Origin: a virus
Taxonomy: Duplodnaviria; Caudoviricetes
Length of the DNA: 64,000 nt
Virus record (IMG/VR): IMGVR_UViG_2832249651_000002
Span: 11,383 to 75,382 of that record
Strand: one strand, 5' to 3'
Shown here one piece after another: positions 1-64,000 of the stretch (position 1 is its first letter; each line of letters begins with the position of its first letter). The position numbers were made by a program, and so were the translations under genes. The notes beneath the pieces are model-generated. The model was not told the DNA's origin, made no database searches, and saw nothing but the letters and a program-made list of their open reading frames with translations.

Positions 1-328
1 TGTTTGGAAAAATGGGCAAGTAGTCGGAAAGGAAAAGATTGAAGGTTGGTATGAACAAATGTGTTATAAGACCATCTATAGAGCAGCTTACAACGATATT
101 ACCATAGATAGCCAAAAGATAGATGATGATTATCTGAGATTAAAACAGTTAGAAAATCAAGCTACAGAAAGTATGGTACAGGCTGAAATTGAAGAAAACG
201 CAAATACTGAATACCTAGATTTTGATGGAGATACAGGAGAAATCGTAGATGGTGAAGTTGTCGAGGAAGAACCAGAGGTTGTGGAAGTAGAGGAAGAACA
301 AATTGAAATGGAAGGACCAGGATACTAA
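1..328 (+). CDS. C-terminal part of a probable RecT-like ssDNA annealing protein (5' truncated by window)
   Basis: M.YKT..R motif and acidic tail; sits before an MBL nuclease, the usual phage recombination-module order. Confidence 0.55.
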   Translation, partial: VWKNGQVVGKEKIEGWYEQMCYKTIYRAAYNDITIDSQKIDDDYLRLKQLENQATESMVQAEIEENANTEYLDFDGDTGEIVDGEVVEEEPEVVEVEEEQIEMEGPGY

Positions 329-669
329 TGAAAAGTATCGAAGAAATTAAGCAAAATGAAAGATTAATTATTCAACAGATAGGTCTAGATGGAGGGTATG
401 CCTTTGCATATCTTCCAGGAACTAAAAAGCCAGTAGCAGTGATATTTAGTTGTGGTGGAGATTGGGACCATGTATCGGCAAGTTATTCAAATAGGACTCC
501 TACTTGGGATGAAATGTGTTACATCAAGGATATTTTCTTTAGTGAAGATGAATGTGTAATACAGTATCATCCACCTAAGAGTGATTATGTAAACAACCAT
601 CCTCACACGTTGCATCTATGGAAACCTCAAAATGAGAATATTCCAATGCCACCAAAATCTATGGTTTAG
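328..669 (+). CDS. Conserved phage hypothetical protein
   Basis: WDHVS..RTPTWDEM..IKDIFF..YVNNHPHTLHLW motif common in phages. Confidence 0.7.
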   Translation: MKSIEEIKQNERLIIQQIGLDGGYAFAYLPGTKKPVAVIFSCGGDWDHVSASYSNRTPTWDEMCYIKDIFFSEDECVIQYHPPKSDYVNNHPHTLHLWKPQNENIPMPPKSMV

Positions 670-679
670 GAGTGATTAA

Positions 680-1420
680 ATGAAATTAAAAGTTTTAGCA
701 AGTGGAAGTAAAGGTAATTGCTATATCTTAGAAACTTTAGCAGGGACCCTCATATTAGAATGTGGTATCTCTTGGAAAGAGATATTACTAGGTTTGAACT
801 ATGATATATCAAGGGTGATAGGTTGTTTGGTTAGTCACGAGCATAAAGATCACTCAAGAGCTATTGAAGATGTAATGAACGCTGGAATTGATGTATGGAC
901 TAGTCAAGGAACTATAGAAGCATTAGGGATAAAACATTATAGGCTTAAACCCATAAAAGATAAAGATAGATTACTTATGGGAGATATGACCATATTACCA
1001 TTTGAAGTTCAGCATGATGCAAAAGAACCACTAGGTTTCTTAATAAGAAATAGACCAACTGGTGAGAACTTATTATTCATCACAGATAGTTATTACAGTA
1101 AATATAAATTCAAGGATTTAAAGTATATCATGGTTGAATGCAACTATATCAAAGAAACGTTAGATGAAAACATAGAGAATGGATATATCGACCAAGCTAT
1201 GAAACCAAGGTTACTACAGAGCCATTTCAGCCTTGAAAATGTAAAGGAATTTCTAAAAACTAATGATTTAAGTCAATGTCGTGAAATTGTACTCTTGCAT
1301 TTATCAGATAGAAATAGCGATTCTGAACAGATGATGAGAGAAATTAGGGAAGTAACAGGCATTACACCTAAAGTGGCAACTAGAGGGTTGGAAGTGGAAT
1401 TAAATTTATATCCATATTAG
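680..1420 (+). CDS. Metallo-beta-lactamase fold hydrolase/exonuclease
   Basis: LASGSKGNCY, SHEHKDH, HDA and LLHLS motifs. Confidence 0.9.
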   Translation: MKLKVLASGSKGNCYILETLAGTLILECGISWKEILLGLNYDISRVIGCLVSHEHKDHSRAIEDVMNAGIDVWTSQGTIEALGIKHYRLKPIKDKDRLLMGDMTILPFEVQHDAKEPLGFLIRNRPTGENLLFITDSYYSKYKFKDLKYIMVECNYIKETLDENIENGYIDQAMKPRLLQSHFSLENVKEFLKTNDLSQCREIVLLHLSDRNSDSEQMMREIREVTGITPKVATRGLEVELNLYPY

Positions 1421-1425
1421 GAGGG

Positions 1426-1674
1426 TTGTATGTGAAAAGATGTGAACATTGTATTAACTGCAAAATCATTATTGATGAACTCACCAATGCAGAGGCAAGA
1501 TGTATGGCGACAAAGTCCAAGAAAGGGAGATGTATTACTTGGGCGTGCACAGTTTATAAAACAAGAGAAGATGCTATGTGGCGTGTAAATGGAACTGCTG
1601 GAGAAAGCAGGGTAAAAGAATCGCTGTCGAAATAAAAGAAGGCTCCAAGTTGGTGTCCTTTAAGGGGTGATTAA
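1426..1674 (+). CDS. Cys-rich hypothetical protein (probable indel near 1630)
   Basis: RBS GGAGG; CxxCxxC N-terminus; shifted frame continues with PSWCPL. Confidence 0.45.
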
Positions 1675-1980
1675 ATGAAAAGATTAATTGCCAAAAGAAG
1701 ATTAGGGCTAAAATGTGAATTTTGCAACAGAACTATCTTCAAGGGTGAAGTTTATTACAAGCATAGGACTGTATTTACAGAAGAAAACAGGGTTTATGGG
1801 TATACGTCTTACATTTGCCCTAAATGTAAATATAAAAGAGAACAATGGCATCTAAGATTTTTAATATTCAAGCATAATAAATGTACTCATCCAAAGGAAT
1901 TTATAGATACAAAGTATACCAACGAAAGATGTCCAAGTCCAGATTATGACTATTGCAGGTTATGTGGAACTGCATTTTAA
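1675..1980 (+). CDS. Zn-finger hypothetical protein
   Basis: Three CxxC pairs; RBS GGGGTGA. Confidence 0.7.
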   Translation: MKRLIAKRRLGLKCEFCNRTIFKGEVYYKHRTVFTEENRVYGYTSYICPKCKYKREQWHLRFLIFKHNKCTHPKEFIDTKYTNERCPSPDYDYCRLCGTAF

Positions 1981-2004
1981 AAATAAAAAATAGGGGGAAT
2001 TATC

Positions 2005-2529
2005 GTGGAACAAATTATACAAAATTTAAAACAGCAAGCAAGAGAGTCATGGAGTGGCAGAACAGGAGAAGAAAGGGCAGAAAATCTTGAAAAGTATTTA
2101 AGAAATAAATTAGAGGAGTATTCAAAAGCATTAGGAATTTCGCAAGAAGAAATTCTGAAATCTTGGGAAGAAGATAGAAATTATTCCACAATCAATTATT
2201 ATCAAGAATGCAATCAACCTTCTATAAAAAGTGATAAGACGAAGGTGTTTGAGACGGTTGAGGATATGTTGAAGTCTATAGGTAAGCGAGGGTTTAGATG
2301 CCCTTCATGTGGTGGGATTTCTTCAAGTCCATATGAATGTAATAGTGGGTTAGAGATGGCTAAAGGCAAAACATGTGATTGGAAAGTATATGGATTATTT
2401 GGAGACTTAGGCAAAGGAGTATTTGTTTACTGTAAAGATAAGTTAAAAGGCGAAACAATATTTATGCCTATAGCATGGGAAAATAACGAAGTGGAAGTTG
2501 AACCAGAGCCAGAGCCAAGTTTTAGCTAA
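2005..2529 (+). CDS. Hypothetical phage protein with Zn ribbon
   Basis: FRCPSCG and CDWKVYGLF; strong RBS. Confidence 0.75.
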   Translation: MEQIIQNLKQQARESWSGRTGEERAENLEKYLRNKLEEYSKALGISQEEILKSWEEDRNYSTINYYQECNQPSIKSDKTKVFETVEDMLKSIGKRGFRCPSCGGISSSPYECNSGLEMAKGKTCDWKVYGLFGDLGKGVFVYCKDKLKGETIFMPIAWENNEVEVEPEPEPSFS

Positions 2530-3118
2530 AGGGGTGAGGACAATTAATAAAGATACTAAAATAACTATTTTATATTTTTTAGTTTTCTTAGTAGCTATAG
2601 GAGCATTAAAGGCAGTGATTAATGAAACAAAGGCAGAAATCGAAACTTTAAAAGTAGAAATAGGACAACTAGAGGATGAAAGGTTAAAGTTGCAGAATCG
2701 AAAGGAATTTCTTGAGGATATCCTAATTAGAAATAAGCAAGAAAAGGAAATGTTAATTCTGCAAGTAAATGATTTAGAAAAAGAAAACGAGCAACTAAGG
2801 ACAATTAGAGCAAAACTGACAGCTTATTCTCCTTTGGATAATCGTGACGGCCAACAAGCTGAAGGTGACCCCACTAGAACATCTATAGGTAAAAGAGTAA
2901 GTCGAGGAATAGTGGCAGCAGACCCAAGGAAGCTTCCATATGGTACTAAATTAGAAATACCGAATTGGGGAGTTGTAGAAGTTGGTGACACTGGTGCAGC
3001 TTTAAGAAATGACAATAAAAATATCAGGATAGATTTATTTCACGAAACTTATAATCAGGCCATGCAATTCGGTGTCAAAGATACAGAAGTCAAGATACTA
3101 GAATGGGGCGATAATTAA
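2498..3118 (+). CDS. Membrane-anchored coiled-coil 3D-domain (lytic transglycosylase-like) protein
   Basis: TM helix, coiled coil, TAY..VAADP..LPYGTK..DTGAA..IDLF. Confidence 0.85.
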   Translation: MNQSQSQVLAKGVRTINKDTKITILYFLVFLVAIGALKAVINETKAEIETLKVEIGQLEDERLKLQNRKEFLEDILIRNKQEKEMLILQVNDLEKENEQLRTIRAKLTAYSPLDNRDGQQAEGDPTRTSIGKRVSRGIVAADPRKLPYGTKLEIPNWGVVEVGDTGAALRNDNKNIRIDLFHETYNQAMQFGVKDTEVKILEWGDN

Positions 3119-4035
3119 TGGCAGAAGTTAAATGGATAAAAATTGTCACAGATATATTTGATGATGAAAAAATATTGTTTATAGAGCAATTGCCTGAAGC
3201 AGATTCAATTATAGTCATTTGGTTTAAATTACTAACATTGGCAGGTAAAATCAACAACGGTGGAGTTCTATTATTCAATGACAGGATACCTTACACGGAT
3301 GAAATGTTATCGACAATATTTAGAAGGCCAATAAATACAGTTAGATTAGCATTAAGGACATTTGAAGATTTTGAAATGGTAGAAATAATTAACGATACAA
3401 TAACTATTCCAAATTGGAGTAAACATCAGACCTTAGACCAGCTAGAGGAAAGAAAAGAATATATGAAACATTATATGAGGGAGTATAGAGAAAGGCAAAG
3501 GATGTTAGCTAGTGGTGAAGAATGTAAAGTTAACAGTAAATCTAACAATGTACCTAACAGTAAAGCTAATGTTAGCTCCCTAGATATAGAAGAAGATAGA
3601 GAAGAAGATAGAGAAGAAGATATAGATATAGAAATAGATAAAGATACTACTATAGAAAAACCTTCAATAGCACCACATAAAGAAATAGCTGAACTTTATA
3701 ATGCTATATGTATTTCATTCAATCCAGTAAAACAGATAACTAATAACCGCAAAGGCAATATGAATGCACGTTATAGGGAAAATGGTTGTAATGTAGAAGT
3801 TTTTAGAACTGTATTTAATAAAGTGCAAAATAGTAGCTTTCTAAGAAAGGGTTGGAATACTGGAGGAAAGGCAGACTTTGAATGGATAATGAAACCGACT
3901 AATTTTGTGAAGATATTAGAAGGAAAATATGATGATAAAACAGATGGAGGTGACTCAAGTGGAGCAAATAAGCCAAGCAATCAAGAACATGACCAATACG
4001 AAGGAATCGGAATTAAACTTAATGACTTGCCGTAA
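3118..4035 (+). CDS. Phage replisome organizer / replication initiator
   Basis: WIKI..DIFDDEKI..LPEAD..IWFKLL N-terminus; ADFEWIMKPTNFVKILEGKY C-terminus. Confidence 0.9.
   Translation: MAEVKWIKIVTDIFDDEKILFIEQLPEADSIIVIWFKLLTLAGKINNGGVLLFNDRIPYTDEMLSTIFRRPINTVRLALRTFEDFEMVEIINDTITIPNWSKHQTLDQLEERKEYMKHYMREYRERQRMLASGEECKVNSKSNNVPNSKANVSSLDIEEDREEDREEDIDIEIDKDTTIEKPSIAPHKEIAELYNAICISFNPVKQITNNRKGNMNARYRENGCNVEVFRTVFNKVQNSSFLRKGWNTGGKADFEWIMKPTNFVKILEGKYDDKTDGGDSSGANKPSNQEHDQYEGIGIKLNDLP
3524..3571 (+). repeat. Four 12-bp iteron-like repeats inside the initiator gene (putative origin)
   Basis: gtaaagttaaca|gtaaatctaaca|atgtacctaaca|gtaaagctaatg, followed by GAAGAAGATAGA repeats at 3589-3624. 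Confidence 0.55.
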
Positions 4036-4807
4036 ATGTGGAGAAAAGCTGGTTATGGAAGTAAATATATTAGGCGAAAAGAAGATAGTGCCAATCTCAT
4101 GCAAATGCCAGCAATCAGAATATAAAAAAAGAAAAGAAGATGAAGCTAAAAAAGAAATGCAAAAGAAATTAGATAAATTAAGAAAATATTCCCTAATGAA
4201 CAGTAAATTCTTTGATTGCACCTTTGAAACTTATGACATAGACAAGCAGAACTCTAATTTATACAAGATTGCACTTAACTACTGTAAACAATGGCCAGAT
4301 ATGAAAAAAGAGGGAATCGGTTTAATGTTTTGGGGGACTCCTGGTACTGGTAAATCTCATACATCATTTTGTATAGCGAATGAACTTATGAAGAATTTAA
4401 CTCCAGTGATTGCTATAAGTTCTATTGGTCTGATTGGAAAGATTTATGACAGCTATAGGAAATATGGAACTGAAGGAGAATATGAGATAATAAATACTTT
4501 TAACAATGCAGATTTACTCATAATAGACGATTTAGGGTCAGAGCATGAGAGTCATGGAGGAAAAGAGAAACAGATACTTTATTCAGTCATAGATACTAGA
4601 ATTAGAAACGGAAAACCGATGATAGTAACTACAAATTTAACTTTATTACAGCTAAAAGATAAATTAACTTATGATGATGGAGTCCCAAGAACTTATGACA
4701 GATTGATAGAAATGTGTACGCCAATTCAAATAGAAGGACCATCAAGAAGGGTTATATCGGCTAGGAAGAAACAGAAAGAAGTATTAGAGAGATTGTTGAA
4801 GGATTAG
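3959..4807 (+). CDS. DnaC/IstB-like helicase loader ATPase
   Basis: Walker A GTPGTGKS, Walker B LLIIDDLG, TTN; N-terminal CxxC..CxC; GTG start after GGAGGTGA. Confidence 0.9.
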   Translation: MEQISQAIKNMTNTKESELNLMTCRKCGEKLVMEVNILGEKKIVPISCKCQQSEYKKRKEDEAKKEMQKKLDKLRKYSLMNSKFFDCTFETYDIDKQNSNLYKIALNYCKQWPDMKKEGIGLMFWGTPGTGKSHTSFCIANELMKNLTPVIAISSIGLIGKIYDSYRKYGTEGEYEIINTFNNADLLIIDDLGSEHESHGGKEKQILYSVIDTRIRNGKPMIVTTNLTLLQLKDKLTYDDGVPRTYDRLIEMCTPIQIEGPSRRVISARKKQKEVLERLLKD

Positions 4808-4818
4808 GAGGTGACTTT

Positions 4819-5085
4819 GTGGGAAGTAGGAATGAAGATTATATCGAGCAAAGAGCAATTGATACGGCAAATTATCTTATAGAAAATAATTCGACTATAA
4901 GGGAAACAGCTAAGCATATGGGAGTGTCTAAGACAACCGTTCATAAGGATTTAGTAATTAGGCTCAAGGATATAAATCACTCTTTGTATGAAAATGTAAA
5001 AGAAGTCTTAGCTACAAACTGGGAAGAGAGATATCTTAGGGGTGGATTGGCTACAAAGAAAAAGCATGAGATGTTGAGAGAATAG
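4819..5085 (+). CDS. spoIIID: Sporulation transcription regulator SpoIIID homolog
   Basis: YIEQRA..ANYLIE..TIRETAK.MGVSKTTVHKDL..RL..ER.LRGG.ATK.K matches SpoIIID over its full length. Confidence 0.9.
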   Translation: MGSRNEDYIEQRAIDTANYLIENNSTIRETAKHMGVSKTTVHKDLVIRLKDINHSLYENVKEVLATNWEERYLRGGLATKKKHEMLRE

Positions 5086-5095
5086 GAGGGATTAT

Positions 5096-5242
5096 TTGAA
5101 AACTAAAATAAGGTTTGGATTTAAGAGCAAATATCAGTTGCCACTATTTATGGTTTGGAGAGAGTACCAAAATGAAGATGGTGAAGTAGAATTTGCAAAA
5201 GTAATATTTTCAACTGAAAACCTTTTCCGAAAATCCTGCTAG
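5096..5242 (+). CDS. Small hypothetical protein (48 aa, not in ORF track)
   Basis: TTG start after AGGAGGG; open to TAG. Confidence 0.5.
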   Translation: MKTKIRFGFKSKYQLPLFMVWREYQNEDGEVEFAKVIFSTENLFRKSC

Positions 5243-5424
5243 AGCAGGTTACGAGCCTGAGATTAGTATCATCATAATCAATTAAGTTGGCGACTTATTA
5301 AAAGGCGTGTTTGCTGTAGAAACGAAGTATAAAACTTGCATATTGTAGCGTGAGTATTTAGCCAGTACGAGCATGGGAAGGCTTTGCAAGTTCCTACTTG
5401 AAGATGAAATAAATTTCAAGTAGG
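5243..5424 (+). ncRNA. Candidate structured RNA / leader
   Basis: Multi-stem junction 5243-5315, stem aacttgca/tgcaagtt 5333-5392, hairpin cctacttgaa/ttcaagtagg 5393-5424. Confidence 0.4.
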
Positions 5425-6170
5425 TGGAAAGGTTGAAACAAATAGTAATGTTTAGTGGTGGAGCAAGTAGTAGTTATTTAGCTAAGTTGGTTGTAGAGAA
5501 ATATGGTAAAGAAAATACTATCTTCCTTCACACACCAACTTATGCAGAAGATCCAGATGCAGATAGATTTAGAGCAGAAGTAGCTGAATGTCTAGGATTA
5601 CCAATCACAGTTGAAGAAGATGGTCGAAGCCTATGGCAACTAATAGAAGATAACAACTGTTTACCAAGTTTTCATATACCATTTTGTACAACGGATTTAA
5701 AAATAAAACAGAGTAGAAAGTTTTGGAATAGATTGAAAAACCGAGGAATTGATTTTACAGTTCATTTTGGATATGGGGCTGACGAGTGGAGAAGAGTCCA
5801 GAAACAATCAATAAGATTTGAAAAAGAAGAAATTAAAAGCAAATATCTAATATTTGAGAAAAGAATTGATGACAAGGAAATAAAAAGAATTATCAAAGAA
5901 GAATGGAAGATAGAGTTGCCAAGAGCATACAAGTACCTAAAGCATAATAACTGTATACCTTGTTTCAAGGGTGGTAAGGGACATTTTAAGCAAGTAGCTA
6001 AGTATTACCCTGATGATTTTAAAAAAGCTGTAGAAATGGAAGAAAAAATAGGACATACAGTTTTTAAAGATTGCACCTTAAAGGATTTGTGGGATGAGGT
6101 TCAAGCCAATAAAAATCAATTAACATTCTTAGATGATGATTTTAATATACCTTGTGAGTGCATGGATTAA
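5424..6170 (+). CDS. PAPS-reductase-like / PP-loop ATPase family protein
   Basis: MFSGGASS PP-loop, FCTTDLKI, HNNCIPCFKGG, terminal CEC. Confidence 0.8.
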   Translation: MERLKQIVMFSGGASSSYLAKLVVEKYGKENTIFLHTPTYAEDPDADRFRAEVAECLGLPITVEEDGRSLWQLIEDNNCLPSFHIPFCTTDLKIKQSRKFWNRLKNRGIDFTVHFGYGADEWRRVQKQSIRFEKEEIKSKYLIFEKRIDDKEIKRIIKEEWKIELPRAYKYLKHNNCIPCFKGGKGHFKQVAKYYPDDFKKAVEMEEKIGHTVFKDCTLKDLWDEVQANKNQLTFLDDDFNIPCECMD

Positions 6171-6185
6171 GAAAGGAGGAATTGG

Positions 6186-6695
6186 ATGAATTACATTACA
6201 GCAGAGCAGTTTTTAGAATTACCTAAGGAAGTTCAGAAAGTATTTATTGATTGGTGGGAAATCGAAGAAGGTGACTTAATTTATTCTGTAGATGAAGATA
6301 AGGAATTTACAGTAGCAAGAGTAGATGAAGAGTTCAGAGGAGAAGGAGATTATTGGTATTACGATTATGATGCAGATAATCTAATGCTGTTCAGTAAATC
6401 GCCTGATGAAGGTGAATATATAGAGATTCCCTTATTTAGGATAGATCAGCTAATAGAATTTATTCAAATTAAATATAAACATATTGGAGTAAATAATTTT
6501 ATTCCATATGAAAAGATGACAAAGACCATTAGAACATCATCTGATAAAGGAATTTATGAATGGAGTGTAAAGCTATTTAAAAGTATGATGCAATTTGAAC
6601 CTGATATAGAAGTCTTAAATGAAGATTTATTACAGGCATTTTGGGAAACAGCAGTAATGGTGGCAGAGGAAATTGGAGGAATGAATGATGACTAA
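6186..6695 (+). CDS. Hypothetical phage protein
   Basis: RBS AGGAGG; YITAEQFL..P.EVQKVFIDWW. Confidence 0.75.
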   Translation: MNYITAEQFLELPKEVQKVFIDWWEIEEGDLIYSVDEDKEFTVARVDEEFRGEGDYWYYDYDADNLMLFSKSPDEGEYIEIPLFRIDQLIEFIQIKYKHIGVNNFIPYEKMTKTIRTSSDKGIYEWSVKLFKSMMQFEPDIEVLNEDLLQAFWETAVMVAEEIGGMNDD

Positions 6696-7311
6696 TATAA
6701 CTAAACAAAACAAACATGAGATTTACATGAGGGCATACTTTAAATCATTGTTAGCAGTATTGGAGGAAGAAAATAAAGTATCGGAGCATATCAAAAAAAC
6801 AATCTTTTATGGAGTAAAAGCAATTATTACAAGACCAAGATTAGAATATATAACCAGAGAAGAAGTAACTCACAGATTTCAGACTATAAATATAATACAA
6901 GATTGCATAGGGCTTTTAACTCCAAAAGAGTTCATGAATATATTCCCTATAGCCAAGGAATATGACGGTTATAAATGGGAAATGAAAGATTACTTTTATA
7001 CCATTAATTATATTAATACGCTAGATTCTAACGTGCCTATAGGTACAGGTGATAAGATATTAGATTTTCTATGGAAATATTATAATCGTGATATTTTAAT
7101 GTTTTGCGTTGAAAGTATGATTTGTGCAAGTGATTTGAGGAAATTAGAGGGTTACTCTTCGTTGTTGGAAGAATGGGCAACAGAAAATGGAATTAAGACA
7201 TATGTAATGCATACAGACAGTAAGGGAAATCAATTCCTACTAGATAAGGAAACAGGTACTACAACTAAAGTGTCAAAGCCAAGACCTAAACATTTAAAAA
7301 TAGTTAAATAG
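6685..7311 (+). CDS. Hypothetical phage protein
   Basis: Coupled ORF; FPI.K.YDG.KW.MKDYF. Confidence 0.75.
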   Translation: MMTNITKQNKHEIYMRAYFKSLLAVLEEENKVSEHIKKTIFYGVKAIITRPRLEYITREEVTHRFQTINIIQDCIGLLTPKEFMNIFPIAKEYDGYKWEMKDYFYTINYINTLDSNVPIGTGDKILDFLWKYYNRDILMFCVESMICASDLRKLEGYSSLLEEWATENGIKTYVMHTDSKGNQFLLDKETGTTTKVSKPRPKHLKIVK

Positions 7312-7323
7312 GAGGGATAATCA

Positions 7324-7509
7324 ATGATTTATGAAGAAAGATTAGACTTACTGATAGAAAGTATAAGGGATTCCAAGTTAAACGGTGAAGAATTTGTTAT
7401 GTTACATGGAATTTTGGATTTATCAAAGGACAGAAACACCTTTAACAAGCAATACAATACCAAAATAGATGAAATTATAAAGAAAAAGGGGAGTGTTGAG
7501 AATGTGTAA
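7324..7509 (+). CDS. Hypothetical protein
   Basis: RBS GGAGG; operon continuity. Confidence 0.6.
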   Translation: MIYEERLDLLIESIRDSKLNGEEFVMLHGILDLSKDRNTFNKQYNTKIDEIIKKKGSVENV

Positions 7510-7783
7510 TTGTATATTAACCACAGAAAAGAGATTTAAAGAGGAATTATCATTAAAAAATGAAAACTACAAAGATATAAAAATTCAATATGCAAATTTT
7601 GAAAATAAAATGATAGGACTCAAAGACGGTAAAGTTAGATTTTTAATACCAATTAATATAGAAGGCACTAAATTGAGTAAGAAAGGAAAAGAAGTTAAGG
7701 TTAAAAAAACAGAGTACCTTATGACTGATTATTGTCCATTCTGTGGAGATGAACTTGTAGAGGAGAGTGTTGTAAATGAATAA
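7502..7783 (+). CDS. Hypothetical Zn-binding protein
   Basis: MCNC...YCPFCG. Confidence 0.65.
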
Positions 7784-8207
7784 TGTGGTGCTTATAGGAA
7801 GATTAACAAGAGATCCAGAACTAAGATATTTACCAGGTAATGGTACAGCAGTTGCAAAGTTTGGACTTGCAGTAAATAGAGATTTATCAAAGGCCAAGAA
7901 GGAAGAAATGGAGTCAAAAGGTCAACCTACAGCAGACTTTATCAATATCACTGTATGGGGAAAGACAGCAGAATCAGCAGCTAATTTCTTAGTAAAGGGT
8001 AGATTGGTAGGCATCCAAGGAAGGATTCAAACAGGTTCATATGAAAAAGATGGAGTTAGAGTATATACAACGGAAGTAGTAGCTACAAATGTGGAGTTTT
8101 TAGAATGGGGAGATTCAAATAAATCTCAAAGCAATAATGATTCTTCCTTTGATTTTAGTGGAATAGAAGGTTTCCATCCAACGGACTCGGATGATATTCC
8201 ATTTTAG
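7776..8207 (+). CDS. ssb: Single-stranded DNA-binding protein
   Basis: [18 protein letters not shown]...DDDIPF. Confidence 0.95.
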
Positions 8208-8222
8208 TGAGAGGTGTGAAAT

Positions 8223-8963
8223 TTGACTATAGGGGTGAAATATAAAGATTGGACCTTTGAAGAAGATAAATACATTTTGAAATCAAATGAGTCAAATAAA
8301 GTAATTGCTAAAAAGCTAGAAAGAAGCATACAAGCAATTGTTAGAAGAAAAAGAATGTTGCAAAAGTCTAACATCACAGCTGAAGTATTAGAGTTTCAAG
8401 AAAATTTCATTATAGGGACCTATGGATATCTGTCTGTAGAGAAAATGGCGGAGTATCTTGGTGGAACTTATTCAGCAATTAGAAATAGAATATTTGATTT
8501 AAAGAGTCAAGAAAAGCTTGGATTCTGCAACTACAAATATTCAGAGAATGAGGATGAATATCTCTTTAAATTCAAGGATGTTCTTACTCATAAAGAATTA
8601 GCAGAAGAATTAAATTGTACTATAGCAAAGATAGTAGTTAGACTAGATCAACTAAAAAAACAAGAAGACATTAATTCTAAGCACAAAATAGACCCGATGC
8701 CAAGAGAAATGAAATTAGTAACTCCGAAGGATGCACTAACAGTAGAAGAAATAAAAAAGTATAGCGGTCTTATAGCAGGAAAACAGTATGAGGTATTTGT
8801 TCCACGTTCTGGAAATGAGAAGTTAGATAGTTGTTTTGTAGGGAAATTTATTGAAGAAACGGACAACCACATCATATTTCAAACCAAATCGGGATACCGT
8901 GAAAGCTTCTCAAAAGTGAATTTTAAAATAAAGGAATACAAGATTAAGGAAGTGAGTCAATGA
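8223..8963 (+). CDS. Multi-HTH (Myb-like repeat) DNA-binding protein
   Basis: Three repeats of the type WT.EED.YI..IAKKL.RS..AI..R. Confidence 0.6.
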   Translation: MTIGVKYKDWTFEEDKYILKSNESNKVIAKKLERSIQAIVRRKRMLQKSNITAEVLEFQENFIIGTYGYLSVEKMAEYLGGTYSAIRNRIFDLKSQEKLGFCNYKYSENEDEYLFKFKDVLTHKELAEELNCTIAKIVVRLDQLKKQEDINSKHKIDPMPREMKLVTPKDALTVEEIKKYSGLIAGKQYEVFVPRSGNEKLDSCFVGKFIEETDNHIIFQTKSGYRESFSKVNFKIKEYKIKEVSQ

Positions 8964-9130
8964 ATAAACCTTGTTACGATTGCCCAGATAGAGAAATAGG
9001 TTGTCACAGTGATTGCGACAAGTACCTTTGTTATAAAGAAAAGCTAAAAGAGAAAAAAGCATTCCTAGAGGTTGATAGAGCGTTCGGAGATTATTTATAC
9101 CATGCTACCAAAAGAATGAAGGGGGGTTAG
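8960..9130 (+). CDS. Small Cys-rich protein (56 aa, not in ORF track)
   Basis: MNKPCYDCPDREIGCHSDCDKY; ATGA overlap with previous stop. Confidence 0.65.
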   Translation: MNKPCYDCPDREIGCHSDCDKYLCYKEKLKEKKAFLEVDRAFGDYLYHATKRMKGG

Positions 9131-9133
9131 AGT

Positions 9134-9349
9134 GTGAGTGAAGTTGAAAAAAAGAAAGAAGCTTCAGGAAGAATATCATTTTTTTTAGAAATGTTCTTTA
9201 CGAACTTAGGAGCCTTAGAAATGGGTTTTGCAATAACTAAAGATTGTGAAGTTATCATAACAGACTGCAAGACAGGGTTATCTAGTACCTTTACACCAGA
9301 TAAATTTCAAGAAGCATACGAGAAATGGGCAAAAGAAAACAATATATAG
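9134..9349 (+). CDS. Hypothetical protein
   Basis: RBS GGGGG; operon continuity. Confidence 0.6.
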   Translation: MSEVEKKKEASGRISFFLEMFFTNLGALEMGFAITKDCEVIITDCKTGLSSTFTPDKFQEAYEKWAKENNI

Positions 9350-9367
9350 CTAAATAAGGAGGAAGTC

Positions 9368-10587
9368 ATGAAGGGAGTGGATAGAGATACTTTCATACAG
9401 CAAAATATGGGATTGGTAGGAATGGTGGTAAACAAACTTGCCTATAGAATAACAGATAATCCATTCATAGACAGAGAAGATTTAACAAACATTGGAGCTA
9501 TAGGTCTGATAAAAGCATATGACAGATTTGACCCATCTTATGAGGTGCAATTTTCAACTTATGCAGTACCATGATAGAGGGAGAAATCAAGAGATATTTT
9601 AGAGACAATTTAGATACGGTCAGATTTACAAGGCAATCTAAAATAGATTATTATGCAATATCAGAAGTTGACCTTGTAAATGAGAATCCAGAAATAATAG
9701 CAGAAATATTAGAGATGCCAATACAGAGAGTTAAGAATGCATTAGATTATTACAGATGCAAGTCTATAGACTCACTAGATAGAGAAGTATATGAAGATGA
9801 AGGAAGTCCAACTATACTGGCAGATACATTAGGCACTGAGGTAGACTTCGACTCAAATTTAGAAATCGAATTATTCTTAAATAAATTAGATGAACGTTCT
9901 AGAAAAATAGTAGAGCTTAGATTGCAGGAAAAAACTCAAGTAGAAATAGGACAAATCCTAGGTATTAGCCAAGTCCATGTAAGCAGGATTTTAATGAAAT
10001 TACAAAATAGATTAAAAGGGGGAAATAAAGTGGCTGAGAAGAACAACATTATCATTGTTAAAGATGCTATTGCAGAAGCAGTAAAGTTGGCAAAAGAAAC
10101 GGACCTTACTCCAACTCAAATTCAAAAGCAAACAGGTGTATCCTATGGAACAGCCAAAAAATATATTAAGGAATATAGAAAAAATGAACATGAATCAATT
10201 GAACCAGTAAAAACTCCAAATTATAACTTAGCAAAGAAATTATCAGAGGAAACTGAATTAAATGCAAACCAAATAAGCAAGCAAACAGGAGTATCCTATA
10301 CAACAGCTCGTAACTATATAGAATATTATAGGGTTGCCAAGGAAAGCCAGAAAGAAAACCTAGTAGAAAAAACTGCGGATTCGCCTGCACCAGTAGAACA
10401 TAGATTAGACATTCCAGAAGAAGTAATAAGTCAACCTGAATTAAAACAACAAGATGGTTTCATGACAATGACATTTAAGTTAACAGTAGAAGATGCTACA
10501 GCTCAATTAGAGGATATTTTAAAGGCAATGAAGGTATTAGGATTCAAAGACTTAAATTTGACAATACAGAGTCAACAAGTAGCTTAA
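9368..10587 (+). CDS. SigF/SigG/SigB-type sigma-70 factor with C-terminal tandem HTH extension (1-bp frameshift at about 9570)
   Basis: NMGLV..EDL..IG.IGLIKAYDRFDPS..FSTYAVP|MI.GEIKRYFRD; region 4 TQVEIGQILGISQVHVSRI. Confidence 0.85.
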
Positions 10588-10828
10588 TAGATAGAAATTT
10601 GATGTACCTAGTAGAGAAATGTAAAACTATTGTAATTTCCAAGGAAATCAAAGGAGGGGAGAGAATTGGAGCTGGAAGAACTATTTGAAGAATTAACAGT
10701 AGTTGAATATATACCATTTAGGACTTTCAAGGAAAAAATCAATATAACAAAAAAACACTTAGGAAAAGGGAAAATTGTGATAGATGAAAGGCATGTTTAT
10801 ATAGAGAGAAAGGAAAGGGGAATAATAA

Positions 10829-11152
10829 GTGAATTTTAACGAATATCAAAGCTTAGCACAAAGAACGAGTGATACAAAATGCAAATCAGATAAAATTGAA
10901 AACGGTTTAATGGGCTTAAATGGAGAAGCTGGAGAGTGCATAGATGTTTTAAAGAAGTTTTATTTTCAAGGACATGAATTGGATAAAGAAAAGCTGATAG
11001 ATGAATTAGGAGATGTACTTTGGTATATAGCTGAAGCTTGTGTTGGGTTAGGAATTACTATAGAAGAAGTAGCAATTCACAATATAGATAAATTGAGAAA
11101 AAGATATCCAAAAGGTTTTGAAAAAGAAAAATCAATTCATAGGACAGAGTAG
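10829..11152 (+). CDS. MazG-like nucleoside triphosphate pyrophosphohydrolase
   Basis: GL.GEAGE..D..KK..DELGDVLWY..N..KL.KRYP. Confidence 0.9.
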   Translation: MNFNEYQSLAQRTSDTKCKSDKIENGLMGLNGEAGECIDVLKKFYFQGHELDKEKLIDELGDVLWYIAEACVGLGITIEEVAIHNIDKLRKRYPKGFEKEKSIHRTE

Positions 11153-11178
11153 CGAAAGTAATACAAAGGGGTGACTCA

Positions 11179-11730
11179 ATGGCAGTAGAATACATTAGCT
11201 ATATTCAAACAGAGAACTTAATAAAAGTGTGGCCGACTATCCAAGGCATAAAGGAAAGTCTAGACAGAGAATTAAGCCTATATGAATATACCAATAAAAT
11301 AGGAAGTGCAAATAGTTATATTTATACCAAAGTCATAGGCAATAAGGTAATAAGTGATATACCTCCATCGGGCAAAATATCAGATACAACAGGAGATACA
11401 GCAGTAAATATTGAAAATATGTGGGATAAAGATATGAAAAGCATTAAGAACAGCTTGTTAGAAGAAAAATTCTGTATAGATTTAATAGATGATAAGTTAA
11501 ATATTGCATTTAGAAGATTATCTCAGATGCAACAAAAGATTTTAAAACTTTTCTACTTAGACAATAAAACATGGGCTGAGGTACTGGAAGAACTAAAGGT
11601 AGAGAAATATTTTCTTAGTAAGCAACAAGCACAGTTTCAAAGAAGAAATGGAATTTATAAGGTACAGAGCATATCTAAAATCACAGTAGAGTCGTACTTG
11701 CAAGTAATGAAGCTGGTGGAGGTGGAGTAG
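11179..11730 (+). CDS. RinA/ArpU-like transcriptional regulator
   Basis: SDTTGDTA then L...QQKILKLFY...TWAEV sigma region-4-like HTH. Confidence 0.6.
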   Translation: MAVEYISYIQTENLIKVWPTIQGIKESLDRELSLYEYTNKIGSANSYIYTKVIGNKVISDIPPSGKISDTTGDTAVNIENMWDKDMKSIKNSLLEEKFCIDLIDDKLNIAFRRLSQMQQKILKLFYLDNKTWAEVLEELKVEKYFLSKQQAQFQRRNGIYKVQSISKITVESYLQVMKLVEVE

Positions 11731-11913
11731 ATGGACAACATGTATGATTTCCTCAATCTATTTCCTAATAAATTTAGGAGAAAACCAATGTGTAATACAT
11801 GTAAGTATCGAAAACTAGGACTTTCAACTATATGCCATCAATACAAAAGAATACCTTCAGATATTCAACATGGTAGATATTGCAGGAAATATATGAAAGA
11901 TGGGGTGGGTTAA
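11731..11913 (+). CDS. Small Cys-rich protein
   Basis: CNTCKY..C..Y.RIP..C. Confidence 0.55.
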   Translation: MDNMYDFLNLFPNKFRRKPMCNTCKYRKLGLSTICHQYKRIPSDIQHGRYCRKYMKDGVG

Positions 11914-12083
11914 ATGATAGTGACAAAAGATTCAAATATAAAAGAAGTATTGGACTATCATGAGTTAGAAGAAGATAAGATGTTGCATTTAGCATTTTTA
12001 TTGCAGACACACAAAGCAATTGAAATTAAAGGATTTGGATATATGGCAACGTATATACCTTTAGAGGGAAACGAGGTGATAAA

Positions 12084-12725
12084 GTGATGAATAGAATTGA
12101 GTTGCTAAAGATAGCCAAACCTATACTTTTTAATACACCTATGACACAGGCAATTCTTGATAATAGAAAAACAACTACTAGGAGAGTAATCAAGCCACAA
12201 CCTTCAAGAGAAGGTAAGTTAACAGCATCCGAGATTGGTATTCCAAGGGTAGTAGATAATGACCAAGGAAACATGTGGACACTATCTAATCCACCTTACA
12301 AGATTGGAGATATTCTCTATGTTAGAGAAACAGGAATGATTCAATCAATGAAGAACATTGGAAAGAAGGTCAAAATGCTATTTAAAGCTGATAACTCACT
12401 TGTAGAATTTAGTGTATCAGATGAAGAATACGAAAGATTATCTAAATGGGAATTAATTAAAAGGTGGTTACCTCCTTATTGGTTAACAAAAGAAACAGCA
12501 AGGATATTTTTAAAAGTTACTGATATAAGAGTAGAGAGATTAAAAGAAATGACTTTAACAGATTTGATTAAAGAAGGTATGTGGATTAAAGGAGAGAGTA
12601 TCCCAGCAAACAAATTTATAGATTTATGGAATTCTACAATAAATAAACAAGACCTTAATAGTTACGGATGGGAAGCTAATCCTTGGGTATGGGTAATCGA
12701 ATTTGAAAGGGTTGAGGTAGAATAG
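12084..12725 (+). CDS. ASCH/PUA-like phage protein
   Basis: PILFNT.M..AIL..RKTTTRR, GDILYVRET, WEANPWVWVIEF. Confidence 0.75.
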   Translation: MMNRIELLKIAKPILFNTPMTQAILDNRKTTTRRVIKPQPSREGKLTASEIGIPRVVDNDQGNMWTLSNPPYKIGDILYVRETGMIQSMKNIGKKVKMLFKADNSLVEFSVSDEEYERLSKWELIKRWLPPYWLTKETARIFLKVTDIRVERLKEMTLTDLIKEGMWIKGESIPANKFIDLWNSTINKQDLNSYGWEANPWVWVIEFERVEVE

Positions 12726-12768
12726 ATGGAAAAGATGACTAGATAAAGACAATATTAAGGGGGCGAAA

Positions 12769-14160
12769 ATGGATTATATAGATTTTCTACTAAGAAAGAA
12801 AAAGATAGAAGAAACAGCAGGAATAAAAGTTAGTCCAGAAAAGCTAAATAAGCACTCTTTTGATTGGCAAGCTGAAATAACATCATGGAATTTAAGAAAA
12901 GGAAGAAGTGCATTGTTCGCCGAATGTGGACTTGGGAAAACCATAATGCAGTTAGATTGGGCAGATAATGTCCATAGGCATACAAATAAAGATGTACTCA
13001 TAGTGGCACCATTGGCCGTAAGTAGACAAACTCAAAGAGAAGGTGAAAAGTTCGGTATAGAAACACATATAGCGAGGAAACAGAAAGATGTGAAACGAGG
13101 AATCAATATTACCAACTATGAAATGTTAGATCACTTTGACCTAGATAAATTCGTGGGGGTTGTCTTAGATGAAAGCAGTATCTTAAAGTCTTTTATGGGA
13201 AAAACAAAGAGAATGTTAGTACAAGCATTTGAAAAGACACCTTATAGGTTAAGTTGTACAGCTACACCAGCACCCAATGACCATATGGAGATATTAAACC
13301 AAGCTGAATTCTTAGGGATAATGAGTAGTAGTGAAGCTTTAGCAATGTGGTTTATAAATGACACTCAGAACATGGGAACATACAGACTAAAGAAACATGC
13401 AATAAAACCGTTTTGGGAGTGGGTATCGACTTGGGCAGTTAGTATTAGTAAGCCATCAGATATAGGTCCTTATAGTGATGAAGGTTATATACTTCCAAAA
13501 CTACATGAACATACAGAGATAGTAGATATAAGTCTATTAGATAAAACTCTAGAAGATGGGTTCATAAGGGAAATTAAAACTAATGCAACGGCCTATCATA
13601 AAGAGAAAAGATTTACAGCTGAAAAGAGAGCAATAAGGACGGCCGAGATAGTGGCAATGAAACCAGATAAACAACATGTAGTATGGTGTGACACTAACTA
13701 TGAGGCAGACTTATTAAGAAAATATATTCCTCAGGCCATAGAGGTTAGGGGAAGTGACAAGGTAGAGAAAAAAGAAGAATCCATAATGGGATTTATAGAT
13801 GGAGATATTCAAATCCTAATAAGTAAACCTACTATATTTGGTTATGGTTTAAACCTTCAAAATTGTTCAAACACTACTCACTGTGGACTTAGCTATAGCT
13901 ATGAAGACTACTATCAAGCATTAAAGAGATTTCACAGATTTGGTCAAAAGGAAGAAGTATACAGCAATATAGTAATCGGAAGTACTGAAATGAATATCTT
14001 AAATGTTATTAACAGAAAAAAAGAACTTCACAATGAAATGAATGAAAATATGTTCAATAGCATCAAAGAAATCCAAGGCCATAGTATTAAAGGTACAAAA
14101 TTTCAATTGAACCTAGATGATATAAATATAGAATTGCCTAAATGGGCAGTAGGAGAGTGA
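12769..14160 (+). CDS. SNF2-like SF2 helicase
   Basis: CGLGKT, LDESS, TATP, GYGLNLQ, YQALKRFHRFGQ. Confidence 0.9.
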   Translation: MDYIDFLLRKKKIEETAGIKVSPEKLNKHSFDWQAEITSWNLRKGRSALFAECGLGKTIMQLDWADNVHRHTNKDVLIVAPLAVSRQTQREGEKFGIETHIARKQKDVKRGINITNYEMLDHFDLDKFVGVVLDESSILKSFMGKTKRMLVQAFEKTPYRLSCTATPAPNDHMEILNQAEFLGIMSSSEALAMWFINDTQNMGTYRLKKHAIKPFWEWVSTWAVSISKPSDIGPYSDEGYILPKLHEHTEIVDISLLDKTLEDGFIREIKTNATAYHKEKRFTAEKRAIRTAEIVAMKPDKQHVVWCDTNYEADLLRKYIPQAIEVRGSDKVEKKEESIMGFIDGDIQILISKPTIFGYGLNLQNCSNTTHCGLSYSYEDYYQALKRFHRFGQKEEVYSNIVIGSTEMNILNVINRKKELHNEMNENMFNSIKEIQGHSIKGTKFQLNLDDINIELPKWAVGE

Positions 14161-14164
14161 TAGA

Positions 14165-15067
14165 GTGACAAAACAATACCAAGGAGAGAATTTCTCAATA
14201 TACAATGGCGATTGTGTAAGGATAATCAAAGAAATACCAGATAACTCAGTGCATTTCCCGATATTTAGTCCTCCATTTGCTAATCTTTATATCTACAGTG
14301 ATGATCTAGCAGATATGGGAAATTGCAAGGATATAGATGAATTCTTTGAACAATTCGACTTCCTTATTCCTGAACTTTATAGAATAACAAAACCAGGTAG
14401 ATTGTGTGCTGTACATTGTAAACAGCTAGTGAAGTATAAAGGTAGGGATGGCCGAGCAGGATTAACAGATTTTAGAGGAAAAATAATTGAACACTTTGAA
14501 AGGTCTAACTGGCAATATCATAGTGAAGTTTGTATTTGGACAGACCCAGTATTAGAAATGCAAAAGACTAAAGCCCATGGTCTACTTTATAAACAAGTAA
14601 GGAAAGATGCAAGTTTTAGCCGACAAGGATTAGCTGACTACTTAGTAATATTTAGAAAATGGGCAGAGGAAGATGAAGAAGATTTAATTGAGCCAGTAGA
14701 GCATACGAAAGAAGATTTTCCACTTCCTATATGGCAAAGATATGCAAGTCCAGTATGGATGGACATTCAGAGGACTAATGTATTAAATGTACAGCAGGCC
14801 AAAGAAGATAAAGATGAGAAACATATATGTCCTTTACAACTAGATGTAATAGAAAGAGCGATTGACCTATGGACCAATCCAGGAGATATAGTATTCAGTC
14901 CATTTTTAGGAATTGGTAGTGAAATATATATGGCCGTCAAGATGGGAAGAAAAGGAATAGGAATTGAATTAAAAGAAAAATATTTTGAAGATTCCTATAA
15001 AAATATCATAATGGCAGTTCAAGAAAGTAATCAAGTATCAATATTTGATGTATTAGAAAAACAGTAA
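14165..15067 (+). CDS. N4-cytosine/N6-adenine DNA methyltransferase (beta class)
   Basis: FSPPF catalytic motif N-terminal; FSPFLGIGS SAM-binding motif; HICPLQ. Confidence 0.9.
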   Translation: MTKQYQGENFSIYNGDCVRIIKEIPDNSVHFPIFSPPFANLYIYSDDLADMGNCKDIDEFFEQFDFLIPELYRITKPGRLCAVHCKQLVKYKGRDGRAGLTDFRGKIIEHFERSNWQYHSEVCIWTDPVLEMQKTKAHGLLYKQVRKDASFSRQGLADYLVIFRKWAEEDEEDLIEPVEHTKEDFPLPIWQRYASPVWMDIQRTNVLNVQQAKEDKDEKHICPLQLDVIERAIDLWTNPGDIVFSPFLGIGSEIYMAVKMGRKGIGIELKEKYFEDSYKNIIMAVQESNQVSIFDVLEKQ

Positions 15068-15073
15068 TGGGCA

Positions 15074-15129
15074 TGTGCAAGGGGAAGTCACTAAAGTTTG
15101 GCGACCGAGGCGACTTCTCCACAAGCACA
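15074..15129 (+). promoter_or_regulatory. GC-rich intergenic stem-loop with TTGGCGAC loop motif
   Basis: ggggaagtc 15081-15089 pairs with gacttctcc 15112-15120; tgtgc/gcaca outer stem; no U tract. Confidence 0.4.
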
Positions 15130-15174
15130 CACAGTTAGAGTATAACATTTTTGAAGTAGGGAGTGTGAAGAAAT

Positions 15175-16180
15175 TTGTATATACAAGATATAGATTTAAA
15201 ACTCAAAGATTGGGCTTTTAGTCAAAGAAAACACCTTCCTTATGAATTGAAACTAAAACTTTCAGAACAAAGAATTGAGGATTGGTACAACTATTGGGAA
15301 GGAAAAGTTTATATAAGTTTTAGTGGTGGATTAGACAGTACAGTATTATTACACATGGTAAGGTCAATTTTAGGAGGTAACGTTCCAGCGGTATTTTCAA
15401 ATACTGGGCTTGAATACCCTGAATTAGTTGAACATGTAAAATCATTTAAAAATATAGAAGTTATAAGACCAAATAAATCATTTAGACAGGTAATAAAAGA
15501 ATATGGATATCCAGTAGTATCGAAAGAAACAGCTGCAAAGGTAAGAAAACTAAGACATGGAAATTTATCAGATAAATATAGAAATTATTTACTGTATGGA
15601 GATGATCGAGGGAAGTTAGGAAAGCTATCAGAGTGTTGGAAGATCCTTTTAGATGCTCCATTTGATAACATCAGAAAAATGTTGTGATGTGATGAAGAAA
15701 AATCCATTTAAGAAATATCATAGAGAAACTGGAAGATACCCATTTATCGGTATTACTCAAGACGAAGGATTTCAAAGACAAAGACAATATAGTAAAACTG
15801 GATGTAACGTATATGAAGCCAATGCACCTAAAAGCCAGCCTTTAGGATTTTGGACTAAGCAAGATATATTAAGATATGTTGTTGAAAACAACCTAAATAT
15901 AGCAAGTGTATATGGAGAAGTGGTAAATGAAAATGGCATCTATAGAACTACAGGAGTGCAAAGAACAGGATGCATGTTTTGTGCCTTCGGAGTTCATCTA
16001 GAGGATTTACCTAACAGATTTCAAAAGATGGCAGAAACTCACCCACAATTGTACAAATATTGCATTAAAGATTTAGGCATGGGCGAGGTACTGGAATATA
16101 TAGACGTTCCTTATAAAGTCTATGAAGATGGAATTATAAGTGAAGTTAAAGACGGACAAGAGCAATTGAAATTACTTTAA
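15175..16180 (+). CDS. PAPS reductase family (DndC-like) protein, split by a 1-bp insertion at about 15667
   Basis: SFSGGLDS, NTGLEYPE, KCC and RTGCMFC Fe-S motifs across the two ORFs. Confidence 0.85.
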
Positions 16181-16195
16181 TGGAGTTGATAAAAA

Positions 16196-17735
16196 TTGAG
16201 AGAATTAATAGTAGATTCGTTTGCAGGAGGCGGTGGAGCCAGTACAGGTATTGAATTAGCCACTGGCAGAAGTGTAGATATAGCAATAAATCACGATGAA
16301 GTGGCAATAGAGATGCACAAGACCAATCACCCTAACACTAAGCATTACATTGAGGATATATGGGAAGTTGACCCTTTAGAAGCAACGCAGGGAAAGCCAG
16401 TTGCTTGATGTGGCATCGCCAGACTGTCGTCATTTTTCAAAAGCGAAAGGTGGAAAGCCAGTCGACAAGAATGTGAGAGGGCTTGCATGGGTGGTAGTAA
16501 AATGGGCTAAGATGGTTAAACCAAGGGTCATCATGCTTGAGAATGTAGAAGAATTTAAGACATGGGGACCTCTACGACCTAAAGTAGATTCTAAGACTGG
16601 CAGATATATCGTTAAAACTACATTAGGTCACAATAAACCTAAGTACAAAGAATGGACAAGAGTTGCTGAACCAGGAGAAGTTGTACCTAAAGAATATCTT
16701 GTAATGGAACCAGACCTGGATAAAAAAGGGCATACATTTGAATTATTCATCAAAGCCTTAGAAAAGCAAGGTTATAAAGTTGACTTTAGAGAACTTAGAG
16801 CCTGTGATTATGGAGCACCAACTACTAGAAAAAGATTATTCATGATTGCAAGGTGTGACGGAAAGCCTATAGTATGGCCAGAGCCAACCCATGGTGACCC
16901 AGAGCAGATTGAAGCAAGAATGGGAATGTTAAAACCTTGGAGAACAGCAGCAGAATGTATTGATTGGAGTATTCCTTGCCCTAGTATATTCACTAGGAAA
17001 AAGCCACTAGCAGAGAATACACTTAGAAGAATAGCAAGAGGATTTCAGAAGTTTGTAATAGATAATCCAAGTCCTTTCATAGTTAGAATAGGACAAACTG
17101 GGTTCGCTAAAGATGCCCTTCAATATGAACTAGATACACCTCTAACTACAATTACAACTAAGGCTGAACATTGCCTAGTTACTCCATATTTAACAACTTA
17201 TTATACAGAAACCACAGATAATGAAGTGAGAGGGCAGACTTTAGATGAACCTATAGCTACAATACCTACAGCGAATAGATTTGGATTAGTAACAGCTTTT
17301 ATTGCAAGACAATTTAAAAGTTCGACAGGACATAAAATAGATGAGCCATTAGCTACTATTACAACAGTCGATAAATCAAACCTAGTTACGGCTTTTTTAA
17401 TGAAATACTATGGATCTGATATAGGGCAAAGGCTGGATGAACCACTTCATACTATTACTACTAAAGATAGATTTGGATTAGTGACTATCAAAGGTGAAGA
17501 TTACAGAATAATAGATATAGGAATGAGAATGCTACAACCCCATGAGCTGTTTAAGGCTCAAGGATTTCCAGAAGATTATATTATAGACCATGATTATACC
17601 GGGAAGCGTTATCCAAAGACAGCTCAAGTACACAATGTTGGAAATTCTGTATCTCCAGTATTGCCTGAAGCTATGGTTAGGGCAAATTTACCTGAGTTAT
17701 GTGAGGATATAGAGCCATTAGAGGAAATAGGTTAG
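16196..17735 (+). CDS. C5-cytosine DNA methyltransferase, split by indels at about 16405-16414
   Basis: FAGGGG, SPDC, ENV, R.RLF, GNSV motifs; four P(L/I).TIT repeats. Confidence 0.9.
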
Positions 17736-17747
17736 GGGTGATTTATA

Positions 17748-18329
17748 TTGAAAAATAAAATAATTGATTTTCAAATAATGAAAATAAATAGAAACGCACA
17801 GAAAATATGCAAATGCAAACCACCGCAATATGAGATAGATACAACGAATAAATTAGTTCAATGTACTAAATGTAATGCTTATATTCATCCATTCGATGCC
17901 CTAGTAGGTCTAAGTGAAAATATAGAATGGTACAACGAAGAAAAAATTCGATTAAATAAAGAACGAAACGAGCTAATAGAGAAAAAGAATGAATATATAA
18001 AGGAGATAAATGCACTACACACTAAAAGATTTAGGATGAATGTATTTAGGACTTTACAGGGTAGCTATATTGAGGGATTAATGCCACATTGTCCTCATTG
18101 TAGTAAGCCATTCGACCCAACAGAAATAGATCGTTATACAAATAAGGATTATTGCGATTATAAAAGAAAGAAATCCAGAGATGAGAAAGTGTCTTATATA
18201 GTGATGAGTAAAAAGCACCCAACAGTTCATGAAATGGACAGCGAATGGGAAAGAGTCGAGAAATTGACAGATGAAGAATTGGACAAGGAGATAGAGAAAA
18301 TAAAGAAGTGGTCAGAGGGGGAAGAGTGA
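17748..18329 (+). CDS. Hypothetical Zn-finger/coiled-coil protein
   Basis: CKC, CTKC, PHCPHC. Confidence 0.7.
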   Translation: MKNKIIDFQIMKINRNAQKICKCKPPQYEIDTTNKLVQCTKCNAYIHPFDALVGLSENIEWYNEEKIRLNKERNELIEKKNEYIKEINALHTKRFRMNVFRTLQGSYIEGLMPHCPHCSKPFDPTEIDRYTNKDYCDYKRKKSRDEKVSYIVMSKKHPTVHEMDSEWERVEKLTDEELDKEIEKIKKWSEGEE

Positions 18330-18616
18330 TGGTAAAATCAATAACAAATCTAGAAAATGACGAGATAATATCCTTTGTAACTCCTGATAAAGAAGAGTTT
18401 CTAATAAAATATGATTTTAAAATTTCTCTTAAAGAAAATATTAGAAATGCTGAGAATAGAGATGTCAAAATAACAGAAACAATGCAGAAATTCAAACTTC
18501 TGTATAGTGGTTATTCTATGACTATTACCTTTACTCCAAAATTTAATTTCCTTGGATTTAAAAGATATTTATTGACTATAGGAAAACCAATATATGAAAT
18601 AGAGGGTGAAGAATAG
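18308..18616 (+). CDS. Hypothetical protein
   Basis: Coupled ORF in operon. Confidence 0.6.
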   Translation: MVRGGRVMVKSITNLENDEIISFVTPDKEEFLIKYDFKISLKENIRNAENRDVKITETMQKFKLLYSGYSMTITFTPKFNFLGFKRYLLTIGKPIYEIEGEE

Positions 18617-18784
18617 ATGTTCAGACCAAAATGTCCATATTGCAAAGGTAAAAACCTATACCTTAAAAGAACAAGTCCAATGGAAGTGTACGGATGTAAA
18701 GATTGCGAGAAGAAAGCCAAATATTTGGAAGAACAAGGATTGACTAGAAAGCAGATTGAGAAAGTGATAAAGGGGAGATTATAG
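18617..18784 (+). CDS. Small Zn-ribbon protein (not in ORF track)
   Basis: MFRPKCPYC...GCKDC; abuts both neighbours. Confidence 0.6.
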   Translation: MFRPKCPYCKGKNLYLKRTSPMEVYGCKDCEKKAKYLEEQGLTRKQIEKVIKGRL

Positions 18785-19510
18785 ATGAATTTAAGCGAAG
18801 GTGTTATTACAAAAGCACTAAAAGATAAACATGAAAACTTAGAAGATATATTTGCATCTCAAGTAAAAATAGGTCCAGCTGGAAGTAAAATAATGGATGC
18901 AGTAGCTATTAAGAAAACATGGTCACCTAGAACTGTTATAGGCTATGAGATAAAAATATCCAGACAAGATTTTCTTAGTGACCAAAAGCACCCTGTATAT
19001 ATGGAAAATTGTAATATTTTTTATTTTGTTACCCCTAAAGGCATTATAAAAGATGGGGAATTGCCAGTAGGAGTAGGGCATATGATTTATAATCCTGAAA
19101 CCGATAAATTGAGAACATCTAAGAAAGCTCCTTATAGAAAACAACCAATTAATCCAGACATACTCTTGCATATTATGTTCTGGAAGATGGATAGATACTT
19201 TGGATATAGAACAAGAGCGGAGATGTTAGAAGACTATAAGGCTAAGAAGGAGTTAAGAAGTATAGGCCGTGAGATAGCAGATAAGATATGGGATTTAGAA
19301 AGACAATTAGATGATTTAGATAGGAGTTATTATAAAGAAAGATACGAAGAATTACAGAAACAATGGAAAGAAAAATTCGGAACTAACTATATTAATTTTG
19401 ATGAGATTCCTATTAATGATGGATTATCAACATATGACATACAAAGGCTTAGTCAAAGTGCAAAGACAATACTAGATATGACGGAAAAGCTAAAAGCAAA
19501 CTCAAATTAA
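18785..19510 (+). CDS. MmcB-like PD-(D/E)XK nuclease family protein
   Basis: DAVAI..YEIKISRQDFLSD.K...Y...CN.FYFVTP. Confidence 0.75.
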   Translation: MNLSEGVITKALKDKHENLEDIFASQVKIGPAGSKIMDAVAIKKTWSPRTVIGYEIKISRQDFLSDQKHPVYMENCNIFYFVTPKGIIKDGELPVGVGHMIYNPETDKLRTSKKAPYRKQPINPDILLHIMFWKMDRYFGYRTRAEMLEDYKAKKELRSIGREIADKIWDLERQLDDLDRSYYKERYEELQKQWKEKFGTNYINFDEIPINDGLSTYDIQRLSQSAKTILDMTEKLKANSN

Positions 19511-19515
19511 GGAAG

Positions 19516-20115
19516 GTGAGGACATTGGATAAAGCGAGGATTAACATAGATATAACCAATCATGCTAAAGAAAGATATGTAGAGAGAATTAAAGGAATTA
19601 TAGATAAGCAGGAAATTAAAAGATATTTATCAACCGAAGATGAAAAGATAGTAAAAGAAATAAATAAACTATATCAATATTCAGAGTTAATATATAGAGG
19701 TCAAATAGGTGGAGATAAAACTACTAAGGATTTTATGTTAAATAATGATATATGCCTAGTAGTAGATAATGATTGTATAAGGACCATATATCGCATAAAT
19801 TTTGCGTTTCCAGAACCGACACGATTAATGGTTATCAATGACCTTAAAAATGAAATAAGAAGATTACAAGAGGAAGTGGAGGAAGAAAATAAGTTACTAC
19901 AAGAGAAAGATTTAGACATAAATACTTCAATAAAACTTCTAGAATTAGAAATTAAAAACCTTCAGGAAGAGATAGAGGTTAAAAAAGCAGAAGTTGAAGC
20001 AAATGAAGCTATTAAGAAGGCTAATAGAGGAAATATAAGACTACTAAATAGAACACTTCAAACCTATGCAGAGCAGTTATTAGGGAATACCCAATATAAA
20101 AAAGATATTTGTTAG
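19516..20115 (+). CDS. Hypothetical protein (T.HA.ERY.ER N-domain plus coiled coil)
   Basis: ITNHAKERYVERI motif; long C-terminal coiled coil. Confidence 0.65.
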   Translation: MRTLDKARINIDITNHAKERYVERIKGIIDKQEIKRYLSTEDEKIVKEINKLYQYSELIYRGQIGGDKTTKDFMLNNDICLVVDNDCIRTIYRINFAFPEPTRLMVINDLKNEIRRLQEEVEEENKLLQEKDLDINTSIKLLELEIKNLQEEIEVKKAEVEANEAIKKANRGNIRLLNRTLQTYAEQLLGNTQYKKDIC

Positions 20116-20125
20116 GGGTGATTAT

Positions 20126-20407
20126 ATGTTTTCTAATGGAACAGAATATCATGTTTTTATGGAAAGATATTGTTTTAGATGCTCAAAATATAAATCAGAT
20201 AAAGAAGGAATCCCAAGTAATAATAGTTGCAGTATAGAAAAGGAAATAGCTACAGCTATGTTTGAACCAGATACTTTTCCTTATAATAATCTCTATTATA
20301 AAGACGGACAAGGATATACCTGTAATAAATTTAAGGATAAGACCGAACAAAGGCAATATAAGAAAAGGAACGTTAAGCAAGTAGAGGGGCAAATAAAACT
20401 ACTATAG
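20126..20407 (+). CDS. Hypothetical protein
   Basis: FSNGTEY..F...YC.RC. Confidence 0.65.
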   Translation: MFSNGTEYHVFMERYCFRCSKYKSDKEGIPSNNSCSIEKEIATAMFEPDTFPYNNLYYKDGQGYTCNKFKDKTEQRQYKKRNVKQVEGQIKLL

Positions 20408-20417
20408 GAGGATCTAT

Positions 20418-20711
20418 ATGGATGCCATATGTACTGAATTTCAAAAGAATTATGCATCAGTAAATTTAGATTTTCAAGAGAAAGATGCTAAAGGATACGA
20501 CTATATAATGATCTTAATATATCTAGAGGAATTAAAGAAAGGTTATAAAGCCAAAAGAGTCAATAAGACAACTAAAAAAAGGACTACAGTAACTTATAGC
20601 CGAATAGGTAGTAAAGAAGAATTAGAAGGTTATATGAAGTTGTTACAAGATAAGATTCAGGAATTTAATGAGAAGTGGGATTGTGATTTGCAATTAGAGA
20701 AGGGGGAATGA
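20418..20711 (+). CDS. Hypothetical protein
   Basis: RBS AGGAGG. Confidence 0.65.
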   Translation: MDAICTEFQKNYASVNLDFQEKDAKGYDYIMILIYLEELKKGYKAKRVNKTTKKRTTVTYSRIGSKEELEGYMKLLQDKIQEFNEKWDCDLQLEKGE

Positions 20712-20714
20712 TTA

Positions 20715-21059
20715 ATGGATATTGAAAAGACAATAGATGAACTTCGATATATAAAAGAATATTTTCATGTAGATAAAGGGAGTTTAGAATTAGCAATAAA
20801 CATACTTGAAAAACAACTAAAGGATAAATGGATACCAGTAAGCGAAAGATTGCCTAATGACACTGAATGTAATGAATTTGATGATATGCATCCAAACCAT
20901 AGAAAATTTCTATGTACAATTAAGATTGCAGACTATGAGCCACAAATAAGGGTCTTATTCTTATCTGAAGTATTTGGCTGGAAATATGGGGCAGATGATT
21001 ACAACAAATATGTTATAGCATGGAAGCCATTACCTGAACTGTATAAGGAGGTAAACTAA
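20715..21059 (+). CDS. DUF551-like phage protein
   Basis: WIPVSERLP...VIAWKPLPE. Confidence 0.8.
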   Translation: MDIEKTIDELRYIKEYFHVDKGSLELAINILEKQLKDKWIPVSERLPNDTECNEFDDMHPNHRKFLCTIKIADYEPQIRVLFLSEVFGWKYGADDYNKYVIAWKPLPELYKEVN

Positions 21060-21376
21060 TGCCACCAGATAAATTAGATATAGGAAAGATATTCATCAAA
21101 GACCTAAATACAGGCGAAGAAATGGAGTTAAATGAAATAGCAGATATTAACATTACTACAGATAGAATAGAGGAAATTGAGCCAATTAGAACTCCTAGAG
21201 AGATATCTTTTTCAATGGATGTATCTCAGGTATCAATAGAAGCGATAGAACAGTTAATGCCAAAAGTGAGGATTTTAGGATTGCTTTATAGTCAAAATAA
21301 GACTCATAGAAAACATAGAATAAATAAGAAATGGGCGAAAAGATATGGATATACTTGTACGGTATATTATGCGTAA
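21059..21376 (+). CDS. Hypothetical protein
   Basis: HRK.RINKKWAKRYG motif. Confidence 0.7.
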   Translation: MPPDKLDIGKIFIKDLNTGEEMELNEIADINITTDRIEEIEPIRTPREISFSMDVSQVSIEAIEQLMPKVRILGLLYSQNKTHRKHRINKKWAKRYGYTCTVYYA

Positions 21377-21428
21377 GACGAATAATGTAATTTATGTGTG
21401 ATAGATAAAATTTGAAAGGAGAATAAGC

Positions 21429-21653
21429 ATGAAAATTAAAAATTTTAAACATGACAGTAATATCGGAACAATTGAATTCGAGGTTGAACATAACGGAGAA
21501 GTCAACAAAGTAAAATTAGAAAGTACAGGGCATGGCACAAGATATACAGACATTGATGATTTTACAGAATATTGGACAGATGGAGAATATGATCAACTAG
21601 AGGGATTCATAGAAGGTTGTTCAGGTATATTACATCAATTTTATCATAGTTAA
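21429..21653 (+). CDS. Hypothetical protein
   Basis: RBS AAGGAG. Confidence 0.65.
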   Translation: MKIKNFKHDSNIGTIEFEVEHNGEVNKVKLESTGHGTRYTDIDDFTEYWTDGEYDQLEGFIEGCSGILHQFYHS

Positions 21654-21672
21654 ATAGACACATTTCAAGTAT

Positions 21673-21706
21673 AAGGTTCGCTTAGAAGTAATAGGTGAGC
21701 CTTTTT
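21673..21706 (+). terminator. Intrinsic terminator ending the early operon
   Basis: aaggttcgctta/taggtgagcctt hairpin followed by T run. Confidence 0.7.
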
Positions 21707-21729
21707 ATATTACATATCGTGGACGAGTA

Positions 21730-21738
21730 TGGTATAAT
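21730..21738 (+). promoter_or_regulatory. Extended -10 promoter of moron
   Basis: TGgTATAAT just after the terminator and upstream of the RBS. Confidence 0.5.
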
Positions 21739-21807
21739 TTGGGTATTAGGTCAGGAGAAATATAGAAAGGGGGTAGTGATCTGAGAACTTTAATACATAA
21801 TAATTGG

Positions 21808-22515
21808 ATGATTTTAACTCCAAGCCAAAATGAAGAAAATATAACATATAGCTTATTTATTTTTACATACAAATTTTTCTGCGAAATCTTTGGACAAGAT
21901 GTAATGGCAGCAGAAAAATGTATACTTATTAATGAACCAATTTCATCATGTCCGATGCTTATAATTAATAGAAATCCGATTAGGTTATGTACTTCAGTAG
22001 AAAGTGCAAGTTACTACTGTCAATACATATATCAGTTATCTCATGAATTAACGCATTATGCTATTAGACAAGGCAAGATAGATAAAAATATCACTATCAA
22101 ATGGTTTGAAGAAACCTTATGCGAAGCTATGTCCCTATATATACTAGATTTATCTGCTCAACGATGGGATGAGTGTGGGTTATCCAATAACAATCCAAAT
22201 TATTTTAGAAGTATATTGGAATATCTTAAAAAGGAATATAATCGAGAAGGCAATAGTATGGTAAATAGCTGTAAAACATTGAATGATTTAAAATATATAG
22301 AATCCACTAGCGAATCGGAAAGAGCTAATCGCATTCTTGAGAGAAATTATCTGTACAAAACCTTTAAAGATATGCCTAAAGATATTAAGAATATAATTTA
22401 TTATACTCAATATTTGCATGGCATCATGGTTAATTTTGATAAATGGAAGGAAGAGATAGGGGACGAAAACATTATTTTCTTAAAAAAACTAGAGGGAATA
22501 CAGCCAGCAATTTAG
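21808..22515 (+). CDS. HExxH zinc metallopeptidase-like moron
   Basis: QLSHELTH..WFEETLCEA; own promoter. Confidence 0.7.
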   Translation: MILTPSQNEENITYSLFIFTYKFFCEIFGQDVMAAEKCILINEPISSCPMLIINRNPIRLCTSVESASYYCQYIYQLSHELTHYAIRQGKIDKNITIKWFEETLCEAMSLYILDLSAQRWDECGLSNNNPNYFRSILEYLKKEYNREGNSMVNSCKTLNDLKYIESTSESERANRILERNYLYKTFKDMPKDIKNIIYYTQYLHGIMVNFDKWKEEIGDENIIFLKKLEGIQPAI

Positions 22516-22588
22516 CAGTGTTAATTTAATAAAATAAAAAGGATTTTCAAAACATTTGTAGAATATATCTTTAAAGGGAGGATTTAAG

Positions 22589-23398
22589 ATGTATAAATGG
22601 ATTTCTGATATAATGGGAAATCAAATTGCAATAGATTTAGTAATAGGGTTTTTCTATTCTGCGATAATAGGATTAACTATATTAGGTTTAACTTATTTAT
22701 TAGATAAAAAAGAATCATTAAAAAATTTATCAATAGATTTAACAAAATTAGTGTTTGTGTTAAATTCAATTAATGAATCTGTGAATAGAATAAGTAGACT
22801 TGACGGTGCAAAATATCGTAAGTTCTTTGGTGATGTATTAGACCAAAAAGAAATAGAACAAGAAGAAATTAAGACTGTTAGTGAGTTCATAATATATGAC
22901 AGAATATCTTACTTACCACCATTAAATAATTATTTAGTTGAAAAATTTAATATTACTAATAAAGAGTTTAAAGGTAACGAAGAAGAATTATTGAGATTAT
23001 TACAAAGTTCAACAAAAGACAAAGAGAGCTTCTTAGTGGAAAGTAATATATTTATTATTTCCTACGAGGATATAAATAGAAGAATAAATAGGATTAATGA
23101 TAAGCTAGATTATTATAGGGAATTAACATATATAATAATTGGATTTAATTCTGATGATTTGGAAAGGGATAATATTGCAACTGGAAATATATTAAGAGTG
23201 TTTAAAATGTGTATAGATACAATAATCTCTGAATGCAAAGAACTAAAAGAACTCTTAATGCCTTTAGAGAATTTAGTAAATAATAATTTAAAAGAATTGG
23301 ATGAAAAGATAGAAAAAAATAATAAGAATCAAAAATTTGTTACTAAAGGATTTATTGTCTTAATTATTATTTGTTTAGTACTATTATTGATTGCTTAA
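22589..23398 (+). CDS. Membrane protein moron (N- and C-terminal TM helices)
   Basis: Two hydrophobic termini; very AT-rich. Confidence 0.7.
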   Translation: MYKWISDIMGNQIAIDLVIGFFYSAIIGLTILGLTYLLDKKESLKNLSIDLTKLVFVLNSINESVNRISRLDGAKYRKFFGDVLDQKEIEQEEIKTVSEFIIYDRISYLPPLNNYLVEKFNITNKEFKGNEEELLRLLQSSTKDKESFLVESNIFIISYEDINRRINRINDKLDYYRELTYIIIGFNSDDLERDNIATGNILRVFKMCIDTIISECKELKELLMPLENLVNNNLKELDEKIEKNNKNQKFVTKGFIVLIIICLVLLLIA

Positions 23399-23630
23399 GA
23401 GTACTAATAATTAGATTTAAAATTTACTAAAAATTTATTATCCCACCATAGTTACTTATAGCACCATATAAGAACTTTATACCATTTGTATATATTTTGT
23501 ATGAATATACTAAATAAAATCCAATACAAGCCAAAATAAAAGCCAGTTTTATACTGGTTTTTTCTTTACCTATACCAATGGAAATATTTGGCATAATTTA
23601 TTGATAAAATATTATTGTTAGGGTAAAATT

Positions 23631-24344
23631 ATGGCAAGGGGAGGGGATTTTATGCATTGGTTTATGTTAGTATTTTTATGGGGTATAGTTTCTTATACAT
23701 TAGCAACAGTAATTCCAGATATTTTCCATTTAAGAAATGTAGGTGATGGATTCTTTTGGACTGTAGCATTTTTTATAGGCATAATATTTACTATTTGGGG
23801 TGTACACATAGAAAGAAGAAATGCGGGAGAGAAAATAAGAGAAGAAAATCATAAGAAGGAAAAAGAAAACAGTATTAAGCAATCTCTACTAGAAACATAT
23901 GGTTTACCAATAGATTGTCCATCATTTCAATATCTAAATGGATATAGCAGTATATCCAATAAAGCATCAGTAAATATATGGGTAGGGGAGAATAGTCTAA
24001 ATTTATTAATCAATGGAGAAGATATCCAGAAGTATCAAGTTCCTATTGATAACATAAACTTTTATTCCGTCAAAGGAGATATGAAGCAAGAAATGGAAAC
24101 TAAAGGAGGGAATATGTCAGTAGGGGGGACTGTAATTGCAGAAGGAATGCTTGGTACAGCTGCAGCTATGAAGAAAAATCAAGTAGTACAAAATATTAAG
24201 ACAATTGATGAAAGAAAAACTATAATAAATGCCATCGTAGACGGAAAAAATAGTTTCATATTTTTTGATGGAGCAGATCTGTATAATTATCTTTTGGAAA
24301 ATCTTCCAGAGAAGGAGCAATCTTTTGTTGCCATGAATAAATAA
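23631..24344 (+). CDS. Membrane protein moron (2 TM plus soluble domain)
   Basis: Two N-terminal TM helices; GG..IAEGMLG.AAA segment. Confidence 0.7.
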   Translation: MARGGDFMHWFMLVFLWGIVSYTLATVIPDIFHLRNVGDGFFWTVAFFIGIIFTIWGVHIERRNAGEKIREENHKKEKENSIKQSLLETYGLPIDCPSFQYLNGYSSISNKASVNIWVGENSLNLLINGEDIQKYQVPIDNINFYSVKGDMKQEMETKGGNMSVGGTVIAEGMLGTAAAMKKNQVVQNIKTIDERKTIINAIVDGKNSFIFFDGADLYNYLLENLPEKEQSFVAMNK

Positions 24345-24367
24345 TAAAAATCTAAGGAGGAAACGTT

Positions 24368-24955
24368 GTGCTTAAAAAGAATAAACAACTGATAATAGGT
24401 TTTGTTTTAGGAGCGTTGATATTTGGTATTATTCCAGTAGGTGCAGTAGTGCAAGATTACATTCTAAAGAAATCTGAAACTAAACTTATGGTAGACGGAA
24501 AAGAATTCGCCAATAAAGAATTACCAGTGCTAATTTACAAAGGTTACAATTACATCCCAGCAGCAACATTTAGGGAAATATGTGATACAATAGGAGTAGG
24601 ATTTGAGTGGGTAGGGGAGAAAAACGAGATACAGATAAATACAAATAGATCTATGACTATAAAAGAAACGAAGGTCAAGGATATGATTGATATCGAAAAA
24701 GATGGATATAAATTATTTGTTGTTGATGGAGTAGAATATATATTACCTAGAGAAATTTTTGAAAAGCACATAGACCAAGGATACGACTTCAGATTTATAC
24801 CTGAAACAAAGGAACTTTATTTTTATCATACAAATAACCTAAGAAATGGCGATGAGGAAATTCTATTAAGAAATATTGAAACACATATTTTTCAGAATAA
24901 AAGCTATATAGAGTATAATTATTTTAAAGAAAATATATTACCTCTTATTAAGTAG
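24368..24955 (+). CDS. Secreted stalk-domain (copper amine oxidase N-terminal-like) protein
   Basis: Signal peptide GFVLGALIFG..A; VDGKE..PVLIYKG.NYIP..FREI. Confidence 0.7.
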   Translation: MLKKNKQLIIGFVLGALIFGIIPVGAVVQDYILKKSETKLMVDGKEFANKELPVLIYKGYNYIPAATFREICDTIGVGFEWVGEKNEIQINTNRSMTIKETKVKDMIDIEKDGYKLFVVDGVEYILPREIFEKHIDQGYDFRFIPETKELYFYHTNNLRNGDEEILLRNIETHIFQNKSYIEYNYFKENILPLIK

Positions 24956-24959
24956 GAAA

Positions 24960-24974
24960 GGGGCATATAGCCCC
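24960..24974. terminator. Hairpin at the convergence of moron and late transcription
   Basis: ggggc-atata-gcccc between convergent stop codons. Confidence 0.4.
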
Positions 24975-25225
24975 TAAATTTCTTTTATTCCTTCATTAGA
25001 ATTAAGTTGTATAATTAAATTATTAATTTCAGCTTCCTCTGTAACTAACTGATTATACTCACCAACTAATCTTGAATTTTGTTCTTGCAATCTATTCTTT
25101 TGCATTTGAATATCTCTTAATTTCATTTCAAGCTGAATCTTATCTAACTTAGTCTCAATTTCTTCAGTGATAATTACTAGGTCATCCTGAATAGTTATAT
25201 CTTTATTTAATACCTTTTTATTCAT
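24974..25225 (-). CDS. Coiled-coil hypothetical protein
   Basis: RBS AAGGGAG; last late gene. Confidence 0.7.
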   Translation of the reverse strand: MNKKVLNKDITIQDDLVIITEEIETKLDKIQLEMKLRDIQMQKNRLQEQNSRLVGEYNQLVTEEAEINNLIIQLNSNEGIKEI

Positions 25226-25252
25226 AAAATCACTCCCTTAAATAATAAAACA

Positions 25253-27216
25253 TTATAATCCGATTACTCTAGCATTGGAAAAATCCCAAGTACCTTGAGG
25301 TACAAAACTTCTTGTAGCACCAGATACTCTAAGGAATACCCCTATAAGACTTCCTAAATCAACATAGTCAAATCCATTGTAGATATAAAACACTGTATTT
25401 CTATCATGGTATATAGAAAAATCTCCATATCTATCAAATGTAGCTTCAGACCTATTGTCTCCATATATAGAAGTAACCCCTCTTAAATCAATCCTATCAG
25501 CATCTATAGTTATCTGTTCTCTTGACATATTAATTGCAGAAATTACCTCATCATCGCCAACCTTCAAAGTAATCTCATCTGCCATTTGCCTTATCTCGGA
25601 CTTGATACCATATCTACCATTAACATCGTCATCTACCCTCTCAACAGTAGATTGAATCCTATCAGCTCTCACATCAAGCCTAGCAGCTTCACTCGTAACC
25701 CTGTTATCAACACTAGTCACCCTAGCGGCCTGCAAAGAAATTTGTTCAGCGTTTTGTTGTATTAAAGTACCTTGATTAACTATAACATTGCCCAGCCTAT
25801 TAGTCTCATTTGCATAGGACAGAAATGTAGGATTTTTAATCAAGTCAAGACCCTTCACGAAATCATTATCAACCTTTCCTATAGTGATACTACCAGCCTT
25901 AATCCTATCAGCAGATAAATAGCCAGTAGTTATATTACTAGCATTTAGATTAATAACATTTATTAGATTTGCATCAATGGTTCCAGCTGTTATTTTATCA
26001 GCAGTTAAATTCTTTATCTTAGCATCAGTTACAGTCATATCCTCCAAATAATTACCACTCATTTGCCCATTTCCATTGAACTTTCCATCAATAAATCCAG
26101 TAGTATTAAAAGAAGCTTTCAATTGCTCAATTAATCTTTCTTCTGGGTCGCCAATATCTAATTCACATTGCCAAGGTTGAAACAAATTATATTTATGCCT
26201 AATAATTCTTGGCCGTGGACTATCAGGTGCAATATCAGGATCTATAATATCTACCATATCACCTAGAGAATAATCTTCATGTTCATATTCAGGAAGAACA
26301 CGAACATCAACTAACTTTACTTTATATAAATATCTAGGCCTACAGATTAATTCTAATTCAGCTATAGCTTTTTCTTTTAACTCTGATTGACTATAGATAT
26401 CTTGGTTCTTATAAATTCCTACATATTCCCTAGAAGTATAGCTATTGTTAGTAATATATTTCTTACCACCATTTACTGCAGCTATATCTAAATCATCATG
26501 GCCGAAAGCATATAATTTAGTTACAATTTTATTGGATTGAGTTCTAGTGATATGTTTTAAGTTTTTTCTATACCTAACTTGGAATCCATTATAAGGTTGC
26601 CATTTTCCAGCATCCCTTAAGTGAATAATCTTATTGATACTATCGAATACAAGATAGCCACCCCAAATGTCTTGAATCATCTTAATAAGTTCAAGTCTAC
26701 TAACTTTTTCAGCTTCAAGGTCACGAATACCAGTTACATCAACAGTACCCATAGTCCAGTCAGAGCCTTGAAGAATAGCATATAGAGCATGGGCAGCGGT
26801 ACCAGTAGAATATCTATTGCCACTTAAATTAGAACCACCACCAACAATGATAACAGCAAGGTCGGCAGGAGGTCGGGCAGTAGGGTCATTGGATATAGAA
26901 GGCTCTACATAACTAGTATCTAGTTCATACCATTTCTCAACTGCCATAACCTTAGTCCATAGTACATTTTTATCATCTCTAATAGTATCTATAGCTTCAT
27001 CTTTGCGAAGAATATAGACTCTACCACCAGCCCATATTTCACATTCAGGAGTGAGTTCACTTATTTTTTCAGAAGTAGCAGGGAGCATAAGCTCTAGGAT
27101 AGATTCTCCATTAAGTCGAGCATCTGCCAACACTCTTTTAAGCCATCAGCAGAAGGGGAGAGGTAGGCAGTAGTTTTACCATTAACTTTTATTTGTATAT
27201 TTTTAGGTATTTGCAT
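25253..27216 (-). CDS. Tail endopeptidase/Tal-like baseplate hub protein (1-bp frameshift at about 27130)
   Basis: True start MQIPKNI at 27216; RYRKNLKHITR..TKLYAFG; ADKITAGTIDA and ISAINMS.EQITIDA.RIDL repeats. Confidence 0.8.
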
Positions 27217-27229
27217 AAAATCACCTTCT

Positions 27230-28293
27230 TTAAATCCATTTATCATGCCATTTTACAATTACATTACTATTAGATACTACGTTAGTACTTCCAGGATATA
27301 GTAGGGGAAAGACACCGTTATAGTTAGCCATAGTATTATTAGAACCGATCTTTGCAGTTTCTTTTTCAGTATCGATAATAAGTTTTTGTCCGCTAGGAAT
27401 AGTTCCAGTATAGGTTAATGTTTCTCCACCTATAGTAAGGGAAGGATTCGTAACAGGTCCAGAAATTTCAACTATTAATCCAGTTTCAAAAGTACCTTCA
27501 TTTACAAGATTACCACTACCAGTTAAAGTTTTTTCGAATGAGCCAATGATAAATGGGTCACTCATTTTAAATGGTAATACAAATTGGAACCAACTAGCAT
27601 AATTAGTAATATCAATCTTACCAGAATACTTAACCATATAAGTTTTTTCCACATCATCACTAAATATCAAAGTTTTATATCCTTTAGTAGGATTAAGATA
27701 TTTAGCAAATAGCCTTTGTAAATGAGCCTTTTCAAGGGGAGAATTACCTTCATCAGTAGCAACGTGTAATTCCATCATCTTAGACTTAAATTCAGTACCA
27801 AAGTCAAATTCACCATGCCTACCAGGTATTTCGTCTGTGTAATCTCTAGTAGCAGGAAGGAGTTCATATCGCTATCGCCAGTAACTAAAACACCTAGTGG
27901 ATGTAAGATATTATTTGAGTCGATAACGAAGAATGCACCAGCAACACTAACGTCAGAGTCAGTGATAAATCCAGCATCCGAAATATTCAAGTTTGCAGTT
28001 AATGATAAAGAATCATTTGCAACTGCGGAGTCTGATATGTTTACATCTAAAATTATAGAAATATTGTCATCTGATGATATGGATTTGTCTAAAACTTCTA
28101 CACTAGCAATTAAGGCTATGCTTTCATCGGCAATAGCATTATCTGAAATAGGAATATTGGCGAATATATCTTTAATACTATCAAGTCCATACCCACTGTC
28201 TAGTATGATAATAGCAAAAGGCCCTGAATTATAATTTGCTCCGCCATCTGGTAATTTCTTGTTGTATACTTTTCCTGAGTTATAACTTGTCAT
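27230..28293 (-). CDS. Distal tail (Dit-like) protein with N-terminal repeat extension (1-bp frameshift at about 27870)
   Basis: Joined frame reads LGVLVTGDS|RYELLPATRDYTDEIPGRHGEFDFG..NEGTFET..FPLLYPG. Confidence 0.75.
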
Positions 28294-28342
28294 TTTATCA
28301 CCTCATTAGAAAAGAAGGGCAATAAAAAAAGCCTTCTAGGCA

Positions 28343-28489
28343 TTAATTTTGTCCTACTAAATATTCAGCTACTGCAATTTGATATTCCTGTGGCACTAAA
28401 GGTTTATTTTCTCCTTCAACTTCCTCTAAATTCCACATTTTAGCTTTGACTAATATTCCATAACTAACTATTAAATATCTCTTTAACAT
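28343..28489 (-). CDS. Small tail-fibre-associated protein (CD1375/XkdX-like; not in ORF track)
   Basis: MLKRYLIVSYGILVKA..VPQEYQIAVAEYL; RBS GGAGG. Confidence 0.65.
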   Translation of the reverse strand: MLKRYLIVSYGILVKAKMWNLEEVEGENKPLVPQEYQIAVAEYLVGQN

Positions 28490-28526
28490 TATACATTACC
28501 TCCTTCTAATTCCGATAATCTCATTT

Positions 28527-28850
28527 CTAAATCAATAATGCTTCAGCCATTGCAACTTTTTCATCGTCAACATATTCATCTATAATTTCAGGCTCTGGTA
28601 TGATCTTATCTTCAATTTTATATTTTTTAATTACCTTATCTTCCAAAATCTCGTAACCATCATCTAAAATATATTGATTTTCCACATCATGCTCTGGAAT
28701 TACATCTTCCAATGGTAGCCATCCTTCAGCTAGTAGAATTTCAATATCTTGTAGATGATAGCCACTTACAGAACTACCATCTTTTAATTCACCAGTAGTA
28801 GGTAACCCATACTGAACTATTTCACCATCAATTACTTGTGCCATTCTCAT
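28527..28850 (-). CDS. Tail fibre assembly/chaperone-like protein (C-terminus frameshifted)
   Basis: L.AEGWLPL..P motif; shifted frame continues IIDLEMRLSELEGG. Confidence 0.65.
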   Translation of the reverse strand: MRMAQVIDGEIVQYGLPTTGELKDGSSVSGYHLQDIEILLAEGWLPLEDVIPEHDVENQYILDDGYEILEDKVIKKYKIEDKIIPEPEIIDEYVDDEKVAMAEALLI

Positions 28851-28872
28851 ATTTACATCATCCTTTCTTTAT

Positions 28873-30075
28873 TTATTCATACCACTTACCATAGAACTTA
28901 ATTGAGCCACTTAAATTGTCCGTAAAAATCATTAAGGGTCTTTCAAATTCTAACGTATTGTCAATTAAAGTTGATGGCATACCTGAATTATAATTAGTTA
29001 CTGCTATGAACTTTTTTTCACTAACATCCCATAGACTTATCTGGCTAAAACTCCCTTGACCTCCTTTATAATCTATAGCAATAAACACTCTATTATTTTT
29101 ATCAACTGTTATACTTGGATATCCCCTATTCCAGCTATTTCCAGAGGTTATCTTAACAGAATTAATCCATGTAACCCCATCGTCGATTGAGTATATATAT
29201 CTCGTATTTAATGCCACTGTATCTACATTATCTGTTCCATGCCAAGATACATGAATTATTCCATCGTTATCCTTGCAAACGGATGGTTCTGTTTGAGGGT
29301 ATGGGTCAGTAAATGAAGTAGGATAGATTATAGATAATTTCCATGAACTGTTAATTACCCCCGCATGTGTACTAGGAAGGTTTGGATTTTTACCAATTGC
29401 TCTAATTTGGTAATAACTTGATTGTTTATATGCTACAATTATCAGTGGATAGTCATTACTATCTAATACTATACTTGGGGATTCAAAAGAATAGCCATTA
29501 CTAGTAGCAATAGTAACTTGTGTTGGAGTGTCCCATATACCCTTTCCATCACTACCTATAACACCCTTACAATATCTGATATTAGTAGTATTAGGATATA
29601 ATGAGTTTTTATCAGACCAACAAACATGAATTTCAGTACCTTCCTTGTTTATTGTTGCTGATATATTACCTAATGAAGTAGAAGTTACACTTATGTTATC
29701 TCTCCTAATAAACGCAAAGTCTCTACTTCTATGAGTGACTACTTGAATTGTACTACTACCTACCCCCAAAATAATAAAAATATAATCTTTATTATTTACG
29801 ATTGCCCAATCATTAGGTATTCCACTCGTATTAATATTTGTAGGAGAAGTAAAAGTTTCACCCTTATCTAAACTCCTATAAATATACAAAGTAGTTGATG
29901 CATTTCTAGCACTTGCTATTAATGTTCCATCTGACAATCTTACTGACTTTCTACCTCCATTCCCCTTAGTTGTATAAGCTTGATTTACTACTGTAGTTGG
30001 GGTAGTTCTATCAATTAATTCACAAACCATTCCACCCTTTTTTTCAACACCTAATCTGACTCTATCAGCTAACAC
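28873..30075 (-). CDS. BNR/Asp-box beta-propeller protein, putative receptor-binding or depolymerase
   Basis: Asp boxes SLDKGETF and SIDDGVTW; PSI repeats. Confidence 0.7.
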   Translation of the reverse strand: MLADRVRLGVEKKGGMVCELIDRTTPTTVVNQAYTTKGNGGRKSVRLSDGTLIASARNASTTLYIYRSLDKGETFTSPTNINTSGIPNDWAIVNNKDYIFIILGVGSSTIQVVTHRSRDFAFIRRDNISVTSTSLGNISATINKEGTEIHVCWSDKNSLYPNTTNIRYCKGVIGSDGKGIWDTPTQVTIATSNGYSFESPSIVLDSNDYPLIIVAYKQSSYYQIRAIGKNPNLPSTHAGVINSSWKLSIIYPTSFTDPYPQTEPSVCKDNDGIIHVSWHGTDNVDTVALNTRYIYSIDDGVTWINSVKITSGNSWNRGYPSITVDKNNRVFIAIDYKGGQGSFSQISLWDVSEKKFIAVTNYNSGMPSTLIDNTLEFERPLMIFTDNLSGSIKFYGKWYE

Positions 30076-30883
30076 TCACACCACCTCCAAACATTGCTAT
30101 CCACCTATTAGCAACTTTTGAAGAAGATATAAAAGTAATTATATACTCTGTGTTGGCTTTTGTTAAGTCTGGTATCCCATTTACCCAAACAACATTAGAT
30201 GGAAATGCTATTGACTTAGGAGTACTTTCTTGAATGATTGTTAACGTGAAAGAATCTACATAACTAATATCCTGATTACTCGGTATCATATATTCTGTGT
30301 TGCCAGTGATAGTATGAATAAACATATTGCCTTGCAGTATATTTATTATAGGGGAAATACCATCTAATACAATTGCATTTTCTCTGTATGCTTTTAAAGA
30401 TGGGTTTGTTACTAAATTATATCCATGATTAACTTCTCCAGTAAAATTCCCACCTAGTGATGATATTTGTTCTGTCCAAGATGTCCAGTTGTTATTATAC
30501 CTATGTCTAGTGAACAAGACATTATCTGAATAACCCCAAGCTATCTGTTTTATATTATCATTATCTCCACCACCACGATTATATTTTAAATTTACAATAT
30601 AATAATAGCTTCCGTTAGTTGGAGCGTTGTTTTCAGAAGTGCCTAATGCTATTCCCAAGTAACCCTCACCAGTTAACATATTAAAGTCAACGGAACCTAG
30701 ATTACCCTTAGAGAATAAGTTATTTATTTTCCCATTCAATACTTTACCTTGAGTGGCATCTAATGCTTTTCCTATCTCAGTTTCATCAAGATTATTAACT
30801 ATCATTGAATTATCCAATTTATTGTCAAGTTCATCTTTTAGTGTTTGTGACAATTCCTGTCGTGTGATTAATCCATCACTCAT
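30065..30883 (-). CDS. Tail fibre protein (pyocin-knob-like plus C-terminal beta domain)
   Basis: NNL..ALDA.QGKVLN, NAPT, QIA..R....WTSW, FPSNVVW. Confidence 0.7.
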   Translation of the reverse strand: MSDGLITRQELSQTLKDELDNKLDNSMIVNNLDETEIGKALDATQGKVLNGKINNLFSKGNLGSVDFNMLTGEGYLGIALGTSENNAPTNGSYYYIVNLKYNRGGGDNDNIKQIAWGYSDNVLFTRHRYNNNWTSWTEQISSLGGNFTGEVNHGYNLVTNPSLKAYRENAIVLDGISPIINILQGNMFIHTITGNTEYMIPSNQDISYVDSFTLTIIQESTPKSIAFPSNVVWVNGIPDLTKANTEYIITFISSSKVANRWIAMFGGGVSVS

Positions 30884-30958
30884 AAAATCACCTTCTCTCA
30901 TTATTTATGCAACTTTGCTAGAAAGGCATAAAAAATACACCTTTCTAGGTGTTATTAG

Positions 30959-31096
30959 TTAAAAATCTAATTCAGTAATTTCTTTATATTGTGCTTCTGT
31001 TATTTCTCCAAAAGGATTACTTTCTGTTTTTACCGCCAATCTTAATTGCTCTGCTGATACCCATTTCATATTAAATGCTAATTTCCAAAATGCCAT
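30959..31096 (-). CDS. XkdX-family protein (not in ORF track)
   Basis: MAFWKLAF..WVSAEQLRLAV..GEITEAQYKEITE. Confidence 0.75.
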   Translation of the reverse strand: MAFWKLAFNMKWVSAEQLRLAVKTESNPFGEITEAQYKEITELDF

Positions 31097-31097
31097 T

Positions 31098-31454
31098 CTA
31101 GATTCCTCCTTGTAATAGTTGTAATTTTATGCTTGTAAGTTCTTGACCTAAAGTGTCTATGATGTTGTCTTTAGATATATTAGACAATTTTAGCATTGTA
31201 ATTTCTTGTCCTAATATTTCTATTTCGCTTGGCTCTTTTTCAGGTTGTTTGTTTAACTCGTCAATTTCTTCTTGACTCATATCTTCAATCCATTCTATAT
31301 CTGTCCATTTTGCACGATATAAGCCATTTGGAGGGGTTACAGTTATTATATCCTTTTCTAATTCCTCAAGAGGATTACCTTCCTTATCAAATTCAACTAC
31401 ATGTTTTTCTATTATATAGCCATTTTCATCTATTTTAAATACTTCTTTTATCAT
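31098..31454 (-). CDS. Tail fibre chaperone (XkdW/YomQ-like)
   Basis: IDENGY..PPNGLY.AKW...EWIE..SEIE.LGQE. Confidence 0.7.
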   Translation of the reverse strand: MIKEVFKIDENGYIIEKHVVEFDKEGNPLEELEKDIITVTPPNGLYRAKWTDIEWIEDMSQEEIDELNKQPEKEPSEIEILGQEITMLKLSNISKDNIIDTLGQELTSIKLQLLQGGI

Positions 31455-31467
31455 ATATTCTCCTCCT

Positions 31468-32880
31468 TTAAGTAGCTATAAAACTAAAGTTAAAATATAT
31501 AGTTTTATGAGGTTGACCCCTCCCAATATACAAATCACCTGTTGGATAAAGTTCTGCGGTGCATAATATATATTCGCTGATTAGAGTAAATGCTGTTTCC
31601 ATAACATCATATTGAGGCCTATAACCTACAGGAAGCTGAAATACAGCACCTGCAGGTGTATTATGAGAGCAATTCCCCGTTACATGAACTACCCCACAAG
31701 CATCCTTTCTGTACTTTATAGTACCCGTCCATCCATTTATGAGTGTAGCATTTATCCAACTAGTGTTAGCTTGTAAATTTAAAATTCCTGTAAGAGTATC
31801 TCCTGATTTACGTATCCTAGAATTATACAAATCTGATATATTTGTAGAAATGCTTGATTGAACTCCATTTGCAATTGGTATATCATCCCCTGTCAACTGT
31901 ACTTCACCAGTCTTAGAATTTACACTTTTGACTTTACCTGCATTTGCTAGAACATATTTAGTTTGCTCTGTTAAAGCTTTGCCTTTTAACTCTTCAGGTA
32001 AGGTAGGGTCGTTTATGTCTCCTATTTGATTTTGTACTGAATCAACTTTTGAATTTATGTCGGTCACATTTTGCTGTACATTTGAAACATCATCTTGAAT
32101 ATCACTAAGTTTACCTGTCAATCCTTGAACTCTATTTTGTGGTATAGAATCTATCGAAATCACACTCCCGCTGACACTACCATCTTCACCTACGGGTATG
32201 TTTTTCCACACTTCTATAGTCACCTTTGATTCTACTTCTAAAGCCTTATTTAGCTTTATCTTTTTTTCATCTATTGTGTAAAAGTCACTATCTCTAGGTA
32301 TGGCATTTATATATAATTTGACTATATCTGTAGCCTTATCAAAACTTTCCAGAGGTATGGTTATTTCCGTAGTACCAATATCGACATTATGAAATTTATA
32401 CTCATACACGTTCAATTTTGGTATTCCAGTTTCGGTCACTAAGGTTATTTGTTCATCTGTATAGTCCTTGGCTTTTTGTTCTGCTTGGTTTATTTTATTG
32501 CCGAGTTCAGATAATTGATTTCCATCAATCTTAACAGTATAAGTAGCATCGGCAGTTAATATATCAGATTCTAAAATAGGAGTAGTGAATATAATAGCAC
32601 CGCCACCATAGTCAATTTCAAAATCATCAGTGATAATTACACCATTTTTCTTGATTGATGGGGTAGGGGAGAGGAGCCAGTTTCTTTTTCCTTCTGGTGC
32701 TTGATAAATTCTACACCTATCATCATTAGATATAAACACTTCGGATAAAGGTATATCAGTTTCAGAAATAGTATTCATACCAATGGATTCTTCAATTTTT
32801 CCAACAGCTTCCTGTAGTCCAGAAATATGAGGGGAGATAATTTCCCCAGTTTTAGGATCTTGCCAATTTGTTTTAGCCAT
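31468..32880 (-). CDS. Tail fibre / baseplate upper protein
   Basis: MAKTNW N-terminus; VKSVN.KTG.V.L; FQLPVGYRP C-terminal head. Confidence 0.75.
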   Translation of the reverse strand: MAKTNWQDPKTGEIISPHISGLQEAVGKIEESIGMNTISETDIPLSEVFISNDDRCRIYQAPEGKRNWLLSPTPSIKKNGVIITDDFEIDYGGGAIIFTTPILESDILTADATYTVKIDGNQLSELGNKINQAEQKAKDYTDEQITLVTETGIPKLNVYEYKFHNVDIGTTEITIPLESFDKATDIVKLYINAIPRDSDFYTIDEKKIKLNKALEVESKVTIEVWKNIPVGEDGSVSGSVISIDSIPQNRVQGLTGKLSDIQDDVSNVQQNVTDINSKVDSVQNQIGDINDPTLPEELKGKALTEQTKYVLANAGKVKSVNSKTGEVQLTGDDIPIANGVQSSISTNISDLYNSRIRKSGDTLTGILNLQANTSWINATLINGWTGTIKYRKDACGVVHVTGNCSHNTPAGAVFQLPVGYRPQYDVMETAFTLISEYILCTAELYPTGDLYIGRGQPHKTIYFNFSFIAT

Positions 32881-32894
32881 TTATATCACCACCA

Positions 32895-33416
32895 TTACGA
32901 TATAGTAATTTGTAATTGAATTACCCATGTGTCGGGATTAGCCTTTGTCCTGAGTGCAGATTCGACCTTGCGATTCAAGTTCTTGGCGGAGTCGGAAAGT
33001 CCGTTTGCAACTGTAAACTCACGCCAATTATGATTACCTTCATCAGGTCCAAAAGTAGAGCGGAAGGTTACAATATTATTAGAAACTTGAGGGTAAGTAG
33101 AATCCATAGGAGCATAGCTTTTATTAGCACCTAATAATCCAGTTTGACTGGCACTAGCAGCAGTAGTTCCATCACCAACACCAATGTAAGCGTTACTGTT
33201 GTTGAATGGAGTTTCAGAGCCACCAATCAATAGAGTGAGTAGGGAAGTGATACCCTCACTTAAAAGTAGGTTTCCTTTGATTTCTTCTATTTCATATAGC
33301 TTCATATTTTTATCGTATTTTTCAATAGTCCATTTAGGTTGCCATTTAGCATGTTCAGCAATTCCAAGTCCAGCACCAACAGCTATAGTATCTATTCCAA
33401 AGCCTTTTTCAAGCAT
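32895..33416 (-). CDS. Baseplate/tail fibre N-terminal-like protein
   Basis: YIGVGDGT.AA..SQT.L..F...EGN..W.E. Confidence 0.7.
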   Translation of the reverse strand: MLEKGFGIDTIAVGAGLGIAEHAKWQPKWTIEKYDKNMKLYEIEEIKGNLLLSEGITSLLTLLIGGSETPFNNSNAYIGVGDGTTAASASQTGLLGANKSYAPMDSTYPQVSNNIVTFRSTFGPDEGNHNWREFTVANGLSDSAKNLNRKVESALRTKANPDTWVIQLQITIS

Positions 33417-33477
33417 ATAATCAACTCCTTTAAAATTAGTAAAATAAAAAAGCCACTCAATTAAGAATGGCTTATAA

Positions 33478-33786
33478 TTATTTATTTTTATTTAGTTCAT
33501 AAACAGTAGCTTCAATCAGAGCATCTAGTTGTTCATCAGTAACTTTAATGCCCTTGGAGTTCAGGAACTCTAATACATATTCTTTTTTATCTTTGCCTTT
33601 ACCTTTTTCTTTGTAGATTTGTTCTGCTGCATTAACAGCTATCTGAACCCAAAATATTGTGTTATCTCTTTGTTCTTTAGTAGTTTTAGATTTTAAAAAT
33701 GGTACTATTATATATGTTATAATAGCACCAATAAAAGTAATTAAAGCAGTACCTATACTTACAACAGCATCACCGTTCATAATCAT
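33478..33786 (-). CDS. LL-H family phage holin
   Basis: One TM; AVNAAEQ..G.G..KK..LIEATV. Confidence 0.85.
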   Translation of the reverse strand: MIMNGDAVVSIGTALITFIGAIITYIIVPFLKSKTTKEQRDNTIFWVQIAVNAAEQIYKEKGKGKDKKEYVLEFLNSKGIKVTDEQLDALIEATVYELNKNK

Positions 33787-33798
33787 TTACCACCTTTC

Positions 33799-34572
33799 TT
33801 ATTTAGAAATTCTATCTATAATAGACCAAAACAACCATTGAGGAACATTTTCCGCTAGAGTTTCTTTCCAAGTGTCTGGGCTATTTACAATTGGATTTCT
33901 ATTATTATCTTTTTTCTTGCTTAAAGAATCTAATGATTTAATTCCCATTTCTTCTTGCCATTTAGCTAGTTCCATTTTAATCAACTCCCCAACTTTATCA
34001 TTTTTTAATGAATTCAAGATTTCGTCAAACTGAAAATTCTTACCAGGACAAAACGGTTTGGTGACAGGATTAATCTGATAATGTCCGACTATATGATTTC
34101 TATCTAGAGGTATGTCAATTCCATAGATACGTTTAACTTCTTGGATTATATATTTGTGTAGCCATATACTAGCTTCTAGTTGTTTAGGCTCTAACCTTCC
34201 ATTAGCTTCAGATGAAAAACCTTCATGCTCAATTGATATAGTGTAATAATTAGCATTGGTTTTTCTATCTTTTACTTTAGATAGAGTAGATAAACTATAG
34301 TGCATTTTTGGATTTTTACCTTTTAAATCTACAGAAGTTCCATTTGCTTTAGCTGTATCTGTAAGTTCTACTAGTTGAGTTATTTTTCCATCTTTAGCAA
34401 CTACAAAGTGGGCAGACACCCCCGAGTTTGGATTACATAACCAGCTAACTGCTCCGTTAAATCCACCTTCTGTGATATGAGAGACTATCATATCAGGTTT
34501 CCAGCCATTTCGACCTTTAGTAATATTAGGAGAGAGCTTTTTTACTATATTAAATTCTTTGCTCATAATCAT
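33799..34572 (-). CDS. Endolysin, N-acetylmuramoyl-L-alanine amidase (Amidase_2)
   Basis: HIT, SAHFVV, ISIEHEG, GH..I..K..CPG. Confidence 0.9.
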   Translation of the reverse strand: MIMSKEFNIVKKLSPNITKGRNGWKPDMIVSHITEGGFNGAVSWLCNPNSGVSAHFVVAKDGKITQLVELTDTAKANGTSVDLKGKNPKMHYSLSTLSKVKDRKTNANYYTISIEHEGFSSEANGRLEPKQLEASIWLHKYIIQEVKRIYGIDIPLDRNHIVGHYQINPVTKPFCPGKNFQFDEILNSLKNDKVGELIKMELAKWQEEMGIKSLDSLSKKKDNNRNPIVNSPDTWKETLAENVPQWLFWSIIDRISK

Positions 34573-35098
34573 TCACCTCTTTTTTAGGAGTTTCTTCTTC
34601 CTCATAAGGTTTCATTAATTCTTTATTTTTCTTCTTTGAAAATAAAAGGAGCCAATCTAAGTCAGCTCCTGCTTCAATTAAATTTTCTATATTAGATTGA
34701 AATTCTCTCATAAACATTACAGAATAAACAAAAGATGCGATAAATATCCCTAACTGTTCTAAATATACAACTCTATAAGATAGTCCAGTTAAAATTGATA
34801 TCATAAGATAAGATACAATTTTTACCTCAGTACCTTTCCATAGAGTTTTACTAAATATTTTTTTCAACTTGACTGCATTTTTATATCCGTCATATTGCTT
34901 ACATAGTGAGTACATTTTAGTTAAAACATCACAACCGGCAGCAGCTAATACAGCAATAAAAGACATACGATAAAAGGGGACAGGGAATAGGACATAACCT
35001 ATAATTCCGAATATAGCCCCCCATATTGGTTTTGTTCCTGAAAATGCTTTTGACAAATATTCTACCATATCATTAAAAATACTTAAATTTTCATCCAT
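34550..35098 (-). CDS. Phage holin-like membrane protein
   Basis: 3-4 TM helices; EFQSNIENL..AG. Confidence 0.75.
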   Translation of the reverse strand: MDENLSIFNDMVEYLSKAFSGTKPIWGAIFGIIGYVLFPVPFYRMSFIAVLAAAGCDVLTKMYSLCKQYDGYKNAVKLKKIFSKTLWKGTEVKIVSYLMISILTGLSYRVVYLEQLGIFIASFVYSVMFMREFQSNIENLIEAGADLDWLLLFSKKKNKELMKPYEEEETPKKEVNDYEQRI

Positions 35099-35123
35099 GC
35101 CATACCCCCTGAATGTAGTTAAT

Positions 35124-38100
35124 TTATAAGGAAGTAAGTGAACGTTGGAGTTGCCTTACAAGAATTTCACTATCAATATCATCTTCCATATAATTTCTTT
35201 CGATGTTTAATAATTTATCAATCTTAATTTCTTTACGATTATCAGTTAATGAGCTAGAAGATTGACTCATAGGTCTTTGATAAAGTACATCAATTAGAGT
35301 TTCTAGTCTAGTAGATAAATCAGGAGGGAATACTAATTCTCCTGGTTTAAACATTGCAACTCCATATGATAAGGTTTTAGCTCCAGTATGGAATTCAGGA
35401 TATTCTCCAAGATTAGGGTCACGGCCATACTTAATTCTAAGTCTATCATTTTCAGCCTGTAACCTTTGCATCTCTGCATTATTAGAATGACTAAATCCTT
35501 GTCTTTGAAGTTCTTTCCATTTTTCACCGTTAGATTGAAATCTCAAATAATCAGCATCTGTCATGCCCCAATCATGCTTAGAGTATTTATCTTGAGAGTA
35601 TCTATCGCCATAATCAGAAAGACTATTACCATAATCATTAATTCCATCTACAATGCTGCCAATAGAGTTATAATCTCCATCTCTTAAAGCATTTTCTAAA
35701 GGTATAAGATAATTTTTCTGAAATTCCTCAAACATACCTTTAGACATAGTGGAAGCTAAGGCAATAAGATTAATACTATGTTCATCAAAAGCTATCTCTA
35801 TTTGTTTATAGGATTTATCAAGTTTTTCTCGTTCCTCCCTAGCAGTATCCTCAACAGATTTAACTTCATCTTGTAGTACCTTTTTCTTATCTTCAAGAGA
35901 TTGCTTTTTAAGGTCAACTTCTCTTTTGTGTTCAGCTTCATCAATCTGTTTTAAGAGTTCAGTAACTTTCTTTCTAGCATCTTCAGATGTTCTAACTTGC
36001 CAGTAGGCTAATTGTTCTTTAAGGTCAGCCATTTTTTTATCGTGGTCATATTCATCTTCCTGTCTACTAAGAAGTTCTAACTCTTTTTCAATAGCTTTAA
36101 TTTCATCTTCATGTATAGATTTCTTCTTTTTAGCTTCTTCCTCGATTTGTTCAATCCTCTTATCATGAGCTTCTTTAATAGTTTTCTGCTGGTCAGAAAT
36201 TTGTTTCTTGTATAGGTCAAATAGATTTTCAATCCTAGATTGTTCTTCAGATAGAGTGGAGGCTTTAACCTCATATAACTCACGATATTTTTTAATTTGT
36301 TCATCAACACTTAAAAGACCAAGTTTAGTCAAATGTTTAATTGAGTTTTCTTCCCTAGAAAATGAGTCTGTCATAACTTGATTTCTTAACTTATATAGAT
36401 TAAGAGTAGCTTGTTTTACGGCTTCGATATTATTGCTTTGATTTTTTCTAACCCTTTCCCAAGCTGCAATCTCATCTTCAACTGAAAGTTCGTTAAGGTT
36501 CTTCTTTTGATTAATCCAGTTAATTGAATCTTGTAAGGTTCTATCTCTTAATCGTTTTTCAGCAGAGTAGATACGTTCAGCCATATCCATTCTTTCATCA
36601 GCAGTTTTGACATATAAGAAATTAATTCTATTAAGTTCTGCTATTTCAGTTTTAATACTAGCTTGAGTTTCTTCTGATATTTTCTTTCTATGCTCCAAAA
36701 GTTTCAATGCTTCTTGTAACTGTTTATTTTCATATTTACCATCTTTAGAATCTCTAACGTTAGCAAGGTTTATGCCTTTAAAATCAACAGAGCTAATATC
36801 TAAAGCGATATTTCTGAATCGTTCTTCAATTTCTTTATATTTTTTTGCAGCAGATAGTGTATTTATTGCATCTATATTGCCGCTTACCATATCTTGTGCT
36901 AATCTACCTTTGACTAAGTGTTTTTCCATTTCATCATTACTTGTAGTCAGCACATTATAATATTCAGCCCATTTACCAGATAAGTTTTTAATTAAGTTAC
37001 TTTCAACTATTTCCTTAGCATGTGCTAGTGATTTAACATTTTCTAAGTCTTTATTATAAAATTCACCTAACTTATCAACTAATTCTTTATTACCCTTGAC
37101 CTTGGCATTGAAAAATTCTTCATTAATCATCAATATATCGGCATAAGCTTGTTTCTGAACCTTTTCCTCCTGCCGAATTATAGCTGTCAACTGCTTATGG
37201 AGTTCTTTTTCATCATCTAGGTAGGGGAGTAGTTCTTGATGCTTAGAAATTATCTCTTGCTTAGATTTAGCAGATAGACCTTCTTTAGAATTTAATTCTG
37301 CTAAAAATGAATTATACCTTTGGATTTTAGAGGTAACATCTTCAAAAGATTTTGCCAGTGCATCTGTGATTTCTTTACTAGCTTGCAAGATTTCATTATT
37401 TTTATTAGCTTTGTTGGAGTTATCGATTAGTGATTCTGTATTTCCTTCATAAATGGCAGTTAGTATCTTTTTAGCTTCTTGAAATGAATCTGTATTCATC
37501 GTAAGAGTAGAAATAGTTTCTTTTGCTTTTTCTATTGCTTTTGTATATCTTTCTAACTCTTTTGACTCAAAAGATCCCAAAGGTGTTTTTAAACTTTTCA
37601 ATGTCAATTCTTTCGCCAAGACCTCAAGTTCTTTTAGCATATCTTTTTGTCTTTCTAATTCCTCTAAATCCTTTTGATAATTATACTCTCCACCACTGAT
37701 AATACTTTGAGCTTTTAATTCAAGTCTTTTTAGTTCTTCTTCATTTAATTTTTCTATTATACTAACTTGTTCTGATAAAGACATGCTTTCGTTTTCAATG
37801 ACACTTTTGCTTTGAGGAAGTAAATCAATTATTTTCTGCTTTGCTGTTGCTAATTTCTCTTGTTCGTCAGTAGCCAATGAACTTTTATTTGCTAATTCTT
37901 CGTAAGTGGATAACAAACTCTTCAGATCACTATAGATTTCTTTCTGTTGATTAAATACCTCAATAGCTCTTTCCTGTTCCTCTCTTTGTTTCTTGATTGC
38001 ATTAGTAATAGCAACAACAACTCCTACAGTAGCAGATAAAGCGATTAGGGGATTAGCCTGTGCAAAAGCTATCATGCCAGCAGTACCACCATTTAATGCG

Positions 38101-40007
38101 TCACCCAATTCATATATCTTGTTTTTTAATAAATTAATTGTTTGAGATATATTAGGAACTTCAACTCCCAAACGTGTCATTACTGTTTGGAAGGTTTTTA
38201 CAGTTGTTATAGTAGTTAATGAGGAAAGTATAAAATCCTTTAACTCATCATCTAGATTATTTATAACATTTAATACACCAGTGCCACCGTCAACGAGTAA
38301 TTTCAGGACATTATTTAATCCAGCATCACCAATAGAAATAGCTAATTGTTCAACAGATGCTTTTAAAGACTCAGTTTTCTTCTCCAAGGTTTCCATAGTC
38401 TTAGCATTTTCTCTCATGGAGTAACCTTCTGCATCCATCATGTCATTAAGAATACCTTGAACGTTAGCAAGTCTCTCAATCATACCAATAAAATAATTTC
38501 TACGATAAACACCAGCACTAGATTGAGCAATGTCACGTTTTTCAAGGTCATTATATTCTTCTCTAGCAAGGTTATATTTTTCTTGCATTCCTAAAGCAAT
38601 GGCTAATTCTTCACTAAATAATTCGGTGTCATCAGCAGCTTTAACAAAACCATCTTGAAATACTTCACCAGATGAATTCCATTGTGAAGCAATATCTTTA
38701 AAAATATCCATAATATTTCTAAATTGTGTTTTAGCCGTATCCGAAAACATTTGAATACCCATAGATTCGAGAGTGTCTATTGACTTCGGTCTTTGCATAA
38801 ATGAAATTATAGAATTCAAAGCATTTCCGATTTCACTTCCAGCTCTTCCTGAAGCCTCACGCATAACAGTTAATAGTCCAATAGTTTCCTCAATAGACAT
38901 ATTCATATTCTTAGCAGCACTAGAAGAACGGAGTAGACCATCCACGAGGTCTTGAGATGTTACTGAGTTGCTATCCGCTACTAGATTAATTTTGTCCATT
39001 ACAAGAGCCATATCCTCGGCTTGAAGTTGCCATTGAGCCATGATACCAATCATAGACTCAGTAGCTTGAGTTGCATTAAGTTCAGCAGTATTAAGAGCGA
39101 GTAGGGAAGTCTTAGTTAATTCTAAAGAATCAGCTACATTATATCCAGATTGAGACCATCTTAGAGCGATGCTCTGGACATTCTCAAAAGTTTGACCATA
39201 GTTAACAGCTAGTTTAAATAATTCATCCCTATAATCTTTAAACACAAAGGAGCTGTCATCCATAACTCTTGAAATCTCAACCATGCCCATTTCAACATCT
39301 TTGATGGTAGTTAAAACTTCTTCTCCAGCTTTTTTAATGGTATAATACATGGCAGCATCAGCAAGCCATGAAGTATGGTTCTGTAAATCTTTACTAGGGG
39401 TATTGAAATTTTCTATTTGTTTATCATATATAGCAGAGTTTGTTTGAGCTTTTAATATATCAAGCTGTTCTTTTAATTGTTGAGTCTGCTTGACTTCCTC
39501 GGCAGATAATTTGCCTTCAGCTTGTAGTCTAGCTTGAATTACAGATAGTTGTTCTCTTAGGGTACCAGATTGCTTAGAATATTCTTCATTTAACCCTTTA
39601 GTAGTAGCTCTTTGGTGAATAAATGCAGCCTGAGCCTTCATCTGTTCAAGAGTGCTTTCTTTTATACTAGATACTTGCTTGTCATATTCTTTATTCAATT
39701 TTAAAGCTTCAGTATGAGCTTTTTTCATGGCTTGAATAGAAGACTTTTCTAGTTCTTTATAATGTTGGCTAAGTTTTTTTATTTCATCAGAAGGTTGGAA
39801 TTTATTTGTATCTTGAAAATGTTGTTTCCAGAAAGCATCTTGACTCATTTTAATACTCTTGGCATTTTCTATTGCCTTGTTCTTTTGATTATCTAAATCT
39901 TTGTTAAGTTCTTGAATTCTCTTTTGAAACTCTTGAATAGACTCTATGGCAGGATTATAGTCCAATCCAAGACTAGCTATTATTTTTAAAAAGCTATCAT
40001 CATTCAT
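35124..40007 (-). CDS. Tail tape measure protein (TP901-type core)
   Basis: 1628 aa helical/coiled-coil protein; G.EIGNAL.SI motif; C-terminal FHTG. Confidence 0.92.
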   Translation of the reverse strand: MNDDSFLKIIASLGLDYNPAIESIQEFQKRIQELNKDLDNQKNKAIENAKSIKMSQDAFWKQHFQDTNKFQPSDEIKKLSQHYKELEKSSIQAMKKAHTEALKLNKEYDKQVSSIKESTLEQMKAQAAFIHQRATTKGLNEEYSKQSGTLREQLSVIQARLQAEGKLSAEEVKQTQQLKEQLDILKAQTNSAIYDKQIENFNTPSKDLQNHTSWLADAAMYYTIKKAGEEVLTTIKDVEMGMVEISRVMDDSSFVFKDYRDELFKLAVNYGQTFENVQSIALRWSQSGYNVADSLELTKTSLLALNTAELNATQATESMIGIMAQWQLQAEDMALVMDKINLVADSNSVTSQDLVDGLLRSSSAAKNMNMSIEETIGLLTVMREASGRAGSEIGNALNSIISFMQRPKSIDTLESMGIQMFSDTAKTQFRNIMDIFKDIASQWNSSGEVFQDGFVKAADDTELFSEELAIALGMQEKYNLAREEYNDLEKRDIAQSSAGVYRRNYFIGMIERLANVQGILNDMMDAEGYSMRENAKTMETLEKKTESLKASVEQLAISIGDAGLNNVLKLLVDGGTGVLNVINNLDDELKDFILSSLTTITTVKTFQTVMTRLGVEVPNISQTINLLKNKIYELGDALNGGTAGMIAFAQANPLIALSATVGVVVAITNAIKKQREEQERAIEVFNQQKEIYSDLKSLLSTYEELANKSSLATDEQEKLATAKQKIIDLLPQSKSVIENESMSLSEQVSIIEKLNEEELKRLELKAQSIISGGEYNYQKDLEELERQKDMLKELEVLAKELTLKSLKTPLGSFESKELERYTKAIEKAKETISTLTMNTDSFQEAKKILTAIYEGNTESLIDNSNKANKNNEILQASKEITDALAKSFEDVTSKIQRYNSFLAELNSKEGLSAKSKQEIISKHQELLPYLDDEKELHKQLTAIIRQEEKVQKQAYADILMINEEFFNAKVKGNKELVDKLGEFYNKDLENVKSLAHAKEIVESNLIKNLSGKWAEYYNVLTTSNDEMEKHLVKGRLAQDMVSGNIDAINTLSAAKKYKEIEERFRNIALDISSVDFKGINLANVRDSKDGKYENKQLQEALKLLEHRKKISEETQASIKTEIAELNRINFLYVKTADERMDMAERIYSAEKRLRDRTLQDSINWINQKKNLNELSVEDEIAAWERVRKNQSNNIEAVKQATLNLYKLRNQVMTDSFSREENSIKHLTKLGLLSVDEQIKKYRELYEVKASTLSEEQSRIENLFDLYKKQISDQQKTIKEAHDKRIEQIEEEAKKKKSIHEDEIKAIEKELELLSRQEDEYDHDKKMADLKEQLAYWQVRTSEDARKKVTELLKQIDEAEHKREVDLKKQSLEDKKKVLQDEVKSVEDTAREEREKLDKSYKQIEIAFDEHSINLIALASTMSKGMFEEFQKNYLIPLENALRDGDYNSIGSIVDGINDYGNSLSDYGDRYSQDKYSKHDWGMTDADYLRFQSNGEKWKELQRQGFSHSNNAEMQRLQAENDRLRIKYGRDPNLGEYPEFHTGAKTLSYGVAMFKPGELVFPPDLSTRLETLIDVLYQRPMSQSSSSLTDNRKEIKIDKLLNIERNYMEDDIDSEILVRQLQRSLTSL

Positions 40008-40119
40008 GCAGTCACCAACTTTCGGGTATAAAAAAACCACTCATTTGAATTTGAGTGGCTTTAATGTAATTTTTCAGCATTATTTTTAAGTAATAGAAAA
40101 GAAGTGTCTTATAACACTT

Positions 40120-40629
40120 CTAATTAATGAAATTATTAGTTTCCTCTAATAATGTTTCTATTTTATCTTTAAAATCTTCTAATTGTTCAGTATAATATTC
40201 TGCTGTATTTTTTCTTTTTAATCCCATTTCTTCATTAGTTTTATCGAGGTCATATTCTGATTTAATAATTTGTAATTTACCAGATGCTATTGCTATTTCC
40301 ATCATATGCTTCAATACATTCACTTCTTCAACGGTGTAGCTTGTTGGAGAGTTCATGAATTCATCTCGTAAGGGTGCAACTTTATTCTCTACATATGCAT
40401 TAAATTCACTATCAATGGTTTGATTTTCGGCTTCTAGTACAGTGGAATGTACTTTTATTAATCCATCTACCAAGTTTAAGAAAACTGCTGCTATCATACT
40501 GTCTATTTCTGAGTATTCCTCTTTAAATTTATAATCAAATTCGTATGCTATAGTTTCTTTTTTATCGCTACAACCAAACAAACTCATTGACACAATTAAA
40601 ACTAAGATCATAGATAATATCTTCTTCAT
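40120..40629 (-). CDS. Lipoprotein moron
   Basis: Lipobox SLFGC; flanked by hairpins. Confidence 0.75.
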   Translation of the reverse strand: MKKILSMILVLIVSMSLFGCSDKKETIAYEFDYKFKEEYSEIDSMIAAVFLNLVDGLIKVHSTVLEAENQTIDSEFNAYVENKVAPLRDEFMNSPTSYTVEEVNVLKHMMEIAIASGKLQIIKSEYDLDKTNEEMGLKRKNTAEYYTEQLEDFKDKIETLLEETNNFIN

Positions 40630-40705
40630 AAAATCTCCCCCTTTCCCATAATTTTACATTAAGAGCAGAGGAATATCAATATAATAGAATAATCTTATCG
40701 TATAC

Positions 40706-41011
40706 TTAATTAAAAGCATTTGCAAAAGACATAAATTGACTTAATTTAGGTGGAGAGTCTGCCCTTGGCTCACTAGTTACAGTATGAGATAGGGTAGAGG
40801 AGCCAAATATATTTGGAACACCTATTTTAATTGGAATATTTCTTCCAATACTTTTACGATAATTATTTATTTGTGGGAGCGTTAAGTAGGGGATTTCACT
40901 ATGAGAAATACTTGTATGGCAAACTAAATCCCCAAAGATTTCTCCCCAATCAGGGGAGGTATTGTCGCCCTCCCCATCTTTTTTATCATCAGGAGAGGGC
41001 GAGGTTAGCCC
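40706..41011 (-). CDS. -1 frame extension of the tail assembly chaperone (gpGT-like)
   Basis: 102-codon open frame with no usable start codon near its 5' end, overlapping the chaperone stop at TCG GGC TAA. Confidence 0.6.
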   Translation of the reverse strand, partial: GLTSPSPDDKKDGEGDNTSPDWGEIFGDLVCHTSISHSEIPYLTLPQINNYRKSIGRNIPIKIGVPNIFGSSTLSHTVTSEPRADSPPKLSQFMSFANAFN

Positions 41012-41376
41012 GACAAGTCACACAGTTTCTTGAAATATCTCTTATAATCAACAACATCCCAGCCATCAGCCATAGTCTTTTCAAGTGACATAGGTTCGTT
41101 GTTTTCATCAAATAAATACACAATAGTTATGTCTTTACCTAAAATCTTAGCAGTGACTTTTTCGCCACCAAGCCATTTGTTCATAGCCTTTTTAGACTTT
41201 TCATCAGATAAATTGAAGATCTGATTTTCGCCCATGAAAAGTTGCTCTTTTCTAAACATTTCTATATGAGCAGATGCAATAGGTAACATAGTATACTGTT
41301 TTCCTTTAGCTTCAAACTCAACCCCACTCCCAAGCATAGCTTCTAGGGAAGTAGGGGTATTATCATCTTTACTCAT
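41005..41376 (-). CDS. Tail assembly chaperone
   Basis: Lies between major tail and tape measure genes. Confidence 0.7.
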   Translation of the reverse strand: MSKDDNTPTSLEAMLGSGVEFEAKGKQYTMLPIASAHIEMFRKEQLFMGENQIFNLSDEKSKKAMNKWLGGEKVTAKILGKDITIVYLFDENNEPMSLEKTMADGWDVVDYKRYFKKLCDLSG

Positions 41377-41400
41377 CTAAATTACCTCCTTGACCTAAAT

Positions 41401-42210
41401 TTAATTGCATTCTCCATTTCTTTTAGCAAACTTAAAGTCTACAGCCTTATCACCACGAGGTTTTAATACCTGTAAAGTGATAGTTTGAGGTGCAGGAGTT
41501 TTGCTTAATGGTGGAGGATTTATTGTTCCAACAGCTTTAGCTCTATCTATGATGATATTTGCATCATAAGCAGTAGCTTCATCATCACCCATAGCCTCAC
41601 CAGATACAATTGCTCTAAAGGCATAAGGAGTACCAGATTTAGGGAAGTTAAAGCCTACAGCTTCTAGAGCCAACCAGTCATAAGCAAAGTATGCAGCTTT
41701 TCCAGCATCATCTTCGTGGAAAGTGACGACATTATCTTTAATTGTTACTTTGCCTTTCGCTAATGGTGGATCAGGTACTTCCTCTGTGGGTTTTATAATT
41801 TCAAAATGAGTACCTTCATAATCTACAATCAGTACGCTTCCTGCGACAGGTTCATGAAGTAATTTAACTTCATAAGGAGCTTTTTCAGGAATGATGGCTT
41901 CATAATCAGACATAGTCATAGTTGTATTGGTTAGTTTTTCAACCTCAGTTCCCATTAAAAATGCATAAAGTTCAGGGGACATAAAAGATAACTCAACAGC
42001 GATAGAACCTTCTCTACCAGTTACAGGTTGAGCAGCAGGCCAGTCAGAGTTTCCGTCTGGTAGGGCTTGTGTATTAGTGGTAACATTTGGAGTAATGGAA
42101 ACAACTGCCCCATGATGGAATACTGCGTCACCTTTAGCCCTAGAAGGCTTTCCACATCTGTATCTTTCTAATAAAAGGCTTCCAGCTTTGTTAAAAAATA
42201 TCGGTTGCAT
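41401..42210 (-). CDS. Major tail tube protein
   Basis: Position and size; beta-rich. Confidence 0.75.
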   Translation of the reverse strand: MQPIFFNKAGSLLLERYRCGKPSRAKGDAVFHHGAVVSITPNVTTNTQALPDGNSDWPAAQPVTGREGSIAVELSFMSPELYAFLMGTEVEKLTNTTMTMSDYEAIIPEKAPYEVKLLHEPVAGSVLIVDYEGTHFEIIKPTEEVPDPPLAKGKVTIKDNVVTFHEDDAGKAAYFAYDWLALEAVGFNFPKSGTPYAFRAIVSGEAMGDDEATAYDANIIIDRAKAVGTINPPPLSKTPAPQTITLQVLKPRGDKAVDFKFAKRNGECN

Positions 42211-42224
42211 ATAAGCACATCCTT

Positions 42225-42644
42225 TCAAATTGTTCTATGAAATTCAAATCTACTCCCACAACAAAAAAAGCCTTGCATGGTTGGGAGTTCACCAAGCTGG
42301 CCACCAAAATAGGTATATCTTTTATTTATTCTTTTCTTGTGTAAAAGCTTTTCAACTCTTTCTTGTATTCTCCAAGATTTATAATCTTCAACGGCAGGGA
42401 CATGAACATCAATCTCAATTACAGACTGAATGAAACTTTCATTCCTAGCTCTTCTATCAGGAACAAAGAAAATACAAAGTCTTTTTTCGTTAGTAGCCAA
42501 ATCATTCCATTGACTTCTTTTAATAATTCTTTTAGCAATCTCTATTCTGGATTTACCTTCTAGATCAAGTAACTTTAAAATTTCCTTATCAGCCATAATA
42601 ATATTTTGTATGGCCGTCAAATCTTTCTCAGGAGTAAAAGCCAT
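42225..42644 (-). CDS. Tail terminator-like protein
   Basis: Just before the major tail gene; IEIDVHVP. Confidence 0.6.
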   Translation of the reverse strand: MAFTPEKDLTAIQNIIMADKEILKLLDLEGKSRIEIAKRIIKRSQWNDLATNEKRLCIFFVPDRRARNESFIQSVIEIDVHVPAVEDYKSWRIQERVEKLLHKKRINKRYTYFGGQLGELPTMQGFFCCGSRFEFHRTI

Positions 42645-42690
42645 AAAAAATCACCACCTTTGGGCATAAAAATATCCCCAAGGTTGGGGA

Positions 42691-42878
42691 TTAAATAAAT
42701 TTGATTTCTTTTGGGTTAAATACAAAACATGATTCTACCTTTAAAGGGCAGTCATCAAGTTTAATAATCATCCAACACTTCCAAATGCAGTTCTTGTGAC
42801 ATCCTCTATAACACCAGTTTCCCTATAGTGAGGGTGATTACTATCAATGATTTTTACCTTCTTGCCAATAATGTTCAT
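42691..42878 (-). CDS. Small KOW/SH3-like protein (1-bp frameshift at about 42770)
   Basis: IGKKVKIID.NHPHY.ETGVI; followed by a terminator. Confidence 0.5.
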
Positions 42879-42888
42879 TTCTCAAACC

Positions 42889-43440
42889 TCACTTATTATA
42901 AGTTATGATAAACCTTTGAAACGGAAAATCCTTAATTGTTTCTTTGATTTTTTCTTTAAACCTACCGTTTTTCATCCACCTCATGGCAGTCTGCAGAGCA
43001 TGAGAGGGTGGAGTGGGGGAGACTTTTCCAGCTTCTTCAAGGTCAAATCCACCTTTGCCACGACCACGAACAGGATTACCAAATATATCTACTTGCCCTG
43101 CAACATCTGGTCTAGTCCTAATCTTGTTATCATGCCTAGCAGGGTTCCAAGCAGGACTATTCTTGTAGGCTTCCAAAGCAGGGTTGGAAGTATCCATTAA
43201 TGAACCACTTCCAAATTCGTCGAGTATAGCCCAAGCACCACCAGCAATACTAGCAGTGATAACATTAGCAATATCAGTTATTTCTTCATCATGTAAACTT
43301 TCTTTACCTTCAGGAGTTTGCATACCTTGTTTAGCTTCATTGAGCAATTCTTGTTGTAAATCCTTCATAGCATCAATTAAACTTTTTCTAAAGGCAGTAA
43401 TACAGCCTTGACTATCAAATCTAATTGACATATCAATCAC
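42889..43440 (-). CDS. Neck/tail completion protein
   Basis: EFGSG motif; position. Confidence 0.65.
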
Positions 43441-43712
43441 CTAACCCTATAGTCAAAAGCAGTTAGTTTTATTAATTCAAGAAAATCTTCTAATTCAGAA
43501 TAGGTAAGATTCATTTTTCTTGCTATTTCTAATACTTTATCTATATTAGATTGAACAAATGAGCCAGTTCTTTTGGTCATTACTTTGTCCTCATTTATCA
43601 AATCACCAGATGATAGTGATTCAAATAACTCAACACGTCTTTCACTTAGACTATTGACAGGAAACATTCCAGTTTCATACTGTGGAAATCTATCAATACG
43701 TTGCTTAGTCAT
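43437..43712 (-). CDS. Hypothetical protein
   Basis: Coupled ORF. Confidence 0.55.
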
Positions 43713-44086
43713 TATAAAACACCTCCCATCATCAATTCTTGCATTAACGTATTACCTTTCTGCATATATCCCTTTTGTTTCTTATCCCAATTTTTCTTAT
43801 ACTTTGGAATATTAAATGGTGGGGCAGAGGTGCGACTTTTCATAGCCATACATAAAATACCAGCCAAATAATAAATGCCTGCTTGTTGAAGTTGATTATA
43901 TTTCTGTTCAGTATCAATCTTTTTGCCTGTTGCAGTTAGTTTATCCATAGCAGGAGCAAGTAACATTTTCATCCCACCAATATTGGCATCTGCATCTATA
44001 ACACTATTTGGAAGAATTTCTTCATTTAAACTTAGCATTTTTCTAACTTTATCATGATATCCTTCACCTAGATATTCTTTATACAT
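43712..44086 (-). CDS. Head-tail connector-like protein
   Basis: VRKML....LPNSVID; position. Confidence 0.6.
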   Translation of the reverse strand: MYKEYLGEGYHDKVRKMLSLNEEILPNSVIDADANIGGMKMLLAPAMDKLTATGKKIDTEQKYNQLQQAGIYYLAGILCMAMKSRTSAPPFNIPKYKKNWDKKQKGYMQKGNTLMQELMMGGVL

Positions 44087-44110
44087 AAAATTACCTCCAT
44101 AATTTTATTT

Positions 44111-44698
44111 TTAATCAGTCCTTATATCTACAGCTAATTGTATTCTATCGACACCTTCAAGACCGACATTATCTATAGAGACAACTTCATAATTCTTTCC
44201 ACTATGAACAAATCTATCAAGCATTATTACTCCTAGAGTTTTAGGAACTTGAAAGATATATATTGTATTATCCAATAATCCTGGTTCTTCTTGTCTGATT
44301 CTAGATGTAACAATCTCGCCATAACAAGCCACATCAGGATTGATAGTTTCCCATACTTGAATAATATTATTGCTATCGTCTATTTCTTCAACATCTCTTT
44401 TGTGTTGGATAGTAGCATTACACTTAGCAGAGAAGAAAGCATATTCCATAGATGCAGGATCATAGTTAGTAGATTGTACTAGATACTTATTATCTCTAAT
44501 AGTAATGATTTCGCCACTTTTAAGGTTAGAGTCAGCAAGAATTAATCCTTCCCAGTAACTTTCACGAATACCTAAATCTCTACTTGCTTTTGTGGAACGC
44601 TTAATTGACACTTTGGTGCTAATAGGAGGGACCCTATCAATGATACAGTCCTGTCCTTTAGAGTTTAGAAATTTTTCAGCATAACTCATATTAGCCAC
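44111..44698 (-). CDS. Head closure-like protein
   Basis: Position; duplicated beta-barrel pattern (G...YLV / GKNYEV). Confidence 0.6.
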   Translation of the reverse strand: MANMSYAEKFLNSKGQDCIIDRVPPISTKVSIKRSTKASRDLGIRESYWEGLILADSNLKSGEIITIRDNKYLVQSTNYDPASMEYAFFSAKCNATIQHKRDVEEIDDSNNIIQVWETINPDVACYGEIVTSRIRQEEPGLLDNTIYIFQVPKTLGVIMLDRFVHSGKNYEVVSIDNVGLEGVDRIQLAVDIRTD

Positions 44699-45116
44699 TT
44701 CCTGCTAGGGAAAGTAACAGTAAAGTGGGGAATAGAAGAGGGGAGAGCATCAGGAAATTCTAGTTCTATAATCTTGCCGATATAATTATCTCTTTCCTCT
44801 TGAAATTCAGCTTTCTTTTTAGACCAATCAATCCATAATTCATGACTTGCATGAGGACCAGACTCTTTCTTGGGTAATCTAGCAGCCATAGAAGGGGAGA
44901 GAAGTATACAACATTCCAATACAACCGCATATTCAAGATAAGTTTTGCTATCACCGTCTAGGTAGAGTAGTCAGGTATCATGGATATTATATTAGCTTCA
45001 GCTACATCTATACAGTCTGGTTGTTCAATAACAGAATCGGGAAGATAGGCATCATCAACACCCATCTTATCCCTAATTCTTTGTTGCCAATTATCTTTTA
45101 AAATCCTATTTTCCAT
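44686..45116 (-). CDS. Head-tail connector protein (indels at about 44960-44990)
   Basis: Start MENRILKDNWQQRIRDKMG..LPDSVI at 45116 after GGGGTGA; joins the 44686..44919 frame. Confidence 0.6.
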
Positions 45117-45131
45117 AGGGAATCACCCCCA

Positions 45132-46220
45132 TTAATTGAGAGTAAGTATCTTAGCACTCTCTTTAAAGATCTTTCTAAATCCACTATTTTCAGAAACAGT
45201 CATTTCCTTAGTTTGGTTAATTATGTTGATATCAGATTCTTTGATTGTTGAGTTAAGCTCATAAACCTCTTCAATAGTGTTTTCTTTATTTAAAGCATAA
45301 ATAGCCTCAGCATTATTGACCTTATCTATCCTTGGGCTATACAATAAAGTAAAGTCTGATATTAAGTTTTGTGGCATATTGACTGATATTCCTAAGCCTT
45401 GCTTAATCATTTGGTCTATTTGTCCTGCATTTTCCATTGTTGGATAGAGTATATCTAAAATTTGCATAAATGCTTTCTTATTAGCTATAACAGTATTAGC
45501 ACCACCAACATCTTCAAAGCTTAACATGAAGTCAATAAATACATCTCTAGTAAGATTAGTTGTACCTGTAGATATGTCACTAGATTTTATTACTTGAGCT
45601 GCATTGTTGTTACCATCACCATTCTTGATTACATCTAGAATTTCATTTGTTTTATTCATTGCTGCATATATTCCAATTAAGTTAATATGTCTTTGGAAGA
45701 TTTCAAGACTAGTTCTTCTTAAAGCTTCGTAAGATATACCTACAGCTCTACCATATTTATAAAGCTTAATTACAGACTCACCAAGTTTTAATACCGCCTT
45801 TGGCAAGTCAGCACCTTCTGCAACTCTTCTCATTTCTAATGCTTTCTTATTCTTAGCATCATTCAAATCAAGATATGAAGCTTCATAAACACTACCCTCA
45901 ATACCAGTCCTAACTCCTACTAAATGTTTATAAAGAGGATATTCTGTCATGCTTCTTACAAGGGTTCTTGCTACATACTCAGGGAATAGAACTTTATTTT
46001 CATTGGTTCTATAGAATGCTTCAACAGTTGAAGCCATCATATTTCTAGATGGAACAGATTTAGTTAATATCCCAGCTTCTTTCATCAATCTTTCAAAAGC
46101 ATCTAATTGATCTGTTTCAGAACTAGGATTTAATGTTTCAAGATACATTGATAATGTCATGTTTTGTTTAAAAGCCTCCTGATACATTTCAGGCTTTAAA
46201 TTGTTTAAAGTAAATTTCAT
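45132..46220 (-). CDS. Major capsid protein (HK97-like fold)
   Basis: LFPEY..RVAEGADLP..KYGR...ISYEALRR. Confidence 0.9.
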   Translation of the reverse strand: MKFTLNNLKPEMYQEAFKQNMTLSMYLETLNPSSETDQLDAFERLMKEAGILTKSVPSRNMMASTVEAFYRTNENKVLFPEYVARTLVRSMTEYPLYKHLVGVRTGIEGSVYEASYLDLNDAKNKKALEMRRVAEGADLPKAVLKLGESVIKLYKYGRAVGISYEALRRTSLEIFQRHINLIGIYAAMNKTNEILDVIKNGDGNNNAAQVIKSSDISTGTTNLTRDVFIDFMLSFEDVGGANTVIANKKAFMQILDILYPTMENAGQIDQMIKQGLGISVNMPQNLISDFTLLYSPRIDKVNNAEAIYALNKENTIEEVYELNSTIKESDINIINQTKEMTVSENSGFRKIFKESAKILTLN

Positions 46221-46242
46221 ACTATATTCATCTCCTTTCAAA

Positions 46243-46638
46243 TTAACCTAAAAATACAGTTGCTAATTCTTCAGTTTCATCAACTTCAATAAAGATAGGA
46301 TTTCTTAATTTTGCAGTAGAAGAACTATCTTTAATCTTTCCTGTTCCGTCTACAGCTGCAATTTTACCAATGGTAGGAGCAATAGCACCTATAGGAACAT
46401 CAGTCCTAAATCCTCTGAATTGAACAGTGCAATGACCGTCCATTTCATAAACATCAATAAATCCAAATACAGTGTCACTATCAGTTCCTAAATCAACTGT
46501 TCCAGCACCACTTACAACAACAGGTACACCAACAACTGCATCTCTGCCTTTCTCTTTAACTAATGCTTTAATTCCAGCACCAGCCTTAAATGTAGCAGCT
46601 TGAAAACCTATACCTTCAAAACTAATTCCACCTCTCAT
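46243..46638 (-). CDS. Head decoration / capsid cement protein
   Basis: Gly/Ala-rich small protein before the capsid gene. Confidence 0.65.
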   Translation of the reverse strand: MRGGISFEGIGFQAATFKAGAGIKALVKEKGRDAVVGVPVVVSGAGTVDLGTDSDTVFGFIDVYEMDGHCTVQFRGFRTDVPIGAIAPTIGKIAAVDGTGKIKDSSSTAKLRNPIFIEVDETEELATVFLG

Positions 46639-46697
46639 AAATTACACTTCCTTTCTTAAATTTGGGCATAAAAATAACCACTGTTTAAGTGGCTTGC

Positions 46698-46874
46698 CTA
46701 TTTGTTGTTTAAATCTTTTTCTAATGCTTCAATTGTTTTGACTATCTCATTTTTTCTTTGTTTTTCTTCGGACAGACTGTTTTCAAGTCGATTAATTTGG
46801 AAATCAACATCAAGCAGATTTCTTCTTTCACAAGAAAGTCTATCTTCTAACATTTTTTTAGTAATCTCTTGCAT
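46698..46874 (-). CDS. Small coiled-coil protein (58 aa, not in ORF track)
   Basis: RBS AGGAGG; MQEITKKMLEDRL...; followed by a terminator. Confidence 0.6.
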   Translation of the reverse strand: MQEITKKMLEDRLSCERRNLLDVDFQINRLENSLSEEKQRKNEIVKTIEALEKDLNNK

Positions 46875-46894
46875 ATTAATGCCTCCTATATTTT

Positions 46895-48217
46895 TTATTT
46901 TCCTACTTTAAAAGCCTCATCTGGTAAGTCTTTGGTTTGCACTTGCCCAGCAGCAGGATCTGTTTTTCTTCCAGCAGGAATACTCACATTAGCTTGTAGT
47001 TCCCATGTTTTCATGATATTTTTAATATCATTCGTACTCATAGTAGTAAAACTTTTCTCCCAAGTTTCCTTAGTGAAATCATTACCCATAGCACGGACAC
47101 CCATAGCTATAGCTTCATCTGATAAATTCTTACGATATTCTTGACCTTCTTTAGCCAACTTTAAAACTTCATCAGCGGATAGTTCAGTACCTAGTTTTTC
47201 AGTAACTTGGTCTTGAGCCATAAATACACCTTCTTGAGGTTCTGCTACCTTTATTGAGTTCTCCCATTTCTCAATCATTGCATTCAAGGCAGTAGTTACT
47301 TCACCAGCATTAAGAGCCTCAGCTTCTTCGTTAGTAAATCCAATTCCAATTAATGCATTTAATAATTTTTCATCCATTGATTTTTCACTTCCTTCCAAAT
47401 TATCATCTTGAATTTTTGCACCCTTGAATATTTTTTTATGCTCTGATTTCTTAACCATAGTAACAATATCCCCATTATGATAATGACCAAGTAGGGGAGT
47501 GTTTTCTGGTAATTCTTCTTTATCTTCCAAAATACTAAATTTACCTGAAGTAGTTTCTATAATATCCCCATGTTTAGATTGAGTTACTACAGCACCAGGA
47601 TAAGCACCATCCCAGACAATACTTTCTTCAAAGAGGGAATTGTTATTATAAGGAATTATAATAGAAGGGGGCATGGCAGTTAATGTACATACCTTTTTAC
47701 TTCCATCTTCCATAGTATAAGTACCACCTCTGTAATGGTTACAATCTCTACTATAGTAGTTCATTCCGCAAATAGAACAAGTCATTCTATCAGTGCTAAA
47801 CCCTATTGATGTGTCAGAAAGTATTCCAGTTTCAATCCTCTTTATGAGAGCATTAGCAGATACACCGTCAATGATTTCATCATCTCTTACAATGAATTTA
47901 TCTAAGTGCATTTCTACAGTTTCACCTTCGGCACTACTAGGAATAATCCTTCCATCAAACACCTTTCCATAAGGAATTCCTTGAATGCCACCCCAGTTAC
48001 TCCAATTATGATTTAGCATAAATGAAACACCTTTTTTAGCATCTTCAATCATAACTTGTAGCAGTTCAGGACTTAATTTTGTATATCTATTGGGTATCAA
48101 TAAATCACCAGCAGATTTGCCACTAAAAACAAAAACTTCATCTTTAGATAAGGTTCTTTTAGCTAATTTATTAATTTTAGTCAACTGTTCATCTGTTGGT
48201 ACTCCAAAATTACTCAT
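46895..48217 (-). CDS. Prohead protease/scaffold protein
   Basis: NH, I..G...DTSIGF, CSICG..C.H, ESIV..GA; helical C-terminus. Confidence 0.8.
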   Translation of the reverse strand: MSNFGVPTDEQLTKINKLAKRTLSKDEVFVFSGKSAGDLLIPNRYTKLSPELLQVMIEDAKKGVSFMLNHNWSNWGGIQGIPYGKVFDGRIIPSSAEGETVEMHLDKFIVRDDEIIDGVSANALIKRIETGILSDTSIGFSTDRMTCSICGMNYYSRDCNHYRGGTYTMEDGSKKVCTLTAMPPSIIIPYNNNSLFEESIVWDGAYPGAVVTQSKHGDIIETTSGKFSILEDKEELPENTPLLGHYHNGDIVTMVKKSEHKKIFKGAKIQDDNLEGSEKSMDEKLLNALIGIGFTNEEAEALNAGEVTTALNAMIEKWENSIKVAEPQEGVFMAQDQVTEKLGTELSADEVLKLAKEGQEYRKNLSDEAIAMGVRAMGNDFTKETWEKSFTTMSTNDIKNIMKTWELQANVSIPAGRKTDPAAGQVQTKDLPDEAFKVGK

Positions 48218-48460
48218 TTATTCACCTTCTTTCTGTTTCATAAATTCTCTTATTTCATCCTTTGTATAGCCTGTTTCAGGATATGAGCAATATTTTGTGT
48301 AGTGTTTAGGCATATCAGATATATATTCCATATCTTGTTTATCAAGGATAATCATAATAGGTTCATCATTGGAGTCGTAAATTTTATTTCCTATCTTTAC
48401 CTTCAAAGGAGTCACCTTCTTCCTTGCATAATTCTTCACATAAGCAACCTTCACAATCAA
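48218..48460 (-). CDS. Hypothetical protein
   Basis: KVKIGNKIYDS.DEPIMIIL. Confidence 0.6.
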   Translation of the reverse strand: MIVKVAYVKNYARKKVTPLKVKIGNKIYDSNDEPIMIILDKQDMEYISDMPKHYTKYCSYPETGYTKDEIREFMKQKEGE

Positions 48461-48489
48461 AACAATCTTTTAATTCCTTTGGAGGTTCA

Positions 48490-49898
48490 TCAAATGGTAC
48501 CTTCAATGGATAAAGGTTTTTCTTCCCTCGAATGTTTGTCATTATCAACGCTAACACCTCCATTACTCAAGCTAATCCTAATATTTTCACTTGGCTTGTT
48601 GCCTATAGCTTTTTCAACTCCCATGACTTCTTGAGCCGCTTTATCTGCATCTATCCAATCCATCAATTGAGCTATTACATAGAATTGTTGTTTCATCAGA
48701 TTAACATTAAGTCTTTGTTCTTCGGATTCCCAATCAACGATATCATGCTTAAACTTAGCAATAGCCTGTTCGCCATTAACCCTTAACCATAGTCTAGCTA
48801 TTTCTTCAATAATTCGCTTAGAACCTCTTTGACAAGAGTTAATACCACTAACAAATATCTTAAATTGAACGGTTCCCCAAGATTCAGTCACACCCTGATT
48901 TCTATTCATAAAAATAGCCATCTGTTTTAATCCAGATAGCGTTTGAGTATCAAGCATTTCAGTTATTGCTCTAACATCAAGACTTCTTCCGCCATTAGCT
49001 CCATTAGTCATATTAATTTTCACATCATCAAAATGAATATAATCACTATCAGGAGCAATGTTTTCCATCATATTAACAATATTATTATGTTGTTCATTGA
49101 GCCAATTTTGAAGTTCTTTGGGATTGTTTTTTATATGTGGAGGGCAGTAGGTCATAAGTCTCTCCAAGACAATCTCAATATCATTTCTAGGATAGCCTTG
49201 ATGATGGAGTACGGCTTGAAGGTCTTGGAGTATCTGCATTTGAAAATCTATAGCCTGTAATACAGGAGTCATTGTTAATGTTCCTCTAGGGTCGCCAATA
49301 TCAGGGTCAGTAGGTACCCAAAAGAAGTTAGCATGTTCTTTATCAAGGTAAATTTTCTTATGCATATCATACTGGAACGGTACCCATATTTTACGACCTT
49401 TGATTTCTTTAAGTTCCCACTCAATAGTTTGCGGTTTGACAGGATAGACGTCATATATATCTTTTCTATTAGGAGTAACCTCACTTCAACACCCATAGCA
49501 CCTAATAAAAAAGAGCTGTGATGTAATTGATCTATCAATCCATCAAGCCCACTATTGGATATTTCGTTTATCCTTGAAGCAAAATCTCTCCATCTATCTT
49601 CTAAATCAGTTCTTCTAGTCTTGCCATCAATAGCATAGAAGTGCATCTCGTTTCCTTGATTAGCTAATCTTACAAAATTCCACACTGCCATACTAATGTC
49701 AGGATTAACTCTTTTTAAATATTCTATAGCTGCAGCTTCCTCTGGAATACTTCTTAAAGTTTTAAGCACATCACCAGTCCTTGAACGAAAAGGGGAGAGG
49801 GTAGAGGTATAACCATTATTTATTTGAGTTTGTCTACCAGTAGGAATATGCCGAGGTTCAGCTCTTGCTCTTGCAAATTGTCTATTAGAAAGTCCCAT
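48490..49898 (-). CDS. Portal protein (1-bp frameshift at about 49483)
   Basis: Two ORFs join as AMGVEV|EVTPNRKDIYDVYPV; located between terminase and protease. Confidence 0.8.
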
Positions 49899-49908
49899 TT
49901 ACATCACC

Positions 49909-50124
49909 TTACCTTTTCCAATGCTTTCCTAGTGCAAAGTTTAATCTTTGTCTTTCGCCATATGAAAGCTTTGTTGCTTGTTTCATATCTAAGTAATCTC
50001 TTTCAGCTTTGAGTTTATCCATTCGGATTTTTTCATCAATTTTGCTTCTTTGTATTTTCCACGATAAATCTATCGCCATTACCAAAATAACAGGTATAAA
50101 TATTATAACAAGTAACGATTTCAT
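49909..50124 (-). CDS. Small membrane protein
   Basis: N-terminal TM. Confidence 0.55.
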   Translation of the reverse strand: MKSLLVIIFIPVILVMAIDLSWKIQRSKIDEKIRMDKLKAERDYLDMKQATKLSYGERQRLNFALGKHWKR

Positions 50125-50137
50125 AGGTTATAACCCC

Positions 50138-50542
50138 CTAGTATTCTAATACGGAAAGTTTAGTTTCTTTTTCACATATAGCATAGATTTTACCATGCCA
50201 ATTATCTAATGAAATACTGCCACCATTGCCATAGTTAGGAGAAGTATCAGGAGCTAATACAAAATGAAAGTCCTCCTTAGAGATTCTACTATCTAACTTA
50301 AGGTAACAAGGTTCTAGCCCTATATTTTGAATTATAAGTTTTGTTCTACTTTCATTGCAACCTAACACAAATGTAACAGATGAATTAATTTTTTTAATTG
50401 GATTTTCATTGGCTATATAATTTTCTTCTTTAGAAAGCTTACCATCTATGGATTTAAGAGGTTCTAAAAGTTCAGCACCAGTCTTTATTATCCAATTAGT
50501 AATCAATCCAATTTCTTTTAAGAGATTGTTCCAAAATTTCAT
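50138..50542 (-). CDS. Hypothetical protein
   Basis: RBS AAGGTGA; R..LIIQN.G. Confidence 0.65.
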   Translation of the reverse strand: MKFWNNLLKEIGLITNWIIKTGAELLEPLKSIDGKLSKEENYIANENPIKKINSSVTFVLGCNESRTKLIIQNIGLEPCYLKLDSRISKEDFHFVLAPDTSPNYGNGGSISLDNWHGKIYAICEKETKLSVLEY

Positions 50543-50553
50543 TTATATCACCT

Positions 50554-50826
50554 TCACTTTTTAAGCTTTTCTATTTCATTAATTATTTGTGCTTTAGCTA
50601 TATTAGCTATGTTAGGGCTATTTTCAATTAGTTCGGAAATAAAATCGGCTTCATTATCATCTATCTCAATTTCTCCATCATTCGTAAGATTCACTGCCCA
50701 AGTCATCATTTTGGCAGGCTTCCCAACAGTTGACATAGCTAAAATATTAGCTAATATATCACTTAGTTTTTCATTAAAAGGTGAGCCATTGAGATTAATA
50801 AGATTTTTATCAAGATTTAACTTCAT
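50554..50826 (-). CDS. Hypothetical protein
   Basis: Operon continuity. Confidence 0.65.
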   Translation of the reverse strand: MKLNLDKNLINLNGSPFNEKLSDILANILAMSTVGKPAKMMTWAVNLTNDGEIEIDDNEADFISELIENSPNIANIAKAQIINEIEKLKK

Positions 50827-51055
50827 TTTGTGTCACCTGCAATTCAAATTCTTTAATTAGTCCTTTAACAGTATGTTCTGCAATTTCTTTTGTCATTTCT
50901 TCAATGCTCATGTTAGGGTTAGCTTTAAATTTCTCGACTACTGATTCAGATAAGTCATCTATGCAACTTTCCATAATGTCCTGAAATTGTTGGGCAAATA
51001 ATATTACAGCAGTAGAAAATTTTGTTTCAAACTGTTTTTCTTGTTTTTCATTCAT
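50810..51055 (-). CDS. Hypothetical protein
   Basis: RBS GGAGGAG. Confidence 0.65.
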   Translation of the reverse strand: MNEKQEKQFETKFSTAVILFAQQFQDIMESCIDDLSESVVEKFKANPNMSIEEMTKEIAEHTVKGLIKEFELQVTQNEVKS

Positions 51056-51205
51056 AATATCTCCTCCATTTTTAAATTATTGACACTGACTTTTAGGTTT
51101 GCCACATCTACAACACCTATAGCCTAATTCTTCATAATATTTGATTTTATGTCTAAATATCCAAAAACATTTTTTCATATAACCACCTCCAATTTATATG
51201 TAAGT

Positions 51206-51273
51206 CACTGCACCAAGGAAGGACGGTCGGAGGCAGACCAAATCCTATATAAGTTCCTTGGTTATTGACAGTG
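51206..51273 (-). ncRNA. Candidate small structured RNA with CCUCC loop
   Basis: Nested stems cactg/cagtg, accaaggaa/ttccttggt, ggtc/gacc with loop UGCCUCC. Confidence 0.35.
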
Positions 51274-51321
51274 TGGTATATAAAAAACAACCTCATTAGA
51301 GATTGCTTGATATATCAATTA

Positions 51322-52902
51322 TTAATCTGTTTTACTGATTCCACTAACTTTGCCCATCCAAGGTAATAGTAGGGCAGGGGACTGGAAGTCACTAAAACAG
51401 AAATACAAGGCACTTACAATATCATCATGGCCACTGTCGGTAGCATTGTGATATTGAGTTGTTCTTCCTTCTCTATCCACAGATACATAGTCTTGTAATT
51501 GCTTTTCAGTTTCAGCACTCCAAGGTATTTGACACCATTGTTGTTCTACTACTACTGCAAAATCTTCAACTAATTTAGCCTTATTATTACCTTGTTCATT
51601 TATAGGTACATTAGGTATTCCTCTTTTAGTAAGTTGTGAACCAATGGTTTCACCAAGTCCAGTTTGACCAAAGTTTACAGTAGCACCATTATATAATCTT
51701 GAATACATAGCTAATTTATCCCATTGAGCATCCCATCCAAGTCTACTCATAAGGTCAATTTTAACAACTTTTCCTTTACTATCTCTAATAACACAAGGCT
51801 TACCATCGCCCTTAGATGCAGGGTCATAGCCTATAGTATATGTTTCGAATGGGTCAACTTTTTCCCATTCAGACCAAAATTCAGCCATAGCTTCATCTGA
51901 ACGACAATCGAGTGGAGGCCTAACGAGAACTCTGTCATAGTGAGGGAATACGGAGTTAATCTCCATGATGAATTCAGCTAGATAGTCTTGCCTGTATCTA
52001 TCATTAGTCATTCCCATCTTAATCTCATCTTCAAAGGTGATAGGATTACCCATTGAATCTTCGCCAACAATAGTGTATCTTTTAGCTGCCATATGAGGGT
52101 TATCCCATGTTGAAAAATGAAATGTTTCGTAAGAAGGAGAGTAGAGAGAAGAATCTTTATCTCCCATTAAAGATAACTTATAGAAATAAGTCCGACCTCT
52201 AGGAGTACTGTTGATTAATGCGATTCCGCCTTTGCCACCTGGACCTCTACCAGGTGAGTCAAGTCTTTGTCTAAGGTTAGCCCAAACTGTATCAAGTTCT
52301 TTAACTCTAGCAGCCTCGGTTATAGTTACAATATCAAGACCAACTCCGACTAAAGTTTCAGGGTCATCAGCTGAGTGGACTTCTATGATTCCACCATTGA
52401 TAGTTTCTATAGTTAGATTAGATAGTGAGATGTCATAAACTAGTTCCTTAGGTAGTAACTTCTTTAAATCACGCCAATTTTGCCTTGCTAATCTCATATT
52501 AGGAGCAACTATCCACCAAAGTACAGGAGGATTTACATCAATGGAACGTTCCTCATTTTCCATTTCTATAAATCTCATTACACCTTCGCCAATAGATCCT
52601 AAGTCTTTTCCAAAACGGTTCCCACAGACAAGTATCTTAAATCTGGCTTCACTATCATGAATCTTCTGTTGTGCAGCATGGGGAGAGTAGGGGATAGTGA
52701 CTTTCTTAAATCCATTGGCTTTTGCCATTCGACAAGAGCCACAAGTCTTTTGATTATTGTATCTATTTTGTGAAGGAACCCAAACTCTTTCAAAATGCTT
52801 TCCACATTCTTCACATATTCCAATTCTTTCAGCAGAGGAATGCTGTATATATTTTTCATTTATACGGTCAATTCGACCAATTGAGCCACCTTTTCTAGGC
52901 AT
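51322..52902 (-). CDS. terL: Terminase large subunit
   Basis: PH.AQ, Walker A GNRFGKD, TEAA, STP, GYDPA and HDD nuclease motifs; ATG at 52902 after GGAAGGTGA. Confidence 0.92.
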   Translation of the reverse strand: MPRKGGSIGRIDRINEKYIQHSSAERIGICEECGKHFERVWVPSQNRYNNQKTCGSCRMAKANGFKKVTIPYSPHAAQQKIHDSEARFKILVCGNRFGKDLGSIGEGVMRFIEMENEERSIDVNPPVLWWIVAPNMRLARQNWRDLKKLLPKELVYDISLSNLTIETINGGIIEVHSADDPETLVGVGLDIVTITEAARVKELDTVWANLRQRLDSPGRGPGGKGGIALINSTPRGRTYFYKLSLMGDKDSSLYSPSYETFHFSTWDNPHMAAKRYTIVGEDSMGNPITFEDEIKMGMTNDRYRQDYLAEFIMEINSVFPHYDRVLVRPPLDCRSDEAMAEFWSEWEKVDPFETYTIGYDPASKGDGKPCVIRDSKGKVVKIDLMSRLGWDAQWDKLAMYSRLYNGATVNFGQTGLGETIGSQLTKRGIPNVPINEQGNNKAKLVEDFAVVVEQQWCQIPWSAETEKQLQDYVSVDREGRTTQYHNATDSGHDDIVSALYFCFSDFQSPALLLPWMGKVSGISKTD

Positions 52903-52931
52903 AATATCACCTTCCAAAGTAGGCTCAAGGC

Positions 52932-53060
52932 TCAAATATTTATTTCTATTTCTTTTTTACATTGTTTGCACCATATAAATATCTTTTTAGCTTTACTTTC
53001 TTTTTCAACCCTGCATAGTTTTTTACCACAGTGAGGGCAGAGGTACCATTCCTTAGTCAT
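52932..53060 (-). CDS. Com-like zinc-ribbon protein (42 aa, not in ORF track)
   Basis: MTKEWYLCPHCGKKL..IWCKQCKKEIEINI followed by TGAGCCTTGAGCC. Confidence 0.7.
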   Translation of the reverse strand: MTKEWYLCPHCGKKLCRVEKESKAKKIFIWCKQCKKEIEINI

Positions 53061-53061
53061 G

Positions 53062-53463
53062 TTAAGACCTCAAATCTCTTACTGGAAGCCCTGCATCTTT
53101 TAGAGAGTGCCATATATCAAGAAACATTCTTTTATAGAAGCCATTGGCATATCTGCGAGAACCATCTCCCCAATCGCTGTATCGTTCCATAAACCCTATA
53201 TCTATCGGCTCACTATTGTCAGATAAAGCGAGGTATATACAATGTACAGTTGTCTTCCCAGTACTCCTGTTTCTAGCACGACATTTTTTGCCGTCAAAAT
53301 GAGATATACAAGATTTAACGACACTTTCTTTATAAGAGAATAATAAGCAAGGGCATATATCAGGAAATGGAGTTCTATTAATTAGCCACTCTTTCTGCCA
53401 TGGATAAAGTTTCATATTTAAAACTTTTTCAATCAAAGGTATAGTTTCTTCTGTTATTTCCAT
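53062..53463 (-). CDS. Hypothetical protein with degenerate P-loop
   Basis: Start MEITEE at 53463; LYPWQ..R.TGKTT. Confidence 0.65.
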   Translation of the reverse strand: MEITEETIPLIEKVLNMKLYPWQKEWLINRTPFPDICPCLLFSYKESVVKSCISHFDGKKCRARNRSTGKTTVHCIYLALSDNSEPIDIGFMERYSDWGDGSRRYANGFYKRMFLDIWHSLKDAGLPVRDLRS

Positions 53464-53539
53464 ATAATCACCAACTTTCAAGTATAAAAATAGCCCAGTC
53501 CTCGTAAGGAACATGGGCTTGAGTAGTAATATATAATTT

Positions 53540-53615
53540 TGGCAGGCACCTAGGGAATTGAACCCTACACAGTCGGATTTGGAGTCCAACTCGCCACCTT
53601 GGAACATGGGCACCT
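53540..53615 (-). tRNA. tRNA-Trp (CCA)
   Basis: Anticodon arm TTGGA-CTCCAAA-TCCGA; T loop GGTTCAATTCC; encoded 3' CCA. Confidence 0.85.
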
Positions 53616-53620
53616 ATATT

Positions 53621-53705
53621 TGGTGAGAAGTGGGTGAGTCGAACGCCCCGAGTCTAAGACAACTGATTTACAGTCAGCACCGCTACCTCTACGGTATAAC
53701 TACCC
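53621..53705 (-). tRNA. tRNA-Tyr (GTA)
   Basis: Anticodon arm GCTGA-CTGTAAA-TCAGT; long variable arm; GTTCGACTC; 3' CCA; mismatches in acceptor and T stems. Confidence 0.8.
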
Positions 53706-53710
53706 ATAAT

Positions 53711-53735
53711 AAAACCCGTCATATTCGACGGGTTT
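53711..53735. terminator. Intrinsic terminator after the PemK-Schlafen gene
   Basis: aaacccgtc-atattc-gacgggttt. Confidence 0.65.
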
Positions 53736-53785
53736 AGAATTTAATTTCGCATAGAAAAAGAAACCTTATAAGAGTACTATAACAA

Positions 53786-54670
53786 TTATTTGTTATTTAA
53801 TGAATCTATTAGGCGTTTTTTGACTATAGTTTGCATTTCTATTATATCTAATTCTTGACTTGTGCCATCATACCTTACATAAAGTTTATTATCATTTGAC
53901 AGGTATATAATTGTTTTATCAAATGCTGCGGGTATAGAAATTTCAATTACAAAAAGATTATTATGAGTTTGATTATTTTTGATTACGGGAATAAATTCTA
54001 TAATAAAATCATCTGCTATAACTTTAGGCTTAATATCATAAATTTTACTAAATATTAGTTGGCGAATATTATCTTTTTGTTCACTACTTAATTCAATCCC
54101 TTTAATTATTCTTTTATCTGTAATACCATATAATATTCGTCCACCTTTAGAATTAAGAAATGAACATATATATTTTAGAATGGATTTTTTTATTATATCA
54201 TGATAATTATCTTCAGATCTAATTTCTTTGAATTCATAATTTATATTTTCTTCTTTTGGATATTTGCAATCATATACCAATGAGTCATTAATTTCAAAAG
54301 AATAATCTGTTGATTTTATTGATGTTGCATTTGAAGATATTACATACTTTATCCAAATATTTACTAAAGAGTCTATAATGCTTTGTGGTAGGGTACTTAT
54401 TCTATCGGTAAGTAGGTTAACATCTAGGAATATACTATCCAAGATTAATGCATAAGATTTAATAGGTAATTTGGATAGATTCTCAGGAATTTCAAAAGTA
54501 GTCTTATATTTGTTAAATCTAGAATTTGAAGTTAATGGAACACATAAAACCCTATTATAATAATTATTCATAAATTTATTTGATAAAACAATAAAGGGCC
54601 TCTTAGATTCTGGAGCTTTACTTTGATCGTTGTATTGATTCACAAAAAAGATATCACCTTGTTGTATCAT
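53786..54670 (-). CDS. PemK/MazF-family RNase fused to a Schlafen/AlbA_2 domain
   Basis: N-terminus QGDIF..KRPFIVLSN..VPLTS; C-terminus EENINYEFKE..CSFLNSKGG.I.YGITD..YVR. Confidence 0.85.
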   Translation of the reverse strand: MIQQGDIFFVNQYNDQSKAPESKRPFIVLSNKFMNNYYNRVLCVPLTSNSRFNKYKTTFEIPENLSKLPIKSYALILDSIFLDVNLLTDRISTLPQSIIDSLVNIWIKYVISSNATSIKSTDYSFEINDSLVYDCKYPKEENINYEFKEIRSEDNYHDIIKKSILKYICSFLNSKGGRILYGITDKRIIKGIELSSEQKDNIRQLIFSKIYDIKPKVIADDFIIEFIPVIKNNQTHNNLFVIEISIPAAFDKTIIYLSNDNKLYVRYDGTSQELDIIEMQTIVKKRLIDSLNNK

Positions 54671-54745
54671 AATAATACCTCATTTCTAAATAATTTTAAT
54701 ATATATTATTATACAACAAATACAGTAGTCTTGCTTAATAAAAGG

Positions 54746-55228
54746 TTATTTTGTATAATAACTCCAATTTTCCTTAACAAATCCCCTTATACCAGTACCA
54801 GGATTATACTCAGGATATAACTTTAAGAATTCAGCTTCAACATCTTCCAAAGTTTCACCTTCAATTAATCTATGCTTTACTAGATAGAGTAGGGCAAGGG
54901 AAGGGGAGCGACTAAATCCTTCGTTGCAGTGGATTAGAACTTTCAATCCTTGATTAAGTTTCTCATGAATAAAATCTAATGCCTTGTCAATCATGCCTTT
55001 GTCAAAGAATATTGACTTTGGAGCATCAACTATATTCATGTAAAGTCTATTTCCACGTTTAGCCCATAGGTATTCTGGATGGTCCTTAGGAGCACCTTTA
55101 GTAGCATAGCCCAATAATTGTCTATGGAACGGCTCTTTACATGCGTGACAAATAGCAAAGTTATTGTTCAATGCTTCAGGAACATCATATTCATTTCCAA
55201 CAAATAATCCTTTAATTACTTCTTTCAT
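54746..55228 (-). CDS. Dual-specificity (CX5R) phosphatase
   Basis: LFVG..VLIHCNEGFSRS..P...P..G. Confidence 0.85.
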   Translation of the reverse strand: MKEVIKGLFVGNEYDVPEALNNNFAICHACKEPFHRQLLGYATKGAPKDHPEYLWAKRGNRLYMNIVDAPKSIFFDKGMIDKALDFIHEKLNQGLKVLIHCNEGFSRSPSLALLYLVKHRLIEGETLEDVEAEFLKLYPEYNPGTGIRGFVKENWSYYTK

Positions 55229-55374
55229 TTACATTCCCTCCTTAATTAATTTCATATCATAGATATACCCTTTGTCATGGTTTCCAACATAAAAATAAAA
55301 GAACTCTTCAAATGAGTTCAATTCAATTATTTCAATATTGTTCCAATCAAATTCTTTGCAAAATTTAAGTTCAA

Positions 55375-55911
55375 TCATCTCAAATACTCCCTCACAAAAT
55401 AGTACAATTGATGATAGATAAATAATCCAGCATATTTTTTATCAATAAAATGTATATCAATGCTGTATCTATGACCAAAGGCAAGGAGGGAGGCTGTAAA
55501 GGACTTTTCGTTGTATTGAGTACTATATTTATGATTAATAATTTTCTCAAACCCAGCAGATTCTTCTACCATCATAATAAAGCGACTATCCTTGGCCCTT
55601 ATAAATTCACTTTCTAACCTAGTTCTATCATTTGTTAAATTTCCACTAAGTTCCTCTAAAGATCCTTTTCTTTCAATAGTGCAATCAAAGTAAGTATCTC
55701 TTATAATGCCAAGTTCAGGATTAGCAGGGAGATAGCATGAATAGTCCCCATAATCAAGTTTTCTACTGATATGGGGAACCTTCTTATCATCAAAATATTT
55801 AATTATATGTTCATTGGCATTTTCCCTAGTATCGACTACGATAGTAATGCTTTTCAACAATTCATTTAGTTCCTTTTCGGTATATCGATATTGTCTTATC
55901 ATATTTATCAC
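55375..55911 (-). CDS. ERCC4-domain nuclease
   Basis: VDTRE, GDY, IERKGSLEEL, R..EF.R. Confidence 0.88.
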   Translation of the reverse strand: MINMIRQYRYTEKELNELLKSITIVVDTRENANEHIIKYFDDKKVPHISRKLDYGDYSCYLPANPELGIIRDTYFDCTIERKGSLEELSGNLTNDRTRLESEFIRAKDSRFIMMVEESAGFEKIINHKYSTQYNEKSFTASLLAFGHRYSIDIHFIDKKYAGLFIYHQLYYFVREYLR

Positions 55912-56433
55912 CTAATCGTCATTATCTATTGAAACACCAACAGAAGTTCTTTCTCCAGAAGGAGTTTCGAATTGAGCAAATACTTTCATTTTCTTTCTTC
56001 CGCCATTTTCATCTCTAGTAATTGAATTTGCATTTTTATCACGGATATCATTTAGATTTTTAAGTGCTTCCGTAAAAAGTTTAAAGTCAAGTGGTTTTTT
56101 TATGTTATCTACAACTCCTGATAAAACATCTTTACTTAGCCCTAAATCTACAAGATTAAGCATAATATCAGTAATACTTTTTGATGTAGTTATCTTTTTA
56201 AGTTCAATCTCAAGTTTTGCTTTCTGTTGTTCGGCTTTTAGATATTGATCGCTTAATTTTGTGAGAGTTTCTGTTTTTTCTATAAGTTTGCCCTTCATAT
56301 TATTTTCATCATCTACAGATATAGTAGGGGAGGACATAAGGGGATTGAATGGAAGTAAATTTTCTTCTACAATTTCACCTTCTAAAACTTCTATATCTTC
56401 AGTTGTCTTTTTATTTTTAGACATATTTATCAC
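55912..56433 (-). CDS. Hypothetical protein (possible terminase small subunit)
   Basis: Helical; upstream of terL in the same unit. Confidence 0.55.
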   Translation of the reverse strand: MINMSKNKKTTEDIEVLEGEIVEENLLPFNPLMSSPTISVDDENNMKGKLIEKTETLTKLSDQYLKAEQQKAKLEIELKKITTSKSITDIMLNLVDLGLSKDVLSGVVDNIKKPLDFKLFTEALKNLNDIRDKNANSITRDENGGRKKMKVFAQFETPSGERTSVGVSIDNDD

Positions 56434-56922
56434 CTACTTAAAATTGGGACGACGATCCACAAATTCTTTCACGGCTACGGCTATCATATCATGGTATCCT
56501 ACCTTCATAACTGACATAGAATTTGCATTATCTACTATTGTTTTGAATTCCTCATATAGGTCCTTAGGAAAATTTCTTATGTTGACATTGACTAGATTAT
56601 CATCGGTATGCTTTTTAGGCCTACCAGGACTAATCTTTGGAACTTCGCCATTTTCTTTCCAATAATCATAATGCCTTCTAAGTATGCCATATTGATTGAC
56701 CATTCCACCTTTAATAGGTTTTTCAAAGACTTCAAATAAGTGTTCTATAGGAGTCAGTTCTTCCAGATATTTAATTCCTTCAACCTTTTTTTCACTAACA
56801 GCATTTTTAGCTCTAGTATCAGGAATTCCTTCCATTTTACATATATCAAAATAGTTATAGTAGTTTTTAGGAAGTCGCTTATTATGAATTTTTCTTGGTC
56901 TGTCCATTTTTATCAACTCCAT
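56434..56922 (-). CDS. DNA-binding protein with C-terminal ribbon-helix-helix-like motif
   Basis: GRPKK then VNIRNFPKDLY.EFK. Confidence 0.6.
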   Translation of the reverse strand: MELIKMDRPRKIHNKRLPKNYYNYFDICKMEGIPDTRAKNAVSEKKVEGIKYLEELTPIEHLFEVFEKPIKGGMVNQYGILRRHYDYWKENGEVPKISPGRPKKHTDDNLVNVNIRNFPKDLYEEFKTIVDNANSMSVMKVGYHDMIAVAVKEFVDRRPNFK

Positions 56923-56984
56923 TTTTAGACAATAAAAAAAGACCTGCCTACCGATTAAGGTAAACAGGTCTGCATGAGACGCTT

Positions 56985-57680
56985 TTATTTAATTTCTCTA
57001 TCATATTTTTCAAGCATAGGGTGGAAGTATTTTTCTTCGGCTTCTTTTCGTACTTGTGCTGCTTCTTCTAAATCGGTAAAACTCCCTAAATAATGTCTTA
57101 TTCCTTTAAAATAAATTTGGGCTACCCACTTATTTCTATTTCTATTCCACGAAACACCTTTAACACCGCTTGTATTTCTTTTTGATAATTTTGAATTAAG
57201 GAAACATAGTCCTGTTCCTTCTTTAAACTCATTAACTGAATTATGTTCAAATAGATTGGAAATATTCATTTCCGCTTTTTCCCTTTGCAAACATCCGCAA
57301 CTTTTTGTTGCACCATTTCTTAAATTCCGAGACTCTATTTCGATAGTGTTACCACACTCACACTCACATTCATATATAATATTGCCTCCGTTACCACGAC
57401 CCACTTCTTTTATTGCTGTGAGCTTGCCAAATTTCTTGCCTTCTAAATAATGACGATTCTTTCCGCCTATTTTATTGCCATTTATTCTCGCTTTTTCCTT
57501 TTGCAAACACCCGCAACTTTTTGTTGCACCATTTCTTAAGCTAGAGGAAATTACTTCGCAAGTATTCCCACAGTCACACTTGCACAGCCAAAGAATCTGT
57601 CCCCACTTATTACGCCTATTCTTTTTTAAAATTGTTAATCTTCCAAATTTCTGTCCTGTTAAATCAATTATTCTATCCAC
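56985..57680 (-). CDS. AP2-domain protein with duplicated Cys-rich repeat (homing-endonuclease related)
   Basis: Two G.KFG.LT..C.C.CGN..TKSCGC repeats; NTSGVKGVSW..WVAQI..LGSF..EEAA. Confidence 0.85.
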   Translation of the reverse strand: MDRIIDLTGQKFGRLTILKKNRRNKWGQILWLCKCDCGNTCEVISSSLRNGATKSCGCLQKEKARINGNKIGGKNRHYLEGKKFGKLTAIKEVGRGNGGNIIYECECECGNTIEIESRNLRNGATKSCGCLQREKAEMNISNLFEHNSVNEFKEGTGLCFLNSKLSKRNTSGVKGVSWNRNRNKWVAQIYFKGIRHYLGSFTDLEEAAQVRKEAEEKYFHPMLEKYDREIK

Positions 57681-57696
57681 TTTGACACTCTCCTTT

Positions 57697-57864
57697 TTAT
57701 TTTTGGTGTGCTTGTTTTTCTAATACTCCTTCTTTAAAATAAAAAACACCCTCTGTAGTAGATACATAGTGCGTTATCTCTTTACATTTAGGGCATATTT
57801 TTTTACCTTCCCCGTCAGCTTCGAGGAGCTTCTTGTTACACTTTTGACATCTAATGTCCTGCAT
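57697..57864 (-). CDS. Com-family zinc-ribbon protein (55 aa, not in ORF track)
   Basis: MQDIRCQKCNKKLLE...ICPKCK. Confidence 0.65.
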   Translation of the reverse strand: MQDIRCQKCNKKLLEADGEGKKICPKCKEITHYVSTTEGVFYFKEGVLEKQAHQK

Positions 57865-57941
57865 TTAATCACCGCCTAAGTTTTATTTTATGTATTAAAA
57901 AAGGACAGCCAATTTTGACTATCCTTGTGAATTAATTATAT

Positions 57942-58286
57942 TTAAATCTCTCTTTTTTCTTCAGTAGATTTATTTAACCACTCTTCAAAAAGAGGTGCAT
58001 TAATTTTGTTCGTATTTCCAATTTTAATTATTGGAAAATCAGGCTCACTTCTTATAAGTTCATACAACTTTCCTCTACCTACTCCATATTTTTCAGCAGT
58101 TTCATTTACCGTTAGAAGATATTTATTTTTATTTAAGACTGATTGATTAGTGGTTTCAGAAGGGATATTTTTAGAAATTAAAGTCTGTCTATTATTGAAT
58201 TTGTCTTCATTTATCATTTCAGCAAATGCTTCAACTACCAACTTTAAACCCTTAACCAATTTTTCCTCTGTATTCATCTGATACAC
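57942..58286 (-). CDS. Excisionase-like HTH DNA-binding protein
   Basis: LLTVNETAEKYGVGRGKLYELIR..FP.IKIG. Confidence 0.75.
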   Translation of the reverse strand: MYQMNTEEKLVKGLKLVVEAFAEMINEDKFNNRQTLISKNIPSETTNQSVLNKNKYLLTVNETAEKYGVGRGKLYELIRSEPDFPIIKIGNTNKINAPLFEEWLNKSTEEKREI

Positions 58287-58334
58287 CCCTTTATAAAATT
58301 TACTTAATAAAAGTATAGCATATCAGATGTGAAG

Positions 58335-58538
58335 TTACCTTATATTATTACCTAATTTAGGCATACATCTAGGCAAAGCACATTTATAACTTAGTCCAGT
58401 CCATGTACCCCAAGGGCAACCTTCGCATTTATGACCTTTGCGTTGTTCTTCTTTGATTTTGAATAGACATTTCGCTAATCTGCATTCAAAATTTCCATCT
58501 AGTTTTTCAAAATAATATTTGCATTCTTCACATTTCAT
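58335..58538 (-). CDS. Small Cys-rich protein
   Basis: CEECKY, CEGCPWG. Confidence 0.6.
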   Translation of the reverse strand: MKCEECKYYFEKLDGNFECRLAKCLFKIKEEQRKGHKCEGCPWGTWTGLSYKCALPRCMPKLGNNIR

Positions 58539-58723
58539 TTTTTATCACCTACACAAAACTTTGCAAAGTTTTCTAATTCAGGCCACGTTTTGCTTAAAAG
58601 TGTTTTTACCGTAGTAATGCAATTCTTTACAATCTCACCTAAAGTAGGCATTTCACCATTGTTTTTTTCTTCATATTCAGCTAAATAATCTAGTAGCCTT
58701 TGAGCTTTTTTTGAAAGTTTCAT
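58535..58723 (-). CDS. Small LexA-like winged-HTH protein
   Basis: LSKKAQRLLDYL.EY....G.MPTLGEI. Confidence 0.55.
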   Translation of the reverse strand: MKLSKKAQRLLDYLAEYEEKNNGEMPTLGEIVKNCITTVKTLLSKTWPELENFAKFCVGDKK

Positions 58724-59058
58724 TTTCTCACACCCTTTTGAGGATTAAAATATTGTTGCTTGTATTTATCTTTTTCAATTTTATGCTTAACTTTTTCTAT
58801 GTATTTTTTATCTAAAGAGATCCTTAGAACGGTACCACGTAAATAATCTGAATCAGGTACTATCTGCCTATCCATCATTTTTAATAGATTCTTACAGGTT
58901 CCAAGGTACTTAACATGACCATGGTTTTTATATTTCCCAAGGGTATTTATAATAATATGGCCGTCTTTGTAATCGTCTTCAATTACTATATATGGTCCAT
59001 GTGTATAAGCTAATTTGCCCATAATATCAACTCCGATTTGATATGTAAAAAAGACCAA
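58720..59058 (-). CDS. Hypothetical phage protein
   Basis: HGH motif; coupled to the next ORF; real start probably MGKLAY. Confidence 0.65.
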   Translation of the reverse strand: MVFFTYQIGVDIMGKLAYTHGPYIVIEDDYKDGHIIINTLGKYKNHGHVKYLGTCKNLLKMMDRQIVPDSDYLRGTVLRISLDKKYIEKVKHKIEKDKYKQQYFNPQKGVRK

Positions 59059-59075
59059 GAATTAGTCCTGGTCTT
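59047..59075 (-). terminator. Intrinsic terminator
   Basis: aagaccagga/tcttggtctt followed by T run on the - strand. Confidence 0.7.
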
Positions 59076-59113
59076 AATGTATTGTGTATAGGTAGAACTA
59101 TCTGCACGTTCAC

Positions 59114-59240
59114 TTATTGGCACCTTAGGTATTTAGGATTATATATCCTCACCGACGGTATAAACTTTTCATTAGCCACCTATTATAATTTATATGAAGT
59201 TTTTAGCTAATCATAACTAAGGCACTCCATGAGCCGATAA
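59114..59240 (-). ncRNA. Candidate structured ncRNA downstream of tRNA-Ser
   Basis: gtgccttag/ctaaggtgc closing stem enclosing attagcta/tggctaat, tacc/ggtg and aggat/atcct stems; no ORF. Confidence 0.4.
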
Positions 59241-59286
59241 AAGGGTAGGAGGGAAATACAAATGACAGCATTAAAAATAATGCCAA

Positions 59287-59378
59287 TGGCGGAGAAGGAG
59301 AGATTTGAACTCTCGTATCTCATAAGAGATATCTTCCTTAGCAGGGAAGTACCATCAGCCTAGCTCGGTCACTTCTCC
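59287..59378 (-). tRNA. tRNA-Ser (GCT)
   Basis: GGAGAAG/CTTCTCC acceptor stem; CTTCC-CTGCTAA-GGAAG; long variable arm; GTTCAAATC; 3' CCA. Confidence 0.9.
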
Positions 59379-59384
59379 ATGTTT

Positions 59385-59918
59385 TTATTTATTATCATAT
59401 TTAGCCCATCTAGTATTTTTAAACATTTCATATAGTGTCTTATTGATCCATCTACCTCTATATTGAATGTAGGGATTGAAGAAGTACTTAGTTTTATGGT
59501 TAGTAATGTTTTGAGCTATAATTCCTCTATCTATTAATGTCTTTATAGAATTGTCAGTGGTCTTTTGGGTTAATCCTAAATTTATGGAAATCCATTCTTT
59601 ATTTATTGGTTGGTTATTTCCAAATGCTATTAAGCCACTTTTATAGTGTGTATTTGAAATCATAAGTAACAATATTCTATATTCTGATGCAGTAAGTTTT
59701 TCGTTAGCTAGTTGCTTAGATGCAAATTCACTTAGCATAGAGAACTTTTTATCTTGACCAAAATTATAGATTTTATCTTCCTCTAGATCTGCTCCATGTT
59801 GTTTAGAGAATGAAATTTGCTTTTTCCTTATAATTCTATCGCCTTCAAATAATTCTTTTTCAATTTCTCCAGTTTCAGCATGAACTATATAACTAATAGG
59901 TTGTTGAGTATTCTCCAA
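59385..59918 (-). CDS. RepL-like winged-HTH replication/maintenance protein
   Basis: ETGEI, LT.SE..ILL, L.L...T....IK.LI..GII, YFFNP....RG. Confidence 0.7.
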   Translation of the reverse strand: MENTQQPISYIVHAETGEIEKELFEGDRIIRKKQISFSKQHGADLEEDKIYNFGQDKKFSMLSEFASKQLANEKLTASEYRILLLMISNTHYKSGLIAFGNNQPINKEWISINLGLTQKTTDNSIKTLIDRGIIAQNITNHKTKYFFNPYIQYRGRWINKTLYEMFKNTRWAKYDNK

Positions 59919-61047
59919 GCAAATCACCTCTTTAAAGCTATGGAAAAAATTTTCCACGTGTAAAAACTCTGAAATCGTTGAAATTTCAATTAGAACTACT
60001 ATTCCAATGCGACTTTGGCCCTTTTATATAATGTAATGAGCTGATAAAACAAAAACACCCCTTTTTCAAGAGATGTTTTAAAATATTTATCAATATACAG
60101 ATATATTCATTTTAATTATATCACAGTTCAGAAACTCATATAGTATCAAAATGGTATCAAAATCGCCTGAAAATGTATAAGAAATGTATTAAAAACGTAT
60201 TGAAAAAGCATAAACTGCATATTCGTTAGCTTATACGCATACGTGTACGCTGGACAATCGCATATCACGAATAGAGCATTGTGCATTTTACTACTTTTGG
60301 CTACAGTTTTATGATATATATAGGATTCAAATGATGATAATAAAATATTCATAGAATATTTTCATGTAACATTATAAGTAACATGATGTGAATTTTGATG
60401 TTTTTTATGATGAATTTTTTATGATTTTTCTATGATGTTTTGAACTTTTCTGGCCTTATAGGAAGGGAATATTTTTTCTAGAGGTAACTCTCCGGGCCGA
60501 GGTGCAATGGTCCCCCCACGGGTCGGCGAAAATATATCAAATAGGGCAGATATAGCATAAAAAGAGAGTAAAATGCACATGAAAAAGGTTTGTGCAAGCA
60601 TTGGAAACAGTGATGTATAGAATATAATGCTTAAAATGCATAAATTCGCTAATATATTTGATTAATTCATCAATTATTAGTCACAAAACAGTAATTTTAT
60701 GACTAATCTTTAAGTATAGTAATTGATGGGGAATAGAAGGTTAAAGTGATAAGGTATAGTATAGGATATATGGAAAGTATTGGAATATATATTACATGAA
60801 AAGGGTTTATTTAGGGGCGATGATACTGTTATATATGAGGTATAACAAACATAACAATATAATTACAGTATTAAATTAAACATATATAGACGTATAGCAG
60901 AAGTACATACACAATACACTATAGATATACTCAAATAGATTAATAATGATAGATAAAGCAAACTAATTAATATTAAAATAATTTATATAACATAGTAATT
61001 ACAATGGTTACGGAGAATAAAAGATATAAAATAATTGAACAAATCTA

Positions 61048-61076
61048 TTGACATACGTATAAATACGTGCTATAAT
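61048..61076 (+). promoter_or_regulatory. Consensus sigma-A promoter of hicAB with palindromic operator
   Basis: TTGACA-17 bp-TATAAT; spacer holds ACGTAT-aa-ATACGT. Confidence 0.85.
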
Positions 61077-61106
61077 AAGTTATAGATATAAAAGAGGTGG
61101 CGATAG

Positions 61107-61292
61107 ATGAAATATAGCGAATTAAAGAAATACTTAAAGAAAAATGGTTGTAATTTTGTTCGTAATGGAGCAAATCATGAAATTTGGTACAGTGAAAAGA
61201 CGAACAAAGAATTCCCAGTCGGGCGACATAATTCAAAGGAAGTAGCATCTGGCACTCTTAAAGCAATATTAAAGCAGGCAGGACTTGAATAG
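61107..61292 (+). CDS. hicA: HicA toxin
   Basis: ELKKYLKKNGC..R.GANHEIW..VGRH..EV..GTLKAILKQAG. Confidence 0.9.
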   Translation: MKYSELKKYLKKNGCNFVRNGANHEIWYSEKTNKEFPVGRHNSKEVASGTLKAILKQAGLE

Positions 61293-61337
61293 AGTCCTTC
61301 TTGCTATTACAAATATATAAAGATAAAATATAAGGAG

Positions 61338-61745
61338 ATGAATAATATGGCTAAATACGTATATCCTGCTATTTTCTCAAAAGAGGAAAATGGATTGTAT
61401 TCAATAGTCTTTCCTGATTTTGAGGCATGTTTTACTCAAGGTGACGATATTCAAGATGGGTTATTTATGGCGAATGATGTACTATGCTTAACTCTATATG
61501 ATATGGAAGAAAATAAAAAGGAGATTCCAACTCCATCAGACCCATTAAAAATCAAAGTTGAAAATAATGAATTTGTCACATTAGTGAGTTGTGATACTCT
61601 AGAATATCGTAAGTTCTATGATAATAAAGCTGTAAAGAAAACATTAACGATTCCGTCATGGTTGAATACGATGGCAGAGAGAGAAGAGATTAACTTCTCA
61701 CAATTGTTACAAGAAGCGTTAAAAGACAGATTACAAATACAATAA
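61338..61745 (+). CDS. hicB: HicB antitoxin
   Basis: YPAIF..FPDF..CFTQGD..KKTLTIP.WLN..INFSQLLQ.AL. Confidence 0.92.
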   Translation: MNNMAKYVYPAIFSKEENGLYSIVFPDFEACFTQGDDIQDGLFMANDVLCLTLYDMEENKKEIPTPSDPLKIKVENNEFVTLVSCDTLEYRKFYDNKAVKKTLTIPSWLNTMAEREEINFSQLLQEALKDRLQIQ

Positions 61746-61844
61746 TATAGGTAAAAAGGAAGAGCAGGAAGAATTAAGACAAAAGTATTATAGAAGATAA
61801 GCACTATAGCAAATTAACATAATCTATCAGAAGAGAGTATCAAC

Positions 61845-61873
61845 AAAATCCTAGAGTAAAATCTAGGGTTTTT
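61845..61873 (+). terminator. Intrinsic terminator after hicAB
   Basis: aatcctaga/tctagggtt followed by T run. Confidence 0.65.
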
Positions 61874-61989
61874 AATTGTACCTAGATTACAGAAATATTA
61901 AAATTAGGATGAAAAATATAATATCATGCAGTAAAATAGAAAATTATGTATAATAGATATGATGGGTATATAAAACAAGGGGGATAAAT

Positions 61990-62676
61990 ATGAGCTTAAT
62001 GAGAAGTCAAAAGAATTCACTATTAGAAGAAATTAAAGAATCGGCACTAAATCCTTTTAATTTTGATTGGGATAACGAGATAGATGAGAATACAGATTTG
62101 CTATTAGAAGTATTAAAATATAAGGGAACCGAATATTATTTTGCCATAGTAGTGGATGATGATATTTTTAGGGTTGGCTACACTCCAGGAGAAAACATGT
62201 TATATGAAAGAACTGAGTATGATGAATGGGAAGAGATTTTATACTATTTCAGAAATTGGTTAAGTTGCCTAAAAAGAGAAATATCTCAACCAGATTTATG
62301 GGAAGAGTTAGAGAAAATCAAAATGGATGATTTAATACCAGAATTAGATGGACTTGAGTTTGAAGATAAATATGAAAGAGAAGAGTTTTCTTATAGAGAA
62401 GTAATGCAAATAGAACAAGGTATCAATGATATTAGAAATTATTTAGTTGAAACTTCTAATGGAAATGATGAAGAGATTAAAATTATTAATCAAAAGTTAG
62501 ATTATTTGACAGATGCAGTTAAAAGAATGGGAAGAACAGACTGGAAAAATATATTTATTGGTGTAATGATTGATATTGGAATCAATATAATTTCAAATCC
62601 AGTACAAAGGCAAAAAATTGGACAAATGATACAAAATATGTTTTCTGGAATTGTAAAGCTAATATCTATTCCATAA
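61990..62676 (+). CDS. Acidic hypothetical moron protein
   Basis: RBS AAGGGGG; upstream TATAAT; L.YL.DA.KR.GR.DWK. Confidence 0.7.
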   Translation: MSLMRSQKNSLLEEIKESALNPFNFDWDNEIDENTDLLLEVLKYKGTEYYFAIVVDDDIFRVGYTPGENMLYERTEYDEWEEILYYFRNWLSCLKREISQPDLWEELEKIKMDDLIPELDGLEFEDKYEREEFSYREVMQIEQGINDIRNYLVETSNGNDEEIKIINQKLDYLTDAVKRMGRTDWKNIFIGVMIDIGINIISNPVQRQKIGQMIQNMFSGIVKLISIP

Positions 62677-62689
62677 GGAGGAAAGTAAT

Positions 62690-63268
62690 TTGTTTGATAA
62701 AATAAATTTAAAAGAAGTTTTTTCTTTACCATTTAGAATATATTTCTCTGTGCTAGTTGGATTAGGATTGTTATTATTTTTACCTTCTGGAATAATAGGC
62801 AAGCTATATCTTGATGAATTTTTAAATAAGTATGGTATTTATGTAGGCTTTGCATTTATCATTCTTTTTTCAATAGTAGTATTTTCTATTATAGGTAAGA
62901 TCTTTATATTAATTAAAAATAAATACTCGAATTACAAATTTAATAGAAATAAAGATAAGGTTTTGGAAGGCTTAAATCCTAATGAAAAAGCTATTTTGTA
63001 TCTATTCTATAAAAGCGAAACTAATACATTATATTTGCCATATAATGATGGTTTAGTTGCTAAGTTAAGAAGTTTTTTTATTATTACTCCTACAACCAAC
63101 TCTATAATTACTGGGAATTTAAATAATCCTAGATTCCCATTTATGATGCAGCCTTGGGTTCATGGTTATATAGACAAAAACTACAATGAGTATTTTAAAG
63201 GAATTGATTTAAATGAAGAAGAATTATATGGTATTTTACAAAACTTTTCGACTTCTGAATTATATTAA
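62690..63268 (+). CDS. Superinfection exclusion B (SieB)-like membrane protein
   Basis: 2 TM (LLFLP..Y..Y.G..F), L..L...EKAIL..F, V..L....II, QPW. Confidence 0.7.
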   Translation: MFDKINLKEVFSLPFRIYFSVLVGLGLLLFLPSGIIGKLYLDEFLNKYGIYVGFAFIILFSIVVFSIIGKIFILIKNKYSNYKFNRNKDKVLEGLNPNEKAILYLFYKSETNTLYLPYNDGLVAKLRSFFIITPTTNSIITGNLNNPRFPFMMQPWVHGYIDKNYNEYFKGIDLNEEELYGILQNFSTSELY

Positions 63269-63527
63269 TATTGAATAACTAAATTTTTCTTCATTATATA
63301 ATATAATAAATAGATTAAGGACCAAGTAAGGTCCTATTCCTTTTGCTTTCAAAAAAACGTCAAATAATTTTATCTATGAGTATAACAAAAATTTTATTAA
63401 ACATCTTAAATCTAGTACTTAAGGGTAAAAGAAACTTATTGGCAGAAGAATATTTCTTTATGTGCAAAGCATTAGAAGTTTCACTTGATGCTATTTTTAA
63501 GTGATGAAGATGAATGGGGGGCAATCG

Positions 63528-63832
63528 TGACTAAATTGTTTACTCAACGAGACTTAGCAGAAAGATGGCAAGTAGATGTAACTACTATAACAAATTGGAG
63601 AAAAGATGGAATATTAATTCCGTGCAAAGGCATTCCTTCCATAAGGTTCACAGAGCAGCACATTTTAGAATTGGAAGGAGTTAAATTGGAAAAGGTATCT
63701 CCATTGATGTATCAAAAGCTGGAAAGGGAGTTAGAGGAACTAAAATTACAAAATGAAGAGCTAAAAGAAATATTAAGTAACATTTTAGCAGAAAGTAGCA
63801 AGGTTATTAATTTAATAAAAGAGGTGAATTAA
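63528..63832 (+). CDS. MerR-like HTH plus coiled-coil protein
   Basis: TQRDLAERWQV...TITNWRKDG; GTG start after GGGGG. Confidence 0.7.
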
Positions 63833-64000
63833 ATGAAGAAAAAGTACGATGCAACGTATAAACTGGGAGATGCGATTGTTCATGTAGTAGCTCCACCACC
63901 AATGACAGAAGAAGAAAATGAGAGAATACTTAGCGAATTTCACCAAGCGGGCTATGAGATTTGGAAAAATCTAAGTGCAGAAGAAAAATTAAGACTCTAG
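63833..64000 (+). CDS. Hypothetical protein (55 aa)
   Basis: RBS GAGGTG; VHVVAPPP.TEEE; ends at TAG 63998-64000. Confidence 0.6.
   Translation: MKKKYDATYKLGDAIVHVVAPPPMTEEENERILSEFHQAGYEIWKNLSAEEKLRL

What the first reader, a model, noticed from the sequence alone, without database searches (positions are those of the whole stretch)
53540..54745. Antitoxin-less PemK/MazF-Schlafen double-RNase fusion placed directly upstream of phage tRNA-Tyr and tRNA-Trp
Seen: a 294-aa, very AT-rich gene with an upstream TATAAT and a downstream terminator (moron signature). The N-terminal domain keeps PemK catalytic motifs (KRP, PLTS). The C-terminal AlbA_2/Schlafen domain keeps ExxxxEFK, FLNxxGG and GIxD. 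There is no MazE-like partner. Two tRNA genes follow within about 80 bp, and tRNA-Ser lies upstream in the same direction. Known: MazF proteins are endoribonucleases (some cut tRNA); Schlafen domains are tRNases, human SLFN11 prefers long-variable-arm tRNAs, and bacterial Schlafens have been linked to anti-phage defence; bacterial Ser and Tyr tRNAs have long variable arms. Inference: a self-inhibited or phage-triggered tRNA-cleaving defence or host-shutoff protein, with the phage's own tRNAs as possible immunity. I do not know of this architecture being characterised.
Basis: partly seen in the sequence, partly recalled or inferred. Interest (0 to 1): 0.8.

Follow-up and report, generated by a model that had tools for sequence, protein, structure and literature searches.

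The report
Prophage MazF–Schlafen fused nuclease gene
An integrated phage carries, as a swapped-in cargo gene, one protein that joins a MazF-type RNA-cutting toxin to a Schlafen-type tRNA nuclease with no antitoxin gene; it is most likely a stand-alone anti-phage defence gene, and its position next to two phage tRNA genes looks coincidental.

Summary
Window 53786..54670 (-) encodes a 294-aa protein with PemK/MazF (residues 4-101) and Schlafen AlbA_2 (141-274) domains, both above Pfam cut-offs. The MazF R24/T47 and the Schlafen E141-x4-E146-x-K148 and D185 residues are intact. There is no MazE-size ORF beside it. A tRNA-Tyr-like gene and tRNA-Trp lie 80 bp downstream.

New findings:
- The element is an integrated temperate prophage (integrase, CI-like repressor), not a lytic phage.
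- The gene is a ~1.0-kb, 24.5% GC cassette in a cargo hot spot. Two related prophages carry other cargo there. Contigs of two public runs keep both tRNAs while skipping the gene.
- The architecture recurs in at least 26 protein clusters, all named ones in Bacillota. All six homologue loci lack tRNAs and a MazE. One sits directly after QatABCD.
- The Schlafen site is invariant across 24 fusions, whereas the MazF Arg is lost in 4.

Best reading (0.55): a prophage-borne, single-gene prokaryotic-Schlafen defence tRNase. Its MazF module serves as co-effector, RNA sensor or dimeriser. The "phage tRNAs as immunity" idea is not supported. This is a new variant of a known kind, and I found no description of the fusion in print.

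The parts
53786..54670 (-). MazF-Schlafen fusion gene, 294 aa, 24.5% GC
   Evidence: ORF; Pfam PemK_toxin + SLFN_AlbA_2; AF2 model mean pLDDT 87.2; GC
54368..54661 (-). MazF/PemK domain (residues 4-101), with R24 and T47 aligned to R25 and T48 of the host's own MazF
   Evidence: Pfam; BLASTP to host MazF without gaps; Foldseek 5hkc_B E 8.2e-9, TMt 0.86
54251..54367 (-). Linker (residues 102-140): helix 96-111, then low-confidence segments 114-121 and 134-138
   Evidence: AF2 pLDDT and secondary structure; variable in length and charge across the family
53849..54250 (-). Schlafen (AlbA_2) nuclease domain (residues 141-274) with E141-x4-E146-F-K148 and D185
   Evidence: Pfam; phmmer to SLFN13 N-domain 5yd0_A (E 1.5e-8) and SLFN11 7zel_A (E 5e-6), with the motif aligned; Foldseek 5yd0_A E 3.9e-8
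54678..54713 (-). Upstream signals: TATAAT at 54713..54708 and GAGG at 54681..54678, 7 nt before the ATG
   Evidence: Read from the sequence; promoter-like sites are not above chance in this region
53712..53735 (-). Terminator-like hairpin followed by a U-run. It is kept in variants that lack the gene, so it belongs to the hot-spot backbone.
   Evidence: Fold -13.7 kcal/mol, z -4.5; X3 contig covers up to 53743 and X1 up to 53721; similar hairpin in G057
53744..54767 (.). Approximate cargo cassette (1,024 bp, 24.0% GC), replaced by 177-239 other letters in related prophages
   Evidence: Contig joints 53721->54768 (X1) and 53743->54771 (X3); GC
53621..53705 (-). tRNA-Tyr(gta)-like gene, 85 nt, long variable arm, sub-threshold. 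A neighbour, not shown to be a functional partner.
   Evidence: ARAGORN only at -ps95; Rfam 21.7 bits; 80-83% identity to annotated phage tRNA-Tyr genes
53540..53615 (-). tRNA-Trp(cca), with a terminator-like hairpin after it at 53492..53519
   Evidence: ARAGORN; fold -13.8 kcal/mol, z -3.1

Best explanation
The gene is a stand-alone defence (abortive-infection type) gene carried as exchangeable cargo by a temperate prophage.

- **Effector (inferred from family knowledge).** The C-terminal single-lobe Schlafen domain is a metal-dependent tRNase, as in the characterised prokaryotic Schlafens.
- **N-terminal module (inferred).** It derives from the Firmicute EndoA/MazF toxin and supplies one or more of three things: a second sequence-specific RNase activity, single-stranded-RNA binding that senses infection, or the dimer interface that brings two Schlafen lobes together.
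- **Control (inferred).** The protein is probably kept inactive by its own fold or oligomeric state rather than by an antitoxin. It would be switched on when another phage infects the lysogen, stopping translation and aborting the infection.
- **tRNAs.** The neighbouring tRNA genes are older residents of the same hot spot, not partners.

**Shown:** the architecture, intact active-site residues, absence of any partner gene, cassette behaviour, prophage setting and the defence context of one homologue.

**Inferred:** the RNase activities, the trigger, autoinhibition and the defence phenotype.
For: 1. **Two domains with catalytic residues.**
2. **Temperate prophage.** Integrase at C11:644-1849, CI-like HTH repressor, antirepressor and Rha; host metabolic genes from about C11:76.5 kb. 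Structural genes are in the window. SieB and a HicB-like gene lie at the prophage end.
3. **Cargo hot spot.**
   - The gene is 24.5% GC against 35.0% and 35.8% for its flanking genes.
   - G057 (83-90% identical backbone) has a 69-aa ORF there, and G049 has a DUF2321 protein.
   - X1, X2 and X3 contigs join across the gene with 239, 535 and 177 other letters between.
4. **A real, stand-alone family.**
   - 19 of the 74 proteins scanned (of the best 150 hits) are PemK+SLFN. Three more were checked, and four are.
   - 0 of 6 full-length homologue loci have a MazE-size ORF upstream or a shared neighbour.
5. **Defence context.** The Cytobacillus homologue lies 86 bp after QatD of a complete QatABCD system. 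The Paenibacillus homologue is about 2 kb from a small serine recombinase. L058 lies between a DUF3800 protein and a ResIII helicase.
6. **Conservation across the 24 fusions.**
   - E141, E146 and K148 are in 24 of 24, and D185 in 21 of 24.
   - The MazF Arg is in only 20 of 24, and Thr/Ser in 21 of 24.
   - So the Schlafen site is the constant requirement.
7. **Published function.** Prokaryotic Schlafens are anti-phage tRNases fused to varied domains (PMC13056530 sections 6, 10 and 11; PMC13462974 abstract and section 11; PMC13552941 passages).
Against: - There is no PADLOC hit for the protein.
- Only 1 of 6 homologue loci is next to a system that PADLOC recognises.
- No expression data exist: no RNA run holds the stretch.
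- The gene is co-oriented with the late operon and could be expressed in the lytic cycle.
- No trigger is known.
- An intact MazF active site without an antitoxin would normally be toxic, and nothing here shows how that is avoided.
- The linker is not consistently acidic (net charge -8 to +2 in 24 sequences), so it gives no support for a MazE-like pseudo-substrate.
- pTM is 0.59, so the relative position of the two domains is not predicted.
- G057 lacks the gene and both functional tRNAs together. That is compatible with a linked module.
Confidence: 0.55

Rival explanations
1. Toxin held by an antitoxin after all, in one of two ways. In cis, the Schlafen domain or the linker masks the MazF site, giving a fused toxin-antitoxin. 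In trans, the host's chromosomal EndoAI/MazE holds it. Loss of the labile antitoxin during phage-induced shutoff would free the protein. In this reading the MazF domain is the main effector or the switch.
For: - The host has a canonical alr / RHH antitoxin / mazF operon (C2:147942-148265).
- The MazF domains of other family members are 60% identical to that host MazF (P0004), so cross-binding is conceivable for them.
- The fusion keeps R24 and T47.
Against: - This prophage's MazF domain is only 23% identical to the host MazF.
- 4 of 24 family members have lost the catalytic Arg while all keep the Schlafen site, so MazF catalysis is not the family's constant.
- The linker is not MazE-like in charge.
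Confidence: 0.15
2. This is a phage weapon used in the lytic cycle to cut host tRNAs or mRNAs (host shutoff). The phage's own tRNA-Tyr, tRNA-Trp and tRNA-Ser would act as resistant replacements or immunity.
For: - The gene is co-oriented with the late genes and sits 80 bp from tRNA-Tyr-like and tRNA-Trp.
- The phage tRNAs differ strongly from the host's Tyr and Trp tRNAs.
- G057 lacks the gene, tRNA-Tyr and the 5' part of tRNA-Trp together.
- Phage tRNAs that evade defence tRNases are cited in PMC13056530 (reference list only).
Against: - 0 of 6 homologue loci have a tRNA within their fetched flanks, which total 1.3-12.9 kb per locus.
- X1 and X3 contigs hold both tRNAs and skip the gene.
- By my mapping of the differences onto the cloverleaf, the X1 and X3 alleles have G-C and U-A where this copy has G.U and C.A. 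The copy beside the gene is the weaker one.
- The element is temperate.
- Homologues sit in bacterial chromosomes, one of them next to a defence system.
- Full-length copies are rare among phages. None of the 3 matching records of 50,697 in the phage collection covers 80% of the protein. In IMG/VR, 0 of 5 confirmed loci are full-length, although that scan was limited by its search patterns.
Confidence: 0.1
3. Not an active nuclease. It would be a nucleic-acid-binding or regulatory protein built from two binding folds, or a cargo gene already on its way to decay.
For: - Databases annotate AlbA_2 proteins as DNA- or RNA-binding or as regulators (names).
- The prophage may be defective, because its portal gene is split by a frameshift.
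- Some family members have lost MazF catalytic residues.
Against: - The ORF is intact, and every catalytic residue of both domains is present here.
- The Schlafen motif is invariant in 24 of 24 fusions, which points to selection on catalysis.
Confidence: 0.1

Closest known systems
Prokaryotic Schlafen defence nucleases (pSlfn: RorSlfn5, EcoSlfn7; PMC13056530) and CRISPR-associated Schlafen Cash (PMC13462974)
   Same: - A single-lobe Schlafen domain with the Ex4(E/D)xK motif, fused to a variable second module in one polypeptide.
- Found on mobile or variable DNA.
- The nearest Schlafen-domain relatives are fused to DNA methylases, HEPN_Toprim_N and ABC/SMC ATPases. This matches the methyltransferase and ATPase clusters described in PMC13462974 section 11.
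   Different: - The fused module is itself a toxin RNase (MazF) placed N-terminally, not an Ig-like, DUF262, histidine-kinase/HTH or nucleotide-sensor domain.
- It is carried by a prophage.
- No trigger is known.
- MazF and PemK are not mentioned in the main texts searched. Supplementary Table 2, with its 55 architectures, was not seen.
MazEF / EndoAI-EndoA type II toxin-antitoxin systems (B. subtilis, S. aureus MazF; PDB 4mdx, 4me7, 4mzm)
   Same: - The family profile matches S. aureus and B. subtilis MazF at E 1e-41 to 1e-40.
- The fold match has TMt up to 0.88.
- The catalytic Arg and Thr are kept.
   Different: - There is no adjacent antitoxin here or at the six homologue loci.
- The toxin is fused to a second nuclease.
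- It is only 23% identical to the host's own MazF.
- The catalytic Arg is dispensable in 4 of 24 family members.
Fused toxin-antitoxin defence proteins such as CapRel(SJ46) (recalled, not looked up here)
   Same: A single polypeptide on a prophage with a toxin domain and a second domain that could both restrain it and sense phage. No separate antitoxin gene.
   Different: The enzymes differ: a pyrophosphokinase acting on tRNA rather than RNases. Here the second domain is itself a conserved nuclease, and nothing shows that it inhibits the first.
Eukaryotic SLFN11/12/13/14 tRNases
   Same: The catalytic E-x4-E-x-K and the later Asp align directly. Foldseek matches SLFN12, SLFN13, SLFN11, SLFN14 and SLFN5.
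   Different: There is only one AlbA_2-like lobe (about 150 aa) instead of the two-lobed N-domain, and no helicase domain. The preference of SLFN11 for long-variable-arm tRNAs is recalled, not tested, and cannot be transferred. RorSlfn5 cuts Lys, Met and Ala tRNAs instead.

Membership tests
Prokaryotic Schlafen (pSlfn) nucleases | Schlafen/AlbA_2 domain above the curated threshold | tested here: met
   PF04326, 62.9 bits against cut-off 25.3
Prokaryotic Schlafen (pSlfn) nucleases | Catalytic Ex4(E/D)xK motif (PMC13056530 section 6) and the downstream Asp | tested here: met
   E141-NINY-E146-F-K148 and D185. The motif is invariant in 24 of 24 fusions and the Asp is in 21 of 24. It aligns to the motif of SLFN13 and SLFN11.
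Prokaryotic Schlafen (pSlfn) nucleases | Schlafen nuclease fold | tested here: met
   AF2 pLDDT of about 84-97 over residues 141-294. Foldseek: 5yd0_A E 3.9e-8, 7zep_A E 3.0e-7, 9o0d_C (SAMD9 tRNase) E 1.4e-7.
Prokaryotic Schlafen (pSlfn) nucleases | Mn2+-dependent tRNA cleavage and protection against phage | not testable with these tools
   Needs biochemistry and plaque assays
Prokaryotic Schlafen (pSlfn) nucleases | Association with defence genes or mobile elements | tested here: inconclusive
   - 1 of 6 homologue loci directly follows QatABCD.
- 1 is near a serine recombinase, and 1 lies between DUF3800 and a ResIII helicase.
- 3 have no informative neighbours.
- The window copy is prophage cargo near SieB and HicB-like genes.
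MazF/PemK endoribonuclease (protein family) | PemK_toxin domain and MazF fold | tested here: met
   PF02452, 49.5 bits against cut-off 23.1. Foldseek 5hkc_B E 8.2e-9, TMt 0.86.
MazF/PemK endoribonuclease (protein family) | Catalytic Arg and Thr (R25/T48 of B. subtilis MazF; the residue roles are recalled) | tested here: met
   R24 and T47 align without gaps to R25 and T48 of the host MazF
MazEF type II toxin-antitoxin system | Cognate antitoxin gene adjacent, normally upstream in the same operon | tested here: not met
   There is no ORF of 40 aa or more in the 75-bp upstream or 80-bp downstream gaps. The same holds at 6 of 6 homologue loci. The only RHH-MazF pair is the host's own, on contig C2.
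   0 of 6 homologue loci have tRNAs. X1 and X3 contigs hold the tRNAs without the gene.

The most novel reading that the evidence does not exclude
The MazF module is not a toxin here but a guard-type sensor borrowed from the host's housekeeping EndoA. It is held by the host's labile EndoAI antitoxin, or by a specific single-stranded RNA. Phage-induced shutoff removes that ligand, the MazF dimer rearranges, and the two Schlafen lobes are switched on as a tRNase. That would be a defence protein that monitors the state of a chromosomal toxin-antitoxin system. It would also explain why the family needs no antitoxin gene of its own, and why MazF catalytic residues can be lost while the Schlafen site never is.
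Probability: 0.12. Interest if true: 0.75.

Novelty: new variant of a known kind. Interest (0 to 1): 0.5.

Why it matters
Prokaryotic Schlafens were shown only in 2025-2026 to be anti-phage tRNases whose fused domains are thought to be sensors. A recurrent fusion to MazF puts two RNases in one antitoxin-less polypeptide. MazF is the best-known toxin-antitoxin RNase.

This raises a concrete, testable question: how is such a protein kept silent, and which domain senses and which kills? The family split offers natural mutants, since 20 members keep the catalytic MazF Arg and 4 have lost it.

The locus also gives a clean example of a prophage cargo hot spot with at least three alternative cargos. 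It also shows that a gene lying next to phage tRNA genes need not be functionally linked to them.

Tried and rejected
- **The search for related loci with the 24-sequence alignment.** It failed because no stretch was conserved enough. I repeated it with a 6-sequence alignment.
- **PADLOC.** No family matched the fusion or the neighbouring phosphatase.
- **Phage collections.**
  - tblastn matched 3 of 50,697 records, all Lactobacillus/Lactiplantibacillus phages, and none covered 80% of the protein.
  - In phage ATCC 8014-B2 the match is an 86-aa PemK ORF (the match also overlaps the ORF before it) followed by a 116-aa ORF.
  - That ORF has no Pfam hit, no ExxxxEFK motif and only weak similarity (E 4e-4). 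I do not count it as a fusion.
  - IMG/VR gave 5 loci, all matching only the MazF part.
- **Acidic-linker idea.** I tested whether the linker is a MazE-like pseudo-substrate. Its net charge ranges from -8 to +2 and is -1 in the window protein, so there is no consistent signal.
- **Conserved upstream partner.** The upstream ORFs of L058/L060 and L009/L061 are unrelated.
- **The upstream DSPc phosphatase as partner.** Rejected, because it is kept in G057, G049, X1, X2 and X3, all of which lack the fusion.
- **Expression.** No RNA holder is listed.
- **Read laying.** No contig covers 53791-54681, apart from small pieces of unrelated X2 contigs (a 24-nt piece is listed). I use only the contig joints as evidence.
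- **Left unexamined.** L040 (match to residues 2-199) and the other 73 of the 150 best hits (apart from P0102, P0106 and P0119) were not examined.
Full report
**1. What is at the coordinates.**
- The minus strand holds one open frame of 294 codons at 53786..54670.
- Pfam finds two domains above their curated cut-offs. PemK_toxin covers residues 4-101 (49.5 bits, cut-off 23.1). SLFN_AlbA_2 covers residues 141-274 (62.9 bits, cut-off 25.3).
- An AlphaFold2 model built on 24 family sequences has mean pLDDT 87.2. It shows two confident domains joined by a helix (96-111) and two low-confidence segments (114-121 and 134-138). pTM is 0.59, so the mutual position of the domains is not predicted.
- Foldseek matches the N-terminal part to MazF structures: M. 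tuberculosis MazF-mt3 5hkc_B (E 8.2e-9, TMt 0.86), S. aureus MazF and B. subtilis MazF. It matches the C-terminal part to SLFN12, SLFN13, SLFN11, SLFN14, SLFN5 and the SAMD9 tRNase domain.
- A profile of the family hits S. aureus and B. subtilis MazF at E 1e-41 to 1e-40, and SLFN13/11/14/12 at 1e-16 to 1e-12.

**2. Catalytic residues.**
- R24 and T47 align without gaps to R25 and T48 of the host's own MazF. The catalytic role of those two residues in B. subtilis MazF is recalled, not looked up.
- The C-terminal domain alone aligns to SLFN13 and SLFN11. E141, E146 and K148 fall on the E-x4-E-x-K motif, and D185 falls on the Asp of the G-x-D-D segment.
- PMC13056530 (section 6 read) calls Ex4ExK the catalytic motif of SLFN11 and Ex4(E/D)xK the conserved prokaryotic motif. 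Its E15A/D20A mutant of RorSlfn5 is inactive (sections 10 and 11).

**3. Signals and neighbours.**
- The gene is 24.5% GC. Its flanking genes are 35.0% (phosphatase) and 35.8% (TerS-like). It ranks third lowest of 53 ORFs of 150 aa or more.
- A GAGG lies 7 nt before the ATG, and a perfect TATAAT lies 37 nt upstream. Promoter-like sites in the region are no more frequent than in shuffles, so the promoter remains unproven.
- A hairpin with a U-run follows the stop codon (-13.7 kcal/mol, z -4.5).
- Upstream lies a 160-aa dual-specificity-phosphatase-like gene, and beyond it an ERCC4 nuclease.
- Downstream lie a tRNA-Tyr-like gene, tRNA-Trp, a 136-aa ORF, a 42-aa zinc-ribbon ORF and the large terminase.
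- No antitoxin-size ORF is present on either side.

**4. The tRNAs.**
- ARAGORN at default settings calls tRNA-Trp and tRNA-Ser but not tRNA-Tyr. At 95% of its threshold it calls tRNA-Tyr(gta) at 53621..53705, with a U.U mismatch in the acceptor stem, a C.A mismatch in the T stem and a weak D stem.
- Rfam gives 21.7 bits for the Tyr stretch (cut-off 29). It gives no threshold-level tRNA match for the Trp stretch, but a clear 51.6 bits for tRNA-Ser.
- The Tyr stretch is 80-83% identical to tRNA-Tyr genes of enterobacterial phages. That was the only part of the 3-kb query that matched any of 1,137 phage records.
- One such gene is a canonical ARAGORN call, and it has perfect stems where this copy has mismatches.
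- The host has two tRNA-Tyr genes and one tRNA-Trp gene of quite different sequence.

**5. The element is a temperate prophage.**
- The window is C11:11451-75450 of a 4.39-Mb, 31.3% GC assembly.
- The first 11 kb of the contig hold a tyrosine integrase, a CI-like HTH repressor, an antirepressor and a Rha regulator. From about C11:76.5 kb the genes are ordinary host metabolism: xanthine dehydrogenase, shikimate pathway, PBP and Mur ligase.
- The window holds the major head, portal, terminase, tape-measure and tail proteins, a sigma factor, DnaD-like and helicase genes. Near its right end it holds a HicB-like gene and a SieB super-infection exclusion gene.
- The portal gene is split by a frameshift relative to the intact 459-aa portal of a related prophage. 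Whether that is real or an assembly error is unknown.

**6. The gene is exchangeable cargo, and the tRNAs do not depend on it.**
- A DNA search of the 81 genomes of the family found two related prophages.
- In G057 (83-90% identical backbone), 289 bp replace window 53592-54753. That stretch holds a 69-aa ORF, a similar terminator hairpin and only the 3' part of tRNA-Trp. No tRNA is called there.
- In G049 a 160-aa DUF2321 zinc-ribbon protein sits between the phosphatase and the terminase.
- Contigs of public runs laid on 52900-55300 show three further joints:
  - X1 has one contig covering 53232-53721 with 3 differences (both tRNAs). It then continues at 54768 with 239 other letters between.
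  - X3 has a contig covering 53591-53743 that continues at 54771 with 177 other letters.
  - X2's main contig joins 53473 to 54754 with 535 other letters. A minor 193-nt contig, identical to the window, covers only the tRNAs.
- Both tRNAs therefore occur without the fusion gene, and the gene is a cassette of about 1.0 kb.
- Two of the differences in X1 and X3 fall in tRNA-Tyr, at 53626 and 53645. Mapped onto the cloverleaf, they turn this copy's G.U (pair 2-71) and C.A (T stem) into G-C and U-A. This is my inference from the two tables. It argues that the stretch is a real tRNA and that the copy next to the fusion gene is the weaker allele.

**7. The family.**
- A full scan of 1.84 billion representatives gave 936 hits at E 1e-3 or better.
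- I scanned 74 of the 150 best with Pfam (P0012-P0085):

| Architecture | Proteins |
|---|---|
| PemK+SLFN | 19 |
| N6_N4 DNA methylase+SLFN | 15 |
| HEPN_Toprim_N+SLFN | 6 |
| SMC/ABC-type ATPase+SLFN | 4 |
| Receiver, RRM, SH3 or WD40 partner | 1 each |
| SLFN with no other family | 26 |

- Three more fusions were confirmed, and four came from the word-index search.
- Named members come from Priestia, Anaeromicrobium, Paenibacillus and Cytobacillus, in clusters of 1-3 sequences.
- In 24 aligned fusions:
  - The Schlafen E, E and K are invariant.
  - D185 is in 21 of 24, with Asn in the other 3.
  - The MazF Arg is in 20 of 24 (the others have K, P, E and E).
  - The Thr/Ser is in 21 of 24.
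- Two members carry a shared extra N-terminal domain of about 165 aa.
- Other members' MazF domains are 60% identical to the housekeeping MazF, while this one is 23% identical.

**8. Contexts of homologues.** Six loci with a full-length fusion were recovered: 2 of 44 genome loci and 4 of 80 metagenome loci.
- None has a tRNA.
- None has an antitoxin-size ORF upstream.
- Their upstream genes are unrelated to each other.
- The Cytobacillus copy starts 86 bp after QatD of a complete QatABCD system (PADLOC E 1e-19 to 1e-104).
- The Paenibacillus copy lies about 2 kb from a small serine recombinase. That gene class is reported as a marker of defence islands (PMC13552941, abstract and passages).
- L058 lies between a DUF3800 protein and a ResIII helicase with weak PbeA/type IV restriction hits.

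**9. Reading.**
- The strongest constant in the family is the Schlafen active site. The setting is cargo on mobile or variable DNA. The published function of single-lobe prokaryotic Schlafens is phage-triggered tRNA cleavage.
- I therefore read the gene as a prophage-borne, single-gene defence nuclease of the pSlfn kind (confidence 0.55).
- The MazF module's role is open. It could be a second RNase, an RNA sensor or a dimeriser. How the protein is kept harmless without an antitoxin is not shown.
- The rivals are regulation by a cis or host antitoxin (0.15), a lytic-cycle host-shutoff weapon with tRNA immunity (0.10), and a non-catalytic or decaying protein (0.10).

**10. Novelty.**
- Full-text searches gave the following:
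  - Schlafen+MazF gave 1 paper, an unrelated co-mention.
  - Schlafen+PemK gave 0 papers.
  - AlbA_2+toxin-antitoxin gave 3 papers. I judged them by the search listing only, and none is about such a fusion.
- The main text of PMC13056530 has no occurrence of MazF, PemK or toxin. Its Supplementary Table 2, which lists 55 architectures, and Supplementary Data 3 of PMC13462974 could not be seen and may list the fusion.
- On this basis it is a new variant of a known kind.

Noticed in passing
window 48490..49898 (-): The portal gene is split into two overlapping ORFs. The 207-aa ORF aligns to residues 1-141, and the 291-aa ORF to residues 179-459, of the intact 459-aa portal of the related G057 prophage (L162:2089-3468). 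This is either a frameshift that would make the prophage defective, or an assembly error.
   Followed up: partly
window 61338..61745 (+) and 62690..63268 (+): A HicB-like antitoxin-family gene and a SieB super-infection exclusion gene (Pfam E 1.9e-28) lie at the right end of the prophage. So this prophage carries other lysogen-protecting cargo too.
   Followed up: no
L154:275-3046 (G057) compared with window 51322..52935: The large terminase of the related prophage is 923 aa instead of 537. A long insertion sits directly after 'KILVC' in the nucleotide-binding region and ends in 'SHN' before 'CGNRFGKD'. It looks like an intein.
   Followed up: no
window 53473..54770; L154:3608-3961; L155:1920-2866: The stretch between the DSPc phosphatase and the terminase genes is a cargo hot spot with at least three alternative contents. 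Here it holds MazF-Schlafen plus tRNAs. G057 has a 69-aa ORF plus a tRNA-Trp remnant. G049 has a DUF2321 zinc-ribbon protein. Contig joints in X1, X2 and X3 show further inserts of 239, 535 and 177 letters.
   Followed up: partly
window 54746..55228 (-): A 160-aa dual-specificity-phosphatase-like protein (DSPc E 2.3e-10; weak hit to the Rit1 tRNA-phosphoribosyl-transferase DUSP-like domain). It is conserved in all related prophages seen. Its function in a phage is unknown.
   Followed up: no
P0014 and P0119: Three-domain relatives of the fusion. A shared N-terminal domain of about 165 aa with no Pfam family precedes MazF-Schlafen. It is a candidate added sensor.
   Followed up: no
P0011: A 2,337-aa protein matches residues 155-193 of the query (the helix plus the FLNSxGG segment) in 20 separate stretches. 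This repeat protein is unexplained.
   Followed up: no
window 59287..59378 (-): tRNA-Ser(gct) of the prophage is fully canonical (Rfam 51.6 bits), unlike the weak Tyr and Trp genes. The host has its own tRNA-Ser(gct) of different sequence.
   Followed up: no
L155:5028-5097 (G049): An int-alpA RNA (RF02996) match above the gathering score (44.1 against 35.8 bits) in the related prophage.
   Followed up: no
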